64,000 nt of DNA from Phormidesmis sp. (GTDB lineage: Bacteria > Cyanobacteriota > Cyanobacteriia > Phormidesmidales > Phormidesmidaceae). The translations under genes and the position numbers were made by a program. The stretch covers positions 6,796-70,795 of the forward strand of contig JBAQZP010000023.1 of the NCBI GenBank assembly GCA_049791095.1. Reading direction: 5' to 3'. A model generated the notes under the pieces. The model was not told the DNA's origin. It ran no database searches and saw nothing but the letters and a program-made list of their open reading frames with translations. Shown here piece after piece: positions 1-64,000 of this stretch; the stretch's first letter is position 1, and each line of letters begins with the position of its first letter.

Positions 1-475
1 TTTGACCTTCGATGGGGCCACCAATTGCCTTCCAAGCTTCCAGGCCCCCTTCAATGGCACTCACTTTTTTGAAGCCTGCTGCATAAAGCTGTGAGGCTGC
101 TTCTGCGGTTGCCGCGTCAGAGTCGCCATATACAAAAAGATCGCGTTCGGGCTCGAAGGAGGTTTTGGCGCTCTCAATTAAATCAGAGACGGGCATGGGC
201 ATTGCACCAGTGATGCGCTCCTCGTTAAAGGATTCGCGATCGCGCACATCCAAAATAGAAAGTGCAGGCTCGCCCCAATCCAGCCGCTTCTTTAAATCAG
301 AAGGTGAAGTAGAAGCTTCAAACTTAGTCGGTACGGGGGTGGCCTTCCCAACAACGTTCTTCACTTTCTCGACCGCATTAAGCGCGTCTCTTTCAGCAGA
401 CTCCGCCTTTTCCAACACGTTAGAAGCGTTCTCTTTACCGGCCTCGAAAGCCTCTCCAGGGTTATCAACTGTCAT
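1..475 (-). CDS. rhodanese-homology domain protein (3' end runs off the window)
   Basis: I translated the minus strand from ATG 475..473: MTVDNPGEAFEAGKEN...DLKKRLDWGEPALSILDVRDRESFNEERITGAMPMPVSDL...LFVYGDSDAATAEAASQLYAAGFKKVSAIEGGLEAWKAIGGPIEGQ. It stays open to position 2. It is absent from the ORF track because no stop lies in the window. Rhodanese-like pattern (ILDVR..E.F...I.GA ... GG..AW). Confidence 0.7.
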   Translation of the reverse strand, partial: MTVDNPGEAFEAGKENASNVLEKAESAERDALNAVEKVKNVVGKATPVPTKFEASTSPSDLKKRLDWGEPALSILDVRDRESFNEERITGAMPMPVSDLIESAKTSFEPERDLFVYGDSDAATAEAASQLYAAGFKKVSAIEGGLEAWKAIGGPIEGQ

Positions 476-521
476 AAATTTATCCGTCCGTAATATGTAC
501 TTTTCATGCAAGGGTGAACCT

Positions 522-749
522 TTACGCCTGCTGATTCTTTGCAGAATCAGCATCAAGCTCGAAGCGGTCTTGGTCGCGCGCTTCTAAATCTTCAGCGACC
601 GACAGGGTCTCTTCTGGCTGAATATCTAGGCCAGCTTCCGTCCCCATCTTGTCTACACCCATTTCAGACGGTTCTGTCCACTTGTTGCCGGCGTAAGCGC
701 TCTTGCTATCAAGTGCAGTCTGCTTGGGCTTGCTGTCTGTATTTTCCAT
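522..749 (-). CDS. small acidic hypothetical protein
   Basis: 75-aa ORF directly upstream of, and on the same strand as, the rhodanese-like gene. Hydrophilic and acidic composition. No recognisable family. Confidence 0.4.
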   Translation of the reverse strand: MENTDSKPKQTALDSKSAYAGNKWTEPSEMGVDKMGTEAGLDIQPEETLSVAEDLEARDQDRFELDADSAKNQQA

Positions 750-973
750 TGGGGTTCAATCCTTGAAATCTACTGTTACGTTAAGAAATAATGCAATCAT
801 GCGCCTCTACATCGCGATAGACTCTCTTATCTGCCGTAGAGTCAACGGGCATATTTTGAGACGTCACGAAAGCGCCCAAAAACTCAAACTTTCGTCATAC
901 GCACAGGGGGAGAGTAGATGTTTATACTGCTACTGCACTCTCTTGAAATAAATTTATTTTCTAAGGACTGCCT

Positions 974-1780
974 ATGCGCGGATTAAAGGGCAAGAAAGTA
1001 CTGGTTACCGGGGCAAGTAGCGGTATTGGACAGGCGATCGCGATCCGATTTGCCGCTGAAGGTGCCGATGTTGCGGTGAACTACTACAAAGGTGAAGAGG
1101 AAGCCGCCAAGACGATTCAACAGATGCGAGCGGCCAGTGCTGAAGCCGGTATCGTGCCTGGCGATCTAAAAGATATGACCGTGCAGGCTGATGTCTCTAA
1201 AGAAAAGGACGTTAGCACCATGTTCGAGAAAGTCCTGTCTACCTTCGGGGGGCTCGATATTCTCATCAACAATGCAGGAATGCAAATTCAAGGTGCCTCG
1301 CATGAAATTCCGCTCGATAAGTTCGACAAAATGATCGACATCAATCTACGAGGGGCTTTTTTATGTGCGCGGCAGGCAATTACCCATTTCTTGACAGTCG
1401 GCGGTGGCGTCATCGTCAATGACTCTAGCGTGCATGAACTGATTCCCCGTCCGCAGTACGTGGGCTACACCATGAGCAAATCTGGGATGCGCGGCATGAC
1501 TCGCACCCTGGCGCTGGAATATGCTCGCGACAACATTCGGATTAATTCCTTTGCGCCTGGCGCGACCCTTACGCCGATTAATCCCTGGAAAGACGATCCT
1601 GAAAAAAAGGCAGAAATTGAAAGTCACATTCCGATGGGCCGCTCGGGTACAGCAGAAGAAATGGCGGCGGTAGCGGCCTTTTTAGCCAGTGACGACGCGG
1701 CTTACATTACCGGTCAGACCCTGTTTATTGATGGTGGCTTGACGCTGTTCCCCTCTTTCCGTACGCCCTGGACAGGTTGA
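974..1780 (+). CDS. SDR family oxidoreductase (glucose 1-dehydrogenase-like)
   Basis: N-terminal TGASSGIGQAIA Rossmann motif, NNAG motif and a YTMSK catalytic Y-x3-K. 268 aa, typical of a classical SDR. Confidence 0.9.
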   Translation: MRGLKGKKVLVTGASSGIGQAIAIRFAAEGADVAVNYYKGEEEAAKTIQQMRAASAEAGIVPGDLKDMTVQADVSKEKDVSTMFEKVLSTFGGLDILINNAGMQIQGASHEIPLDKFDKMIDINLRGAFLCARQAITHFLTVGGGVIVNDSSVHELIPRPQYVGYTMSKSGMRGMTRTLALEYARDNIRINSFAPGATLTPINPWKDDPEKKAEIESHIPMGRSGTAEEMAAVAAFLASDDAAYITGQTLFIDGGLTLFPSFRTPWTG

Positions 1781-1784
1781 TACT

Positions 1785-2234
1785 ATGCTGAAATCTTGGA
1801 TGGTTGTGGGAATTGTCACCCTGGCGATCGCCCTCCTTGCCAACGTCATCAGGCCCAAAGACGTCAAATGGTTCAGACGGCTGCAGCGCCCGAACTGGCT
1901 GACCTTTGAAAAGCTCATTCCGGTGATTTGGACAACCGTGTTTATCTGCGGCGGCTGGTCGGCCTACATCGTGTGGGAACAAACTCAGTCTTGGGGATGG
2001 ATGGTTGCCTATATGCTGCTAGAGCTGGTGACCGTAGCTTTTACGCCTGTATTGTTTTGGACGCATAGCCTCAAGGCCGCCACGTTTATTGGTGGCTTAG
2101 GCTTTGTGATCTGCGCTCTGCTTGCCATCGGCGTTGCGGGCATCTCCATCTGGGCGGCGGTACTATTGATTCCCTATTTTTTGTGGAGTCCGATTGGCAC
2201 CGCTACCACCTGGCAAATGGACAAGTTGAACTGA
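1785..2234 (+). CDS. TspO/MBR-like tryptophan-rich membrane protein
   Basis: 149 aa with about 5 TM segments. WFRRLQRPNWLTFEKLIPVIWTTVFICGGWSAYIVWE resembles the TspO W(Y/F)..L.(K/R)P.W...P.VW...Y...G.A..VW signature. Starts 4 nt after the SDR stop. Confidence 0.6.
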   Translation: MLKSWMVVGIVTLAIALLANVIRPKDVKWFRRLQRPNWLTFEKLIPVIWTTVFICGGWSAYIVWEQTQSWGWMVAYMLLELVTVAFTPVLFWTHSLKAATFIGGLGFVICALLAIGVAGISIWAAVLLIPYFLWSPIGTATTWQMDKLN

Positions 2235-2243
2235 CAAGTTGAA

Positions 2244-2936
2244 CTAGAGCGCTGTTTGTGACTTAACTCTCTTTTTCATCCAGTCCAGTTCGGCGGCTGA
2301 CCAGCCGGGTTTTGGCGGCTGAATGTAGTCAATCGAAAAGCCATAGCCAGAGCGCTCATAAACCTGGTTTAGCAAAGCTTGGAAATTGACGTTGGGCTCA
2401 TCATCTTCCGGGCGCAGTGGGATAGGCACCTGGGGCAGTGGCTGAGATAAATTAAAGGGATATAGAAGCGCTTGAGGCCGTTGCTGAAACGAACTGACTA
2501 AAATTCGATAGTGGCTGTCGATATTCCCCCGCGAGGTTGGCATCGGGGCTCCTTTATGCAAAAAATCTATTTCAACTAAGTTAGCCTGACTCTCTAAAAT
2601 GCGCGATCGCTTTTCCTGATAGCGCGATCGCCCCTCACCTCGCTTGTTCGCTGGCGAAAGTACCTCAATCACTGTTACGACTTCCTGACTAGCGGTATTA
2701 CGAATTTCAATAAAGCGCTGCCGAAACGTTTTGAGAGCAGGCAATTCCACCACGCCTACCATCACAGATGTCTGACCGCTGCTCTGGTAAACAGATTCTT
2801 CGATCACCGGCTGGTATTTTGGTAGTAGCCGCGAGCTTAAATCGTCTGCGATCGCTACAATCAACCGCCCGTAAACGTTAGGCCATAGCGCCGGATTCTC
2901 TAAATAAGGATCCATTCCAGGAAAAGGAGAGGGCAT
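2244..2936 (-). CDS. DUF4058 family protein
   Basis: N-terminus MPSPFPGMDPYLENPALWPNV is the characteristic start of the cyanobacterial DUF4058 family. 230 aa. Confidence 0.75.
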   Translation of the reverse strand: MPSPFPGMDPYLENPALWPNVYGRLIVAIADDLSSRLLPKYQPVIEESVYQSSGQTSVMVGVVELPALKTFRQRFIEIRNTASQEVVTVIEVLSPANKRGEGRSRYQEKRSRILESQANLVEIDFLHKGAPMPTSRGNIDSHYRILVSSFQQRPQALLYPFNLSQPLPQVPIPLRPEDDEPNVNFQALLNQVYERSGYGFSIDYIQPPKPGWSAAELDWMKKRVKSQTAL

Positions 2937-3017
2937 CTCTAACGGTCTCCACGAGCGTTATTCAAAAGCCTAACATCCGCACCTAGCTATCTGCTTGGCC
3001 CCGCTTGCCTGCATTGC

Positions 3018-4616
3018 TCAGGCGAGCTGCGACGCCGAATCTTGATGAGCATTCAGCACAATTGGCTTCATTTCATAGTTACTCCATTCACTTTGATAGC
3101 GCTCTGCCACCAAAGGCCGCAGCACTAACTGAGGCGTTTCTTTATCCGCTTTGGCATAGGTCACATCTACCCGCAGCGCCGAATAGGGCCGACGCTTTTC
3201 GCGCCCGTGCCCCGAACGCCCAATAAATAAATGACATTTTGCCACTGGCTGCCCGTACTCTTCTAGCTCGGGGCCTTCCTTTCGCTGTCGGCGCAGGCTA
3301 AAGCCACTGCCGCCGCATACCACCCAGGGAATGTTGCGATCGCCATGTCCGGTTTCTGCCGTACGCAAATATTCAAAACAATGCGCATGGCCGCTCAGCA
3401 CCAAATCTATTAAAGCCCGCGACCCAGCTAAATCACCTACCTCAGCTTCTACCGCATCCAGCGTCTGGCGCAAATGCGTCCTCACTGCCAGCGTTTGCCC
3501 TTGAAACCATTTAGTCGTCTCGGTCACATAAGGAGGATGGTGAAAATAGAGCACGCGGCCTTTTGCCTCAGGATCTTGCCAGGACGCGATTAAGCGATCT
3601 CGCAGCCAGGTCAACTGCTCTTGATCTAGGGCGTCACTGGCCTGAGACGCGGTTAGCTGCTTTTCAATGTCCCATAGCTGCTCTTCAATTTGTTCTACCT
3701 TGCCGTAAATACTCGTGGCCCGCTCTGCTTCTTCGGGAATGTCCATATTGAGCGTGTCTGACTCTTGGGTGAGCGATCGCATCCGCGCTTCTAACTGCTC
3801 GCGGTAAGCCACTATTCTGTCTCTTTGAGCCTTGCCTGCGGGCGTTTTTGGCAGAGGCTGAGGGGCGTTAAAAGTATTGCTATCCAGGGCAAAAAAATCA
3901 ATCCCGCCCCGGCGAAAGGTGTAGTAGCGATTGGGCAGGCGGGTAAACTTACCCGGCTCATATCGCAAGCATAGCCCTGTATCCGTTTTGCAATCGTAAT
4001 GCTGCTGCACATGGGCAGCCAATTGCTGTTCGTCGTTAACTGGCTGTAAGTAGTCCAAAAAAGCCTTGGCAAACCCCTCCCCCTGAAAAGACCCATGCCA
4101 GCCCACATCCAAATTAATCCGCTTGCGCAACAGGCGACGCAGCGGCGAAAACACCTTACCCAAAATGCCTGCTGTCAGCGAGAGATCGTAATAGTCGTGG
4201 TTGCCCAGCACTGGCAAAAAAGGCTGAGTAAACGTCATTTGATCAAACCGAATTTTGTCGGGTTTCTCTCCGCCTCGCAAAAACTCGCGATAGGGCTTAA
4301 TAAAATTATCAGGGTACTGCTCGCTCGATCCTGACAGATACACCACATCCCCCGTGTGCAAAATAAAATCGCACGTCGATGAATGTTCTATCAAACGCTT
4401 AGCCACCCGCCGCTGAGGGGGATCGTGCAAATGACGGCTCGTGCCGCTGTCGCCCAGCACCAAAAATGAGAAACTACCTGGAGATTCATCTTGACCGGCT
4501 AGCTTGAGCCGGGTTTGATCGACCCCCGCTTGGGCCATAACCGGATGCTGCCAGCGCACCCGCTGCTTCATCCGAGCAATCTTGGTTGCGATCGCCGGAT
4601 CGGTTACGAATCTCAT
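3018..4616 (-). CDS. metallophosphoesterase (calcineurin-like) with coiled-coil insertion
   Basis: Motifs LVLGDSGT, HTGDVVY, GNHDYYD and GHAHCFEY are in the canonical metallophosphatase order. A roughly 70-aa helical, acidic insertion (AYREQLEARMRS...LTWLRDRL) lies between them. Confidence 0.85.
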   Translation of the reverse strand: MRFVTDPAIATKIARMKQRVRWQHPVMAQAGVDQTRLKLAGQDESPGSFSFLVLGDSGTSRHLHDPPQRRVAKRLIEHSSTCDFILHTGDVVYLSGSSEQYPDNFIKPYREFLRGGEKPDKIRFDQMTFTQPFLPVLGNHDYYDLSLTAGILGKVFSPLRRLLRKRINLDVGWHGSFQGEGFAKAFLDYLQPVNDEQQLAAHVQQHYDCKTDTGLCLRYEPGKFTRLPNRYYTFRRGGIDFFALDSNTFNAPQPLPKTPAGKAQRDRIVAYREQLEARMRSLTQESDTLNMDIPEEAERATSIYGKVEQIEEQLWDIEKQLTASQASDALDQEQLTWLRDRLIASWQDPEAKGRVLYFHHPPYVTETTKWFQGQTLAVRTHLRQTLDAVEAEVGDLAGSRALIDLVLSGHAHCFEYLRTAETGHGDRNIPWVVCGGSGFSLRRQRKEGPELEEYGQPVAKCHLFIGRSGHGREKRRPYSALRVDVTYAKADKETPQLVLRPLVAERYQSEWSNYEMKPIVLNAHQDSASQLA

Positions 4617-4967
4617 AAATATCTCCAGCCCAATACATCAATCGCGCCACCGCCTCAAGCAATTATCACTCATCGTAAGCCAGCGCTATCCTATCGCAGG
4701 GTAGCAGCAAACGCAGCCTAATTCATCCGCAAATGACATAGCACTTATTCTCCACCAAAAGAGACAGTCTTCGCATCGTTTCGGCCAATTATAAATCACC
4801 CTTTTGTCCAGCCTCAGCAACCCTAGCCTGCGCCCCTCGATAGATTCTCTTCGACTGCCGGCTCTCTACTATTGTGAGAGTTAGCGTTTTGCTCAGGTCA
4901 TACGATGTCTGAGGATAGCGCAGCCAACTGTTACTTCATGACATTGTGCATGAAAGGAGATTTTATA

Positions 4968-5150
4968 ATGGCTAACGAAGAAAAAGATACCAATTTGGAG
5001 ACCAGCGGTAAGCAAACGACTATCGAAGAGAAAACTCGCAAGACGGGTCAAGGCTCCGGTACAGATACTCGTGACGGCGCTGAGCCCGAAGCCCCCGGTA
5101 ATGACGGAACCAAGGCCGGTTCTCCTAACCAGGGCACAGAAGCTCGCTAA
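4968..5150 (+). CDS. small hydrophilic, probably disordered protein
   Basis: The internal ATG at 4968 is preceded by AAAGGAGA (4952-4959). 60 aa rich in G/T/E/K/D (MANEEKDTNLETSGKQTTIEEK...). Same strand as the following SDR. Confidence 0.5.
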   Translation: MANEEKDTNLETSGKQTTIEEKTRKTGQGSGTDTRDGAEPEAPGNDGTKAGSPNQGTEAR

Positions 5151-5280
5151 GCATACAGCCTAGCTAAGCGTCTGGTCTAACACCTTGTGGGGTATGACTA
5201 AAAGTTGTGCCCCACAAGACCAACGACCTCAGCAAATATCTCAGCAAATACCTATACTCGCTGCAATTACCAGAACTGTT

Positions 5281-6156
5281 ATGTCTGCTACCCAACAAGA
5301 ACGCCGACCCGGCCCCGAAGATATTCCCGGACAGAAGCTTCCCTATCCCGCCAGCCAGGAAGACATGACGCCTGCTCCCGATAGCGACCTGTCTAACTAC
5401 AAGGCCGCTGGTAAGCTTACTGGCAAGGTTGCCATTATTACGGGCGGAGATTCTGGCATTGGGCGGGCGGTGGCGATCGCATACGCCATGGAAGGAGCCA
5501 ACGTTGCCATTTTATACAACGTCAACGACGAGGATGCCGAGAAAACAAAGTCCATGGTTGAAGAAAAAGGCGGTCAGTGCCTGCCTATCAAAATGGACGT
5601 TCGCAAGCCAGAAGAATGCGAAAGCGCCGTGCAGCAAACCGTCAAGAAGTTCGGCGAGCTTAATATATTAGTGAACAACGCCGCCTTTCAGATGGTTCAA
5701 AAAGACCTGGCCGACCTCACTATTAAGCAGTTCCATGAGACCTTTGAAACCAACGTATTTGGATATTTTCACATGTTCAAAGCGGCCTTTCCTCACCTCA
5801 AGGCAGGCGATGTGATTATCAACACAGGCTCTATCGTCGGCAAAATGGGCAAAGGGATGCTGGTAGACTACGCCTCTAGTAAAGGTGCTGTGCATACCCT
5901 CACCAAGTCGCTAGCGCAGAACTTAGCCGACAAGAAAATCCGCGTGAATTCTGTTGTACCTGGCCCGGTATGGACGCCCAACATTCCTGCCACCATGCCC
6001 AAAAAGAAGGTAGACGAGTACGACACAGACAACGCCTTTGGCCGCGCTGGGCAGCCCGAAGAGTTAGCACCAGCCTATGTATTTTTGGCGGCAGAAGACA
6101 GTAGCTTTATGACCGGAGCCCTGGTAGATGTCACGGGTGGACAGCTTTCTAGCTAG
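5281..6156 (+). CDS. SDR family oxidoreductase, YghA/YdaD (general stress protein 39)-like
   Basis: KVAIITGGDSGIGRAVAIAYAMEGANVAI, NNAA and YASSK motifs. The N-terminal PGQKLPYPASQEDMTPAPDS lead-in is typical of the YghA/YdaD subgroup. Start moved to ATG 5281 (MSATQQ); the upstream part of the tracked ORF looks non-coding. Confidence 0.85.
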   Translation: MSATQQERRPGPEDIPGQKLPYPASQEDMTPAPDSDLSNYKAAGKLTGKVAIITGGDSGIGRAVAIAYAMEGANVAILYNVNDEDAEKTKSMVEEKGGQCLPIKMDVRKPEECESAVQQTVKKFGELNILVNNAAFQMVQKDLADLTIKQFHETFETNVFGYFHMFKAAFPHLKAGDVIINTGSIVGKMGKGMLVDYASSKGAVHTLTKSLAQNLADKKIRVNSVVPGPVWTPNIPATMPKKKVDEYDTDNAFGRAGQPEELAPAYVFLAAEDSSFMTGALVDVTGGQLSS

Positions 6157-6165
6157 GGGCTAAAC

Positions 6166-6209
6166 CGATTGAAATAGAGTCGATTGAAATAGAGTCGGTT
6201 GAAATAGGT
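6166..6209. repeat. 15-bp tandem direct repeat x3 (CGATTGAAATAGAGT)
   Basis: Units at 6166-6180, 6181-6195 and 6196-6209 (the last is degenerate). Lies between convergent gene ends. Confidence 0.9.
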
Positions 6210-6212
6210 AGG

Positions 6213-6413
6213 TTAGGAAGCGTCGTCTTTTTTATTGATTTCGGGCACGATGTCCGGGCGCTCTTTGCCTTCCCAGCCAGCAGGGCGCTTAGAGTTGTAC
6301 CAGGCAATCGAGCCGATGCCTACCGCCGCTGCAAAGCCAACCACCCCTATAACCGTTAAAAACAGAGAGTAAGGAACTGGCCCTGCTGCCGCTTCCTGAA
6401 TGAGTAAGTACAT
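6213..6413 (-). CDS. small single-pass membrane protein, possibly Psb35-like
   Basis: 66 aa with one TM helix (FLTVIGVVGFAAAVGIGSIAW) followed by YNSKRPAGWEGKERPD. I recall this WYNSKRP.GWE motif from cyanobacterial proteins annotated as PSII assembly factor Psb35. That is from memory only, so the name is tentative. Confidence 0.55.
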   Translation of the reverse strand: MYLLIQEAAAGPVPYSLFLTVIGVVGFAAAVGIGSIAWYNSKRPAGWEGKERPDIVPEINKKDDAS

Positions 6414-6503
6414 GGCTCAGTCTCCTCAGACCACAAAAACAATATCTTCTACCATACCAGCTAGCGTTTCACCCAGGGTCAAACCAAAGCAGGGGAAAGC
6501 GCC

Positions 6504-7544
6504 ATGAAAGCGAGTCCTGAAAAAGCCGCTAAGCAAGCCGGACTTCGCTACGTCCATGATGAAATGCCTGGCATTCGACGCCAGCGCTGGGGGCAGGGCT
6601 TTAGCTATGTGTTGCCCAATGGCGATCGCCTTCAACCTTCTCCTGAACGCGATCGCATAGAAGCCCTAGCGATCCCCCCCAACTGGGAAGACGTCTGGAT
6701 CTGCCGCGATCCCAACGGTCACTTGCAAGCGACGGGCCGCGATGCCAAGGGCCGCAAACAATATCGCTACCATCCTGACTGGCGAAAGTTTCGCAATCTA
6801 CAGAAGTTCGATCGGATGGTGCCTTTCGGCCTGGCCTTACCCGAGCTGCGCCAGCAAACCCAGGCTGATTTGGCGCTACCCAAACTCTCTCGCAGAAAAG
6901 TCACCGCCGCCATTGTGCAGCTTTTAGATCGCACGCTGATTCGAGTCGGTAACGCTCAGTATGCCAAGCAAAACAAGTCGTATGGACTGACGACGCTGCG
7001 CGATCGCCATGTCGATATCAAAAAAGGACACATTGACTTTCGCTTTAAGGGCAAAAGCGGCGTAGAGCACTGCATTGGCATTGACGATCCTCAGCTTGCC
7101 AAGGTCGTTAAGCGCTGTCAGGATATTCCGGGCTATGAGCTGTTTCAGTACTATGACGAAGCGGGCGATCGCGAAACCGTAGAATCGGGCGACGTCAATG
7201 ACTACCTTAAAAGCGTCACTGGCGAGGACTTTACCGCCAAAGACTTTCGCACCTGGGCCGGAACCACCGTCGCCACTGATACGCTCGATCAGCTCGGGGA
7301 GTGGGAAAAGGAAACCGAGGCCAAGCGTAACGTTGTGACCGCCATCAAAGCCGCCGCCACTCAGCTCGGCAACCGACCCGCCACCTGCCGCAAATTTTAT
7401 GTCCATCCCATCGTGCCCGAAAACTACATCGCTGGGCAGCTCATCAAGCAGCTAAAGGAAGCTCAAAAAGCCGCTCAGTCGAACCCCACAGAGCAGCTAG
7501 AACTGTCTGAAAGCGCCGTGCTGACGCTGTTGAAATCGATCTGA
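6504..7544 (+). CDS. DNA topoisomerase IB (poxvirus-like bacterial type)
   Basis: N-terminus AGLRYVHDEMPGIRRQR.G.GF.Y, a central KGKSGVEH, and a C-terminal TCRKFYVHP carrying the catalytic Tyr context. 346 aa, as in bacterial TopIB. Confidence 0.85.
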   Translation: MKASPEKAAKQAGLRYVHDEMPGIRRQRWGQGFSYVLPNGDRLQPSPERDRIEALAIPPNWEDVWICRDPNGHLQATGRDAKGRKQYRYHPDWRKFRNLQKFDRMVPFGLALPELRQQTQADLALPKLSRRKVTAAIVQLLDRTLIRVGNAQYAKQNKSYGLTTLRDRHVDIKKGHIDFRFKGKSGVEHCIGIDDPQLAKVVKRCQDIPGYELFQYYDEAGDRETVESGDVNDYLKSVTGEDFTAKDFRTWAGTTVATDTLDQLGEWEKETEAKRNVVTAIKAAATQLGNRPATCRKFYVHPIVPENYIAGQLIKQLKEAQKAAQSNPTEQLELSESAVLTLLKSI

Positions 7545-7608
7545 TGGCTGGGCATCGTATAGCCAAAACGCGAAGACCTTTGGGTCGTGAAAATATAGGC
7601 GCAAACGG

Positions 7609-7998
7609 CTAACCCAAAGTGCGCCAAACAATGACGCCTAAGCCAATAATAGAACCGAAATAAGCTAAAGATCTTAGCGTAGCAATCCCTGCAATGTAGG
7701 CAACACTGTGCAAAATCCGACAAGCCAGAATCGCGATCGCACTCCACCCGGTCACGCTATCCGTCTGCCCAGCTAGCTGGGCCACCAAAATCACCGCCGC
7801 AATCATCGCCAAATTATCGTGGTGATTTCGCTGTGCCCGATCGGCCCGGCCTACCCAAGCAGGGCCATCCACAGACTTTTCACGATTGCTGGCGGCCCAT
7901 GCCATGCCCGCCTTAGAAACGCGGCCTACCGCTGGAATATGGTTGAGTGGAATTGACCAAAGCGCCAACATTAAAAGGCAAAACAAATCAGTCGTCAT
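7609..7998 (-). CDS. MAPEG family membrane protein
   Basis: 129 aa with 3-4 TM segments. RADRAQRNHHDNL matches the MAPEG R..RA..N..E/D.. motif. Confidence 0.75.
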   Translation of the reverse strand: MTTDLFCLLMLALWSIPLNHIPAVGRVSKAGMAWAASNREKSVDGPAWVGRADRAQRNHHDNLAMIAAVILVAQLAGQTDSVTGWSAIAILACRILHSVAYIAGIATLRSLAYFGSIIGLGVIVWRTLG

Positions 7999-8179
7999 AA
8001 GAGCGCGGCTATTTCACTACGCCTTGATCTTAAGGGGAAAACAAAACATGCGGCAAGCAGCACTGCTCATAGATAAAGCAATGGGTCAAAGCTATAGCAG
8101 CCTTTATTGGGCTGGGAACTATAAAAAGGAATCTATTTAATGGTGCGATCGCGGCTAGTACAGGGGTGTTTTATAGTTC

Positions 8180-10498
8180 ATGACCGACTTCACCCAATTC
8201 TTTCGACGGCGGCAGGCCAGTCAACAACCGCTGCCATTAAGTCCTGTCTCTGCAAGTGATATTCCTGAAAGTAATGTTCCTGAAAGTAATGCGCCCGCAA
8301 AGAGTGAGTGCGATCGCCCCCAGCAAGACAAACTGCGATCGCCGCTCAGGCTTATCGCCAGAGCTTTTGCAGATACCAGCATTAGCCACAAGCTAGACAT
8401 TGGCTTCGGCGTTTTAGTCGGAATGACTTTTTTAGTCGTGGGCCGCAATTACTGGGGTAGCCTGTTTGCCATTGACAGCATCCAGCAAACGCAGGCAGTC
8501 AGGCTACCGACCGTGCTCGCCTCTAGCCTGGCCCAAGAAGACCTGTTGAGAATGTCCTCTCACATTCGCGGCTACTTAATCACCCGCAAATCTTTCTATC
8601 GCAGCCGCTATCACCACTCTCGTCAGGACTTTGAGAAGCAGCTAGCGGCCATGCTGACGCTGATCGAAACCAACCATACAGATGCCGCCAACTCTGCCGA
8701 GGCTCTTCAGTTAGCCCAGCTAAAGCATCTATACGAGCAGTGGAAAACATTGCCCGAAGATTTGTTTGCGCTGAGCGATCAGCCCTTAAAAAGTCAGCCT
8801 GCTATCAAACGCTTTCAAGAAGAGCAGGCGGTTTACCTGATGGCGGTGCAGTCAAACACACAAAAAATTATCGACCTTCAAGCCGGGCGATCGCCCTCCC
8901 TCCAAACTATTCAACAGCTCAAAACGCTCACCGCTTTTCAAACCACCTTTGCCCTCATGGGCGCTTCTCTCAGGGCCTACTTGCTCACCCAGGATGCCAA
9001 CTTCAAGTTTGAATATGTCGGGCTTCGGATCGAGAACGATCAGCAGTGGAAAACCATTCAGGCCAGTAGTCAGGCCACAGAGCTAACCTTACAGCAATCG
9101 CAAATGCTCTCTACCGTTGAAGAGAACCGCCAGCAGTTTTTGGATCTTGCCCCCGAGCTATTGAGACTGACGGCAGGCGATCGCTACCGGGAAGACCTGT
9201 TTATTTTTAATACACAGGCCGAACCCCTCGCCGCAAAAATGCTGGCCTTGCTCGACGAGATTGTCAACAGTCAGCAAAAGCTGCTGTCAGACGAGCTAGC
9301 CGCTAGCCAAAAAGGGCTGGCAACCGCCCAGTGGCAAACCTTGCTCGGCAGCTTTTTAGCCCTGGCGATCGCCCTAGAACTTGCCCTATTGCTGCGTCGC
9401 AAAATTGCTGGCCCGATCGTCCGCCTCACCGCCGCCACCGCCAGCGTCATTGCCGGAGACCTCAATGCCAAAGCAACCGTCGAATCTAAAGATGAAATTG
9501 GCAAGCTGGCCCATACCTTCAACCGTATGACCGAGCATCTCAAAGCCTCGCACCAGGCGTCCGAGAGCGACAACGCAACCCTCGAAGCGCAAAAGGCCCA
9601 GCTAGAGTCTAAAAACATTCAAATTAACCTCACTTTAGAAGCGTTGCAAAACACTCAAGCGCAGCTCGTTCAAACCGAAAAAATGTCTAGCCTGGGGCAA
9701 ATGGTGGCTGGCATCGCCCACGAAATCAACAATCCGGTGAGCTTCATTCACGGCAACTTACCCCATATGCAAAGCTACACCCGCGATTTGATTGCCCTCG
9801 TCAAACTTTACCAGCAGCACCATCCTCAAACCCATCCCGACATCCTCGACAAAAGCGAGGACATCGACCTTGATTTTTTGTTAGAAGATATTCCCCGTGC
9901 GTTCGACTCTATGCAAACCGGCACCCAGCGAATCCGCGATATTGTGCTGTCTTTGCGCAACTTTTCGCGGCTAGATGAGTCAGCTATGAAATGCGCTGCT
10001 CTGGAAGAAGGATTAGACAGTACGCTGCTGATTTTACAGAACCGGCTCAGACTTCAAGCTTTTCGTCCTGCGATCGCCATCTTCAAAAACTATGGCAATT
10101 TGCCCCCGATTGAATGCTATCCAGGGCAGCTAAACCAGGTCTTTCTCAACATACTCTCCAACGCCATTGACGCCATCGACAGCGCTAGCCAGCAGCAAAA
10201 CGCCCCCAATGGCATGGACAACTGGAGTCCACAAATTAAGCTTTGCACGGCAGTTATAGACAATCAGGCGATGATTTCGATTGCCGATAATGGCAAAGGC
10301 ATCGCCCTGGACATTCAATCTCGAATTTTTGATCCTTTCTTCACCACCAAACCCATTGGTACCGGTACCGGCATGGGACTCTCGATTAGCCACAAAATTG
10401 TGGTAGAGCAGCACAAAGGCGACTTGAGCTGTGTATCGGTGCCGGACGAGGGGGCAACTTTTTATATCAGTCTGCCGCGTCAGCAAACAACGGCATAG
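8180..10498 (+). CDS. sensor histidine kinase (CHASE3-like periplasmic region, HAMP, HisKA, HATPase_c)
   Basis: TM helix, then a CHASE3-like segment (RMSSHIRGYLITRKSFYRSRY), a second TM helix and HAMP (IAGPIVRLT...DEIGKLAHTFNRM). A coiled coil follows, then the H-box MVAGIAHEINNP and the N/G1/G2 boxes (NAIDAI, DNGKGI, GTGTGMGLSIS). Confidence 0.9.
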   Translation: MTDFTQFFRRRQASQQPLPLSPVSASDIPESNVPESNAPAKSECDRPQQDKLRSPLRLIARAFADTSISHKLDIGFGVLVGMTFLVVGRNYWGSLFAIDSIQQTQAVRLPTVLASSLAQEDLLRMSSHIRGYLITRKSFYRSRYHHSRQDFEKQLAAMLTLIETNHTDAANSAEALQLAQLKHLYEQWKTLPEDLFALSDQPLKSQPAIKRFQEEQAVYLMAVQSNTQKIIDLQAGRSPSLQTIQQLKTLTAFQTTFALMGASLRAYLLTQDANFKFEYVGLRIENDQQWKTIQASSQATELTLQQSQMLSTVEENRQQFLDLAPELLRLTAGDRYREDLFIFNTQAEPLAAKMLALLDEIVNSQQKLLSDELAASQKGLATAQWQTLLGSFLALAIALELALLLRRKIAGPIVRLTAATASVIAGDLNAKATVESKDEIGKLAHTFNRMTEHLKASHQASESDNATLEAQKAQLESKNIQINLTLEALQNTQAQLVQTEKMSSLGQMVAGIAHEINNPVSFIHGNLPHMQSYTRDLIALVKLYQQHHPQTHPDILDKSEDIDLDFLLEDIPRAFDSMQTGTQRIRDIVLSLRNFSRLDESAMKCAALEEGLDSTLLILQNRLRLQAFRPAIAIFKNYGNLPPIECYPGQLNQVFLNILSNAIDAIDSASQQQNAPNGMDNWSPQIKLCTAVIDNQAMISIADNGKGIALDIQSRIFDPFFTTKPIGTGTGMGLSISHKIVVEQHKGDLSCVSVPDEGATFYISLPRQQTTA

Positions 10499-10559
10499 GT
10501 TGAGCGATAGAGTACTTTGGAAAGTCCTTTTTGAAGTGCTGACGTCAGTACCGATCGCT

Positions 10560-13088
10560 ATGGATGCCGCTCATGTGCAATGGTTACAGGCCCATACTAT
10601 CTTTCGCGATTTGCCGCTGAGGCTGGTAGAGGCGATCGCACCCTGCCTCAGCGAAATTCACTTTGAAGCCAACCGCCGCCTGGTGCTAGAAGACACCGCG
10701 CCCGACGCGCTCTACATCCTCAAATCGGGCCAGTTAGAGAGCTACCGCACTCGCCGCGCCAGTGCTGCCAAAGTCACGCTGTTAGAGTCTGGCGCAGTCA
10801 TTCATTTGCAAGAATTGCTGCTAGATAGTGACGCCACCCAAACGGTCGTTTCTCTCACGGACTGCGAAATTTGGCGGCTAGAAAAAACCAGATTTCAGCA
10901 GCTCGCTGAAGAATTCCCGGCGCTAAACCAAGAGCTTTCCAAGCTTCTGGCCAGCGCCCTAGAAGAAGCCTCTGACCAGTTGGCCTACGAGCAAGAGCGG
11001 CAGCAGGCATTGCGTCCCTATTTGGTCACCCGTGTACAACGCGGCGTCGTGGGCAGCAGTCGCTATGCCGTGCGCCTGCGCAAAAGTATTCGTACCGCGA
11101 CTAGTTCGCAGCCTAAAGACGGGCGGCGAGCACCGCTGCTGATATTTGGCGAGCCGGGGCTAGAAAAAGATAATTTGGCGGCGCTGATTCATTTTGGCTC
11201 TAGCAATAAGGCTGCGCCGATGATTCGGGTGAATTGCGATGGGGTGCGATCGCAAGATCTTTTCGGCAAAGGCGACAGCCAACCCGGCCTCCTAGACTGG
11301 CTACAGTCCGGCACCCTTTTGCTCAACAACATTCAAGACCTGGATGAATCACTCAAAGCGCCGATTGTGCAGCTTGTGCAAACCGGACAGTATCAGCCCA
11401 TTAGCCGTGAAGGTGAAGCGCCGCCCCTGCGCAAATCGAACGCCTGGATACTGATGGTTTCTGAAAAAGCCATGCCCGAGTTCACCCGCTGCGCCGCCCA
11501 ACAGATCAAAGTTCCGCCGCTGCGCGTTCGTAAAGCCGATATTGAAGCGGAGGTCACCTACTTTGCTCAGCTCTTATGCCGCAAGCAAAAGATTCGCAAA
11601 CGAAAGCTTGCCCCTGAAGCGCTGCGGCGGCTGCAAAGCTACGACTTTCCTGGCAACCTGACTGAGCTGGAGAATATGGTGGAGCGGGCCGTCAGTCAGT
11701 CGGGCGATCGCCCCGTCCTGACCGAAGAAGTCTTTTGGGCCGAAGAAAAACAAAGTCGCCGCTTTCGCTTTAACTTGCTCAAGGGCTATCCCAAACTGCG
11801 AGCGTTTTTACTCAGCCCCTGGTGGCCCGATCGCATCAACTATGGCTTCACGCTGTGGTTCTATCCCATCGTCGTCGCGGTGCTGATGTGGGGGCCACAA
11901 ACGAGAGATCAAAACTTTGCGCTCAACTTCTTTTGGGCCTGGTGGTGGCCGCTAATTCTGATTGGCTTTCCCTTTGTGGGGCGGCTGTGGTGCGCGGTTT
12001 GTCCTTTCATGATTTACGGCGAGGTGGCGCAATTTCTCTCGCTCAAAGTTTGGCCGCGTCAGCTTCAGGGCTGGCCAAGGCAGTGGGCAGAGCGCTGGGG
12101 CGGCTGGCTTCTCTACGGCGGCTTTGCCCTAATTTTGCTGTGGGAAGAGCTTTGGAATTTAGAAAATACGGCCTATCTGTCTGGCTGGCTGCTGATCATC
12201 ATTACGGCGGGCGCGGTGATTTGTTCTGTTCTATTCGAGCGCCGCTTTTGGTGCCGGTATCTGTGTCCGATTGGTGGCATGAACGGCCTATTTGCCAAAC
12301 TTTCGATGGTGGAGCTGCGAGCCCAACAGGGCATTTGTTCGGCGACCTGCACGACTTACCACTGCTATAAAGGTGGCCCTGCCGAAGGGGAGGGACAACA
12401 GACGAATGGTTGCCCGGTATATTCTCATCCGGCGCAACTGACGGACAATCGCAACTGCGTACTGTGCATGACCTGCCTGAAAGCTTGCCCGCATCAGTCT
12501 GTTGCTTTAAATCTGCGACCGCCGGGCATAGGGCTGTGGACTGCTCATAGCGCTACCGGGTACGAGGTGGCTCTGCTATTGCTATTGCTAGGGGCGGTAT
12601 TTTTGCACCGACTGCCGCAGCTAACAACGTTGTTTTTGGGCGATAGCCGGATTTTGGAAAGTTGGGGAGGTCATGCGATCGCCTCCCTCATAGCCCTATT
12701 TCTGCCGGGTGCGATCGCCCTGATCATCAACCCAATCCGCACCCAACTTCAGGGCACTGGCTCTAATCGCACCTTTTTAGAGCTGGCCTACGGCTATCTT
12801 CCCCTCGTTCTATTTGCCAGCCTGGCCCACTACCTTTTATTGGGATTATCCGAAGCGGGACAAATTATCCCCGTATTCCAGTCAACCTGGGGTCTGAGCA
12901 CCACTGGCTACAGCGCCACTGCTCATCCAGCCGTGATTGCCTTCCTTCAGGGAACTGCTCTGATTTTTGGCGCTTTCCTCAGCATTGTGTTGACCCAAAA
13001 AATTGGCCGTCAGTCGTGGCTCAAGCTGATTCCACAGCATGGCGTTACGCTGGGATTCACGCTGCTCCTGTGGCAGCTAATCCTGTAA
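10560..13088 (+). CDS. multidomain protein: cNMP-binding domain + degenerate sigma54-type AAA+ domain + NapH-like 4Fe-4S polyferredoxin membrane domain
   Basis: ATG 10560 (MDAAHVQWLQ) was chosen because the tracked start at 10431 overlaps the kinase. CAP_ED-like N-terminus (FRDLP...LYILKSGQLE). Sigma54-interaction-like core: GEPGLEKDNLAALIH, GTLLLNNIQDL, PPLRVRKADIE, YDFPGNLTELENMVERAV. Multi-TM C-terminus with RLWCAVCPF, RRFWCRYLCPIGG and CVLCMTCLKACP. Confidence 0.8.
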   Translation: MDAAHVQWLQAHTIFRDLPLRLVEAIAPCLSEIHFEANRRLVLEDTAPDALYILKSGQLESYRTRRASAAKVTLLESGAVIHLQELLLDSDATQTVVSLTDCEIWRLEKTRFQQLAEEFPALNQELSKLLASALEEASDQLAYEQERQQALRPYLVTRVQRGVVGSSRYAVRLRKSIRTATSSQPKDGRRAPLLIFGEPGLEKDNLAALIHFGSSNKAAPMIRVNCDGVRSQDLFGKGDSQPGLLDWLQSGTLLLNNIQDLDESLKAPIVQLVQTGQYQPISREGEAPPLRKSNAWILMVSEKAMPEFTRCAAQQIKVPPLRVRKADIEAEVTYFAQLLCRKQKIRKRKLAPEALRRLQSYDFPGNLTELENMVERAVSQSGDRPVLTEEVFWAEEKQSRRFRFNLLKGYPKLRAFLLSPWWPDRINYGFTLWFYPIVVAVLMWGPQTRDQNFALNFFWAWWWPLILIGFPFVGRLWCAVCPFMIYGEVAQFLSLKVWPRQLQGWPRQWAERWGGWLLYGGFALILLWEELWNLENTAYLSGWLLIIITAGAVICSVLFERRFWCRYLCPIGGMNGLFAKLSMVELRAQQGICSATCTTYHCYKGGPAEGEGQQTNGCPVYSHPAQLTDNRNCVLCMTCLKACPHQSVALNLRPPGIGLWTAHSATGYEVALLLLLLGAVFLHRLPQLTTLFLGDSRILESWGGHAIASLIALFLPGAIALIINPIRTQLQGTGSNRTFLELAYGYLPLVLFASLAHYLLLGLSEAGQIIPVFQSTWGLSTTGYSATAHPAVIAFLQGTALIFGAFLSIVLTQKIGRQSWLKLIPQHGVTLGFTLLLWQLIL

Positions 13089-14237
13089 AGTCTGATGTCG
13101 CAGAGCTTTATTCGTTCGCAGCCATTCACACACTTGCTGGGCCGTCGCGGGCGCGAGCAGCACCCCGTTGCGGTAGTGGCCAGTGGCCAATATTACATTT
13201 TCTGTGTCGCCTAAAGGTTTGATCACCGGGGCCGGTTGTCCTACGGGGCGAGGCCGCAGACCGCTCCAGGTTTTGATGACTTTGGCCTGGGCGATCGCCC
13301 CCACAAACCCCTCAGCCCCCCGCCGCAAATTCGCTAAGCCCTCAGCCTCAGCCCACTCGGTTTCCAAAAGCTGGGCTGAGCCGGAGTCTGGAAACTCTAC
13401 CGTTGCCCCGACCCAATAGCGCCCTTTGCCCAGTGGCACAAACTGAATATCATCCCCATTGATGACTGGCTGAAAGGCGCGATCGCCCAAAACCTCCGGC
13501 AGCTCAATCTCCTTTGCCTGACCCAACACCGGCATCAGTTCTAACGGCTCACTGGTCACTTCACTCAGCGCCGCCGACCCCAAGCCTGCCGACAGCACCA
13601 CCCAATCCGCCTCGAAACGGCCCGAATCTGTCTGAATCGCAACGCAACGCGATCGCTCCATCTCTAGCGCCGTCACTTCAGTCTGGTCGTGAAAGGTCGC
13701 GCCCCGTGCTTGAGCAGCCGCGACTAGGGCATGGGTAAGCGCCGCCGGATGCACTTGGCCATCTGCGGGTGAATAGATAGCGGCTTCGACAGAACGCGCT
13801 AGTTCATCTGAGCGATTGATCAAAGCAATATGCGGACATCGCGCCTGCAATTCCTCAGGGCTCCAAATTTCCAGCGGCCAGCCTTGACTTTGCCGCTTTT
13901 CTTTGAGGGTTTCCCAGCGCGGCAGCTTGCTTTCATCAAAGCACAAGCTCACGATTCCTTGATGGTTAAAAGGAACACGATAGCCTTGCTTGGCAAGCTC
14001 GGCAATCAGCGTCGGGTAGCGGCGAATGCTGGCTTCCCTCAGCCGCCAGGTGCGGCCTTTTACTTTGCCACTAATCACGCCCATCAGTACGCCTAGCGCT
14101 GCGCCAGTAGCACCTTGCGCTGGCGGTTGCCGGTCGAGCACAACAATATTTGCACTGGTTTGACGGCTCAGTTCGTAGGCAATCATTGCGCCAACAACAC
14201 CGCAGCCGACAACGACAATTTTAGAAATAGCCATCAT
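13077..14237 (-). CDS. FAD-dependent oxidoreductase (DAO/glycine oxidase-like)
   Basis: N-terminal IVVVGCGVVGAMIAYEL dinucleotide-binding motif, 386 aa, and a C-terminal ATGHYRNGVLLAP typical of the DAO family. Confidence 0.8.
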   Translation of the reverse strand: MMAISKIVVVGCGVVGAMIAYELSRQTSANIVVLDRQPPAQGATGAALGVLMGVISGKVKGRTWRLREASIRRYPTLIAELAKQGYRVPFNHQGIVSLCFDESKLPRWETLKEKRQSQGWPLEIWSPEELQARCPHIALINRSDELARSVEAAIYSPADGQVHPAALTHALVAAAQARGATFHDQTEVTALEMERSRCVAIQTDSGRFEADWVVLSAGLGSAALSEVTSEPLELMPVLGQAKEIELPEVLGDRAFQPVINGDDIQFVPLGKGRYWVGATVEFPDSGSAQLLETEWAEAEGLANLRRGAEGFVGAIAQAKVIKTWSGLRPRPVGQPAPVIKPLGDTENVILATGHYRNGVLLAPATAQQVCEWLRTNKALRHQTLQD

Positions 14238-14242
14238 TTAGA

Positions 14243-14281
14243 AATAAAAAAAGAGCAGAGAACGCATGAACATTCTCTGCT
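14243..14281 (-). terminator. intrinsic terminator downstream of psbQ
   Basis: 9-bp stem AGCAGAGAA (14254-14262) / TTCTCTGCT (14273-14281) with a 10-nt loop. On the minus strand it is followed by a run of 7 T (complement of 14247-14253). Confidence 0.7.
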
Positions 14282-14326
14282 TTAAATCAAAAGTTTAGAA
14301 AAATTAGCGGTCGAAACCGTTGCTGC

Positions 14327-15022
14327 TTACTCTTTTGAACCTTCTGCTTTTTGTAAACTGTCTACAGCACTACCTGCATTATTAGATTCTTTTAGCTTGG
14401 CGGGCGCGCTTTTGATTTTGTCGGCTTTCTTTTGAAGTTTTTCAGAGCCACCATCCATTAGAACCGCATCACGTACGACAGATTCGGGCTCAGCGCGAGT
14501 CTCTTCTTCCTCAGGGAAAGACGTCACCATTTCGTAAGTGCTGGGTAAATCTTCTTCAATCGCTTCTGCTTGCTTGCGAGTCTCTTCGGGAACAACGCCT
14601 AGCAATGCATCAAAGTCGGCAACGAACTCGCGGTACTGGAAAATAGCGTTGTTATAGTTGCGTTCTTGCGATGCCGCATCGATCTTTTGCAAGTGATCGG
14701 AAAGTTCTTCAGCCAGTATTTTTGCTTTCTTTTGGTCGTCGGGTAAAAGCTGATTGCTGAGACGCACCATTTCAGAGCGAAGCTGGCCCAACGGCCCGTG
14801 GGTAAAGTTGTCTACGTTGACCCAGTTGTCTTTTTCGATGTAGCGTTCTAGCTCGGGCAGGCGATCGCGCGTTTGCTCAATCCGGGCCACATAGGTTTGC
14901 AATTGAGAAATTTTTTCGGGGGTGTAGGTCGGGGCTACAGCCGCAGGGCCACCGCTACAGCTTACTAAGAAAGTTGCGATCGCAGCCAGCAAAACGCCGA
15001 CCACTGCTCGATAATGTCTCAT
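14327..15022 (-). CDS. psbQ: photosystem II lipoprotein CyanoQ (PsbQ) with C-terminal extension
   Basis: Lipobox LVSCSG. The four-helix PsbQ-like core includes W.NV.NFTHGPLGQLRSEM...IDAASQERNYNNAIFQYREFVADFDA. An extra C-terminal tail of about 80 aa, rich in acidic residues and Lys, follows. Confidence 0.7.
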   Translation of the reverse strand: MRHYRAVVGVLLAAIATFLVSCSGGPAAVAPTYTPEKISQLQTYVARIEQTRDRLPELERYIEKDNWVNVDNFTHGPLGQLRSEMVRLSNQLLPDDQKKAKILAEELSDHLQKIDAASQERNYNNAIFQYREFVADFDALLGVVPEETRKQAEAIEEDLPSTYEMVTSFPEEEETRAEPESVVRDAVLMDGGSEKLQKKADKIKSAPAKLKESNNAGSAVDSLQKAEGSKE

Positions 15023-15125
15023 GGAAAAACCTCGTTATCTACAGATTGCGTCCTCTAGTGTAAATCACCAACGCACCTGCCACCAAAGGTCTACAGGCAG
15101 AGTCTGCCAAGATACAAACACTGCA

Positions 15126-16223
15126 TTAGCGCCACAGGACATCTGCCATTCGACAGACATCGCGCATTTGCGGGCCGTCGTGGATGCGGATAATGTCTGC
15201 GCCGTGGGCGATCGCACAGTCCACTGTCGCCGCCGTGCCCCACGCCCGCGCCTTCGCCTCCGACTGGTTCAGCAGTTTGCCAATAAAGCTTTTCCGCGAG
15301 GTACCCACCAAAATCGGGCAGTTCATCGGCTTCAGCTTCTCTAGCTCTCGCAGAATCGTAATATTTTGGGCCACGGTTTTGGCAAAGCCAATCCCCGGAT
15401 CGATCGCAATCTTTTGCGGGTCTACTCCTGCTGCCACCGCCCGATCTGCTTGCGCGGCCAAAAAACTGACAATTTCGCCCATCAAGTCGTCATAGTCTGT
15501 CATTTGCTGCATGGTCTCTGGGGTGCCGCGCAGGTGCATCAGGATGATGGGCTTGTCGAACTCGGCAGCGGTTTTGAAAATGTCAGACTCGTACGTGCCG
15601 CCGGAGATATCGTTGATGATGTCTGCACCGGCTGCGATGGCGGCACGGGCGACTTCGGCACGGGTGGTGTCGATGGAGATCGGGATGTCTCTCAGCCAGT
15701 CATGAGCGGCGGCGCGGATGGCTTTGATGAGGGGGACGGTGCGATCGCCCTCTTCCGCCACCGAAATCTGCCGCGATCCGGGCCGGGTAGACTGCCCGCC
15801 AATATCGAGAATGTCCACCTCAGCTTCGACCAGCGCCTGAGCCTGAGCCAGCGCCGCATCCACCGTATCAAATTCGCCGCCATCGCTAAAGCTATCGGGC
15901 GTCACATTCAGCACGCCCATTATGTAAGTGCGGCTGCCCCAGTCAAAGCGATGGTCTCGAATTTGCCAGGGCTGCCTGTTTGGACTTGCGGCCTGACCTT
16001 CAGCAATGAACAAGCGAGCCAGGCGATCGTAGGTGCCAGGGCCAAGATACTCAGGATGCTTCCGCCCCCGGCCAAACACCCACACCGGCCTGCCGTCTTC
16101 TAAAATACGAATATCTTTGAACCAGCTTTTGAGCGACGGCCTCAAAGAATTTGCCTTTTCTAGCGCATCTGTCCACCGTTCAAAGTCTTGCTCAAACCCA
16201 GGCGTCACAATTTTAAAAGTCAT
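15126..16223 (-). CDS. folP: dihydropteroate synthase with N-terminal extension of about 85 aa
   Basis: IMGVLNVTPDSFSDGG, DILDIGGQSTRPG, ISIDT, INDISGG, DPGIGFAK and VGTSRKSF motifs. The extension MTFKIVTPGFEQDF...RLARLF precedes the usual DHPS start. Confidence 0.9.
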   Translation of the reverse strand: MTFKIVTPGFEQDFERWTDALEKANSLRPSLKSWFKDIRILEDGRPVWVFGRGRKHPEYLGPGTYDRLARLFIAEGQAASPNRQPWQIRDHRFDWGSRTYIMGVLNVTPDSFSDGGEFDTVDAALAQAQALVEAEVDILDIGGQSTRPGSRQISVAEEGDRTVPLIKAIRAAAHDWLRDIPISIDTTRAEVARAAIAAGADIINDISGGTYESDIFKTAAEFDKPIILMHLRGTPETMQQMTDYDDLMGEIVSFLAAQADRAVAAGVDPQKIAIDPGIGFAKTVAQNITILRELEKLKPMNCPILVGTSRKSFIGKLLNQSEAKARAWGTAATVDCAIAHGADIIRIHDGPQMRDVCRMADVLWR

Positions 16224-17025
16224 GGATCTCGCTCAAGTCGCACCATCAGACGCCTTTATTAAAACACCTATTTACACACCGCCCCAGGCTGCCAAAGCGG
16301 CAAAGCGCATTTTGGTGAAGCCTAATTTGGGCTATCCGGTCGGCCCCCCCGTCACTGTCAGCATGGCAGTTTTGAGTCAAGTCTTGCAAGGGCTCCGAGC
16401 GGCCAACGCCACTGCTGAAATTTTGATTGTAGAGGGCGTGTGCTCGAAGCAATCTCTGGCCGAAATTGCTGAGAAAAATGGTTTGAATCTTTTGCTGACT
16501 GAAGGCGTTTGTTTACTGAATGCCGATGAGTTGGACTGCGTAGAGTATCCGAATCTGTCGCCTGAGCCTGCGCGATTCAAAACGATGTGGGCACCCAAGC
16601 TGCTACAAGAAGTGGACTGTCGCATTTCTGTTGGCGCGTTCAAAAAAACGCATTTGAAAGGTCAGCCGCTCATTTCTGCCTCACTGAAAAATCTCTACGG
16701 CCTTTTTCCTCGGGCAAAGTACAAAGCCCGCAGTCCAAACTCTCGCGGTCAGCTACATCGGCCTTCGGTGCCGCTGGTGTTGCAGGATGTTTATTTCACG
16801 ATTGGGCAGTTGTTTGATGGGGGAGTGGTGGACTGTACGAGTAAGTTTGTGAGCGCGGATTGGAAGCCGGATAAGGGTAAAAGTGTGGCGGTGGGGCGGG
16901 TGATTTGGGGAGATGATTTGCTGAAGGTAGATCGACAAGCTTGCGAGGTGGGCGGGGAAGTGGCGGCAGATTATCTTTTGCCGATTGAGGATCTGCGCGG
17001 TGCCCTGTCGGCTGAGCTACGTTGA
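16222..17025 (+). CDS. DUF362 domain-containing protein
   Basis: Start moved to ATG 16222 (MDLAQV). ILVKPNLGYP...VTVSMAVL and FKKTHLKGQPLISASLKNLYGLFP match my memory of the DUF362 pattern (vliKPNl ... KtH....t.slKNlfG). Confidence 0.6.
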   Translation: MDLAQVAPSDAFIKTPIYTPPQAAKAAKRILVKPNLGYPVGPPVTVSMAVLSQVLQGLRAANATAEILIVEGVCSKQSLAEIAEKNGLNLLLTEGVCLLNADELDCVEYPNLSPEPARFKTMWAPKLLQEVDCRISVGAFKKTHLKGQPLISASLKNLYGLFPRAKYKARSPNSRGQLHRPSVPLVLQDVYFTIGQLFDGGVVDCTSKFVSADWKPDKGKSVAVGRVIWGDDLLKVDRQACEVGGEVAADYLLPIEDLRGALSAELR

Positions 17026-17193
17026 CGCCTCATTTGTTTTTTGTGAAGGCACTGTAGCAATGAGCGTGCTTAGAACTTTGCTGACTGATTTTGGTGCTGT
17101 AAACGCTTGCACTATGTCTTCGGGATGCAGGAATTTCTGCTACTTATGGGGGTGAAGTGTCAGGCTTTCTTTTGCATTAAGATGTAGCTGGAT

Positions 17194-17445
17194 GTGGTTA
17201 TTGGGGGTTGGGTTTTGCGATCGCTTACTCGAATTACTTCGAGCCCAGATGTGATGGGCGGCAAGCCTTGCATTCGAGGAATGCGGGTCACGGTAGGGAC
17301 TATTTTGGGGTTGATAGCGGCTGGGAGAACAGAGGAAGAGATTCTAGGGGCTTATCCATATTTAGACTCAGCCGATTTAAAAGAGGCATTGATTTATGCA
17401 GCTTGGCGAGTAGAAGAAGTTGAGGTTTCTCTACAGTCTGCATGA
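17194..17445 (+). CDS. DUF433 domain protein (putative antitoxin)
   Basis: SSPDVMGGKPCIRGMRVTVGTILGLIAAGRTEEEILGAYPYLDSADLKEALIYAA is the DUF433 signature. GTG start; overlaps the next ORF by 4 nt. Confidence 0.8.
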   Translation: MVIGGWVLRSLTRITSSPDVMGGKPCIRGMRVTVGTILGLIAAGRTEEEILGAYPYLDSADLKEALIYAAWRVEEVEVSLQSA

Positions 17446-17804
17446 AAGTCCTAATCGACATGAACCTTTCGCCCAGTTGGACAGATTTTTTTGCGTCAAA
17501 TGGAATTCACGCTACGCATTGGGTAACGGTTGGTAGTCCGAATGATTCCGATACCGTACTGATGGCTTGGGCGAGAGCTAACGGCTACATCGTATTTACC
17601 CACGATCTCGACTTTGGAGCATTGCTGGCCAGTACTCAGGCCAACGCGCCCAGTGTCTTGCAACTAAGAACTCAGGACACGTTTTATCAGGCGGTTGGCG
17701 GAGTTGTTCTATCTGCCTTAAGGCAGTTCAGTGCTGAGTTAGAAAAGGGGGCGCTTGTTTCGGTTGATGTGAGCCGGTCACGAGTTCGTATTCTTCCATT
17801 TTGA
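17442..17804 (+). CDS. DUF5615/Mut7-C-like PIN-fold protein (putative toxin)
   Basis: MKVLIDMNLSP...IVFTHDLDFG pattern of DUF5615 partners of DUF433. ATGA start/stop overlap with the upstream gene. Confidence 0.75.
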   Translation: MKVLIDMNLSPSWTDFFASNGIHATHWVTVGSPNDSDTVLMAWARANGYIVFTHDLDFGALLASTQANAPSVLQLRTQDTFYQAVGGVVLSALRQFSAELEKGALVSVDVSRSRVRILPF

Positions 17805-17928
17805 TAGGCAGGGTGACCACCAGCGGTTGTCTTCTTCAGCAGCCCAAGCTAGACAGTTGTAGTTTGGAGTATGTGGGCTGGTTATTCGGTAGTGAGTGCT
17901 TGCTAGTTGAGGCCAGTCCTACTCTAGT

Positions 17929-18345
17929 TCAGCATTGATATCCATGCGCTTTTCCCCACTTTAGCCAAGCTTCGGCCATCTTTGGCAAATGCCCACGGTC
18001 GTCAGGTGAGATCGGATTTTCTCCTGTAATTGAGCGCAAAGCCCAAAACCAATGATCGGGCTGTTCTTTTAGCGCCTTTAGAAGTAGAGGAATGGCTGGT
18101 TTACCCATACCGATAATTTGCTGATAGGCTTTGTTGAGCACGATATCGCTCATCAGGGAGACATGTCGGGTGTCGTGCTTCCACTGGCTAGCAAGGGTTT
18201 GGAATCTTTCGGTTAGGGAGGGCTCTGGCAATGCTGATGTGGATAGTGTCAGCAGACGTTCTTGAAAAAAGCTATCGGGATTTTTTCCACTGTCAGTCAG
18301 CTTCTTTAACAGCTCGTCGGGAATGTCTAAGCTAATCCGAGCCAT
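17929..18345 (-). CDS. hypothetical protein, possible N-terminal ribbon-helix-helix
   Basis: 138 aa. MARISLDIPDELLKKLTD..NPDSFFQERLL resembles a CopG/RHH strand-helix-helix. The Trp-rich C-terminal domain (HWFWALRSITGENP...AWLKWGKAHGY) is unassigned. Confidence 0.5.
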   Translation of the reverse strand: MARISLDIPDELLKKLTDSGKNPDSFFQERLLTLSTSALPEPSLTERFQTLASQWKHDTRHVSLMSDIVLNKAYQQIIGMGKPAIPLLLKALKEQPDHWFWALRSITGENPISPDDRGHLPKMAEAWLKWGKAHGYQC

Positions 18346-18475
18346 AGGTCTTGGGTACTAGGAATGGCCTAATTTTAGCCTGTACCGCTAGAGAGAATTC
18401 GGCCCTGTGGATAAAAATGATTAAGGCATTCCTCGGCATACGGCGGTCTGCACTGCAAAATTACTCATCATCACA

Positions 18476-18643
18476 CTGCACTTGATGAGTCGCACTCAGG
18501 AAGGGTTCATTCACCAACTGCACTTGATGAGTCGCATTCAGGAAGGGTTCATCCGCACACTGCACTTGATGAGTCGCACTGCAAAATCATTCATTACCAC
18601 GCTGCACTTGATGCAGAACGCGCTGCAACAATTCCCATTTATG
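18476..18643. repeat. 42-bp tandem direct repeat x4
   Basis: CTGCACTTGATG starts at 18476, 18518, 18560 and 18602, an exact 42-bp period. The unit is about CTGCACTTGATGAGTCGCAYTCAGGAAGGGTTCATYCRC; units 3 and 4 diverge. GCACTGCAAAAT appears at about 18450 and about 18577. Confidence 0.9.
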
Positions 18644-18645
18644 TA

Positions 18646-18855
18646 TCAGGCGTTGGTTGGCAGAGAATTGAGCGAGTTTTGGATGCCTTTGGTGGTTGGA
18701 TGATTGGGGCCGAGGGTGGATTGGGCGATCGCCAGCGCTTGAATATAGAACATTTCTGCCAAATAGTAGCTCCCTTGCAATTGATACAAACCGCCAAAAT
18801 TCCATTGTAGGGTGGCCACATTTGGATGAACTTCGCCGAGCAACTGTTTGTACAT
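18646..18855 (-). pseudogene. remnant of a TPR (TPR_12/KLC-type) repeat protein
   Basis: The 69-aa ORF reads MYKQLLGEVHPNVATLQWNFGGLYQLQGSYYLAEMFYIQALAIAQSTLGPNHPTTKGIQNSL, only about 1.5 TPR_12 units. There is no NTPase or other domain. Confidence 0.5.
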
Positions 18856-18887
18856 CGTTTGAAATTCTCACTTCCCTCATTGTTGAC

Positions 18888-19256
18888 CTAACAGCCGGTT
18901 GCATTGTCGTAGATGTTCTGCTCCATATTGCTTTGATCCACTAACTTACCCGCATTAATTTCCTGCGCGATCGCCCTCACCTGCTCTGCAAACTCATCAT
19001 CTAACATCTCCACACTCAAAAAGGTAGAGACAATCTCAATCGATCCCTCATAGCCCTTTTCTGCTTGGGCCAGAGCTATCTCAGCCGTTGCATTCTTACC
19101 CTGCAACCGGTTCCATATCATCTGACGAAGCTCGCCCATCTTGGCAATGGCCGCCGCCGAAAACTTCTTCGCCAGCTCGCCAGCGCTCGTTTGCAAAAAT
19201 TCTTGAAAGGCTAATTGGGCGATCGCACTAGCAGTCAACGTTACAGGGTCAGCCAT
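18888..19256 (-). CDS. alpha-helical hypothetical protein resembling N-terminal modules of cyanobacterial STAND/TPR proteins
   Basis: 122 aa: MADPVTLTASAIAQLAFQEFLQTSAGELAKKF...INAGKLVDQSNMEQNIYDNATG. It ends 32 nt before the TPR remnant, in a different frame. Confidence 0.45.
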   Translation of the reverse strand: MADPVTLTASAIAQLAFQEFLQTSAGELAKKFSAAAIAKMGELRQMIWNRLQGKNATAEIALAQAEKGYEGSIEIVSTFLSVEMLDDEFAEQVRAIAQEINAGKLVDQSNMEQNIYDNATGC

Positions 19257-19301
19257 AGAGAGTTCAGAAGCAACTAGCCAAATTATAGAGATTTATACAA
19301 A

Positions 19302-19685
19302 CTATTGAGCTTCATCATCTAGAATTTCCTGTGAGGTTGAGCGATAACTGCGGGCTTTCTCTCGCTCATAAAGCACCCGCCCCTCCCTCAAAAGCCGGGC
19401 AATAAAAGGTCTATCTTTACAGCGAGAGAGTTCCTCGGGTGTATCCACAATCGCATCTACCGCCCGAGGCGCATCTATCAATAACTTCAATACCTTGCCT
19501 ATACGTTCAATCGGGCCAATGTCGCATTGCCACAGCATGAATAAGTCAATATCAGAACGTCGAGTGGCCTCACCACAGGCCCACGAGCCAAACAATATAA
19601 TTTTCTCGGGATCAAACTCCGTTCGCAAACGCTCTGTCGCTTGATCTAACCAGGGTTGGATGCTTTGAATGCTTTGTCCCATCAA
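19302..19685 (-). CDS. minimal nucleotidyltransferase (MNT-like) domain protein
   Basis: IILFGSWACGEATRRSDIDLFM is the Pol-beta-type GS...D.D motif. 127 aa. Confidence 0.8.
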   Translation of the reverse strand: MMGQSIQSIQPWLDQATERLRTEFDPEKIILFGSWACGEATRRSDIDLFMLWQCDIGPIERIGKVLKLLIDAPRAVDAIVDTPEELSRCKDRPFIARLLREGRVLYEREKARSYRSTSQEILDDEAQ

Positions 19686-19794
19686 CTACACCAGGTAATT
19701 CTTTGGCGGTGAACATCAATTGACTGCGTCCCGTTCATAATAAAAGAAGTTGGCCTATCCGCTGCGACTATCTCCTGCCCATTAGCAACTTACT

Positions 19795-20628
19795 ATGCTC
19801 GAACTTCACAGCCACACCACCTGCTCAGACGGTAGCCTCACACCTACAGAGCTAGTGAAATTTGCCGCGCAAAAAGGCGTAAAGGCACTGGCCATTACCG
19901 ATCACGATACGATGGCAGGGTGGGATGAGGCGATCGCAGCCGCCACCCCGCTAACTCTGGAAATTGTCCCCGGACTAGAACTCAGCACCGTTTACAATGG
20001 CCGCTCTATGCATATTCTGGGCTTTTATCCAGATCAGAAAAAACTGCTAGCGCCCTTACAAGAGCGCGTAGAAGGCCGCAAACGCCGCGCCCGCAAAATG
20101 GCCGAAAAACTCGCGGCACTAGGCTACCCGATTGAGCTGCTCGACCTGTCCGGCTCCATGGCCCCCGGACGCCCCCATATTGCCAGCGCTCTCAAAGCAG
20201 CAGGCCATGTAAAATCTAGCAACGAAGCCTTTGACCGCTTTTTAAAGGACGACGGCCCCGCCTACGTCCCTTATGAAAAGTTCACCGCCAGGCAAGGCAT
20301 AGAACTCCTGCTGAGCTGCGGCGCAGTCCCAGTATGGGCACATCCTTACATCTTTCGTGGCGGCACGGTCGATACGATTCTGCCAGAGCTAATCGACAAT
20401 GGCCTCATGGGCATAGAAGTCTATCACCCTACCCACAGCCCCAGCCAAACCCGCCGCCTGGAAGAATACTGCCAAACCTACAATCTGTTGATGACTGGCG
20501 GCAGTGATTACCACGGCCCTAAAAAAGAGAAAAATCCAGACTTTAAGGATCTAAACTCGCTAGCGGTTCCCCTATCGCTACTGCCGCCGATTAAAAGGGC
20601 TGCGATCGCCTTAAAGCCCTCATTCTAA
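19795..20628 (+). CDS. PHP domain phosphoesterase (TrpH/YciV-like)
   Basis: LELHSHTTCSDGSLTP, ALAITDHDT, a WAHP motif and GGSDYHG. Confidence 0.85.
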   Translation: MLELHSHTTCSDGSLTPTELVKFAAQKGVKALAITDHDTMAGWDEAIAAATPLTLEIVPGLELSTVYNGRSMHILGFYPDQKKLLAPLQERVEGRKRRARKMAEKLAALGYPIELLDLSGSMAPGRPHIASALKAAGHVKSSNEAFDRFLKDDGPAYVPYEKFTARQGIELLLSCGAVPVWAHPYIFRGGTVDTILPELIDNGLMGIEVYHPTHSPSQTRRLEEYCQTYNLLMTGGSDYHGPKKEKNPDFKDLNSLAVPLSLLPPIKRAAIALKPSF

Positions 20629-20690
20629 AAATCTTCAACCGTTCAATGGAGCCTTTCACCTCCACAGCCGATAAACAACCTTGATAAAAG

Positions 20691-22082
20691 ATGAAACATC
20701 GCTTTATAGCTATTTTTGCCAGCGTTTGTTTGACCGTTATGCTGACTACGGCACCGACGCTGGGGCAAGAAGATGCTGCGGTTGAAAATATGCCAATCGC
20801 TGAGCCGATGGAGACGGACGCGATCGCAGCCCCCACCAACGACGTCTACTTTGCCGATGTAATCGTGCGCGGCCAAACCGTTTTCCAAATTGGTAGTCTT
20901 AACGACCTTTCGGCCAGCCAGCGAGCGGCCATTATTAACCGCCGCATTGCCAGCCTACTAGAGCGTACCGATGGCGAGGTGACCGTGACAGCAGCACCCG
21001 TCGAGGGTCAAAAACTCATCACGCTGCAAGCCAACAACCGCGTGCTGATGACAGTCACCGAACAGGACGCCCAGGATTTTGGCCTGCCGCTAGAAACCCT
21101 GGCTGAAGATTGGGCCAATCGGCTTGGCAATAGCTTCGACAAACCGCCCGTGGCCATCGATGTGGCGCAGCGCCTGAACGGCACCATTCGTCAGCTTGGC
21201 AAAGACGCCGTCGATAGCATTCCAGCCCTGATTGGTGTGCTAATTGTGATGATTGCAACCTGGCTGGTGGCCAAAGGCGTTCGCTACAGCGCCTTTCGCT
21301 GGGCGCAGCAGACCGAAGGCGACCACGGGACAGAAGTGTTGATCGGTCGGTTAGGCTATGGCGGCGTTTGGGTCGCCGGATCGGTGATTGCGCTGGGCGT
21401 ATGGGGCATAGATTTTGCCACTATGCTGGGCGCATTAGGCTTAACCAGCGTAGCTATTGGTTTTAGCCTAAAAGATGTTTTAAGTAACTACATTTCAGGC
21501 GTTATTTTGCTGGCAGCTCGGCCCTTTCATATCGGCGATCAGGTGGTCATCAAAGGATACGAAGGCACGATTACTCAAATACAGCTTCGCACAACCACGC
21601 TTAAAACTTACGATGGTCGCATGATCTACATTCCTAATCAGGAAGTGTTTCAGGCCAGCATTACCAACAACACAGCCGCTAAGTATCTGCGCAGCTCAGT
21701 GATGGTGGGCATCGACTATGACGCCAATATTGCAGAAGCTCGTCAGGTCATCGTAGAAGCTATTGCCGCGCTTGACCAGGTACAACCGGAGCCTGTGCCT
21801 GAAGTATTGGTCAATGAACTCGCTGCCAGCACCGTCAATATAGAAGTTCGGTTTTGGGTAGATTCTCACCGCGCTGGCTTTTTAGGAACCACGTCACTGG
21901 TAGCTCAAAAAGTGAAAGAAGCTTTGCAAACCAAAGAGATTGAGATGCCCACCGAGATTTATACGCTGTTGTTGAAAGATGTGCCCGAAGAAATGAAGCA
22001 GAAGAGCGGGCCAAATAATGAAGGTGCGATCGCCCATACCAACCACACCCCCTCACAGACAGGCACTTTAACAGAAACGTAG
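20691..22082 (+). CDS. mechanosensitive ion channel (MscS family) protein
   Basis: Signal/TM N-terminus and TM helices, then the MscS core LKDVLSNYISGVILLAARPFHIGDQVVIKGYEGTITQIQLRTTTLKTYDGRMIYIPNQEVF. Confidence 0.85.
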   Translation: MKHRFIAIFASVCLTVMLTTAPTLGQEDAAVENMPIAEPMETDAIAAPTNDVYFADVIVRGQTVFQIGSLNDLSASQRAAIINRRIASLLERTDGEVTVTAAPVEGQKLITLQANNRVLMTVTEQDAQDFGLPLETLAEDWANRLGNSFDKPPVAIDVAQRLNGTIRQLGKDAVDSIPALIGVLIVMIATWLVAKGVRYSAFRWAQQTEGDHGTEVLIGRLGYGGVWVAGSVIALGVWGIDFATMLGALGLTSVAIGFSLKDVLSNYISGVILLAARPFHIGDQVVIKGYEGTITQIQLRTTTLKTYDGRMIYIPNQEVFQASITNNTAAKYLRSSVMVGIDYDANIAEARQVIVEAIAALDQVQPEPVPEVLVNELAASTVNIEVRFWVDSHRAGFLGTTSLVAQKVKEALQTKEIEMPTEIYTLLLKDVPEEMKQKSGPNNEGAIAHTNHTPSQTGTLTET

Positions 22083-22088
22083 CTGCTC

Positions 22089-22982
22089 CTACCGCCACAA
22101 GCCGGTAATTGCTCTAACCGCCGCCGGAAGCAACCGCCTGCGTGACTCTCTAGCCACAATTCCCAATGCTGCTGCCGCCGGATTACCACTTCTAACAACC
22201 GTTAGCGCATTCTGAGCAATTCTGCGGGTTCTAGAATCTCGCGCACCCACTAGCTGATTCAAGACAGGCACTGCCGGTAGCGCTTGCTCGCCCAACTGCG
22301 CCAGGCCAGAAACGGCTAGCTCACGAGCCTGCATATTGTCAGAAACCGCTGCCTCAATCAGAATAGGGAGGACGCGATCGCGCAAACTCACCTTCTCTGG
22401 CTCAGAATTACCCGTCAATGTCCACAGCGCATCTGCTGCATACAGCCGCGTCAACACATTGTCACTGTTCAGCGCGGTCGTTAGCGCAGGCATCGAATCA
22501 GACTCAACCGTAAACATATCGCTGGTCGCCGCCAAGTCTAGCCGCTCGGTCTCGACTGGCAAAGAAGCCTCTATACTGGCGCTTTCTAAATTGCTGAGAA
22601 TCAATGCACCTGCTGGCTCTTCAAAGTCAGCCGCCAAAGCCTGATTTAGCTCTAACAGTGCCGCCTCGCTTTCTACCGCAGTATTCTGGGCCAATTCAGC
22701 CGCTTCTGGCTCAGTCTCATTCAGCTCAGCCTCTTCTGACTCAGCAGCTTGCTCTACCGCAATCTCTTCAACGCCCGTAGAAAACTCATCGCTTTCAATC
22801 AGAGAGCCTTCAACAACAGAACCTTCAGCAGTAGAATCTGGAACAGTAGAACTTTCAGTCGTAGACTCTAGAACAATAAAGTCTTGAGCGGATGCGGGGG
22901 GTGCGATCGCCACCAAACCTGCCGTCAAAACACTAGACAAAACCGCAGCCCTAACAAAATTGCTTTGACCAACCATCGACAA
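22089..22982 (-). CDS. secreted acidic protein with C-terminal HEAT-like repeats
   Basis: Signal peptide ending ASAQD. An E/S/T-rich low-complexity region of about 150 aa follows. The C-terminus has HEAT/PBS-lyase-like helices (RLYAADALWTLTG, ARELAVSGLAQLGEQALPAVPVL, RRIAQNALTVV). Confidence 0.6.
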   Translation of the reverse strand: MSMVGQSNFVRAAVLSSVLTAGLVAIAPPASAQDFIVLESTTESSTVPDSTAEGSVVEGSLIESDEFSTGVEEIAVEQAAESEEAELNETEPEAAELAQNTAVESEAALLELNQALAADFEEPAGALILSNLESASIEASLPVETERLDLAATSDMFTVESDSMPALTTALNSDNVLTRLYAADALWTLTGNSEPEKVSLRDRVLPILIEAAVSDNMQARELAVSGLAQLGEQALPAVPVLNQLVGARDSRTRRIAQNALTVVRSGNPAAAALGIVARESRRRLLPAAVRAITGLWR

Positions 22983-23103
22983 AATCCTGGCGACTCCGAA
23001 AGGTTATTGAGCCTATAAAATAACTAACCTCAGGCCCTACATCGCAGAACCCGAGGTCACTTAATATTTTGGCTAACGATATGCTTTGGCTAACGACCGC
23101 TCT

Positions 23104-25404
23104 TTAGTCTGACCCACCCGCCAGCGCCGCATCCGTTTTTTGCTTATCCAGCTTCATCATAATCACGCTCAACGGCGGTAAGGTCAGATCCAGCGAATAG
23201 GGTCGGTTATGGAACGTCCAGTCATCCGCCCACTTACCGCCCAAATTACCAATGTTGGCCCCCCCAAAATCACGCGCATCGCTGTTGAAAATCTCTCGGT
23301 AATAACCCTGCGTAGGCACCCCTACTCGGTAATGGCTATGCGGCTGTGGGGTAAAGTTGCACACCGTCAAAATAAACTCATCGCTTTCTTTATCAAAGCG
23401 AATAAACGACACCACACTGTGCTTATTATCGCTACAGTCTACCCACTCAAACCCTTCCTGCGAAAAGTCTTGCGTATACAGCGCTGGCTCCCGGCGATAC
23501 AAATAGTTCAGCCGTTCAATGCAGTACTTTAGCTGCTTGTGCCCTTCAAACTGCAACAAATGCCATTCCAAATCGCCCCACACATTCCACTCGCTCCACT
23601 GGCCAAACTCCATCCCCATGAACAAAGTCTTCTTTCCAGGATGCGCATACATGTAGGCATATAACGCCCTTAAATTAGCCATCTTTTGCCAGTCATCGCC
23701 CGGCATTTTACCAATCATGTGGCTTTTGCCATGCACAACCTCGTCGTGAGAGAGCGCCAGCATAAAGTTCTCACTAAAGGCGTACCAAATGCTAAAGGTA
23801 ATGTTGTTTTGGTGAAACTGACGGAACCAGGGATCCATCTCGAAGTAATCGAGCATGTCGTTCATCCAGCCCATGTTCCACTTCAAGTTAAAGCCCAGAC
23901 CGCCCACATAAGTCGGCCATGACACCATCGGCCAAGACGTCGATTCTTCGGCAATCGAAAGCGCTCCTGGATAGTGGCTAAACAAAACATGGTTGACTTG
24001 CTTCAAACATTCCGCCGCCTCAATATTCTCTCTGCCGCCATATTCATTGGCCACCCACTCTCCCGGCTTGCGGTTGTAGTCCAAATACAGCATGGAAGCG
24101 ACTGCATCAACTCGAATACCATCGATATGGTACTTGTCGAACCAGAACAAGACATTAGCGATCAAAAAGTTGCGGACTTCATGGCGACCATAGTTGAACA
24201 CCAGCGTGCCCCACTCCTTGTGCTCGCCGCGCCTTGGGTCGGCATGTTCGTACAGGTGAGTGCCATCAAAAAAGGCCAGGCCATGACCATCTTTTGGAAA
24301 GTGACCGGGCACCCAGTCCACAATCACCCCAATGCCGTTGATATGGCACTGGTCAACAAAATACATAAAGTCTTCTGGGCTGCCATAGCGCGAAGTGGGT
24401 GCAAAGTAACCCGTTACCTGGTAGCCCCACGAGCCGTCAAAAGGATGCTCTGCCACAGGCAGCACTTCAATATGGGTAAAGCCCATCTCCTTGACATAGG
24501 GAACTAGCTTTTCCGCTAGCTCGCGATAGGTCAAGAACCTTGCGCCCGGCTTGAGGTCGGCGACGGTGACGGGCGGAGCGTCGCTGCCGTCAGCTTGTTT
24601 GGCGGGCTCGGCTGAGGGGGCATGTAGCCAAGAGCCCAGATGTACTTCGTACACTGAAATGGGCTGGCTCATCGCGTCGGTTTGACGGCGGTGCTCCATC
24701 CAATCTTCGTCTCGCCAATTATACTTATCTAGCTCCGCGACAACAGAAGCCGTTTTAGGCCGTACTTCTTGCTGAAAGCCGTAAGGGTCAGATTTTTCAT
24801 AAATATGACCGTCGTAATTCTTGACTTCATATTTGTAGGAGTCACCCGCTTTGAGCTGAGGCACAAACAATTCCCAAATGCCGCTGCTGCCTTTGCGCAT
24901 TTGATGCTGGCGACCATCCCAGCTATTAAAATCACCCATGACAGATACATTGCGAGCGTTGGGTGCCCAAACGGCAAAGTGAACCCCCAGAACGCCATTT
25001 TGAGAGGTAGGATGAGCACCCATCTTTTCGTAAATGCGCTGATGCTTACCCTCTGCAAACAGGTGCAAATCCAAGTCGGTCATCACGGGCGACTTGAAGG
25101 CGTAGGGATCGTAGGTAACATGCTCACAGGGGCCTTCTTTGTAGCGAATCTGGTAATTTGCCAGTTCGTCAATGTCTACAACCGCTTCAAAAAACTGCGG
25201 GTGCTGCTCGTTGGTCATCTCAAACTCTTTGCGGGCCTCGGGCAAAATCACCCAGGCAGCATCGGCCTTGGGCAGGTAGGTGCGTACGACCCACGCTTGT
25301 CTGCCGTTTTGCTCTATGGGGTGTGGCCCCAGCACCTCGAAAGGGTTTTGGTGCTGGTTCCAAACAATCCGCTCAATCTGCTCTAGAGCAATCGTTGACG
25401 ACAT
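23104..25404 (-). CDS. glgB: 1,4-alpha-glucan branching enzyme
   Basis: 766 aa with the GH13 branching-enzyme pattern: [61 protein letters not shown]. Confidence 0.95.
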
Positions 25405-25662
25405 ATAAGCTACCTGACCTGCGTAAGATTTGATTTGAAGAGAAACTGACTTAAGTTAAAGGGAACCTAAGCTGTAGGGGGCTGCTCCGGTCGCTGATGA
25501 GGTCAGCAAACTGGCTCAGTTATTGTATGTGTATTTGATATGTTTGTTAGCTTAACAAAACTTCAGTAGCTTTAAAAACTATCGATCGACAGAATATCGC
25601 GCAAAATGCGCCAACGTAGCGGACTTTGCCAAACCCACAGGCTCGTGAGCTAGGGGCATCAG

Positions 25663-26067
25663 CTAGTCGATGAAAGGAAGGATGGGCTTTAAGGCACGGC
25701 GTAGCTGCGCTAAAAAAACGAGATAGCGCAAATCTGAATTGACGAGAGGGTCGCCAGCAGGGGCGGCTAGTTCTGCCTGCAACATAGCGTATTCTGCTGC
25801 ACTTAAAGGTTTGCCGGTAAGCGACGATCGCGCCCCTGTAATAATCTCCGTTCGCAGTATTTCTTCTGGGACTTCCTCTGCAAAAGCTTCAATTGATTCG
25901 CTATTGTCTTCAGGCAATGCTTCTGCGACAGGGCTGATTTGTGCCTGACACATTGGCTGTAAGCCCAGCCACAAAAACGCTACCGGACTAACCCAAGCTA
26001 AACGCTTGATGAATGCAAACCCCACTTTACAAAATCCTTTGTCAAGACAGCTTCCATAGTGTCCCAT
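25663..26067 (-). CDS. hypothetical secreted protein
   Basis: 134-aa ORF with a hydrophobic N-terminal segment (VSPVAFLWLGLQPMCQA). No family recognised; the start codon is uncertain. Confidence 0.4.
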   Translation of the reverse strand: MGHYGSCLDKGFCKVGFAFIKRLAWVSPVAFLWLGLQPMCQAQISPVAEALPEDNSESIEAFAEEVPEEILRTEIITGARSSLTGKPLSAAEYAMLQAELAAPAGDPLVNSDLRYLVFLAQLRRALKPILPFID

Positions 26068-26148
26068 AAGATACTGGCACCCATCTATAAGTATCTTAGA
26101 TTAAAGAAACGACCCAGATGCAATATTCCAAAAGGAAAAACCTGAGCT

Positions 26149-27027
26149 ATGAAATCCATCCAAGGGCAATCCCCAAAAACCGTATCCAGTCAAGTTAAAA
26201 AAGGGCTGCTCGCAGCCGCTGTATTGACCGGGGTTACAGGGCTCACCCACCGGGCGGCGATCGCCCAGGCACTATTGCAGCAGCAGGGTAGCCTTGCGCC
26301 GATGGAAGATGCTTACGAGTTTGATGGGGAATTGGGTCAGGCTATGACCATTGAGCTAAAAAGCGAAGATTTTGACACTATCTTGCTGCTAAAAGGGCCT
26401 GATGGCGAAATTTTGACCTCTAATGATGACTTTGGCGGCACGCTCAATTCCACCATTGTGCTAGAGCTACCCGAAACGGGTACTTATAGCGCCATTGCTA
26501 GCTCATTTTCGGGTCAGGGTGGCAACTACCAAATTGAGGTTCGCCCTGCCAGTGAATACGAGCAAGTCTTTAGCCGTGCTTACGACCTTTCAGTATCAGA
26601 AGATTTCGATGATGCAATTGAGGCTTATACGGCTGCGATCTCTCTGGACGACACCGCTCCTGGCGCATATTTGGGCCGCGCCGAAGCCACAATCAACCGG
26701 GCTTACGTGACCTCAACCACTGATATTGCTGGCCCCGAAGATTTGCCCAAAAGCGTGATTGACGCCGTCGTTGCCGACTATTTAAAGGCGGCTGATCTAC
26801 TCGACCAACAGGGTCAAACTGGCCCCGCCGCGTCCTTGCGCGAACAGGCTCAGTACTTTACAGACGGCCCGAATATCACGACACCAAGCCCTGAAGTCGC
26901 CCCTGATGATATGCCAATGCCGGTAGAACCTGATGCAGGTATTGGCGATGGCGCAACGCCGCTCCCTGAGGTGATAGAACCCGCAGAAGAGGTTGAAATT
27001 CCTGAAGCCCCAGTGGCCCCACAGTAG
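26149..27027 (+). CDS. secreted protein with pre-peptidase C-terminal (PPC)-like domain and TPR-like segment
   Basis: Signal peptide. YEFDGELGQAMTIELKSEDFDTILLLKGPDGEILTSNDDFGG...GTYSAIASSF...GNYQIEV resembles a PPC beta-sandwich. A TPR-like segment follows (DFDDAIEAYTAAISLDDTAPGAYLGRAEA), then a Pro/Glu-rich tail. Confidence 0.6.
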   Translation: MKSIQGQSPKTVSSQVKKGLLAAAVLTGVTGLTHRAAIAQALLQQQGSLAPMEDAYEFDGELGQAMTIELKSEDFDTILLLKGPDGEILTSNDDFGGTLNSTIVLELPETGTYSAIASSFSGQGGNYQIEVRPASEYEQVFSRAYDLSVSEDFDDAIEAYTAAISLDDTAPGAYLGRAEATINRAYVTSTTDIAGPEDLPKSVIDAVVADYLKAADLLDQQGQTGPAASLREQAQYFTDGPNITTPSPEVAPDDMPMPVEPDAGIGDGATPLPEVIEPAEEVEIPEAPVAPQ

Positions 27028-27087
27028 GCTTTGCTTACAGTTACTGGAACATTTGCCAAGACCTATTATCATACCTTTCACCATAAG

Positions 27088-27123
27088 CCCCTCCTTTCAG
27101 CTCACTGATGCCGAAAGGAGGGG
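27088..27123. terminator. 11-bp perfect hairpin between convergent genes
   Basis: CCCCTCCTTTC (27088-27098) pairs with GAAAGGAGGGG (27113-27123) around a 14-nt loop. There is no clear T-run on either side, so terminator function is uncertain. Confidence 0.45.
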
Positions 27124-27136
27124 TTCGTAGAGCAAT

Positions 27137-27319
27137 TCACATTTGCAGCGTGCCGTTGCGATCGCTCAACTCGTGAATTTTAGAACGATGGCCGCATTTT
27201 GAGCAGACTGTCGTCGGCTTGTGGCTATCTTGCTCGCTTACAGCAGGCACATGCCAGTCAATGTAAACCCGCTGGCACTGAGGGCACTTTACCGTAATCG
27301 TCTTTGGCCCGAGGGTCAT
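27137..27319 (-). CDS. small zinc-ribbon protein
   Basis: 60 aa with CPQC ... CSKC (two CxxC pairs about 30 residues apart). Confidence 0.5.
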   Translation of the reverse strand: MTLGPKTITVKCPQCQRVYIDWHVPAVSEQDSHKPTTVCSKCGHRSKIHELSDRNGTLQM

Positions 27320-27400
27320 CGCAGTATGCTCACAAGTTACAAAGACAGTCTCTACAAAAAACAGGACAGTTAGCTTAGCGGCTCAAGGCAGCGATCAGGT

Positions 27401-27766
27401 CTACTCAGGATCGCTGACGGCTACCTTTACTTCCTCAGAATCGCTTTTATCAGCGCCCTTTTCTGGTACATCTGTCGTAATTCTAATATGGGCTACGTTC
27501 ACGACGCCGACACCGACTTCTAAAGTAACCCTTTCGGCATTGATGTTCCTTTCACGAACGCGATCGCCTGCCACTCGAATAATATCTAACGCCTGATCCA
27601 CGGCTGCTTGAATAATATCTTCAGTGACCTCTTCAGTCTGATTATTCGTCAAGTAAGAGACGCCCTCAGCCACTTGCTTACCGGTTTGCTCAACCGCACC
27701 CGTCACCTTATTCAATATCTTTTTTCCCTGCTGTGAAACTGAGTCTAAACCCGTATTTTTTGGCAT
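27401..27766 (-). CDS. hypothetical protein
   Basis: 121-aa hydrophilic ORF with coding-like composition. No family recognised. Confidence 0.45.
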   Translation of the reverse strand: MPKNTGLDSVSQQGKKILNKVTGAVEQTGKQVAEGVSYLTNNQTEEVTEDIIQAAVDQALDIIRVAGDRVRERNINAERVTLEVGVGVVNVAHIRITTDVPEKGADKSDSEEVKVAVSDPE

Positions 27767-27948
27767 TGTGTTTTTTCAAGCTAATTTTTACCCGCTCCTT
27801 AGGTTTACTAAACTGCGCCTTTACGACATCAAGCAAAAGGTACAGTTATAGCAAAAGCGCTGTAACTTTAGCCGCCATTGCAGCAAAACCTACAGCGCTT
27901 TAGCCTTAGAGCAGGTTGCTAGTACTCAGAAAAACTCAGGGTTTAGCC

Positions 27949-28158
27949 CTATGCAACTTCATGCCCAGTGGAAACAATCGCCTGCTTCACAGACGACTCA
28001 GATAGCGAATCTGAGGTAACTTCTACTGTCTTTCCAGCAACGTCAACCTTCACATTGGCATCAGCATCGTGAACCTTGATTTCTTTGGTGATAGTGTCAG
28101 CGCAGCCGTCGCACTTAATAGAAGGCACGTTTACAGTCATGGTCGCGGTTGTGCTCAT
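27949..28158 (-). CDS. heavy-metal-associated (HMA) domain protein, copper-chaperone-like
   Basis: 69 aa. The CDGC metal-binding loop (VPSIKCDGCADTI) sits at the start of a ferredoxin-like beta-alpha-beta-beta-alpha-beta pattern. Confidence 0.75.
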   Translation of the reverse strand: MSTTATMTVNVPSIKCDGCADTITKEIKVHDADANVKVDVAGKTVEVTSDSLSESSVKQAIVSTGHEVA

Positions 28159-28381
28159 TGTTTAAAAATCTCCTGAATAAAGCTCTCTGCTCAATCTCGT
28201 AGCTAAAGTCTGCGACTAAAATTAGAAATTTGAGTCAGAGAAATTAAGTCATACCGATCCTACCGACTTTATTCTATTTTTAGTCTGGGTTTGCCAGAGA
28301 GACGGCGTTTATTAGAACATTTCTGACCGTAGGTAGGCTTTGTTCTACGCCATAAGAGAGAGGTGTTTAGTACATAAAAAA

Positions 28382-29695
28382 TCACAGTCCACCCACAAAT
28401 CGCCCTGGGCTCAGTATTCGCTGTGGATCGAATTTTTCCTTGATATCTCTCATCACCTCAAGCGCGTTGCCGCTATATCCCCAGACATCTACGGCTTGCT
28501 TTAGCGGTTTGGGGGCTTGCAAAATACTGAGGAAACCCGCGTTCTGTTGACAGTGCGATCGCAACCTCTCCAATCCAGCTATCTGTCCTGCTCTCTTCTC
28601 GGCCACTGCCATCTGCACCCAACCTAGCCCGCTACTGCCGTACAATCTGGCCTGCGCAGTTGGATCGACTTCTGTCAGCAGCGTCAGCAACGCTGGCACC
28701 GCGCTGGGCCGCATTCCCACCTTGCACAGCACCGTATCTGGCTTAATTGCCTGCGCCGACTGCCGCCAAAAATCCTCGTCTGCTGTGCCATCCAACTGCT
28801 GGCAGCTTAGCCCATGCATCAGCGCAATTTTTTGCAGCCGCTCTGTTTGCTCTTCTACGCCAGCGGCCACCCCCTGAAATCTTGCCACCAGGCCAATGTC
28901 TCCTGCGGCCTGGCTAAGCATCGTCGCCGCCAAAATATCCAGAGCTACCGGTGTTAGTCCCGACAGTCGCACATCTGCTACGGCCTTCTCTACTGCTGTT
29001 GTCGTCCCGGTTAGCAATAGCGATCGCGAATTTCCCTGCACTGGGTACAGCCGAAACGTCAGCTCACTCAAAATCCCCAAGCTGCCGTAGGCCCCGCTCA
29101 TCAGCTTCATCAGGTCGTAGCCCGCGACATTTTTCACCACGCGCCCGCCTGCCCTGGCAACCTCGCCGTCATAGCGCACAAACTGTACGCCAATCAGCAT
29201 GTCTCGCAGCCCACCGTAGCGCTGACGCAGTGAGCCGGTATCTGCGGTCGCCACCACGCCGCCCACCGTCGCCCGCGCTGCAAAAGCCGGATCAATCGCC
29301 AAAAGCTGCCCCTGCTCGGCCAAGATTTGCTTCAAGGCTGCAACTTTCAGCCCTGGCCCTACCGTCACGGTAAAGTCGCCCACCGCATGGTCTACCACCT
29401 GGTTTAACCGCGCTGTGCTCACCACCAGGTCAACACCTTCTGCCAGCCCCCCCCAGCTCAGCTTGCTGCCCTGACCGGTAGGCAACACGCGCCAGTGGTT
29501 TTTAGCAGCGAGGGCCATTACCTGAGCCAGTTCGGGGGTGCTGCTGGGGAAGGCGATCGCGTTCGGTGGCTGGTCAGAGGCGATCGCCCCCATCACCTCA
29601 TCCGTCGTAAATTGCTGCGCTTGCAGAACCGCCGCCCAGTCCGACACCCGCTCTGCGCCTACAACCGCAGATAGTTTGGCCACCACATCACTCAT
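28382..29695 (-). CDS. FAD-binding PCMH-type oxidoreductase, GlcE-like (glycolate oxidase/dehydrogenase subunit)
   Basis: 437 aa. FAD-binding-4-like region (PSSTPELAQVMALAAKNHWRVLPTGQGSKLSWGG, VKNVAGYDLMKLMSGAYGSLG) and a C-terminal IKEKFDP..ILSPGRF. Confidence 0.7.
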   Translation of the reverse strand: MSDVVAKLSAVVGAERVSDWAAVLQAQQFTTDEVMGAIASDQPPNAIAFPSSTPELAQVMALAAKNHWRVLPTGQGSKLSWGGLAEGVDLVVSTARLNQVVDHAVGDFTVTVGPGLKVAALKQILAEQGQLLAIDPAFAARATVGGVVATADTGSLRQRYGGLRDMLIGVQFVRYDGEVARAGGRVVKNVAGYDLMKLMSGAYGSLGILSELTFRLYPVQGNSRSLLLTGTTTAVEKAVADVRLSGLTPVALDILAATMLSQAAGDIGLVARFQGVAAGVEEQTERLQKIALMHGLSCQQLDGTADEDFWRQSAQAIKPDTVLCKVGMRPSAVPALLTLLTEVDPTAQARLYGSSGLGWVQMAVAEKRAGQIAGLERLRSHCQQNAGFLSILQAPKPLKQAVDVWGYSGNALEVMRDIKEKFDPQRILSPGRFVGGL

Positions 29696-29747
29696 ACCCA
29701 GCCCCGTATAAAGCCATCACCACCCTACCGGATAGGCCGTAACCGCT

Positions 29748-30542
29748 TCAATCAATCCCAATGGCAACTGGCCCACTGCTGCCACCCGTCGGCCCACCGC
29801 TACGCTGCTTGCGAAAGTTACCGTAAATTTGATCGCGCCACAGCCAAAAAGCACTATAAGCCGGGTCGTCCGATAGCCCTGGCACCCCCTTATTGCAAAT
29901 GCCGACTGGCAGATCTATGTATTGCTCAGAAGGAAACTTGATATACATAGAGAGGCCCGCCACGGCAAAATCTGCCAGCGTTGGCTGATCGCCACACAAG
30001 TAGGGCTGCGTTTCTAAAATCAAGCACAGCGCCTCTAAATCCTGTCGCAAAATTTCAGTCGCCGACTTCACTGCCGCTACCCCAAAGCCAGCCCCTGTGC
30101 CCAGCAAGTTCAGCACATCGCTTGGCACCGAACCCACCACAGTCTTAACCAAGTCGGGCGTAGAAATTGGCAGCAGCGCCGTGCGAAAATTAGGATGCCG
30201 ATTAAACGCTCCGATCATCACTTTTCGCGCATTGGGGCCAATCGACTCGTCGGCCCAAGCCTCCAGCGCTAAGCACAGTCCCCGCTTTTGCGCATCGACT
30301 GGGATCACAGGCCGTTCAGGATATTTTTTGTCCAGGTAGCGGGCGATCGCGGTCGAATCCGGCACAATTTCATCGCCATCCTTTAGCACCGGAACCTGCC
30401 GTTGTCCCGACATTCTATAGAGTTCTATCTGGCCTAACCCTGGGGTAACTTCAATAGCTTTATACGGAAGTTGCTTGTAATCCAAGACCAGGCGCACCTT
30501 TTCGCAATAGTGCGAAGCTTCAAACTGGTGCAGTTCTATCAT
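29748..30542 (-). CDS. glutathione S-transferase family protein
   Basis: Thioredoxin-like GST N-domain: IELHQFEASHYCEKVRLVLDYKQLPYKAIEV...QVPVLKDGDEIVPDSTAIARYLD. Confidence 0.8.
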   Translation of the reverse strand: MIELHQFEASHYCEKVRLVLDYKQLPYKAIEVTPGLGQIELYRMSGQRQVPVLKDGDEIVPDSTAIARYLDKKYPERPVIPVDAQKRGLCLALEAWADESIGPNARKVMIGAFNRHPNFRTALLPISTPDLVKTVVGSVPSDVLNLLGTGAGFGVAAVKSATEILRQDLEALCLILETQPYLCGDQPTLADFAVAGLSMYIKFPSEQYIDLPVGICNKGVPGLSDDPAYSAFWLWRDQIYGNFRKQRSGGPTGGSSGPVAIGID

Positions 30543-30859
30543 CCGAATATCTCCTTTTGTAGATTGATTGTGCAGTCAATACTGAGATCGCTGAGTCGCT
30601 TTTATAACAAGGACTTTCCAAAATCACATAGCGAACGATCGTCTGCTTTTTGCCGACCTTTTTCAAGGCTTCTTATCTTGACGCCTTTGCTGTAAATAAA
30701 CATCTACCTAACTGTGAACAATTTGTTTTGTAGGTTTTTCGATACACTTTGTAGAAGCTTAATGAACTTTAGTTAAATCTTTACGACGTTAAGTGAAGGG
30801 TGCAGTGACACAAGCACCCGACCATCAGATCTGCTCATCAAGACTTACCAAGAGGTTCT

Positions 30860-31744
30860 ATGCAAGTTAACAATAGCCCCCGCTTTTTTAAGCGTTTCAT
30901 AATTGGCCTAGTGGCCAGTAGTGCCGGGGCTTTCGTAGCACTACCCGGTGCTGCCATGCCAGAAGCGTCTTCAAAGCCTGCGGCCGAGGCTTTGGAGGCC
31001 GACGCTATGGAGACTGACATGGGCACAACCGATGCCGACACTGTTGAAGCCGCTGACATTGAGGCTTTGAGCGACGAGGCCATCGAAGCTTCTGACACCA
31101 TGGATGGTGAGCCCGTTGAAGAAGTCGTCGAGGCCGACACCATGGGCGAAGACACCATGGAGGCCGAGGCCGAAATGGACGAGGAATCCGTCGAAGCTGA
31201 CGCCGAAATGGATGAGGAATCCGTTGAGGGCATCGTTGAAGCTGAGCCGATGACCGAAGAACCGGTTGAGGCCGCTGAAGAAATGGACACCAGTGAGTTC
31301 ACGATTGCTGAACTTACTAGCAACAGTGACTCTTTCGAGGTATTGACGGCTGCCCTCGTCGCGGCTGATCTGGTCGAGACCTTAAGCGCAGAAGGCCCTT
31401 ATACCGTTTTTGCCCCTACGGATGAAGCCTTTGCTGCCCTGCCTGAAGGCGCAGTAGAGCAGCTACTTTTACCAGAGAACAAGGATGTCCTGGTTCAAAT
31501 CTTGACCTACCATGTCGTTCCGGGTGCGGTGCTTTCTACTGACCTGGAGACGGGTAGCGTTGCCACGGTTGAAGGTAGTGACATTACCGTAGAAGTCGGT
31601 GACACCGTCACGGTCGATAACGCTAACATTTTGCTAGCCGATGTAGAAGCTAGCAATGGCGTGATTCACATCATTGATCGGGTGATTCTGCCGCCTGCAC
31701 CCGCAGCCAACGCTGACACTGATTCCACAGAGGCCATTCAGTAG
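30860..31744 (+). CDS. fasciclin (FAS1) domain protein with acidic repetitive N-terminal region
   Basis: Signal peptide, then about 130 aa rich in E/D/A/M including a 33-bp tandem duplication (31169-31234, [22 protein letters not shown]). The FAS1 domain follows: [14 protein letters not shown]...ILTYHVVPG...[14 protein letters not shown]. Confidence 0.9.
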
Positions 31745-31951
31745 TCATTCGCTCGCTATGGCAACCAGATTGGCTATCGGTTGCGTTAGACAGTGCGCCG
31801 ATAGCAGGTTTGCTTGCTAGGCCCTATAGCAGACGGCACAATCAGGGTGCAAAAAACCAAGTGCCAACCGTCATAGGGCCAAAAATAACGCTCCAAAACA
31901 ACAGTTAAAACCGCTTGTGTAGTGACGCTCTCCCGAATGTCTTGTGTTATG

Positions 31952-31984
31952 CCTCCTTTGCCTTTGGGTAGAGGAGGTTTTTTA
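31952..31984 (+). terminator. intrinsic terminator
   Basis: 11-bp stem (31952-31962 pairing with 31967-31977; includes 2 G-U pairs), TTTG loop, then TTTTTTA at 31978-31984. The T-run overlaps the stop codon of the convergent DUF4230 gene. Confidence 0.7.
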
Positions 31985-32752
31985 TGGGTTCGTCTTAAGG
32001 CTTGTAGTCGCTGCTGGAGCGGTTTCTACAGTCACGTTCACAAAACCAGCGCTTTCTAGCAGTTGACTGACGACTAGCTCGGCGCGGTCGTTCGCCTGGC
32101 CCAAAATATCTTGTTCATAAGCAGCTTGCTCAATCTTTTCCAGGGCTTCTTTTTGCGCGAGTGTTTGCAGCTCAGGGGCTCGATCGGGGCCTAGATTTAA
32201 AAAGCCCCGATTGTAGTCGTATACATTAGAGCGTTCGACGTCTATTTTGGTATCGAGGATTTTGGGGGGTGGCAGCTCCAGCGTTACGCTCGTACCAGAT
32301 TCGTCGGTCGTCGTCGTTATATCTGCTGCTTCAATGCTCGCTAAATCTACGCCAGCGCGGACTTCGCCATAAGCGACATATAGCAAATTGGTCTTACCAA
32401 TGGTGTAGTCTCCTAGCTTGCGATCGCTCTGCGCCGGAACCACCGCTTCCATCGTAAATACGGCTGTGGTTAGCTCGCTCACGTCGCGCACCTGCTCTAC
32501 AATCACCGTACGGACGTCTACGGTTTCTTCGGGAGGCTGGGGGGTGATGGCGAGCTTAATGCCTTCCATGAATTGTCCGCCTGAGCGCAAAAAGGCTAGT
32601 CCGGCAATGCTCGCTAGCATGATACCGCCACCGACGGATGCGATCGCCAACAACTGTAACACCCGAAACACAGGCGCTTTCTTCGTTTTAGATCGTCCCC
32701 GCTTCAGCGAAACAGGACTCTGACGGTATGGATCAGGCATTCGAGACTTCAT
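31982..32752 (-). CDS. DUF4230 domain-containing membrane-anchored protein
   Basis: N-terminal TM helix, then VRDVSELTTAVFTMEAVV...LLYVAYGEVRAGVDLASI...LELPPPKILDTKIDVERSNVYD, which matches the DUF4230 pattern as I recall it. Confidence 0.7.
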   Translation of the reverse strand: MKSRMPDPYRQSPVSLKRGRSKTKKAPVFRVLQLLAIASVGGGIMLASIAGLAFLRSGGQFMEGIKLAITPQPPEETVDVRTVIVEQVRDVSELTTAVFTMEAVVPAQSDRKLGDYTIGKTNLLYVAYGEVRAGVDLASIEAADITTTTDESGTSVTLELPPPKILDTKIDVERSNVYDYNRGFLNLGPDRAPELQTLAQKEALEKIEQAAYEQDILGQANDRAELVVSQLLESAGFVNVTVETAPAATTSLKTNP

Positions 32753-32860
32753 AGCAGGCCAGGCAAAAGGTGCTTACATTTTAAAGGAAGGCTTCGGCCA
32801 TTTCGACCGGTTATCCGTAGACTAGCGGAATCGATACACAAGTTCTACCGTGATTGCGCT

Positions 32861-34336
32861 TTACTTATGACGAATATGCTCGTACACCGCCACATAATAA
32901 TCGCCCGGCTGACGCCAGGAATAATCGTAAGCCATTCCCTGCTTAGCTAGCTGCTGAAATAGCGCGGGCTCTTTTTTGTACAAATCCAAAGCCCGACCTA
33001 AGGCAGACTCTAGCGCCACACTATCATTTTCATAAAACACAAAGCCATTGCGCTTCTCCGGCGGGTGACTCTGGTCATAATCCCAGTCAAAAATAGTATT
33101 TACCAGGCCCCCCACCCCTCGCACTACCGGCACGGTGCCATACTTTAGACTAATAATTTGCGTTAGGCCGCAAGGCTCATAATTACTCGGCACAATGATA
33201 ATATCTGCTGCTGCATACATCAGGCGAGCCAGCGTTTCATCAAACCCAATTTCTAAATGGCAGTCAGGGTTATCGTTCAAATAGTTTTTTTCACCCCAAA
33301 ACCAGTCACTAATGCCCTGCTCTGACGCCGAACCCAGTAGCGCAAACTGTGCGCCCTGCTCTAGACAGTAATAGAGCCCATGATGCGCCTGATGCATTCC
33401 CTTTTGCTGATCTAACCGACCAATGAAGACTACCAGCGGTTTGTCCCCCGCTGCCAATAGCAATCTTTCGCGCAGTGCTTTCTTATTCAGCACCTTGTTC
33501 TCAAAATCATCGGCTGAGTACTGAGCTGAAATTTTGGTATCAACATCTGGACTCCACAGCGTATAGTCAATCCCATTCAAAATGCCGCCAAATTTATCTT
33601 GATGCGCTGCTAGGGTGGGCTGTAAACCGCAGCCGACATCGCTAAACCGCGCCTCCCAGGCGTGATGCGGCGAAACCGTATTCACATAGTTGGCATATAC
33701 AATGCCGCCCTTCATAAAGTTGATAGCCATTGGGTTGCCGTTGTCTTGCAAGCGCTCTGGCGTGAAATAGTACGCCGCCTGATTCAGCCCTGTGGCCGTC
33801 AAAATCTCCACCCCCCAGGTGCCCTGATGCTTGAAGTTATGAATGGAATAGCACACCCGCTGGTTTTCCATCCCGTGAAACTTGTACATTTCGTACAGCA
33901 TCACGGGCACCAGTCCTGTCTGCCAGTCGTGACAGTGAATTACGTCGGGGCGCTTGCCACTTTTGAGTAGAAATTCCAGCGCCGCTTTACTAAAAAAGGC
34001 AAAGCGAATTTGGTCATCCCAATCGCCGTAAAACTTGCCACGATTAAAAAAGCTATCACCCGAGTGTGGCTCAATAAAAAAGCACAGCAGACCATGCACC
34101 CAGCCGCACTGTACCGAACAGTGAATCGCCCCGTCATACCAGGGCACCCACAGGTCGCGGTAGGCTTCATGCATACCCCAGACCTCGCCGTAGCGCATAT
34201 TGTCGTATTTAGGCAGTACCAGCTCTACACAGTGATCGCGCAGCGTTAGCTCACGGCTGAGGCCGTAAACCACATCACCTAGACCGCCCGCTTTAATCAC
34301 AGGGGCACATTCTGAGGCAATTTGCACGATATACAT
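32861..34336 (-). CDS. glgA: glycogen synthase (ADP-glucose type, GT5)
   Basis: MYIVQIASECAPVIKAGGLGDVVYGL (KxGGL motif), HCHDWQTGLVP, and a C-terminal PSNYEPCGLTQI. 491 aa. Confidence 0.92.
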   Translation of the reverse strand: MYIVQIASECAPVIKAGGLGDVVYGLSRELTLRDHCVELVLPKYDNMRYGEVWGMHEAYRDLWVPWYDGAIHCSVQCGWVHGLLCFFIEPHSGDSFFNRGKFYGDWDDQIRFAFFSKAALEFLLKSGKRPDVIHCHDWQTGLVPVMLYEMYKFHGMENQRVCYSIHNFKHQGTWGVEILTATGLNQAAYYFTPERLQDNGNPMAINFMKGGIVYANYVNTVSPHHAWEARFSDVGCGLQPTLAAHQDKFGGILNGIDYTLWSPDVDTKISAQYSADDFENKVLNKKALRERLLLAAGDKPLVVFIGRLDQQKGMHQAHHGLYYCLEQGAQFALLGSASEQGISDWFWGEKNYLNDNPDCHLEIGFDETLARLMYAAADIIIVPSNYEPCGLTQIISLKYGTVPVVRGVGGLVNTIFDWDYDQSHPPEKRNGFVFYENDSVALESALGRALDLYKKEPALFQQLAKQGMAYDYSWRQPGDYYVAVYEHIRHK

Positions 34337-34405
34337 AGTAAGGATCTCCCAGGTTTTTGTTAATGAAAGTTTATGTTTGTAGGCTTAGTCAAGCGGGCGC
34401 AAAGG

Positions 34406-34438
34406 CTGTCGAATAGCTGTCGAGTAGCTGTCGAATAG
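34406..34438. repeat. 11-bp tandem direct repeat x3 (CTGTCGAATAG) in the glgA/GH57 divergent intergenic region
   Basis: Units at 34406-34416, 34417-34427 (one mismatch, A to G) and 34428-34438. Confidence 0.9.
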
Positions 34439-34623
34439 CAGCAAAGGGTCATTTTGCGAAAAATTTGGCACGGTAGCGTCCACCTACGGGGTGAAGGCTG
34501 CCGCCTGACGGAATTGAAAAGTCCGCTAGAGAAAACCTTGACTATACTTACTTATTGCGAAACTTATTGCGAATTGCAGCCTTAATGACGACAGACTTAG
34601 ATATTAAATAATAGGAACTTTCT

Positions 34624-36117
34624 ATGATCGCAACTGCACCAACAGCTCAGCATCCTGCTCTCAACACCGCTCATGCTGGGCTACCCAACATTTGCGGTAG
34701 CGAATCTACGATTGCTGCGATCGCAAACCACAACCAACCCATCTTTTTACCCACCACCAACCTCCGCATTCAAGACATCACCGCTGGGTTCGCTTGCGCC
34801 CTACACATGCATCAGCCCACGATTCCAGCCGGTGCCGACGGCGGGTTAATCAGCAATCTTCAGCACATGTTCGAGCATCCGGGCGATGGCGACAACCATA
34901 ACGCCGCTGTGTTTGCCTGGTGCTATAGCCGCATGGGCGACTGGATTCCAGAACTCGTAGCAAAGGGCGAAAACCCTCGCATCATGCTTGATTATTCTGG
35001 CAATCTATTCTGGGGCATTACCCAAATGGGCCGCGACGACATTTTAGGCAACCTCAAGCGCCTGTGCGAACCCCAGTATCAACCCTATGTAGAGTGGATG
35101 GGTACGATGTGGAGTCATGCGGTAGTGCCCTCTACCCCCATTCCCGATATTAAGCTACATATTCAAGCCTGGCAGCATCACTTTGCCGCGCTGTTTGGCT
35201 ACGATGCCCTGGCAAGGGTGAAGGGATTTTCACCGCCAGAAATGCATTTGCCCAACCATCCCGATACTTTGTTTGAATATATCAAAGCGCTAAAGGAATG
35301 TGGCTATCGCTGGCTGCTAGTGCAAGAGCATTCGGTAGAACGTTTAGATGGCACTGGGTTACACCACGACGATAAATATATCCCTAATCGTTTGGTGGCG
35401 CGTAACTCTTACGGAGAGACCATTAGCATGACCGCTCTGATTAAGACTCAAGGCTCGGATACTAAGCTGGTGGCGCAAATGCAGCCTTATCACGAAGCGA
35501 AGGGGCGAGGCAGACAACAGATTGGCGAGGTATCGGTACCTGGTTGCGTCTCGCAGATTGCGGATGGTGAGAATGGCGGCGTGATGATGAATGAGTACGG
35601 GCGTGACTTTGTTCCTTTTTGGGAGGGTATTAAAGATAATGGTCGAGGCGTAGAGGGTACGGTTGGGCTGAATGGCACGGAATATATTGAGCTAATTGAG
35701 GCGGCTGGGGTGAACCCGGATGACTACCCGACTTGTCAGGCAGTAGGTCAGCATAAGATTTGGCAAAAGGTGACACCTGAAAGTGCCACGCCAGAAACGG
35801 TTGAAACGGCGATTAAAGAACTCCAGGCAACTGACCATCAGTTCCATATGGACGGCGCTTCTTGGACAGATGATCTGAGCTGGGTGAAGGGCTATGAAAA
35901 TGTGTTGGAGCCGATGAATCAGCTCAGCGCCGCCTTTCATCAAAAGTACGACCGGCAGGTGCAAGCCGATCCTACTACGACTCAGCGCCAGGATTATCAG
36001 GAGGCTTTGTTGTACTTGTTACTTGTGGAAACGAGCTGTTTTCGGTATTGGGGTCAGGGCACCTGGACTGAGTATGCTCAAGCGCTGTATCGCCGAGGCA
36101 AGGAATTGTTGAAATAA
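34624..36117 (+). CDS. glycoside hydrolase family 57-like protein
   Basis: 497 aa. The N-terminal FACALHMHQPT motif is typical of GH57 (HQP). It sits beside glgA. The family call rests on motif memory only. Confidence 0.6.
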   Translation: MIATAPTAQHPALNTAHAGLPNICGSESTIAAIANHNQPIFLPTTNLRIQDITAGFACALHMHQPTIPAGADGGLISNLQHMFEHPGDGDNHNAAVFAWCYSRMGDWIPELVAKGENPRIMLDYSGNLFWGITQMGRDDILGNLKRLCEPQYQPYVEWMGTMWSHAVVPSTPIPDIKLHIQAWQHHFAALFGYDALARVKGFSPPEMHLPNHPDTLFEYIKALKECGYRWLLVQEHSVERLDGTGLHHDDKYIPNRLVARNSYGETISMTALIKTQGSDTKLVAQMQPYHEAKGRGRQQIGEVSVPGCVSQIADGENGGVMMNEYGRDFVPFWEGIKDNGRGVEGTVGLNGTEYIELIEAAGVNPDDYPTCQAVGQHKIWQKVTPESATPETVETAIKELQATDHQFHMDGASWTDDLSWVKGYENVLEPMNQLSAAFHQKYDRQVQADPTTTQRQDYQEALLYLLLVETSCFRYWGQGTWTEYAQALYRRGKELLK

Positions 36118-36147
36118 ACGCTAGGATGCTCTAAAAAACGTGGTGAC

Positions 36148-39100
36148 ATGAGTAAATCTGGTGGGCAGTGGCAGTTTTGGATTGACCGGGGAGGGACTTT
36201 TACCGATGTGGTGGCCAAGCGGCCAGACGGTGAGATTGTTGTGCATAAGCTGCTGTCCGAGAATCCTGAGCGGTACTCGGATGCGCCGGTTCAGGGGATT
36301 CGCGATTGCTTGGGACTGAGCGCAGATGACCCAATTCCGGCTGAGCAGATTGCGGGTATCAAAATGGGCACGACGGTGGCAACGAATGCGCTGCTAGAGC
36401 ATCAGGGCGATCGCACCCTTCTCGTGATCACCCAGGGCTTTGGCGACGCCCTCAAAATTGGCTATCAGAACCGCCCTGATATCTTTGCGCGTAAGATTGT
36501 GCTGCCGCAAATGCTGTATGAATGCGTGGTGGAAGTTGAGGAGAGAATTAGCGCGCAAGGTGAGGTGTTGACGCCGCTGCAATCGGAGGTGGCTCGACGC
36601 CAGTTGCAGAAGATTTACGATCGAGGGATTCAGAGTTGTGCGATCGCCCTCATGCACGCCTATCGCTATCCTCAGCATGAACAAGCTCTAGGAGAACTCG
36701 CCCGACAGATTGGCTTCACGCAGATTTCGCTTTCTCATCAGGTGAGCCCATTGATGAAGCTGGTGAGCCGGGGCGATACAACGGTTGTAGATGCCTATTT
36801 GTCACCGATTCTACGGCGATATGTCGATCAGGTAACAAGTCAGATTTCGGGCACTGACCACGCGCCACCGCTGATGTTTATGCAATCGAATGGGGGCTTA
36901 AGTGACGCCCAGTTTTTTCAGGGAAAGGACAGCATTCTTTCTGGGCCAGCGGGCGGGATTGTCGGCGCGGTGAAGACGAGCGAGCTGGCTGGATTCAAAC
37001 AGATTATTAGCTTTGACATGGGGGGCACTTCTACAGATGTGGCTCACTATGCGGGTGAATATGAGCGCACTTTTGAAGCACAAGTGGCGGGGGTACGGCT
37101 GCGATCGCCCATGATGGCAATTAATACGGTGGCAGCGGGCGGCGGCTCGATTGTGCAGTATGACGGCAGTCGCTATCGGGTAGGGCCAGCGTCGGCGGGG
37201 GCCAATCCTGGCCCGGCTAGCTATGGGCGAGGGGGGCCGCTCACGGTGACAGATTGTAATGTGCAGGTAGGAAAACTTCAGCCCGATTTTTTTCCTCAGG
37301 TGTTTGGCCCAAATGGTGATGCATCTTTAGATCGGCAGGTTGTTGCTGAAAAGTTTGAACAGCTTACGGCTGAGATTGGTGATGGTCGTAGTGCTGCTGC
37401 CGTCGCCAACGGATTTTTGAGTATCGCGGTTGAGAAAATGTCCAGCGCGATTAAACAAATCTCGTTGCAAAAAGGCTATGACCTGTCTAAATATGTGCTC
37501 TGTTGCTTTGGTGGCGCGGGCGGACAGCATGCCTGTTTAATTGCGGCGGCGCTGGGCATGAAGCAAATCTTGATCCATCCCTACGCCGGGGTGCTTTCTG
37601 CCTATGGGATTGGGCTGGCTGAATTGCGAGTGTTGAGAGAAGGCGCGGTGGAAGAATCGCTGACGGCTGAGCTAGATCTGTTGCCCCGCCTTGAAGAGCT
37701 AATTGCGGATGCAAAAGGTGAACTGGCGCAGCAGTCGGTTCAGCCAATTGAAGTAGAAACTCGGCGGCGAGTGCATTTAAAGTACGATGGCACCGACTCG
37801 ACGCTGCTCGTAGACTTTGACCGGGCTGAGCGGATGCAACAGCAGTTTGAAGCACAGCATCGGCAGCGCTATGGCTTTGTTGCTGAGGGCAAAGCTTTGG
37901 TAGTTGAGGCGATTTCGATTGAGCTGGTGGCGCAGATGCAGCAGGCAGAGGAGCCGAAGTTAGCGCGGCAGTCAGCAAACAGCCCTCAGCCAGTTAGCCA
38001 GGTACAGATTTATACGGCGGATGACTGGCACGAAACGCCGGTTTATCAGCGGCAAGACTTGCAGCCGGGTGACCAGATTTCAGGGCCAGCGCTAATTGTG
38101 GAGGCGACGGGCACTAATGTGATTGAACCGGGCTGGGGGGTTGAGGTGAGCGATCGCAACTATCTCATCCTCACCCATCAAGCCTCAGAAAACACTTCCG
38201 CCAGTACTGACATCAGCACCAAAACCGCCGACCCGGTGATGCTAGAAATCTTCAACAATCTGTTCCGCTCAATTGCCCAACAAATGGGCACTACGCTGCA
38301 AAATACCAGCTATTCGGTGAACATTAAAGAACGGCTCGATTTCTCTTGTGCCATTTTTGACCAAAACGGGCAGTTAGTAGCAAACGCGCCGCATATTCCA
38401 GTACATTTAGGATCGATGAGTGAGAGCGTCAGGTCGCTGATCGATAGCCACGGCGAATCTCTCCAGCCAGGAGATGTTTACATATTGAACAATCCCTACC
38501 ACGGGGGCACACATTTGCCAGACATAACAGCGATTACGCCCATGTTTGAGGCAGGAAAAGACAACGTAATTTTTTACCTGGCCTCTCGCGGACACCATGC
38601 CGATATTGGCGGAATAACACCCGGTTCCATGCCGTCGGATAGCACCTCGGTAGAGCAAGAAGGCGTACTGTTCGACAATTTCAAACTGGTTGAAGCGGGA
38701 CAGTTTCGTGAAGCCGAGCTGCGGCAGGTGCTGACGGCAGGCCAGTATCCGGCGCGCAATCCGTCTCAGAATATTGCCGATTTGCAGGCGCAGATTGCGG
38801 CTAACGAAAAAGGGGTGCAGGAACTGCGGCGGATGCTGGAACAGTATGGATTGGATACCGTACAAGCCTATATGGGCTATGTGCAAGATAACGCTGAAGC
38901 GGCTGTGCGGCGGGCGATCGATCGACTGAGCGATGGCAGCTTTAGTTACGAGATGGACAGCGGCGATCGCATCCAAGTAACCATCCAAATTTATCCAGAC
39001 GACCGCAGCGCCACCATCGACTTTTCCGGCAGCTCACCCCAGCTAGGCAACAACTTTAACGCGCCAGCCGCCATCTGCAAAGCAGCAGTCCTCTATGTCT

Positions 39101-39756
39101 TTAGAACCCTCATAGACGACGACATTCCGCTGAATGCAGGCTGTCTCAAACCATTAAAAATCGTCATTCCGCAGGGCTGTTTACTCAATCCTGAATACCC
39201 AGCCGCTGTAGTGGCTGGCAATGTGGAAACCTCTCAGGCGATTGTCGATACGCTGTACGGCGCACTAGGCGTACTCGCTGCTTCTCAGGGCACTATGAAC
39301 AACTTCACCTTTGGCAATCAGCGCTATCAGTACTACGAAACCATTTGCGGCGGCTCTGGAGCTGGCCCCGACTTTGACGGCACAGACGCTGTGCAAACCC
39401 ACATGACCAACTCTCACCTCACCGATCCAGAAGTGCTCGAATGGCGATTTCCCGTGCTCCTAGAAAGCTTTTCTATCCGGCCAAACAGCGGCGGTGCAGG
39501 GCAGCACCGAGGGGGTCACGGCGTCATTCGGCGGCTGCAATTTAAAGAACCCATAACCGCAGCAATTCTCTCTAGCCATCGGCGCATTCCGCCGTTTGGG
39601 CAGGCGGGTGGCGAGGCAGGCAGCGTCGGTCACAATTGGATTCAGCGCCACAACGGGAGCCGAGAAGATCTGGACAGTACCGCTACCGTCGAGATGGAAG
39701 CAGGCGATACTTTTGTGATCGAAACCCCTGGTGGCGGTGGATTTGGCGCTTTATAG
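36148..39756 (+). CDS. 5-oxoprolinase / hydantoinase A-B fusion protein
   Basis: 1202 aa. N-terminal [15 protein letters not shown] (hydantoinase A). C-terminal hydantoinase B part with [14 protein letters not shown] and GGGGFG. Confidence 0.92.
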
Positions 39757-41112
39757 TTCACCCAGATATTTGGTGCAAACCTGTCGGAAGTCGTCACCAC
39801 GGACTTCAAAGTTGGCATATTGATCGAAGCTAGCGCAGGCAGGAGAGAGCAGGACAGTTTTAACGGATTGCTCTTTGGTGATGTCGGCGCTGCGGGCGAC
39901 GGCGCGATCAATGGTTTCGACAATCTCGTAGTTTGCATAGCCAGATGCTTCGAGGCGATGGGCAAAGGATTCGGCGGCATCGCCCACTAAAAGAACAGCG
40001 GCGGCTTTGTTTTTTATCTGAACAATCCAGGCGGTGTCGTCGCCGTCTTTGGGGGCACCCCCGGCGATCAAAACGGCAGGGCTATCGACTGAAAGCAGAC
40101 CTACTTCGGCGGCGTCGTAGTTGGTGGCTTTGCTGTCGTTGATGAAGTCTACACCGCGCCAGGTGCAAACATGTTCGAGCCGGTGGGAGACGCCAGGGAA
40201 GGTAGAGACGCCTTGGGCGATCGCACCCGTTGCAATCCCCGCTATCTTCGCCGCCGCCACCGCCATCAGCAGATTCTGTTGATTGTGCTCGCCGACCATG
40301 CGTAAGGCTTTAGTTTCAACAATTTGTTCGCCTTTATACACGACCCAGCCGTCTTCAATATAGGTGCTAGGGGTCAGGGGCGTAATTGCGCCTTTTCCTT
40401 TAATACTCGTCCAATGACTGTTAGCAGCTCTCTCTCCTGCTTTGCTGCGCAATACTGGATCGTCGCCATTAATCACCGCTACTTCCGATCTTTTTATCAA
40501 AGAGGCTTTGATGTTGTAGTAGTTTTCGACCGTATTATGACGGCTAAGATGATCGGGCGTGAAGGTTGTCCAGACGCCAACGGTAGGGGCCAGCGAGGCA
40601 GCGGCTTCGATTTGATAGCTGCTGAGTTCGGCAATTACCCAGTCCGGCGGCGCTGAAAGGGCAAGTTCGCAGGCGGCGTAGCCAATGTTGCCACAGGCAG
40701 GGGCATTGAGTCCGGCGGCTTTGAAGATGGCGGCGACCAGGGCCGTCGTGGTGGTTTTGCCGTTGGTGCCGGTAATGCCTAGCCAGGGACGGCCAGAGAG
40801 AGCACGCCAGGCAAGTTCCATTTCACCAATGGTTTCAATGCCCTGCTCGCGGGCAGAGACTAGCTCGGGCGCGTCCCAGGGTACGCCGGGGCTGACGACT
40901 AGCAAGTCTAGCGGATCTTCGGCGGCGGTAGGTGGCGCAAAGGCATAGTTGAGTTTGACGGTAATGCCTTCTTCTTTGAGCGCTTTGGCATCATCGCGAT
41001 GGCGTTTGGCGGGGCCTCGGTCGCTAAGGGTGACGGCGTATCCCTGTCGGGCGAGGACTCGGGCGGCGGCAATTCCAGATCGGCCAAGGCCGATGACGTG
41101 AGCTGTTTTCAT
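39751..41112 (-). CDS. murD: UDP-N-acetylmuramoyl-L-alanine--D-glutamate ligase
   Basis: [16 protein letters not shown] and [14 protein letters not shown] motifs, Mur ligase middle and C-terminal domains, 453 aa. Its 3' end overlaps the oxoprolinase 3' end by 6 nt. Confidence 0.92.
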
Positions 41113-41208
41113 GAGGCGTAGGCTAGGCCGTGTGTGAGGGCCAAAGGCATAATAGATAGTAAGCCGCGATTGTACAACACGCCCTTCCGTTTTTCACCCG
41201 CTGGCACA

Positions 41209-43356
41209 CTAGCTTTTTACGATTTCACCAAAGTCTGCCAAAACGCGAGCATGGTTACGCAACAGACTCAGCAGGTTAAGGCGGTTTTCGCGTACGGCTG
41301 CGTCTTCTGCCATGACTAAAACGCTGTTGGGGCCGTCGAAGAAGTCAGCGACGGTCGGGGCAGCTTGCTCTAGTCCGGTGAGCAGCTTGGCGTAATCGCG
41401 CTCGGTCTGGGCGGCTTGAGTTTGCGGGACGAGCTTTTGCAGGCTGTCGTAAAAAGCTTTTTCTGAAGATTGCTCAAAAAGAGCGGGATTGACCAGACCA
41501 TCAGGGTCAAGCGGTTCGGTGTCCAGATTGCCTTTAGTGGCAAGTTTGGAGGCGCGGTTGACGGTTTCGTAGACCTTGGCCAGGCGTCCATCGTTGCGGA
41601 TGGTTTGCAAGAAGGTGGCGCGATCGCGTACATCCAACACATCCATTAGCGCCCGCGCCTGATAGTCGGCGTCTTCACCAAACACGGCATTCACAAGGTC
41701 ATAGTCAATAGTTTGGCTGTCTTGCAGGAGCGATCGCACCCGTTGAGAAAGAAAGTCTGTCAACTGCGCGGTTAGCTGATCCACATCAACGCCGCTACGG
41801 TTTGCGGCAAAGGCTTGCACAACTTGAGTCACCACTGCCTGTAAATTGAGCGCTAGCCCAGCGTCCCAAATGATGCTGACAATGGCATTCGCAGCGCGGC
41901 GCAGGGCAAAGGGATCAGAGGAGCCTTTGGGCAGTTTGCCAATGCTAAAAATGCTCACCAACGTATCTAGCCTGTCGGCAATGCCAACCACCTGACCCAC
42001 TGTAGATTGAGGCAAGCGATCGCCTGCGCCCTTCGGTAAATAATGCTCGTAAATAGCGTCGGCGACCGCTGGATCTTCATCGCTGCTGAGGGCGTACTTT
42101 TGACCAATATAGCCCTGCAATTCTGGAAATTCGCCCACCATTTGCGTGACCAAATCAGCCTTGCAAAGCTTGGCGGCGCGGACAGCTTGCTGTTTTTGAG
42201 CGGCTGTTAAATTGAGGCGATCGCTGAGGAGTTCCGTGATTTGAATAACGCGATTAACTTTATCGAGCACAGAGCCCAACCGCGCTTCAAAAGTGACGGT
42301 TTCTAACTGCGAAACATAGTCTTCTAGCGGCTGCTTACGGTCTGCATCATAAAAGAATTTGCCGTCGGCGAGGCGGGCGCGGATCACCCGCTCGTTGCCT
42401 CTAACAATCACGTCAGATTTAGCTGGGTCGCCATTAGAGACCGTAATGAAGTAGGGCAGCAGATCGTCAGAGTTTTCGGCTGGGCGAACGGGGAAATAGC
42501 GCTGATGGCTCTCCATTTCAGTAATCGTGACCTGGGCAGGCAGGTCTAAAAACTCATTGTCAAACTTGCCGATGACGGTAGTGGGCCATTCGACCAAATC
42601 AACCACTTCGGCGAGCAGATTGTCATCGACAACCGCATGACCTTTAACAGACTTGGCTACGGTTGCAACCTGCTTGAGGATAGTTTCTTTGCGCACCGCC
42701 GGATCGACCGATACGTAAGCTTTGTGAAGTGCTTTGACGTAGTCTTGAGCGTGGTCAAGCTGAATGGGTTCGGGGTGCAAGACGCGGTGACCGTAGGTGG
42801 TGCGATCGCTCACACAGACCTCAGAGCCGTTCTCAATTGTCACCGGCAGCAGCTCGTCATCTAGCAAAGTCACCAGCCAGCGAATAGGCCGAGGAAACTT
42901 GAGTTCGCCATCGCCCCAGCGCATAAAGCGATCGCCTTCTAGCTCTAAAATCCAGTCAGTCACCCGCTCGCGCAAAATCTCGGCAGTGGGACGGCCCAAA
43001 ATCTTTTGCTGCACAAAAACAAACTCACCTTTGTCCGTATCGCGAACTTCCAAATCCTCCACACTGACGCCTCTAGAAGCCGCAAAGCCAGTGGCGGCTT
43101 TGGTCGGTTTGCCCTCCCTAAAAGCGGCTTTTGCCGGGGGGCCTTTGGCTTCTTCTTCGCGATCAAGCTGACGATCGCGCAGGCCCTTGATCAAGACGGC
43201 AAGGCGGCGAGGGGTGCCATAAAGTTCAAGGCCGTCATACTTTAAAAACTGCGCTTCTAGCTCGCCGGGCAGCTTCGTTTTCCATTGGGCCAGGGCCTCA
43301 CTGACAAAGCTGGCTGGGAGTTCTTCACTGCCTACTTCGAGTAAGAAAGTTGTCAT
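41209..43356 (-). CDS. glyS: glycine--tRNA ligase beta subunit
   Basis: Start moved to ATG 43356 (MTTFLLEVGSEELPASFV, the canonical GlyS N-terminus). About 715 aa. Confidence 0.92.
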   Translation of the reverse strand: MTTFLLEVGSEELPASFVSEALAQWKTKLPGELEAQFLKYDGLELYGTPRRLAVLIKGLRDRQLDREEEAKGPPAKAAFREGKPTKAATGFAASRGVSVEDLEVRDTDKGEFVFVQQKILGRPTAEILRERVTDWILELEGDRFMRWGDGELKFPRPIRWLVTLLDDELLPVTIENGSEVCVSDRTTYGHRVLHPEPIQLDHAQDYVKALHKAYVSVDPAVRKETILKQVATVAKSVKGHAVVDDNLLAEVVDLVEWPTTVIGKFDNEFLDLPAQVTITEMESHQRYFPVRPAENSDDLLPYFITVSNGDPAKSDVIVRGNERVIRARLADGKFFYDADRKQPLEDYVSQLETVTFEARLGSVLDKVNRVIQITELLSDRLNLTAAQKQQAVRAAKLCKADLVTQMVGEFPELQGYIGQKYALSSDEDPAVADAIYEHYLPKGAGDRLPQSTVGQVVGIADRLDTLVSIFSIGKLPKGSSDPFALRRAANAIVSIIWDAGLALNLQAVVTQVVQAFAANRSGVDVDQLTAQLTDFLSQRVRSLLQDSQTIDYDLVNAVFGEDADYQARALMDVLDVRDRATFLQTIRNDGRLAKVYETVNRASKLATKGNLDTEPLDPDGLVNPALFEQSSEKAFYDSLQKLVPQTQAAQTERDYAKLLTGLEQAAPTVADFFDGPNSVLVMAEDAAVRENRLNLLSLLRNHARVLADFGEIVKS

Positions 43357-43473
43357 AGCGCTGCCAGAGACGAGGAAAAACCTCTTCATTATTACAGAAA
43401 GCTGTCCGGGCGAAACATTCCCTAATCACCTAAAATCGTCATACGCTCACCTACATAACTTTAATTTGCCATC

Positions 43474-43854
43474 ATGTCTGTCTACGTCGTTTTGTTTAAT
43501 GCTCGCACCGAGAATGAAGGAATTCACTCATTGCAGGTGGATGGCCGTCATTTAGTGCTGATGTTTGAGGTGGAGGACGATGCGGTGCGCTTTGGTGGCT
43601 TGCTAGAAGCTCAAGATTTCCCGCCCGCGTCAGTAGAGGCATTTGAGGCGGAGGAAATTGAGGAGTTTTGCAAGGGGGCGGGTTATGAGGCGGTGAGTGT
43701 GGCCGATGGCACGCTGTTGATGCCGCCCGAGAAGATGGTGGAGAGCACAACCTGGGATCCAGAGGGCGAGGTCGAGGAACCCCGTGGAAGTATTCAGGAC
43801 GCTTCTTCGGCTGAGATGGATCGAATTAGATCGCAATTGGAGAAGCTGCTGTAA
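43474..43854 (+). CDS. DUF3110 domain-containing protein
   Basis: VYVVLFNARTENEGIHSLQVDGRHLVLMFEVEDDAVRFGGLLEAQDFP matches the cyanobacterial/plastid DUF3110 pattern. Its stop overlaps the murQ start (TAATG at 43852-43856). Confidence 0.7.
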   Translation: MSVYVVLFNARTENEGIHSLQVDGRHLVLMFEVEDDAVRFGGLLEAQDFPPASVEAFEAEEIEEFCKGAGYEAVSVADGTLLMPPEKMVESTTWDPEGEVEEPRGSIQDASSAEMDRIRSQLEKLL

Positions 43855-44777
43855 TGAGTGATATGAAAGACCGGGGCCATTTGCTAACCGAGCAAAACAA
43901 TCCCAATAGTCAGAATTTGGATGAGCTGTCTACGTTGGAGATGGTGGATGTTTTCAATCAAGAAGATCAGCGGACGGTAGATGCGATCGCCCATGCCAGA
44001 ACATCCTTAGCGCAGGCCATTAACCTTACAGCGGCTTCTTTGCGAGAAGGCGGACGGCTGTTTTATGTGGGGGCAGGCACCAGTGGCCGCCTGGGCGTGT
44101 TGGATGCGGCAGAATGTCCGCCTACTTTTTGTACGCCACCAGAGATGGTGCAGGGCATTTTGGCGGGCGGGGCAGCGGCCTTGTTGCGTAGCTCGGAAGC
44201 GCTAGAGGATGATGCCGAATCGGGCGCTGAGACAATTCTTGACCACAAAGTCACCACGCGCGATGTGGTCGTCGGCATTACGGCGGGGGGCACGACGCCC
44301 TATGTGCATGGAGCGTTAAAGGCGGCGCGGCAGTGTGGGGCGGGGACAATTTTTATCGCCTGTGTGCCTGCCGAGCAAGTGCCAGCAGATGCAGATGTAG
44401 ATATTCGCCTGATTGTGGGGCCAGAAGTACTGGCCGGTTCGACGCGGCTAAAGGCTGGCACGGTAACAAAGCTGGCGTTGAATATTCTTTCGACCGGAGT
44501 GATGGTAAAGCTGGGAAAGGTATATGGGAACCGGATGGTGGATGTAGCCGTGACGAATCGTAAGTTACGCGATCGCGCCATCCGCATCCTCTGCGACCTG
44601 ACCCCGTTAGATCGTCACGCCGCCGCCGAGCTGCTAGACAAAAGCGATCTTCAGGTAAAAGTCGCGTTGGTGATGCATCTAGCAGGCTGTGACAAAGCAG
44701 CAGCGATCGCCGTCTTAGAGGAACAAGATGGAAACTTGCGGGCAGCGCTAGCCAGGGCTGGTAAATCAAAAGCATAA
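43854..44777 (+). CDS. murQ: N-acetylmuramic acid 6-phosphate etherase
   Basis: LTEQNNPNSQNLD, the SIS domain motif GRLFYVGAGTSGRLGVLDAAECPPTF, GITAGGTTPYV and GSTRLKAGT. Confidence 0.9.
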   Translation: MSDMKDRGHLLTEQNNPNSQNLDELSTLEMVDVFNQEDQRTVDAIAHARTSLAQAINLTAASLREGGRLFYVGAGTSGRLGVLDAAECPPTFCTPPEMVQGILAGGAAALLRSSEALEDDAESGAETILDHKVTTRDVVVGITAGGTTPYVHGALKAARQCGAGTIFIACVPAEQVPADADVDIRLIVGPEVLAGSTRLKAGTVTKLALNILSTGVMVKLGKVYGNRMVDVAVTNRKLRDRAIRILCDLTPLDRHAAAELLDKSDLQVKVALVMHLAGCDKAAAIAVLEEQDGNLRAALARAGKSKA

Positions 44778-44803
44778 TGCGCAGCGTTGGTAGCAAGACT
44801 CCG

Positions 44804-45502
44804 CTAAAGCATCACTAGGCCAGATCGGATACCGACGGCGACGGCTTCTGTGCGGCTAGTGACGTTTAGCTTTGAAAGGATGGCGCTGATATGGAACTTG
44901 ACAGTGTGTTCTGAGATGTTAAGGGCCTGAGCGATCGCCTTATTCGTCAACCCACTAGCCATCTGATTCAACACCTCCGACTCTCTAGCCGTCAGCGGTT
45001 CCAAAAGGACACTCGCAAAAGAGCCTGTTTGCACCAAAGCCTGAGGCGCAGAAGAGAACAGGGCTTCGGTGATGTCGGGATGGATGACAATCAGGCCGTT
45101 TATGATGGCTGCGATCGCATCTCTAACTTGATGAGTCGCCACCGTCATCGGCAAAATACTGACCAGGCCAGTGTCCAGCATCTGAGCACCGAGGCGATGA
45201 GATTTTTCCCCATAGTTGAGCACCTCAGCGCTGGACAGCATCAGCAAAATAGGTAAACTCTCTTCGGGCGGCAAGCTTTCAACAATCTCAATCAGCTCAT
45301 TTAAGATATCTTCATGACTTCCCTTGCCTAGATCGGAAAGCTCCATCACGATCAAATCCGCACTTTGAATTTGCAGCCAGGCATTGAGTGCAAATAAACT
45401 GTCAACTTTTGCCACCACGGTAGTCGCCGCCGTCGCTGCCATGGCCGCGAGCCCAGCGCGGGTGACAGCATTCTCTGCGCAGACAATAATTTCTGCCATC
45501 AC
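44804..45502 (-). CDS. LuxR/NarL-type regulator with atypical (pseudo-)receiver domain
   Basis: C-terminal HTH: LTARESEVLNQMASGLTNKAIAQALNISEHTVKFHISAILSKLNV. The N-terminal receiver-like fold has AE in place of the acidic DD pair (IIVCAEN) and Glu at the phospho-acceptor position (DLIVMEL, codon 45341-45343). Start is GTG 45502 or ATG 45499, immediately after the upstream stop. Confidence 0.8.
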   Translation of the reverse strand: MMAEIIVCAENAVTRAGLAAMAATAATTVVAKVDSLFALNAWLQIQSADLIVMELSDLGKGSHEDILNELIEIVESLPPEESLPILLMLSSAEVLNYGEKSHRLGAQMLDTGLVSILPMTVATHQVRDAIAAIINGLIVIHPDITEALFSSAPQALVQTGSFASVLLEPLTARESEVLNQMASGLTNKAIAQALNISEHTVKFHISAILSKLNVTSRTEAVAVGIRSGLVML

Positions 45503-46411
45503 TTAGCGGCTGCCTACCGTCACCTGGGTCGTTTGCATTTGCCCTGCTCGCAGCAGTTGAATGCCTAGCGTCTGCCCTACGCTTTGCGGCCCTAACAGCG
45601 CCTGAATTTGTTGTAAAGATTCCAACGGCGTGCCATCAACAGTAACCATCACATCGCCTAGCAGCATTCCAGCTTTTTCCGCTGCGCTTTGTGGATCTAC
45701 ACTGACAACCATAATGCCCGCCTGGTTAGTCAGGTCATGCTGCTGCCTAATCGCCTCTGGCAAAGGCACAGCCTGCATACCCAAGCCCAAATAGCCGCGT
45801 GAAAGGTTGCCCCGCTGCTGCAATTGTTCAATCACTGGGTTAATAGTAGCCGCTGGGATGGTTAATATGCGGCGGCGAGGGCCAAATGTGTTGAAACCGA
45901 CTACTTTACCGCTAGCGTCAATTAGAGGACAACCAGCACTGCCTCGCCTCAAGCTCAGATTAACTTCTATGTATTGATCTATCTGTCCCCCGCTTTGAGA
46001 GCGCCAAGCATCCCCAATTTGGCTCACCAATCCTAAGCTGGTAAACAGGCCAGCCGAGCGGCCCCGTCCCATCGAACGGCCCACGGTAAAAACTAACTGA
46101 CCGAGCGCTAACGCCTGTGCGTCGCCTAGTGGGGCAACCGGTAAGTCGAGTCCTTCTGGTAAGGAAAAAATGGCGATATCTGTTGTGGGATCGGCCCCTA
46201 GCAATTCTGTTTCAACAGTTTTACCGCTGGGTAAACCTATCTTGAAGGCGTCTCCCGAGCGCAGGGCTTCACAAGAAGTAACAATCAGGCCCGACTGCCA
46301 GTGAATCCCAGTCGCAGCAGAGCGCCGCCCGTAGATAGCAACAACCGACTGGCTGACTTGAGTGACAATTTCTGAGAGTGCGCTAGAAAAAGATTCGAGG
46401 GATGTCGTCAT
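45503..46411 (-). CDS. HtrA/S1C-like trypsin-fold + PDZ protein, probably catalytically inactive, no signal peptide
   Basis: Trypsin_2-like core and a C-terminal PDZ (GIMVVSVDPQSAAEKAGMLLGDVMVTVDG). VTSCEAL (46262-46279) replaces TNxHV, and RGSAGCPL (45923-45943) replaces GNSGGPL. The Asp context DIAIF is retained. The N-terminus is hydrophilic. Confidence 0.75.
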   Translation of the reverse strand: MTTSLESFSSALSEIVTQVSQSVVAIYGRRSAATGIHWQSGLIVTSCEALRSGDAFKIGLPSGKTVETELLGADPTTDIAIFSLPEGLDLPVAPLGDAQALALGQLVFTVGRSMGRGRSAGLFTSLGLVSQIGDAWRSQSGGQIDQYIEVNLSLRRGSAGCPLIDASGKVVGFNTFGPRRRILTIPAATINPVIEQLQQRGNLSRGYLGLGMQAVPLPEAIRQQHDLTNQAGIMVVSVDPQSAAEKAGMLLGDVMVTVDGTPLESLQQIQALLGPQSVGQTLGIQLLRAGQMQTTQVTVGSR

Positions 46412-46523
46412 AAGTAAGCATAGTTAAGAGCTTCCTGATTGTGGAGTGACTAGCTGTGTGATGACATCACCGAAGTGGTTAGGAGCTGTCCTAACCACAT
46501 GGCTAGGAAGGTTTCTGGCCAGA

Positions 46524-47444
46524 TTAGCGCTGCTGAGGTAGGTCTTGAGACTTTGGTGTTGCTGGCGTTGTTCTTAAATCCTGCCAGTTTACATAGGGCA
46601 GACCTTCGGGATTAATATCTAGTTCTTCTCGGCGCAGATTTTCTTCAGCTCTCACCACGTCCCGGACGACTTCTTTTCGGACGGTAACGTTTTGTTGAGG
46701 CACGACTGTACGACAGACTTCTGCCTGGTCTTCATAGATGCCCATGCGGACGATGCCGTTGTCGTCAACTTCTGCATCGCCAAAGTTGACGCGGGTTTCG
46801 CCCCCGTAAATAGATTCAATTTCAATAATGACCTTTTCTCGGGTAATAGGAACAGCGGCTTCCGTTCGTTCGGTAACGGTGCGTTTAGAAATTTTAACTT
46901 CGCCTGTTTTCACGCGCTGTTTGCGAGTCGTAAGCCGCTCTTCAAAAAGCTGTATCGATTGCTCACGCTCGCGTTCAGGCACAGCGGTGACTGCTTGAGG
47001 AACATCTGCTTGAGGAACATCTGCGCTGACTGCGGCAGGTCTATCTATCCATACAGCACCTTCTAAGATCGCTGATTGTTCTACCGAGGCCGATTGCTCT
47101 ACCGCGACCGTCTGGTGTATTTGCTGGGCAACAGCACCTTCGCCTACGTGGGTAGTGTCGTAAGTAGGGAGCGCTTTGATTTCGTCTCGGTTGAGCGATC
47201 GCACATAAATCAAATCTCGCTCTGGCGAGTCTGCACAGCGGCTAGCCGGAACCAACACCCTTCTTCCACTTTTTCGCTTCAAAACGATAAATTGCAGCCT
47301 GTTTTCCTCATCGATTAGCACATCGTCTACCGTGCCAACGTTATGGCTTTCCGCACTGTATACCGGCTTGCCCTTAATGTCCTTTCCATCGAAGTAAACG
47401 TCAGGATAATTAGGATAGCGATCGCTGATTCTGTGCAGAGCCAT
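46524..47444 (-). CDS. PRC-barrel + YsnF/AvaK (DUF2382) domain protein
   Basis: N-terminus MALHRISDRYPNYPDVYFDGKDIKGKPVYS..NVGTVDDVLID (PRC barrel). C-terminus IQLFEERLTTRKQRVKTGEVKISKRTVTE...VPITREKVIIE plus a second half-repeat. Internal short duplications at 46994-47023 and 47074-47109. Confidence 0.8.
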   Translation of the reverse strand: MALHRISDRYPNYPDVYFDGKDIKGKPVYSAESHNVGTVDDVLIDEENRLQFIVLKRKSGRRVLVPASRCADSPERDLIYVRSLNRDEIKALPTYDTTHVGEGAVAQQIHQTVAVEQSASVEQSAILEGAVWIDRPAAVSADVPQADVPQAVTAVPEREREQSIQLFEERLTTRKQRVKTGEVKISKRTVTERTEAAVPITREKVIIEIESIYGGETRVNFGDAEVDDNGIVRMGIYEDQAEVCRTVVPQQNVTVRKEVVRDVVRAEENLRREELDINPEGLPYVNWQDLRTTPATPKSQDLPQQR

Positions 47445-47717
47445 GGCAACTTCTCAAGAGACTGTACCTAACATACTGATCCTGCTTGTTCTCTTTTCTT
47501 ATGTGCCGAGAGAGAGATTTTAGGTGCGATCGCGCCAGCATTTGCAAAAGTTCTTCCTTTCTACATGGGTTCAGTCATTCCTTCGATAGGTTCACATAGC
47601 AAGTTTGCTTCCGTATATTTGGTAGGTAAGCAAAATATCGCCTCAGCCAATAGCATCATCGAGCGCTAGGTTCGTTGATACAGACGCAAAGCATTTGAAA
47701 CTAAAAGGAGTTTACAC

Positions 47718-48362
47718 ATGACATACGCAGATAGAACTAATAGGACTGACGTGGGCGTTCGCACAGTACCAGAAGTAACCACTACGCCGATTGCTGAGTA
47801 CCATGACACCGTTCGTTGGGGCCCTATCCTGGCAGGCATCGTAGTATCAATCGTCTCTCAGCTAATGTTGAGCGCACTAGGCGCTTCCGTTGGCGGATTC
47901 GTAGCGGGCGAAGCAGCACCGAGAGCCATCGGCACAGGGTTAGGTATTTGGGCTGTTATTAGCCTTTTGCTCTCTCTGTTTTTAGGTGCCATGACGATGG
48001 CTGCCTCTTGTGGCCCCATGAACAAGAAAACAGCCATGCTGAACGCCACTATCATGTGGGCAACGACGCTGGTTATCAGTGGTTGGTTGCTCGCTAGCGG
48101 TGTATCCGGTACGTTTGGCCTTGCTGCCGCAAACGCGGGCGATGCCTTGACCGCAGCACAGCAGGCAGGCGGCGTCTCCCTACCTACCCCAGACCAAGTG
48201 CAAGAAGCTATTCCTGATGTTTCTCCCCAAGAGGCAGCTAACTACGCAGCAGGGGCTGCTAAAGCAGGTCTTTCTTTCTTAATTGGCTCACTGTTGGCCC
48301 TAGCGGCTGCATTGATAGGCGCTACAGTAGGTGCCAAGAGCCCGAGGTCTGTTGTTCGCTAG
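47718..48362 (+). CDS. Gly/Ala-rich integral membrane protein
   Basis: AAAAGGAG lies 7 nt upstream of the ATG. 214 aa with about 4 TM helices (WGPILAGIVVSIVSQLMLSALG...). No family name assigned. Confidence 0.6.
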   Translation: MTYADRTNRTDVGVRTVPEVTTTPIAEYHDTVRWGPILAGIVVSIVSQLMLSALGASVGGFVAGEAAPRAIGTGLGIWAVISLLLSLFLGAMTMAASCGPMNKKTAMLNATIMWATTLVISGWLLASGVSGTFGLAAANAGDALTAAQQAGGVSLPTPDQVQEAIPDVSPQEAANYAAGAAKAGLSFLIGSLLALAAALIGATVGAKSPRSVVR

Positions 48363-48395
48363 TCTACTGTCCATTAAGCGATAAAGATTTAAATG

Positions 48396-48436
48396 AAGAG
48401 AGGTGCTGCTGTTGTAGTAGTACCTCTCTTTTTATG
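48396..48436 (+). terminator. intrinsic terminator
   Basis: Long stem (48396-48410 pairing with 48416-48430, core AAGAGAGGT/ACCTCTCTT) followed by TTTTTAT. Confidence 0.7.
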
Positions 48437-48702
48437 TTTGTCTAACCTGTCTGTCTAACTGCCTATGTCAAAAGGCTATCAACAATTTGAAATACGTCTT
48501 TTTATCTGTGCGCTGCCTGATGGCATTCTGTTCTGTCCATCTGAATAGCAAAAAGACAGCCAATATCTGCCTGTCGCTCAATGATTCATTTACAAAATTC
48601 TTTTAAAGTATTGGTATACGGCGTTCGTGAGCTAAATCAAAAGTTGGATTGAGTTTACGAGTCGGCGAAAAAATTAAAGTAAGTAATGGAGCCCTCAGAC
48701 AT

Positions 48703-49608
48703 ATGGCACTTGTTAGCCTAAAAGACACCTATCCTGACTATCGCAACACGTTTAGTGACGATAGTCTCAGCCACCTCGACGACTACAGCGTGTATGCAGG
48801 CACCGACGACAAAGTCGGCAGCATAGAAGATGGACTGTTCGACGACGGCACAGGCCAATTTCGCTACTTAATTGTAGACACTGGCGTCTGGATCTTCGGT
48901 AAAAAAGTATTGCTGCCTATCGGTAAAGCTCGCTTTGACAATTCTGAGCGTCGCGTATACGTAGACGGTTTGACCAAAGAGCAAGTAGAAAACCTACCTG
49001 AGTACGACGGCAGCCAAACCGTTGACTACGACTATGAAGAGAACGTACGTGGCGTATATCGCGAGAATAGCGCTGGACAAAGCGCACCTGTAGAAGGGAC
49101 AGCCGTGGGTGCTGGTACCATGGGAACTACGGCGATGGGAACAAAAGCAGCATCAACCTACAATCGCGACACCTACGACTATGACTACGACCCTGCACTC
49201 TATCGGCGAGATGCAGATACCCACAACGACCAAACCATTCGTTTGTACGAAGAGCGTTTGATTGCAGACAAGCAGCGCGTGCGGGCTGGTGAAGTCGCCG
49301 TTGGCAAGCATGTTACTTCTGAAACAGCCAACGTGGCTGTTCCGGTAGAGAAAGAGCGCGTGGTTATCGAGCGTTCGACCCCAACTGACGCAACCGCAAC
49401 GACAAGAGACCACGCCTTCAACGATGGCGAGGTGGCTCGCGTAGAAGTGTACGAAGAGAGAGCCAACGTTGGTAAAGAAGCGTTTGTGCGTGAAGAGGTT
49501 AATGTACGCAAAGAAACCGAGCAGGAAGTCGTTAATCAAAGCGCAACGGTTCGCCGTGAAGAGCTAGATGTTGACACAACTGACGATGCTAGGGTTATAG
49601 ATCGATAG
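48703..49608 (+). CDS. PRC-barrel + YsnF/AvaK (DUF2382) domain protein (paralog of 46524-47444)
   Basis: Start moved to ATG 48703 (MALVSLKDTYPDYRNTF), parallel to the paralog's MALHRISDRYPNYPDVY. IRLYEERLIADKQRVRAGEVAVGKHVTSE...VPVEKERVVIE plus a second half-repeat. Confidence 0.8.
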   Translation: MALVSLKDTYPDYRNTFSDDSLSHLDDYSVYAGTDDKVGSIEDGLFDDGTGQFRYLIVDTGVWIFGKKVLLPIGKARFDNSERRVYVDGLTKEQVENLPEYDGSQTVDYDYEENVRGVYRENSAGQSAPVEGTAVGAGTMGTTAMGTKAASTYNRDTYDYDYDPALYRRDADTHNDQTIRLYEERLIADKQRVRAGEVAVGKHVTSETANVAVPVEKERVVIERSTPTDATATTRDHAFNDGEVARVEVYEERANVGKEAFVREEVNVRKETEQEVVNQSATVRREELDVDTTDDARVIDR

Positions 49609-49634
49609 CCTTTGGCGTTAGCTTTAAATCTGGA

Positions 49635-49664
49635 AGCGGCCTCTTTAGGGGGGTCGCTTTTTAT
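49635..49664 (+). terminator. intrinsic terminator
   Basis: 9-bp stem (49635-49643 / 49650-49658; 2 G-U pairs) followed by TTTTTATT. Confidence 0.55.
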
Positions 49665-49776
49665 TGGCTACTTCGGCGATATTTCTGAAATAATTTTCAG
49701 CAATTTTTAGCCCAGCGTTTTTGCGATTTCCCGCCTCGTGGCACAATTAAGTCAGCCAGAGGACGAAAGGCCAAAG

Positions 49777-50328
49777 ATGAAGAGGTTAAAGATGCTGAAG
49801 CGATTTGCTGCACTGTTGATAGTTGTACTTGCCCTGGGACTGCAAAGTTGCTCTAGTGGGACTAGTTTACAGTCGTATAACGATAGTTATGAAGGCTACG
49901 AGTTCAAATATCCAACGGGGTGGGTTGCCGCTGAGGTTCCTGGCGGGCCAGACACAGTTTTTCATGACATTATTAACACCAGCGAAAACGTCAGCGTAGT
50001 CATTAGCCCAGTATCGGGTGGTAAAACGCTGCCCGATATTGGCACGCCAACGGAAGTAGGCTACAAGCTATCTAAAAGTATTACTTCACAAAGCACAGAC
50101 GATCACAATGTAGAGCTGGTGAATGCACAGTCGTTTGAAGCGGGTGATAAGCTGTACTACATCTTGGAGTATGTCGCTAATTTGCCCTCAGGGACTCGGC
50201 ATGACTTGGCAAGTGTGATTGTGCGGCGCGGGCAGCTATACACCTTTAATGCCTCCATTCCTGAAGCGCGGTGGCAAAAGCTAAAGAATACGATGAAACA
50301 AGCGGTGGCTTCTTTTTCGGTTTATTAA
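49777..50328 (+). CDS. psbP: photosystem II PsbP-family lipoprotein (CyanoP)
   Basis: Lipobox LQSCSS. YEGYEFKYPTGWV...NVSVVISPV...LPDIGTP.EVG and the C-terminal LYTFNAS are typical of CyanoP. ATG 49777 is preferred over the tracked GTG 49738. Confidence 0.8.
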   Translation: MKRLKMLKRFAALLIVVLALGLQSCSSGTSLQSYNDSYEGYEFKYPTGWVAAEVPGGPDTVFHDIINTSENVSVVISPVSGGKTLPDIGTPTEVGYKLSKSITSQSTDDHNVELVNAQSFEAGDKLYYILEYVANLPSGTRHDLASVIVRRGQLYTFNASIPEARWQKLKNTMKQAVASFSVY

Positions 50329-50395
50329 TGGTTTATTAATTGGGTCTGGCAAGGCTTAACTCTATTGACATTCTTGATGGCAAAATACTAGTTTT

Positions 50396-50989
50396 ATGGC
50401 TGATACTCAATTTGTGCTGGCCTCGGCTTCGGTTGCCCGGCGAAAGCTGTTAATAGATGCAGGTATACAACCCTTTGTCTGTCCGAGCAGCTTTGATGAA
50501 GATCAGGTGGTAATCCATGACCCTGAGCAGCTCGTGCAGGTGCTAGCACAAGGAAAGGCTGAGATGGTTGCACCGCAGTTTCCAAATGCGCTGGTGCTGG
50601 GCTGCGATTCTATGCTGGTGGTGGACGGGGTGGTATATGGAAAGCCTGACAGTAAGGCGGAAGCGATTGACCGCTGGCGGCAAATGCGAGGCGGCTCGGG
50701 TGAATTACGGACGGGCTACGCGCTGATTGCGCCGGGGCGAGAGGCACTGGTGAGGCAGCGGATGACGCGAGTGTTTTTTGCTAATATTTCGGACGAGGAA
50801 ATAGTTGCCTATATCAACACGGGTGAGCCGATGCACTGCGCGGGTGCATTCGCGACCGATGGCAAAGGCAGCATGTTTGTTGAAAGAATTGAGGGTTGCC
50901 ATACGAACGTGGTGGGCCTGAGCATTCCCCTGCTGCGGCAGATGATGGCTGAGTTGGGCTACCGGGCAATTGACTTTTGGGGGCGGTGA
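50396..50989 (+). CDS. maf: Maf-like nucleoside triphosphate pyrophosphatase
   Basis: FVLASASVARRKLL, GCDSMLVVDG.VYGKP, and GAFATDGKGSMFVERIEGCHTNVVGL. Confidence 0.88.
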   Translation: MADTQFVLASASVARRKLLIDAGIQPFVCPSSFDEDQVVIHDPEQLVQVLAQGKAEMVAPQFPNALVLGCDSMLVVDGVVYGKPDSKAEAIDRWRQMRGGSGELRTGYALIAPGREALVRQRMTRVFFANISDEEIVAYINTGEPMHCAGAFATDGKGSMFVERIEGCHTNVVGLSIPLLRQMMAELGYRAIDFWGR

Positions 50990-50992
50990 TTT

Positions 50993-52129
50993 TTAGCTGC
51001 TTACGACCTGGTTTCGTCCGCTTGCTTTGGCCTCGAACAGATTTTGGTCTGCCCGGTGCAAAAAGCTGCGGCCTTGCTCGTCGTCGTCGTCTTTCAGTTC
51101 GCTTAGGCCAATGCTGATAGTGATATTGAGCGGGCGATCGCCGCCATGTTGCGCCATATCAAACGGTTCACTGGCAATCGACTGACGCAGTCGCTCTGCG
51201 ATCGCCTGCCCCTCCGCTAAATCAGTATTACTTAGCGTGACGACAAACTCTTCACCCCCATAGCGAAAGGGCGCGTCGTAAAAGCGCATATTGGCTAACA
51301 ATCGCTTGGCCAATAGCCTGAGCACATCATCGCCAATCAGGTGCCCGTAGCGATCGTTTACTGACTTAAAGCAATCAATATCGACTACCATCAGCGATAG
51401 CGGTACCCCCTTAGTTCGCGCGACTTTGATTTGCCTGGGCAGTTCTAAATCGAAGGCACGACGATTGCTGAGCTGTGTCAGCGCATCAACCAGGGCAATG
51501 GCCGATAGCCAGTCATTAATGCGAGAGAGATCTCGGTAGCTCTGAGCGCGGGTCAGCCCGATGTGAATATGGGCTTGAATTAACCGGCATTGGCTGGGTC
51601 GAATGCGAATGGGCGGCAGCGCTTCAGGAATTTTCTCCGTTAGCGCTGCCGCCGCCAAGATCGGCGCAGTCTTTGCAGGCAGCAGCCAAACATAGGCATC
51701 AGCCCCAGATTCTAGCGCGACGACCTTTTTTTCTATATACAGCTCCGCTATATTCTCTACGGTTGGTAGAGGCTGCTTAGAGTCCGCCAATTGGGTTTGA
51801 GCGATTTGAGCGTCGGTGTGATAGTCCGCTTTTTTTCCGGTATCACTACTGTTTAGCTGGTTTGGCGGGTCGCTGGTGAAGTAGTTACGAACTTCTTCTA
51901 TTACGATAAAGTAAGTGCTGCCTTGTATCTCTCCAAAGGTTTTGAGCACTGAGCTGTCAGTGAGGTAAGCGGCCTGCGTAATGACGACATCCGGCAGAGA
52001 CATTTCCATCACTGCGATCGCCTCGGATACCGTCACCACAGCAGTCAGTGTCAGCACCTCAAGACTTCTAACCTGTGTGATAACGCTGGTTGTGAACTGG
52101 CTATCTCCGATGAGTAAAACACTATCCAT
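50993..52129 (-). CDS. diguanylate cyclase (GGDEF) with degenerate receiver-like N-terminal domain
   Basis: The C-terminal GGDEF domain has an RYGGEEF active site and an RFYD (RxxD) I-site 5 residues upstream. The N-terminal REC-like fold has Gln at the acceptor position (PDVVITQ). Confidence 0.85.
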   Translation of the reverse strand: MDSVLLIGDSQFTTSVITQVRSLEVLTLTAVVTVSEAIAVMEMSLPDVVITQAAYLTDSSVLKTFGEIQGSTYFIVIEEVRNYFTSDPPNQLNSSDTGKKADYHTDAQIAQTQLADSKQPLPTVENIAELYIEKKVVALESGADAYVWLLPAKTAPILAAAALTEKIPEALPPIRIRPSQCRLIQAHIHIGLTRAQSYRDLSRINDWLSAIALVDALTQLSNRRAFDLELPRQIKVARTKGVPLSLMVVDIDCFKSVNDRYGHLIGDDVLRLLAKRLLANMRFYDAPFRYGGEEFVVTLSNTDLAEGQAIAERLRQSIASEPFDMAQHGGDRPLNITISIGLSELKDDDDEQGRSFLHRADQNLFEAKASGRNQVVSS

Positions 52130-52241
52130 GGAAAAAAATTACTCAGAAAAATAGCTGAGCACTTGGGCTATATGTTTTTTGAAGGCATAAACGCTATAAA
52201 ATCAACGACCGATGACAGCCACAGCAGCGCTTAGGTTTTAG

Positions 52242-52277
52242 CTATCTATCTATTTACTTAACTTACTTACTTACTTA
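52242..52277. repeat. tetranucleotide microsatellite (CTAT)3 ... (ACTT)4
   Basis: CTAT x3 at 52242-52253. ACTTA at 52256-52260, then ACTT x4 at 52261-52276. Located about 115-150 nt upstream of the GGDEF gene start. Confidence 0.9.
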
Positions 52278-52862
52278 AAGAACTATGTCAATAGGGCCCC
52301 ACTGAATATCAGTTGGCATATTTTTGTAAAAAAATATACAAGGCTTAGGTTGGTTATTTGGATTTTTAGTCTGAACGAACTCAAGGCAAGTATTTGCGTG
52401 AAGAAACTGGCAGGTGGTAGCCCTCAGATTCGGATGTTTCACCGCTGTGGGTCGATACCCACGCAGATTTGCCCATAAAAACGCTATCAAAATCTTTGGC
52501 TGATCTAATACGTCTTTTGTCTAGAGTATCGCTTCGTTCTTTTAGGGTTGTTTGCCAGTTTTTACAGACCCTTATCAGGGTTTCATCGAATACATTAATG
52601 CAAAATCGGATAGGTTCTCAGTGATTACGTCTATATTCTGCATAGGAATCATGCCGGAAATCGCAATTAAGTATTCATTGGTCTCTATTTGTTTGATGAT
52701 CATCTTTGATTAATTTGTACTTCCTAATAATTGATCGCGGATTTATCCAGTGATCCCCGTAGTTTTAGCCAGTAGTTCCGAGTAGGCGACACAAAACATT
52801 CGAGAGTGTGGCACCATTGATCAAATCTGGAGAGCCTGATCGTCCTCATTGCCGTTAGTTCT

Positions 52863-55589
52863 ATGTCTGCTAAAAAGAAAACTCAACCCCAGCTATCTCA
52901 ATCTACGGAACCTGGCTCGACGCCTGCTGACCCTATAGCATCTGACCTGACAGCTCGTGACACAACGGCTGGCCTTGTCGCGTTGAGTGGGGCTGAAATT
53001 CGTCAGAAGTTCTTGGCATTTTATGCAGCCAGAGGGCATGAAATTTTAGCCAGCGCGTCGCTGATACCCGAAGACCCAACGGTGCTGCTGACGATTGCGG
53101 GGATGCTGCCATTTAAGCCGATATTTTTGGGGCAGCGTACGATTGAGTTTGATCGGGCGACGACGGCGCAAAAATGCATTCGCACCAATGACATCGAAAA
53201 TGTAGGTCGCACGGCGCGTCACCATACGTTTTTTGAGATGCTCGGTAATTTTAGCTTTGGCGATTATTTTAAGCGAGAGGCGATCGCCTGGGCCTGGGAA
53301 CTTTCTACGACCGTATTCAACCTGCCACCCGAGCGCATTGTCCCCAGCGTCTTTCGCGATGACGACGAAGCCTTTGCAATTTGGCGTGACGACATTGGCA
53401 TTGCCGAAAACCGAATCATTCGCATGGGCGAAGCCGACAATTTTTGGAAATCGGGCGCAACCGGCCCCTGCGGCCCCTGCTCAGAGCTGTACTACGACTT
53501 TCATCCCGAGCGCGGTGACGACGCTATTGATCTAGAAGACGATAGTCGCTTCATTGAATACTACAATCTCGTATTTATGCAGTACAACCGCGATGTAGCA
53601 GGCGAACTGACACCGCTACAGGCGCAGAACATTGATACGGGTTTGGGGCTAGAGCGCATGGCCCAAATTTTGCAGGGTGTGCCCAACAACTATGAGACCG
53701 ACCTGATTTTTCCGATCATCCAGACCGCTGCCGAGGTAGCGGGCGTAGACTATTACAAAGCCGACGATGCACAGAAGGTGTCACTCAAAGTGATTGGCGA
53801 TCATGTGCGATCGGTCATGCACATGGTGGCAGATGGCATTAGTGCTTCTAATACGGGGCGGGGCTATGTGCTGCGGCGGTTGATTCGCCGGGTAGTGCGC
53901 CACGGACGGCTGCTAGGGATTGAAAAGCCGTTTACGACTGATGTGGCTGAAACTTCTATTCAGCTATCGGAGCAGGCTTATCCGGTGGTGCGCGCTCGGG
54001 AAACGGCGATTAAAAATGAGCTGCATAGAGAAGAGATTCAGTTTCTTAAAACCCTTGATCGCGGTGAGACGCTGCTGGCTGAGATTCTAAGTCAAAAGCC
54101 TCAGCAGGTGTCGGGCGAAGAGGCGTTTAAGCTGTATGACACCTATGGTTTTCCGTTGGAGCTGACTCAGGAGATTGCCGAAGAAAGCGGGGTCGCGGTG
54201 GACGAAGCCGGTTTTCAGCAGGAAATGGAGCGGCAGCGATCGCGCGGTAAGGCGGCGCATGAAACCATTGACCTGACGGTACAGGGCAGCTTGGATACGC
54301 TGGCCGAGAAAATTGAGGCGACTGAGTTTGTCGGGTATGAAAAGCTGGATACCCAAAGTACGGTAGAGGCGATTTTGATCGATGGCGCGTCGGTAACGCA
54401 GGCCGATACGGGCAGTGAAGTACAGATTGTGCTGAATCAGACGCCTTTTTATGGGGAGTCGGGCGGGCAGATAGGCGATCGCGGCTATCTCTCGGGCGAA
54501 AATCTGGTGATTCGAATCGAAGATGTGAAAAAAGAAGGGGCCTTTTTTGTTCATTTTGGCAAGCTACGGGGCACGCTGCGCACCGGGGATCAAGTCAGCG
54601 CCAAAATTGACCGGGCCTGCCGTCGCCGGGCGCAGGCAAATCACACGGCGACTCATTTACTTCAAGCCGCGCTGAAGTCTTTAGTCGATGAGTCAATCTC
54701 TCAAGCCGGTTCCTTAGTCGATTTTGATCGCTTGCGCTTTGACTTCCACGCGCCGCAGGCATTGACGGCTGAGCAATTGCAGCAGGTAGAAAAGCAGGTA
54801 AACACCTGGATCGCCGAGGCGCATGACGCCGATGTGCAGACGATGCCAATGGCTGAGGCCAAAGCAAAAGGCGCGGTGGCGATGTTCGGTGAAAAGTACG
54901 GCGATGACGTGCGGGTAATTGACTATCCTGGCGTTTCGATGGAGCTGTGCGGCGGTACGCATGTGGGCAATACGGCTGAAATTGGGGTGTTTAAGATTAT
55001 TTCTGAAACGGGGGTAGCGGCGGGAATTCGGCGGATTGAGGCGGTGGCTGGCCCAGCGGTGTTAGATTATTTGGAGGTGCGCGATCGCATTGTGCGAGAT
55101 TTGTGCGATCGCTTCAAAACCAAACCCGAAGACATCACCGAGCGCGTCACTAGCCTACAAAGCGAACTCAAAACCGCTCAAAAGGAACTCGCCGTCATCA
55201 AATCCGAACTGGCCCTGGCCAAATCCGATCAGCTCTTGGGCAATGCCGAGACCTTTGGAGACATTCCCGTGCTCGTCGCCAACCTGGACAACGTCGAACC
55301 CGATGCGCTCAAGGCCGCCGCCGAGCGACTCCTGCAAAAGCTGGGCGACGGTGCTGTCGTCCTCGGATCGACGCCAGAACCCGGAAAAGTCAGCCTGGTT
55401 GCCGCCTTTAGCCCGCCGGTCATTAGCAAAGGCTTACAAGCCGGTAAATTCATCGGTGGCATTGCCAAACTGTGCGGCGGCGGCGGCGGTGGCCGACCAA
55501 ACTTTGCCCAAGCCGGGGGCCGCGATGCCTCCAAGCTTCCTGAGGCATTAGCGGCAGCCAGAGCACAGATAAAAGAGAAACTGGTTTAA
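52863..55589 (+). CDS. alaS: alanine--tRNA ligase
   Basis: [56 protein letters not shown], and the editing-domain HTATHLL and CGGTHV motifs. The tracked ATG gives an N-terminal extension of about 40 aa. An in-frame TTG at 52983 would give the usual N-terminus. Confidence 0.93.
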
Positions 55590-55673
55590 GTATTTTTAGT
55601 CAGAAGAAAGCAAAGAATGAAAGTAATGGACTGTATGATCACTGTGTCGTTTAAGCAGTGAAACAATCGAAGT

Positions 55674-55880
55674 TTGCCAAAGAAAATACGAGAGCTTAAG
55701 GCTATGCTTAGAAAGGCTGGCTTTTCTGAGCAATCCGGTAAGGGCAGCCATACAAAGTGGCTTCATCCGCTTTACTCAGGTAGAGTCACCTTGTCTGGAA
55801 AGGATGGGAAGGATGCCAAGCCATACCAAGAAAAGGAAGTCGAAAAGGCCCTTAGAAAAGTCGCACAGGGAGAGTGGTAA
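55674..55880 (+). CDS. hicA: HicA-family mRNA interferase toxin
   Basis: 68 aa with LRKAGFSEQSGKGSHTKW (YcfA/HicA signature). TTG start. Confidence 0.8.
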   Translation: MPKKIRELKAMLRKAGFSEQSGKGSHTKWLHPLYSGRVTLSGKDGKDAKPYQEKEVEKALRKVAQGEW

Positions 55881-56089
55881 CAGTGAATACGCTTCGATAT
55901 CAGATGGTGATTGCTTGGTCAGACGAAGATGACTGCTATCTAGTACATCTTCCTGATTTTCCTGAACAAACCTATCGCACTCACGGTGACAGCTACGAAG
56001 AAGCTGCTCGCAATGGTGAAGAGGTTTTGCAGCTTCTGCTTGAAGAAGAGGGCTCGCTACTTCCTAAACCCGGCTCTATTGCTGCTTAG
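55874..56089 (+). CDS. hicB: HicB-family antitoxin (UPF0150-like)
   Basis: YQMVIAWSDEDDCYLVHLPDFPEQTYRTHGDSYEEAARNGEEVLQLLLE matches the HicB N-domain. It overlaps the hicA stop by 7 nt. Confidence 0.75.
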   Translation: MVTVNTLRYQMVIAWSDEDDCYLVHLPDFPEQTYRTHGDSYEEAARNGEEVLQLLLEEEGSLLPKPGSIAA

Positions 56090-56537
56090 AGCAACAGATT
56101 TAGCTGCTGATTTTATTGACTTTCGCAGATGTAATGCGTGTATGAAAAAGAGCCTTTGCTGCCCCGGCTATTGGGTGGCAATAAGCAGCCTTCGCTTTCT
56201 AACAGCGGGCTCATATTCAACAACCATAGGTCAAAAGGGCGAGAGACAGCCTTTAAGCTCTCTATCAGCGGAGCTGTCGGATCGCTATTAGTGTGCGTGT
56301 TTCTTTCGGCAATTACAAAGCGCGTCTCACTGACCCATTTTCTGACTGCCCTGCCGAAAAGGTGCTGAGGAACTGGAGGCATTATTCAAAGTTGCTTAAG
56401 CAAAGGCAGCGGTGGAGGCGATCGCTTTGATGACAATTCGGCCCTATTTAGCTACCCAGATTTGACGCTTTTGGTTTGTTAGCAAGCATTACAGAATCAG
56501 CGAGCGGCGTATATTATTGTAAAAATCGCTTTGCTAG

Positions 56538-58781
<2,244 letters not shown>

Positions 58782-58889
58782 AGCAGTGCCATTAAACTCA
58801 GGACATCGCATCGTCACTGAACGCCCCCGTCCCCAATTCTGGGGCTTTGAATGTACTGCGAGATTCTACAAATAATGGGGACAACCTAC

Positions 58890-59690
58890 TTACTCAATCT
58901 TGTAAGTAACCGAAACGCTGACGTCTACCGGCACTTCTAGCGGTAAGGATGAGTCGTAGGGCTGGACGCCGTATTGATTGATGTAACGAAGAATTTCGTC
59001 GAGGTTAGTGGGGCAGCTTCCGGGCGTAGCGCCGAAATATCCCCAGGTAATATAGCTTGAGATAAAGAAAAGCTCGCCAAGTTGGATGTCGCTGGTATCG
59101 GCCAGAGCCGTTGCCTGGTTGCGGGCCTGTGTCAAAGCAATTTGACGAGCGTTCGCTTCTGCGGCGTCACAGTTACGGGCAGAATATAGTGCGTTAACCG
59201 GACTGGGCACGAGCTTTTTATCGGCGATCGCGGCTGCGTTAGCCAGCTCGACCAGCGTATTCAGTCGCTCGCGGGTAGGGTTACTAATTTTTACCACCAT
59301 GCGCAAAGCGCTATAGCTGTAAACATCTGGCGCAAAACTGATGGCACTTTCAGCGACACCCGCGCCTATCAGGGCAGCTTTTACCGGCTGTAAATCAGAT
59401 TCTGTGATGACGACGGGTGACAATGGCGAAACCATCGGATTGTCTGGGGTCTCACTGTAGGGATCGAGGGTATAGGCAAATACTAGCGCCGCTTGCTCGG
59501 CGGGTGCAAAGGCGCGTCCATTGCCGGTCACAGAGAGCGATCGCACATCGCTCGCCGCAAACTGAGCGAGCTGTAGCCCTGCATCAGGAGCAGCTTGACT
59601 GGCTTTGGCGATTGTCAAGGGAGCAATAAAGCCGATTAGAGTGGCGATCGCACCCACATACGCGGTCTTGGTAATTTGTTTGTATAGCAT
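58890..59690 (-). CDS. SIMPL (DUF541)-like secreted protein
   Basis: Signal/TM N-terminus. RSLSVTGNGRAFAPAEQAALVFAY and AEANARQIALTQARNQATALA...LGELFFIS resemble the SIMPL pattern. Tentative. Confidence 0.45.
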   Translation of the reverse strand: MLYKQITKTAYVGAIATLIGFIAPLTIAKASQAAPDAGLQLAQFAASDVRSLSVTGNGRAFAPAEQAALVFAYTLDPYSETPDNPMVSPLSPVVITESDLQPVKAALIGAGVAESAISFAPDVYSYSALRMVVKISNPTRERLNTLVELANAAAIADKKLVPSPVNALYSARNCDAAEANARQIALTQARNQATALADTSDIQLGELFFISSYITWGYFGATPGSCPTNLDEILRYINQYGVQPYDSSLPLEVPVDVSVSVTYKIE

Positions 59691-59756
59691 TCCGACTCTA
59701 GCGATAGTTAACTACCTAGTTTTGCCCAGATTGACGTCTATATCTATTGAAACTTT

Positions 59757-60977
59757 CTATAGGAACTGAAATGTCTTTTGCGCTCGGTAGCCCGGAAATA
59801 TCTGCGCCAGGGCCGGTTCACTCAGGCTAAAGTGCTGGGCTAGCAAAGCGCTGAGAACATCGCGAAAATCTGTAGTCACGGCCAAATCGCGTGACTGATA
59901 GAGATTAGCCGTTGCCAAGCCCGGCCACTCACCATAGACCTGTGCGCCTTTGAGGCTGCCGCCCATCAGCCATAGCGCATTGCCATAACCGTGGTCAGTG
60001 CCACCGTTGCCATTTTCGGCCACGGTTCGACCAAATTCAGACATCACCACCACCGCCGTGTCTCGATAAACCGGCCCTAGCGCCGTGGCCAAAGTTGCCA
60101 GCCCAGCCCCTAAAGCATCCAGGTGACGATTCAAAATATCGCGTTCATTGACATGAGTGTCCCACTGACCCAGTTCCATAAAAGCCACTTGGGTGGCAGC
60201 ATCCCCCACCATTAGCCGGGCCAGATACTGAGCGCTGGTGGCAAACTGGCTGGGGTCAAGTGCGCCCCTGGAAGCGGCCATCATTTCGTCGTTTAGCGCT
60301 TGCATAACAACGTCGCGAGCCGCACGCCCCGCTTGATAAACCTGAGCTAATCGGCTGTCGTTGGCATATAGCCGATCGAAAGCGGCTTGAATTTGAGGCT
60401 GATCGGTCGGTAAGGGTAGGGTGCCTGCCCTACCGAGGGCCACGCTGGCGACAGATTTTGGCCCCGAGAAAATTAGGGGTAAGGTGCCGCCAACGCTGAC
60501 GGCTTGAGTGGTGGTGCCGGTGGGTAGAAAAGCTAATAGGCGGTTCAGCCAGCCGTCTGGGGTGGTGTCTACGCCGGGGGTACCGGTTTCTAGATCGGCT
60601 TGGGCTTGAAAATGCGATCGCACCGAAACCGGCGATCCCGATGCATGAACAAAGGCCAAATGCCCGGCCTGCCACTCGCTCATCAGCGCACTCAGGGCCG
60701 GGTGCAAGCCAAATTGACCGTCCAAATCTAGCGCGGCGGCGGCGGTACCGGGTGGGACGATCGCAATCGTCGGTCTCAATTCGTAGTAATTGGCTTCCTG
60801 ATAGGGCACCAACACATTTAATCCATCAACGGCCCCTCGCAACAGAATCACAATTAATCGCGGTGTGCGAGCCGCCGCCTGCGCCGGATTTCGCCAGGCC
60901 CAGCCGTGAGTCCCCACAGCAGCCAGCCCGGAGGCACTGAGTAAGGCCGTTCGCTTGAGTAACTGACGTCGTTTCAT
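59757..60977 (-). CDS. DUF1501 domain protein (sulfatase/alkaline-phosphatase superfamily-like) with Tat signal
   Basis: Twin-arginine leader MKRRQLLKRTALLSASGLAAVG. Core VVMSEFGRTVAENGNGGTDHGYGN is typical of DUF1501. Confidence 0.85.
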   Translation of the reverse strand: MKRRQLLKRTALLSASGLAAVGTHGWAWRNPAQAAARTPRLIVILLRGAVDGLNVLVPYQEANYYELRPTIAIVPPGTAAAALDLDGQFGLHPALSALMSEWQAGHLAFVHASGSPVSVRSHFQAQADLETGTPGVDTTPDGWLNRLLAFLPTGTTTQAVSVGGTLPLIFSGPKSVASVALGRAGTLPLPTDQPQIQAAFDRLYANDSRLAQVYQAGRAARDVVMQALNDEMMAASRGALDPSQFATSAQYLARLMVGDAATQVAFMELGQWDTHVNERDILNRHLDALGAGLATLATALGPVYRDTAVVVMSEFGRTVAENGNGGTDHGYGNALWLMGGSLKGAQVYGEWPGLATANLYQSRDLAVTTDFRDVLSALLAQHFSLSEPALAQIFPGYRAQKTFQFL

Positions 60978-60980
60978 GGC

Positions 60981-61028
60981 GGTTCTGAGATTCTGAGGTT
61001 CTGAGATTCTGAGGTTCTGAGATTCTAA
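60981..61028. repeat. 16-bp tandem direct repeat x3 (GGTTCTGAGATTCTGA)
   Basis: Units at 60981-60996, 60997-61012 and 61013-61028 (last ends in AA). The array begins 4 nt upstream of the DUF1501 ATG, inside the 74-nt DUF1800-DUF1501 spacer. Confidence 0.9.
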
Positions 61029-61051
61029 GCGGCAAAACCTAGCGATAAAAC

Positions 61052-62461
61052 TTAGCGGTACATCATTTCAGGACTGCCTAAAATCAGCGCGGGACGCAGA
61101 TACACAGGCGAATCGTTAACCACGCGCTGAGTCTCAGCCGATAGCTGCTGGCCCACAGCTTCCAGCAAGGTCGCAGCTAACGCCCCGCGCGATGGCCCGG
61201 TCGGCGGCTGGGCATTCGGCTGGCTGTAAAGATTGACGGTGGCCAGGGCAAAGTTTACCCGGCGCAGCATCGCATCTGGGCTCAGCCAGGGAGCTTCGAC
61301 TTGGGCATAGCCATCGGGCGTTCGACAGTAGTACAGCGGCATTCCTAGCTGAGTCATAGCACCGTTCAATCGTTTTAAACGCTCTTCGGTAGGTGACACC
61401 AGCCCCACCGCACGAGTCATAGACAGTAGATACTGATATGGCGTTTTGAACTTGCGCTGATAGTAAGCCGGATCCCAGAATTCGGCACTTTCAAACAAAG
61501 CCGATAGCACGCTGCGAATATCCCCCCCGCTCGCCAAAAAAGTCTTTGCCAGCGTTTCAACTAAACTTTCGGGCGGATTGTCGGCGACAAAATACTGAGC
61601 CAGCTTGCGGCTAAGATGACGCGCTGTCGCTGGGTGCTGGGCTAACAAATCTAGGGCGGCTTCACCTTCATTCAGTCCACCGGGTGCGATCGCCTTATCC
61701 AACAACACTTTGGAACCAGGATCATGGCGATTGGCCACAAACATAAACCCGCTTTGATCGCGAGCCCGCTGGCCGTGGTGCAGCATTGTCCAACCGGTAA
61801 AAATGCGCGTTAAATTTTCCACATCAGCCTGACTGTATCCCCCATCGATCCCCAGCGTATGCAGCTCTAGTAGCTCGCGAGCATAGTTTTCGTTAAAGCC
61901 ACTAAAAGCGCCTTTGGCAGCATTGCTGTTGGGGTCTGTATTGCGCCAGTTGTCCAAATAAAACAGCATGGCTGGATGCTTTGCCGTTGCCCCTAACAGT
62001 GCGCGAAACTTACCAAGCGCATGGGGCCGAATCGCCGACTGCTCGTAGTCGCCAGCCCATACCATCGTCAGACCTTTGCCTACAAACACATTGAAATGGT
62101 TGAACCAAAAATCCACCATCATTTCATAGAGCTGACGAGGACTTTCCAGCGCCCTCAGCAGCCGCGCCTGCACCGATTCGTTCAGCATTTGTACCTGACG
62201 CGATCGCGCATTCTGCCGCTGCTCAGCAGAAGCTTTTGGCGGCGGCGCATATTGTTCAAAAAGTTCTACGGGCGATAGCTGAAGCGCCGGAAACCTCTGT
62301 AGCCGACGCTTCAGCGCTGGGGGATCGGCTAAATGCTCGGGTGTAAGTTGTTGTTGTATGTAGGCTTTTATACCACTGCGTTCGATTTGGGCGCGATCGC
62401 CTGGCCGAGGCCCAAAGCTCAGCCGATTCAAAACATGCGTAACAGTTGACGCTGAATCCAC
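61052..62461 (-). CDS. DUF1800 domain protein
   Basis: N-terminal HVLNRLSFGPRPGD and the central HTLGIDGGYSQADV are typical of DUF1800. The gene precedes DUF1501, as in the common gene pair. Confidence 0.85.
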   Translation of the reverse strand: MDSASTVTHVLNRLSFGPRPGDRAQIERSGIKAYIQQQLTPEHLADPPALKRRLQRFPALQLSPVELFEQYAPPPKASAEQRQNARSRQVQMLNESVQARLLRALESPRQLYEMMVDFWFNHFNVFVGKGLTMVWAGDYEQSAIRPHALGKFRALLGATAKHPAMLFYLDNWRNTDPNSNAAKGAFSGFNENYARELLELHTLGIDGGYSQADVENLTRIFTGWTMLHHGQRARDQSGFMFVANRHDPGSKVLLDKAIAPGGLNEGEAALDLLAQHPATARHLSRKLAQYFVADNPPESLVETLAKTFLASGGDIRSVLSALFESAEFWDPAYYQRKFKTPYQYLLSMTRAVGLVSPTEERLKRLNGAMTQLGMPLYYCRTPDGYAQVEAPWLSPDAMLRRVNFALATVNLYSQPNAQPPTGPSRGALAATLLEAVGQQLSAETQRVVNDSPVYLRPALILGSPEMMYR

Positions 62462-62611
62462 AGTTCACAGCGTGAAAGCAATAGCAGTCACCATAATCGA
62501 TCTAACACTGTTCCATTCTAGAACCTGTGCCACTTCCCAGTAGGGCCACCCCCTAATTGCCTGCTTGCAAGATTTATCTGGGTCTGTTCCTTTTGACGGA
62601 TGCTGCCTTTG

Positions 62612-62629
62612 TTTACTTTTATTAAGTTA
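62612..62629 (+). promoter_or_regulatory. weak HLR1-like direct repeat upstream of the hli gene
   Basis: TTTACTTT-TA-TTAAGTTA compared with the HLR1 consensus (G/T)TTACA(T/A)(T/A)-NN-(G/T)TTACA(T/A)(T/A) scores 7/8 and about 5/8. It lies 31-48 nt upstream of the ATG. Confidence 0.25.
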
Positions 62630-62659
62630 TAGCCGTAACCTTTTTTTGGAAGACCAATT

Positions 62660-62857
62660 ATGCAAGACAAAACGAATCTCCCTCTAGATACAAAGCAACC
62701 CTATGCCGAGCCTGCTACTAGCTGGCGATTGGGTTTCGTACCCAGTGCCGAAATCTGGAACGGTCGCCTCGCAATGATCGGCTTTTTGTCTGCCGCGCTG
62801 ATCGAAATTTTCTCAGGGCAAGGCTTCTTGCACTTCTGGGGTTTGGTCGGAATGTAA
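62660..62857 (+). CDS. hli: high-light-inducible protein (HLIP, one-helix CAB family)
   Basis: 65 aa with [24 protein letters not shown], the chlorophyll-binding E..NGR.AM motif. Confidence 0.9.
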
Positions 62858-62918
62858 GCTGGACTAGTTTTCTAGCAATGTTTTGTGTTAACTGAGGCTC
62901 TTGTATTTTAATTTTAAG

Positions 62919-62952
62919 GGCGGTAGCTGATAATTTGGCTGCCGCTTTTTTG
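62919..62952 (+). terminator. intrinsic terminator of the hli gene
   Basis: Stem GCGGTAGC (62920-62927) pairs with GCTGCCGC (62938-62945; one G-U pair), followed by TTTTTTGTTGCTTT. Confidence 0.7.
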
Positions 62953-62986
62953 TTGCTTTGGATGGATTGGGCGAGACGCCTGTCTC

Positions 62987-63481
62987 TTACTCAAACATTT
63001 TGGGCCTTAGAAAACTCAGCAGTTCAGCCGAATTTGTAGATAGCGCCTGCCAAGAACTTACTTTTAGGACTAGTTGAACGTATCCACAGGTCGGCAAGTT
63101 GTCAATGGGACGATCGCTCACATGGTTGCAAAAGTCTGTCAGCGCATTATTGTGACCCACAATCACAACCTCTACCCGCGAGCTATCCAGGGCCTGGCAC
63201 CAGGCGAGCAAGTCTTGAGCATTAAACGTGTATAGCGCGTTATCAAGCTGCCATTGAATGCCTTTCTCTGGCAAATTTTGAGCAATCTGTTCAATCGTTG
63301 ACTGCGCGCGCACTGCTGGAGAGCAAAACACATGCTCAAAACCACAGCCCGCTTTCACAATTTGCGGAGCCATCACCCGACAGGATTCTACCCCTCGCTG
63401 ATTGAGCGGACGGTCGATATCTGCTAGCGAACCGTCAGTATGGCTAGATTTGGCATGGCGAATGAGGTGTAGTTTTTTCAT
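62987..63481 (-). CDS. histidine phosphatase family protein (SixA-like)
   Basis: ATG 63481 is preceded by GGGAG. The N-terminus is KKLHLIRHAKS (RHG/RHA motif), with IVGHN later. About 164 aa. Confidence 0.8.
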   Translation of the reverse strand: MKKLHLIRHAKSSHTDGSLADIDRPLNQRGVESCRVMAPQIVKAGCGFEHVFCSPAVRAQSTIEQIAQNLPEKGIQWQLDNALYTFNAQDLLAWCQALDSSRVEVVIVGHNNALTDFCNHVSDRPIDNLPTCGYVQLVLKVSSWQALSTNSAELLSFLRPKMFE

Positions 63482-63570
63482 ATAGCTCCCACAAAATCCC
63501 ATCAGAACAAACGGTTCTACTTTACCGTGTGGCTGTAAGCGATCGCAGTCTACAGAATTACACTAGCGAA

Positions 63571-63740
63571 CCTTTAGTTTGTTACCATGCTCGATGCGAT
63601 CGCGCCCCCAATCCTTTAGTTTGTCAGCGCAATCCTTTAGTTCGTGAGCGCAATCCTTTAGTTCGTGGCTATAAACCTTTAGTTTGCCAAGTAAAAGGCT
63701 TTGTTCGTGGCTGTAAACCTTTAGTTTGGGGCGGCGGTTG
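63571..63740. repeat. 21-bp periodic direct-repeat array (about 8 units, core CCTTTAGTTYGT)
   Basis: CCTTTAGTT starts at 63571, 63613, 63634, 63655, 63676 and 63718, giving spacings of 42, 21, 21, 21 and 42. Degenerate units fill the 42-bp gaps (e.g. GGCTTTGTTCGT at about 63697). Confidence 0.9.
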
Positions 63741-64000
63741 TTTAGTAACTCAATGCGGATCTTTTGTATCATAGAGTGGAGTCTTGGTTTGGGCGGGCGA
63801 TCGCTTCATCCCTCAGTCGCGATCAAGCCTGCCAGCCCTGAAATAAAAGAATGTAAGGTCTGGATCTAAGATACGATTCCAAAATCTCTTTATCTATCTC
63901 ACCTTTTCTTTATCAAACCCCTCGCTTTCTACTCGCAATCTTGTAAAAGTATCCACTATTCCACATTGGCTACCGGGCAATCTTCCTTTAGAAGAGATAA

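What the first reader, a model, noticed from the sequence alone, without database searches (positions are those of the whole stretch)
8180..13088. Candidate undescribed signalling unit: orphan histidine kinase followed by a cNMP / pseudo-AAA+ / polyferredoxin membrane fusion protein
One uninterrupted ORF (10560-13088) joins three modules. (i) A CAP-type cyclic-nucleotide-binding domain. (ii) A sigma54-interaction-type AAA+ core with degenerate motifs: Walker A reads GEPGLEKD (11148-11171; GxxGxGK becomes GxxGxEK) and Walker B reads LLLNN (NN at 11325-11330 in place of DE). I see no GAFTGA loop, while the R-finger region PPLRVRKADIE and the sensor-II-like FPGNLTELEN are kept. (iii) In place of a C-terminal HTH there is a multi-TM domain with two CxxCP-type motifs (RLWCAVCPF about 11981-12010; RRFWCRYLCPIGG about 12241-12280) and a CxxCxxCxxxCP ferredoxin motif (about 12455-12493), as in NapH/MauN-type quinol-linked polyferredoxins. 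Cyanobacteria are generally held to lack sigma54, so the AAA+ module cannot act as a classical enhancer-binding protein. The gene starts 62 nt after a CHASE3/HAMP histidine kinase that has no adjacent response regulator. My hypothesis is a membrane redox (quinone or Fe-S) sensor or transducer gated by cAMP/cGMP and possibly coupled to the kinase.
Basis: partly seen in the sequence, partly recalled or inferred. Interest (0 to 1): 0.7.

Follow-up and report, generated by a model that had tools for sequence, protein, structure and literature searches.

The report
Pseudo-ATPase fused to membrane polyferredoxin
The gene is real and belongs to a large, unstudied family of cyanobacterial and green-algal membrane iron-sulfur proteins that carry a disabled enhancer-binding-type ATPase and a degenerate cyclic-nucleotide domain, while the neighbouring histidine kinase looks like a lineage-specific insertion, not a partner.

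Summary
One 842-aa ORF (10560-13088) joins a cNMP-type domain, a sigma54-type AAA+ core and lid, and a NapH-like multi-TM polyferredoxin. Every quoted motif sits at the stated coordinates.

1. This is a standard member of a big family: 392 50%-identity clusters at E<=1e-30, most cyanobacterial orders, many green algae and a distant bacterial branch. Databases annotate it by domain names only. I found no experimental paper.
2. GAFTGA and Walker B DE are missing family-wide (0/302, against 77/86 in true EBPs), so it is not a sigma54 activator anywhere.
3. In the whole cyanobacterial/algal clade the phosphate-binding cassette is degenerate (FGE to IHL, Arg to Ala/Thr). Canonical cAMP/cGMP gating is therefore doubtful here. 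The distant branch keeps a canonical cassette.
4. The kinase sits directly upstream in only 8 of 81 related loci. There it follows two DctP genes (seven of the eight; the eighth contig is cut) as a cassette inserted between a MAPEG gene and the fusion gene. The fusion has no receiver domain.

The most conserved part is the membrane Fe-S module, with 12 invariant cysteines and no PDB fold match. My best reading is a regulated membrane electron-transfer protein whose non-hydrolysing AAA+ module acts as an assembly or allosteric switch.

The parts
10560..13088 (+). Fusion gene (842 aa plus stop): CNB-like domain, sigma54-type pseudo-AAA+, NapH-like membrane polyferredoxin
   Evidence: ORF list. 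Pfam/NCBIfam. Full-length homologues. AF2 model, mean pLDDT 85.6.
10656..10913 (+). Cyclic-nucleotide-binding-fold domain (residues 33-118) with a degenerate phosphate-binding cassette. Cassette is 10791-10850; H82-L83 replace Gly-Glu and A92 replaces Arg.
   Evidence: PF00027, 51.2 bits. HMMER alignment to PKG/PKA CNB domains. Family columns.
10917..11021 (+). Long linker helix (residues 120-154) between the CNB-like domain and the AAA+ core
   Evidence: AF2 secondary structure, H120-154.
11049..11513 (+). sigma54-type AAA+ alpha/beta core (residues 164-318). Walker A is GEPGLEKD (11148-11171). Walker B is GTLLLNN (11310-11330). The L1/GAFTGA loop is deleted.
   Evidence: PF00158/PF14532. HMMER alignments to VpsR, FlrC and PspF. 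Foldseek TM 0.82 to NtrC1. Motif counts.
11523..11738 (+). AAA+ lid (residues 322-393) with the PPLRVRKADI motif, the FPGNLTEL motif and the invariant sensor-II Arg R376
   Evidence: PF25601, 51.9 bits. Invariant columns R322, D327, N366, E369, R376.
11820..12239 (+). Four-helix membrane module (TM1-TM4, residues 421-560). The first Cys motif, C478-x2-C481-P (11991-12005), lies at the cytoplasmic end of TM2.
   Evidence: Hydropathy. AF2 helices. Fer4_5. C478/C481 are invariant in 95 diverse representatives.
12252..12269 (+). Second Cys motif, C565-x3-C569-P, just after TM4
   Evidence: Invariant in 95 representatives.
12282..12524 (+). Cytoplasmic ferredoxin-like domain (residues 575-655) with eight invariant Cys: C593, C597, C602, C618 and C633, C636, C639, C643. 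This is enough for two [4Fe-4S] clusters.
   Evidence: Fer4 family hits. NapH/MauN match. Invariant Cys.
12549..13085 (+). C-terminal extension of about five further TM helices (residues 664-842), absent from NapH
   Evidence: Hydropathy. AF2 helices 667-683, 702-730, 739-776, 790-816 and 824-841.
8180..10498 (+). CHASE3/4HB_MCP-HAMP-HisKA-HATPase_c histidine kinase. Neighbour only; judged not part of the unit.
   Evidence: Pfam. Directly upstream in 8 of 81 related loci. Part of a DctP-DctP-HK cassette in relatives.
7609..7998 (-). MAPEG-family gene. In close relatives without the kinase it is the immediate divergent neighbour of the fusion gene, which marks the kinase as an insertion.
   Evidence: Pfam. 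tblastn positions in L005, L006, L008, L009, L011, L014, L021-L023, L025, L026.

Best explanation
The gene encodes a regulated membrane electron-transfer protein. The effector is the C-terminal NapH-type module. It consists of four TM helices with a CxxCP and a Cx3CP motif at the cytoplasmic face, a cytoplasmic domain with two [4Fe-4S] sites, and about five extra TM helices. I infer that it moves electrons between a cytoplasmic or stromal donor and the quinone pool or a trans-membrane acceptor.

The N-terminal half follows enhancer-binding-protein logic without sigma54. An input domain (here a CNB-fold domain that has lost the cNMP contacts, so its ligand is unknown) controls the assembly state of a sigma54-type AAA+ domain. 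That AAA+ domain may still bind nucleotide but cannot hydrolyse it, so it would work as an oligomerisation or allosteric switch for the membrane module.

Shown: the architecture, the motif states, the conservation pattern and the lack of a conserved partner. Inferred: the electron-transfer role, the direction of control and the oligomerisation. The adjacent kinase is not part of the unit.
For: - **Selection is strongest on the membrane Fe-S module.** Mean column identity is 0.82-0.95 there, against 0.54-0.79 for the CNB and AAA+ parts. Twelve Cys are invariant across 95 representatives at 27-60% identity.
- **The closest sequence family for residues 472-649 is NapH/MauN** (E 6e-15). [quoted passage not shown]
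- **Predicted topology puts both Cys motifs and the Fe-S domain on the cytoplasmic side**, next to the AAA+ module.
- **The AAA+/polyferredoxin core is constant while the input modules vary.** Inputs seen: cNMP, cNMP+GAF, FHA+cNMP, AIM24+cNMP, HisKA+REC, tandem AAA+, or none. This is the modular pattern of EBP regulation.
- **The hydrolysis and sigma54-contact residues are lost family-wide.** GAFTGA-like strings occur in 0/302 and Walker B DE in 0/302, against 77/86 for each in true EBPs. The R-finger position is not conserved.
- **P-loop residues G197, G200 and K203 and the sensor-II Arg R376 are invariant or nearly so**. The fold matches NtrC1 with TM 0.82 and rmsd 2.1 A.
- **No HTH or other output domain is present**.
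- **No gene neighbour is conserved in more than about 21% of 81 loci**, so the protein looks self-contained.
Against: - No biochemical or genetic data exist for any member that I could find.
- No redox partner is identified.
- The NapH/MauN score is far below the family cut-off (55.5 against 213 bits).
- The role of the CX3CP motifs is unknown even in NapH, NosR and RdhC (PMC5928378).
- Walker A position 202 is E, N or G in cyanobacteria, so nucleotide binding may also be lost.
- The direction of information flow could be the reverse, with the Fe-S module as sensor.
- The full-length model has pTM 0.57, so the domain arrangement is not defined.
Confidence: 0.45

Rival explanations
1. Membrane redox sensor or transducer. 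The polyferredoxin module senses the redox state of the quinone pool or ferredoxin, and the pseudo-AAA+ ring is the output that binds or sequesters an unknown cytoplasmic partner.
For: - Fe-S domains are common redox sensors.
- The AAA+ surface motifs stay conserved without catalysis (R322, D327, N366, E369, R376 invariant).
- NosR/NirI-type polyferredoxins were first proposed to be regulators (PMC5928378).
- The gene stands alone in most genomes, as sensors often do.
Against: - No output domain and no conserved partner gene.
- The variable modules lie N-terminal to the AAA+ domain, as EBP inputs do. The protein would then have inputs at both ends.
- The L1 loop that EBPs use to touch their target is deleted.
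Confidence: 0.25
2. Cofactor or metal reductase, or an assembly factor for photosynthetic or respiratory complexes. This would be in the manner of the CcoG/FixG-type membrane polyferredoxins (comparison from my own knowledge, not tested here), which would explain retention in cyanobacteria and green-algal plastids.
For: - The algal homologues form one group nested inside the cyanobacterial clade.
- Several carry Ala/Arg-rich N-terminal extensions.
- Both Cys motifs and the Fe-S clusters face the cytoplasm or stroma.
- In Spirulina the gene follows a PetC-like Rieske gene and a rhodanese, near cytochrome bd oxidase genes.
Against: - No CcoG/FixG model appears among the NCBIfam hits.
- There is no conserved linkage to metal transporters or assembly genes.
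- The Spirulina context is not seen elsewhere.
Confidence: 0.12
3. One reading: a two-gene signalling unit in which the CHASE3/HAMP kinase and cAMP/cGMP together gate the membrane redox protein.
For: - Same strand, 61-nt gap, and no terminator-like site between the genes.
- The adjacency is kept in eight related loci.
- One distant family member carries HisKA+REC as its input (P0204), so phosphorelay control of this core exists somewhere.
Against: - The kinase is absent upstream in 73 of 81 loci, including relatives at 80-82% identity. No locus below 73% identity has it.
- In relatives the kinase comes with two DctP genes as a cassette inserted next to the MAPEG gene.
- The window protein has no REC domain.
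- The PBC Gly-Glu and Arg are replaced in the whole clade.
Confidence: 0.05
4. Membrane-tethered, sigma70-dependent atypical enhancer-binding protein that regulates transcription, like VpsR, NtrX or TyrR.
For: - The best PDB sequence match is VpsR. The best fold matches include NtrX and VpsR.
- VpsR is an atypical EBP that likewise lacks GAFTGA and has a non-consensus Walker B (PMC6158489).
Against: - No HTH or any DNA-binding domain. About 440 C-terminal residues are membrane-embedded.
- Homologues are nuclear-encoded in green algae.
Confidence: 0.03

Closest known systems
NapH/MauN family membrane ferredoxins (quinol dehydrogenase subunit NapH)
   Same: - TM helices carrying two Cys-x(n)-Cys-Pro motifs at the cytoplasmic face, followed by a cytoplasmic two-cluster ferredoxin domain.
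- Best sequence-family match for residues 472-649.
   Different: - Scores far below the family cut-offs.
- The first motif is CxxCP, not CX3CP.
- The first Fe-S motif has unusual spacing (Cx3Cx4C...x15CP).
- About five extra C-terminal TM helices.
- About 400 residues of regulatory domains fused N-terminally.
- No nap or NapG genes nearby.
NosR / NirI and RdhC (PceC) membrane proteins
   Same: They share the four-helix, two-Cys-motif membrane module. NosR also has the two 4Fe-4S motifs. Both were once annotated as regulators and are now viewed as electron-transfer proteins (PMC5928378).
   Different: - They carry an extracytoplasmic FMN-binding domain and sit in nos or rdh operons.
- The window protein has neither.
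- The NosR model match is marginal (E 7e-4, 18 bits).
Atypical (sigma54-independent) enhancer-binding proteins: VpsR, NtrX, TyrR, HupR
   Same: - sigma54-type AAA+ fold without GAFTGA and with a non-consensus Walker B (PMC6158489).
- VpsR is the top PDB sequence hit. NtrX is the top fold hit.
   Different: - Those proteins keep a C-terminal HTH and act on DNA with sigma70-RNAP.
- Here the HTH is replaced by a membrane polyferredoxin.
Classical bacterial enhancer-binding proteins (NtrC1, PspF, FlrC)
   Same: - AAA+ core and lid fold (TM 0.74-0.82).
- PPLRxR, GNxxEL and sensor-II Arg motifs.
- N-terminal input-domain logic.
   Different: - GAFTGA loop deleted.
- Walker B DE becomes NN.
- Walker A Gly becomes Glu.
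- R-finger position not conserved.
- No HTH.
CNB domains of PKA/PKG regulatory subunits and CRP
   Same: Beta-barrel CNB fold. PF00027 scores above threshold. Best PDB matches are PKA-R and PKG.
   Different: The phosphate-binding cassette residues that contact the cyclic phosphate and ribose are replaced in this clade. The distant bacterial branch keeps FGE...PRSA.

Membership tests
Bacterial enhancer-binding proteins (sigma54 activators) | GAFTGA (L1) loop that contacts sigma54 | tested here: not met
   The loop falls in a gap in HMMER alignments to FlrC and PspF. GAFTGA-like strings occur in 0/302 family members against 77/86 true EBPs.
Bacterial enhancer-binding proteins (sigma54 activators) | Walker B hhhhDE | tested here: not met
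   GTLLLNN in the window. NN in all of the commonest Walker B variants among the 121 close sequences. DE in 0/302 family members.
Bacterial enhancer-binding proteins (sigma54 activators) | Walker A GxxGxGK | tested here: not met
   GEPGLEKD. Position 202 is E, N or G in cyanobacteria, and Lys203 is kept. The distant branch keeps GxxGTGK.
Bacterial enhancer-binding proteins (sigma54 activators) | Trans-acting arginine finger (PspF R168 equivalent) | tested here: inconclusive
   R310 aligns with PspF R168, but the column is K/N/R/Q/S in close relatives and E/A/S/N in distant ones. The PspF R162 equivalent is P306.
Bacterial enhancer-binding proteins (sigma54 activators) | AAA+ core and lid fold of the sigma54-activator type | tested here: met
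   PF00158 and PF25601 score above threshold. Foldseek to NtrC1: TM(target) 0.82, rmsd 2.1 A.
Bacterial enhancer-binding proteins (sigma54 activators) | C-terminal DNA-binding HTH | tested here: not met
   No HTH_8 or other HTH hit. The C-terminal 440 residues are TM helices plus a ferredoxin domain.
Bacterial enhancer-binding proteins (sigma54 activators) | rpoN (sigma54) present in the genome | not testable with these tools
   Only 64 kb are available, and they contain no RpoN-box match. The literature reports rpoN as absent from, or rare in, cyanobacteria (PMC3162934, PMC12316311).
NapH/MauN ferredoxin-type proteins | Score at or above the curated family cut-off | tested here: not met
   TIGR02163: 55.5 bits against a cut-off of 213. 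PRK09477: 39.2 against 234.
NapH/MauN ferredoxin-type proteins | Four TM helices with two CX3CP motifs | tested here: inconclusive
   Four helices, TM1-TM4. The second motif is C565x3C569P, but the first is C478x2C481P. Both are invariant.
NapH/MauN ferredoxin-type proteins | Two 4Fe-4S binding motifs after the membrane module | tested here: met
   Eight invariant Cys. One motif is the canonical CxxCxxCxxxCP (633-644). The other has non-canonical spacing (593, 597, 602, 618-P). Cluster binding itself was not tested.
NapH/MauN ferredoxin-type proteins | Genomic association with napG/napA or mau genes | tested here: not met
   The neighbours are MAPEG, topoisomerase IB, SDR, DAO and PsbQ-like genes. 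No conserved neighbour appears in 81 loci.
Cyclic-nucleotide-binding (CNB) domains that bind cAMP/cGMP | CNB fold / PF00027 | tested here: met
   51.2 bits against a cut-off of 27.5. PKA-R/PKG matches at E 1e-8. AF2 beta-barrel with pLDDT about 90.
Cyclic-nucleotide-binding (CNB) domains that bind cAMP/cGMP | Phosphate-binding cassette Gly-Glu and Arg-[ST]-Ala | tested here: not met
   F-G-E becomes I81-H82-L83 and R becomes A92 in the alignment to PKG. The clade consensus is LHL...P[TA][ED]Q. The distant branch has FGEMALLTGEPRSASV.
Two-component pair (kinase plus cognate partner) | Receiver (REC) domain in the partner | tested here: not met
   No Response_reg hit in the fusion protein.
Two-component pair (kinase plus cognate partner) | Conserved adjacency across related genomes | tested here: not met
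   The kinase is directly upstream in 8 of 81 loci, all at 73% identity or more. In seven of them it follows two DctP genes.

The most novel reading that the evidence does not exclude
The family is a plastid-inherited electron-transfer component of photosynthetic membranes found across cyanobacteria and green algae. It would be, for example, a ferredoxin- or quinone-pool-linked trans-membrane reductase. It would also represent a new output class for enhancer-binding-type AAA+ domains, in which a non-hydrolysing ring gates a membrane Fe-S enzyme instead of remodelling sigma54-RNA polymerase. Its membrane module would be a fold with no solved structure.
Probability: 0.2. Interest if true: 0.8.

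Novelty: new variant of a known kind. Interest (0 to 1): 0.5.

Why it matters
- It shows what became of the sigma54-type AAA+ domain in a phylum that essentially lacks sigma54. The domain survives as a catalytically dead module welded to a NapH-like polyferredoxin.
- The family is kept in most cyanobacterial orders, and the algal copies branch inside the cyanobacterial clade. That pattern is typical of proteins tied to photosynthetic membranes, yet no function is known.
- The membrane module gives a confident model (pLDDT 90) with no PDB counterpart. A structure would also inform NapH, NosR and RdhC, whose CX3CP motifs remain unexplained.
- On the practical side, current annotations such as 'sigma 54-interacting transcriptional regulator', 'nitrogen assimilation regulatory protein' and 'cyclic nucleotide-binding protein' are likely misleading for this clade.

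Tried and rejected
- **Conserved operon partner.** I clustered all ORFs from 81 genome loci. Nothing apart from the gene itself is shared by more than 17 loci. Further contexts in Nostocales, Spirulina, Synechococcus FACHB-909 and two distant-branch contigs also show no common partner.
- **Kinase co-occurrence.** Rejected as a functional link.
- **Fold search of the membrane domain against the PDB.** No match (best E 0.28, TM below 0.2). The full-length search returned only AAA+ hits.
- **Literature.** Ten searches, covering domain combinations, slr0593, slr1529, Chlamydomonas and Sigma54_activat in cyanobacteria, found no study of the family.
- **Synechocystis slr1529.** It is annotated 'nitrogen assimilation regulatory protein', the same label as the Volvox homologue, so it may be the orthologue. 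A knockout shows metabolome shifts at 72 h (PMC5318462). I could not obtain its sequence, so this stays an unverified lead.
- **Taxon names for the distant branch.** None were on record. Its non-cyanobacterial origin is inferred from neighbouring sigma54-type response regulators.
- **Model coordinates.** They were not available to scripts, so I could not measure Cys-Cys geometry.
Full report
**1. What is in the sequence**

The + strand carries a 772-aa ORF (8180-10498) followed, 61 nt later, by an 842-aa ORF (ATG 10560 to stop 13088). The longest version of the second frame starts at GTG 10431 and would overlap the first gene. Homologues, however, begin at the MDAAHVQW form.

Pfam places four domain families on the second protein, all above gathering thresholds:
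- cNMP_binding at residues 33-118
- Sigma54_activat at 175-284
- AAA_lid_14 at 322-393
- two Fer4_5 stretches, plus a C-terminal 4Fe-4S motif

NCBIfam gives sub-threshold matches to many sigma54 activators for residues ~110-400 and to NapH/MauN for 472-649. The first protein is a 4HB_MCP/CHASE3-HAMP-HisKA-HATPase_c kinase. The surrounding genes encode an SDR, a bacterial topoisomerase IB, a MAPEG protein, a DAO-type oxidoreductase, a PsbQ-like protein and a DUF362 protein. None is a response regulator.

**2. The fusion is a family, not a one-off**

- A word-indexed search found more than 100 full-length proteins at 59-100% identity with the same four Pfam domains. They are annotated only as 'cyclic nucleotide-binding domain-containing protein', 'sigma 54-interacting transcriptional regulator' or '4Fe-4S binding protein'.
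- An exhaustive HMMER search of 1.84 billion cluster representatives gave 392 clusters at E<=1e-30. Many are full-length at 27-33% identity.
- 234 stretches in the collection of GTDB species-representative genomes encode a relative. The nearest are Leptolyngbya sp. BC1307 and Phormidesmis MAGs at 82-83%.
- A search seeded with a Trebouxia homologue showed the family in Nostoc, Fischerella, Scytonema, Microcoleus, Moorena and Laspinema. It also found many green algae: Trebouxia, Coccomyxa, Micractinium, Monoraphidium, Gonium, Volvox, Chlamydomonas incerta, Edaphochlamys, Klebsormidium and Picocystis.
- In a neighbour-joining tree of the AAA+/membrane core the algal proteins form one group nested inside the cyanobacterial clade (no bootstrap). 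Several algal proteins have Ala/Arg-rich N-terminal extensions. This fits inheritance through the plastid ancestor.
- A distant branch (the P0163 group) lies on contigs that also encode classical REC-AAA+-HTH sigma54 activators. I infer that it is non-cyanobacterial.

**3. The AAA+ module**

HMMER alignments to VpsR, FlrC and PspF put the GAFTGA loop in a gap of the window protein. Walker A is GEPGLEKD and Walker B is GTLLLNN.

| Feature | Fusion family | True EBPs from the same search |
|---|---|---|
| GAFTGA-like string | 0/302 | 77/86 |
| Walker B DE | 0/302 | 77/86 |

The distant branch keeps GxxGTGK but has KN or KD at Walker B. The cyanobacterial and algal proteins have GEPGL[E/N/G]K[D/S] and mostly NN in cyanobacteria or [T/K/N]N in algae.

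The residue aligned with the PspF arginine finger R168 is R310, and that column is not conserved. The R162 equivalent is P306.

By contrast, G197, G200, R322, D327, N366, E369 and the sensor-II Arg R376 are invariant. K203 is at least 90% conserved across 24-83% identity. The AF2 model superposes on NtrC1 with TM 0.82 and rmsd 2.1 A.

My reading is a folded sigma54-type AAA+ domain that has lost hydrolysis and sigma54 contact everywhere in the family. It may keep nucleotide binding. The loss also occurs in hosts that have sigma54 activators, so the absence of sigma54 from cyanobacteria (PMC3162934; rare exceptions in PMC12316311) agrees with the degeneracy but does not cause it.

**4. The cNMP-type domain**

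The fold is supported by PF00027, by PKA-R and PKG matches at E 1e-8, and by a confident AF2 barrel. The residues that define cyclic-nucleotide binding are gone, though.

- In the alignment to PKG, F-G-E corresponds to I81-H82-L83. The cassette Arg corresponds to A92.
- This state is conserved. The clade consensus is LHL...P[T/A][E/D]Q in 120 close relatives, and similar in Nostocales and algae.
- In the distant branch many members read FGEMALLTGEPRSASV, a canonical cassette.

So cAMP/cGMP control is plausible for the distant branch and was probably ancestral. For the window protein it is not supported. The domain is conserved enough to do something, such as binding another ligand or acting as a structural latch.

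**5. The membrane module**

This is the best-conserved part, with mean column identity 0.82-0.95. Twelve Cys are invariant in 95 diverse representatives: C478, C481, C565, C569, C593, C597, C602, C618, C633, C636, C639 and C643.

Hydropathy and the AF2 models suggest the following layout:
- TM1-TM2, ending in C478xxC481P
- a cytoplasmic helix
- TM3-TM4, followed by C565x3C569P
- a roughly 90-residue cytoplasmic ferredoxin-like domain with eight Cys
- five more TM helices

The N-terminus would be inside and the C-terminus outside. This topology is an inference from hydropathy, the positive-inside rule and the model's secondary structure.

The four-helix, two-Cys-motif, two-cluster arrangement is that of NapH and NosR. 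In NapH the membrane part is proposed to oxidise quinol, and the Cys motifs are essential but unexplained (PMC5928378). The membrane-only model is confident (pLDDT 90.1, pTM 0.90) yet has no PDB fold match (best E 0.28).

**6. The kinase**

Among 81 related genome loci the kinase is directly upstream and co-oriented in eight. All eight are close relatives (73-83% identity). Other relatives at 80-82% identity instead have the MAPEG gene immediately upstream and divergent, as do many others.

In seven of the eight loci the kinase is preceded by two paralogous DctP-type solute-binding genes. The eighth contig is cut at that point, and the window has no DctP gene. The simplest history is that a DctP-DctP-kinase cassette was inserted between MAPEG and the fusion gene in one sub-lineage, and the DctP genes were later lost in the window's genome.

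The fusion protein has no receiver domain. Clustering all flanking ORFs shows that no neighbour is shared by more than 17 of 81 loci. Contexts in Nostocales, Spirulina, Synechococcus and the distant branch differ again. The short gap, and the absence of a terminator-like site between the two genes, allow co-transcription here.

**7. How it most likely works**

Across the family the AAA+/polyferredoxin core is constant while the N-terminal modules vary. Those seen are cNMP, cNMP+GAF, FHA+cNMP, AIM24+cNMP, HisKA+REC, a second AAA+ module, or nothing. That is the design of enhancer-binding proteins, where an input domain controls AAA+ assembly. Here the DNA-binding output is replaced by a membrane Fe-S module.

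I therefore favour a regulated membrane electron-transfer protein (confidence 0.45). The NapH-like module would carry electrons between a cytoplasmic or stromal donor and the quinone pool or a trans-membrane acceptor. The non-hydrolysing AAA+ domain would set the oligomeric or allosteric state under control of the CNB-like domain.

The rivals are:
- a redox sensor whose AAA+ ring is the output (0.25)
- a cofactor or metal reductase, or an assembly factor for photosynthetic complexes (0.12)
- a membrane-tethered atypical EBP acting on transcription (0.03)

**8. Novelty and score**

The sequence family is already in the databases, so the window holds a typical member, not a discovery in itself. 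What appears unreported is the set of findings reached here:
- the family-wide pseudo-enzyme state of the AAA+ domain
- the clade-specific loss of the cNMP cassette
- the algal distribution
- the lack of any structural precedent for the membrane module

I could find no functional study in ten searches. This is limited to open-access full text and bioRxiv. I rate it a new variant of known kinds (atypical EBP and NapH-type polyferredoxin), with interest 0.5. The architecture is intriguing and broadly conserved, but the proposed two-gene signalling unit and the cNMP gating do not stand.

Noticed in passing
L013:1091-5888 (also L015, L017, L020, L024, L027, L042): In relatives the CHASE3/HAMP kinase is preceded by two paralogous DctP-type TRAP solute-binding protein genes. 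This suggests a solute-sensing DctP-DctP-kinase cassette. The window keeps only the kinase.
   Followed up: partly
Proteins P0122, P0124, P0416-P0442 (green algae): Nuclear-encoded homologues occur in many green algae, including Volvox, Gonium, Chlamydomonas incerta, Coccomyxa, Trebouxia, Klebsormidium and Picocystis. They form one group nested inside the cyanobacterial clade in an NJ tree. The volvocine sequences checked (e.g. P0123, P0432, P0433) lack the CNB domain, and some algal proteins carry transit-peptide-like N-termini.
   Followed up: partly
Proteins P0204, P0162, P0165, P0180, P0241, P0197, P0038: Other family members swap or add input modules on the same AAA+/polyferredoxin core. 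Seen were HisKA+REC, cNMP+GAF, FHA+cNMP and AIM24+cNMP. A cyanobacterial Trichocoleus protein has a tandem AAA+ duplication.
   Followed up: partly
window 11757-13085 (residues 400-842): The membrane-domain AF2 model is confident (pLDDT 90.1, pTM 0.90) but has no significant Foldseek match in the PDB. The NapH/NosR-type membrane polyferredoxin fold appears to be structurally unsolved.
   Followed up: yes
L089:4460-9679 (Spirulina major): Here the fusion gene follows, on the same strand, a YgaP-like TM protein, a PetC-like Rieske protein and a rhodanese. A PALP enzyme gene lies downstream, and cytochrome bd oxidase genes lie just upstream on the other strand. A distant-branch contig (L083) also has rhodanese and DoxX genes nearby. 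The pattern is not seen in other loci.
   Followed up: no
window 6504-7544 (+): A bacterial type IB topoisomerase (Top1B_N_bact plus Topoisom_I).
   Followed up: no
window 14327-15022 (-): A PsbQ-like (CyanoQ-type) gene lies two genes downstream of the fusion gene. Together with the closest homologues, this identifies the window as a Phormidesmis/Leptolyngbya-like cyanobacterium.
   Followed up: no
Synechocystis slr1529 (literature only): It is annotated 'nitrogen assimilation regulatory protein', the same label as the Volvox homologue. It has an antisense RNA that changes with it under iron limitation (PMC3516471), and a knockout shows metabolome changes at 72 h (PMC5318462). It may be the model-organism orthologue, but I could not verify the sequence.
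   Followed up: partly
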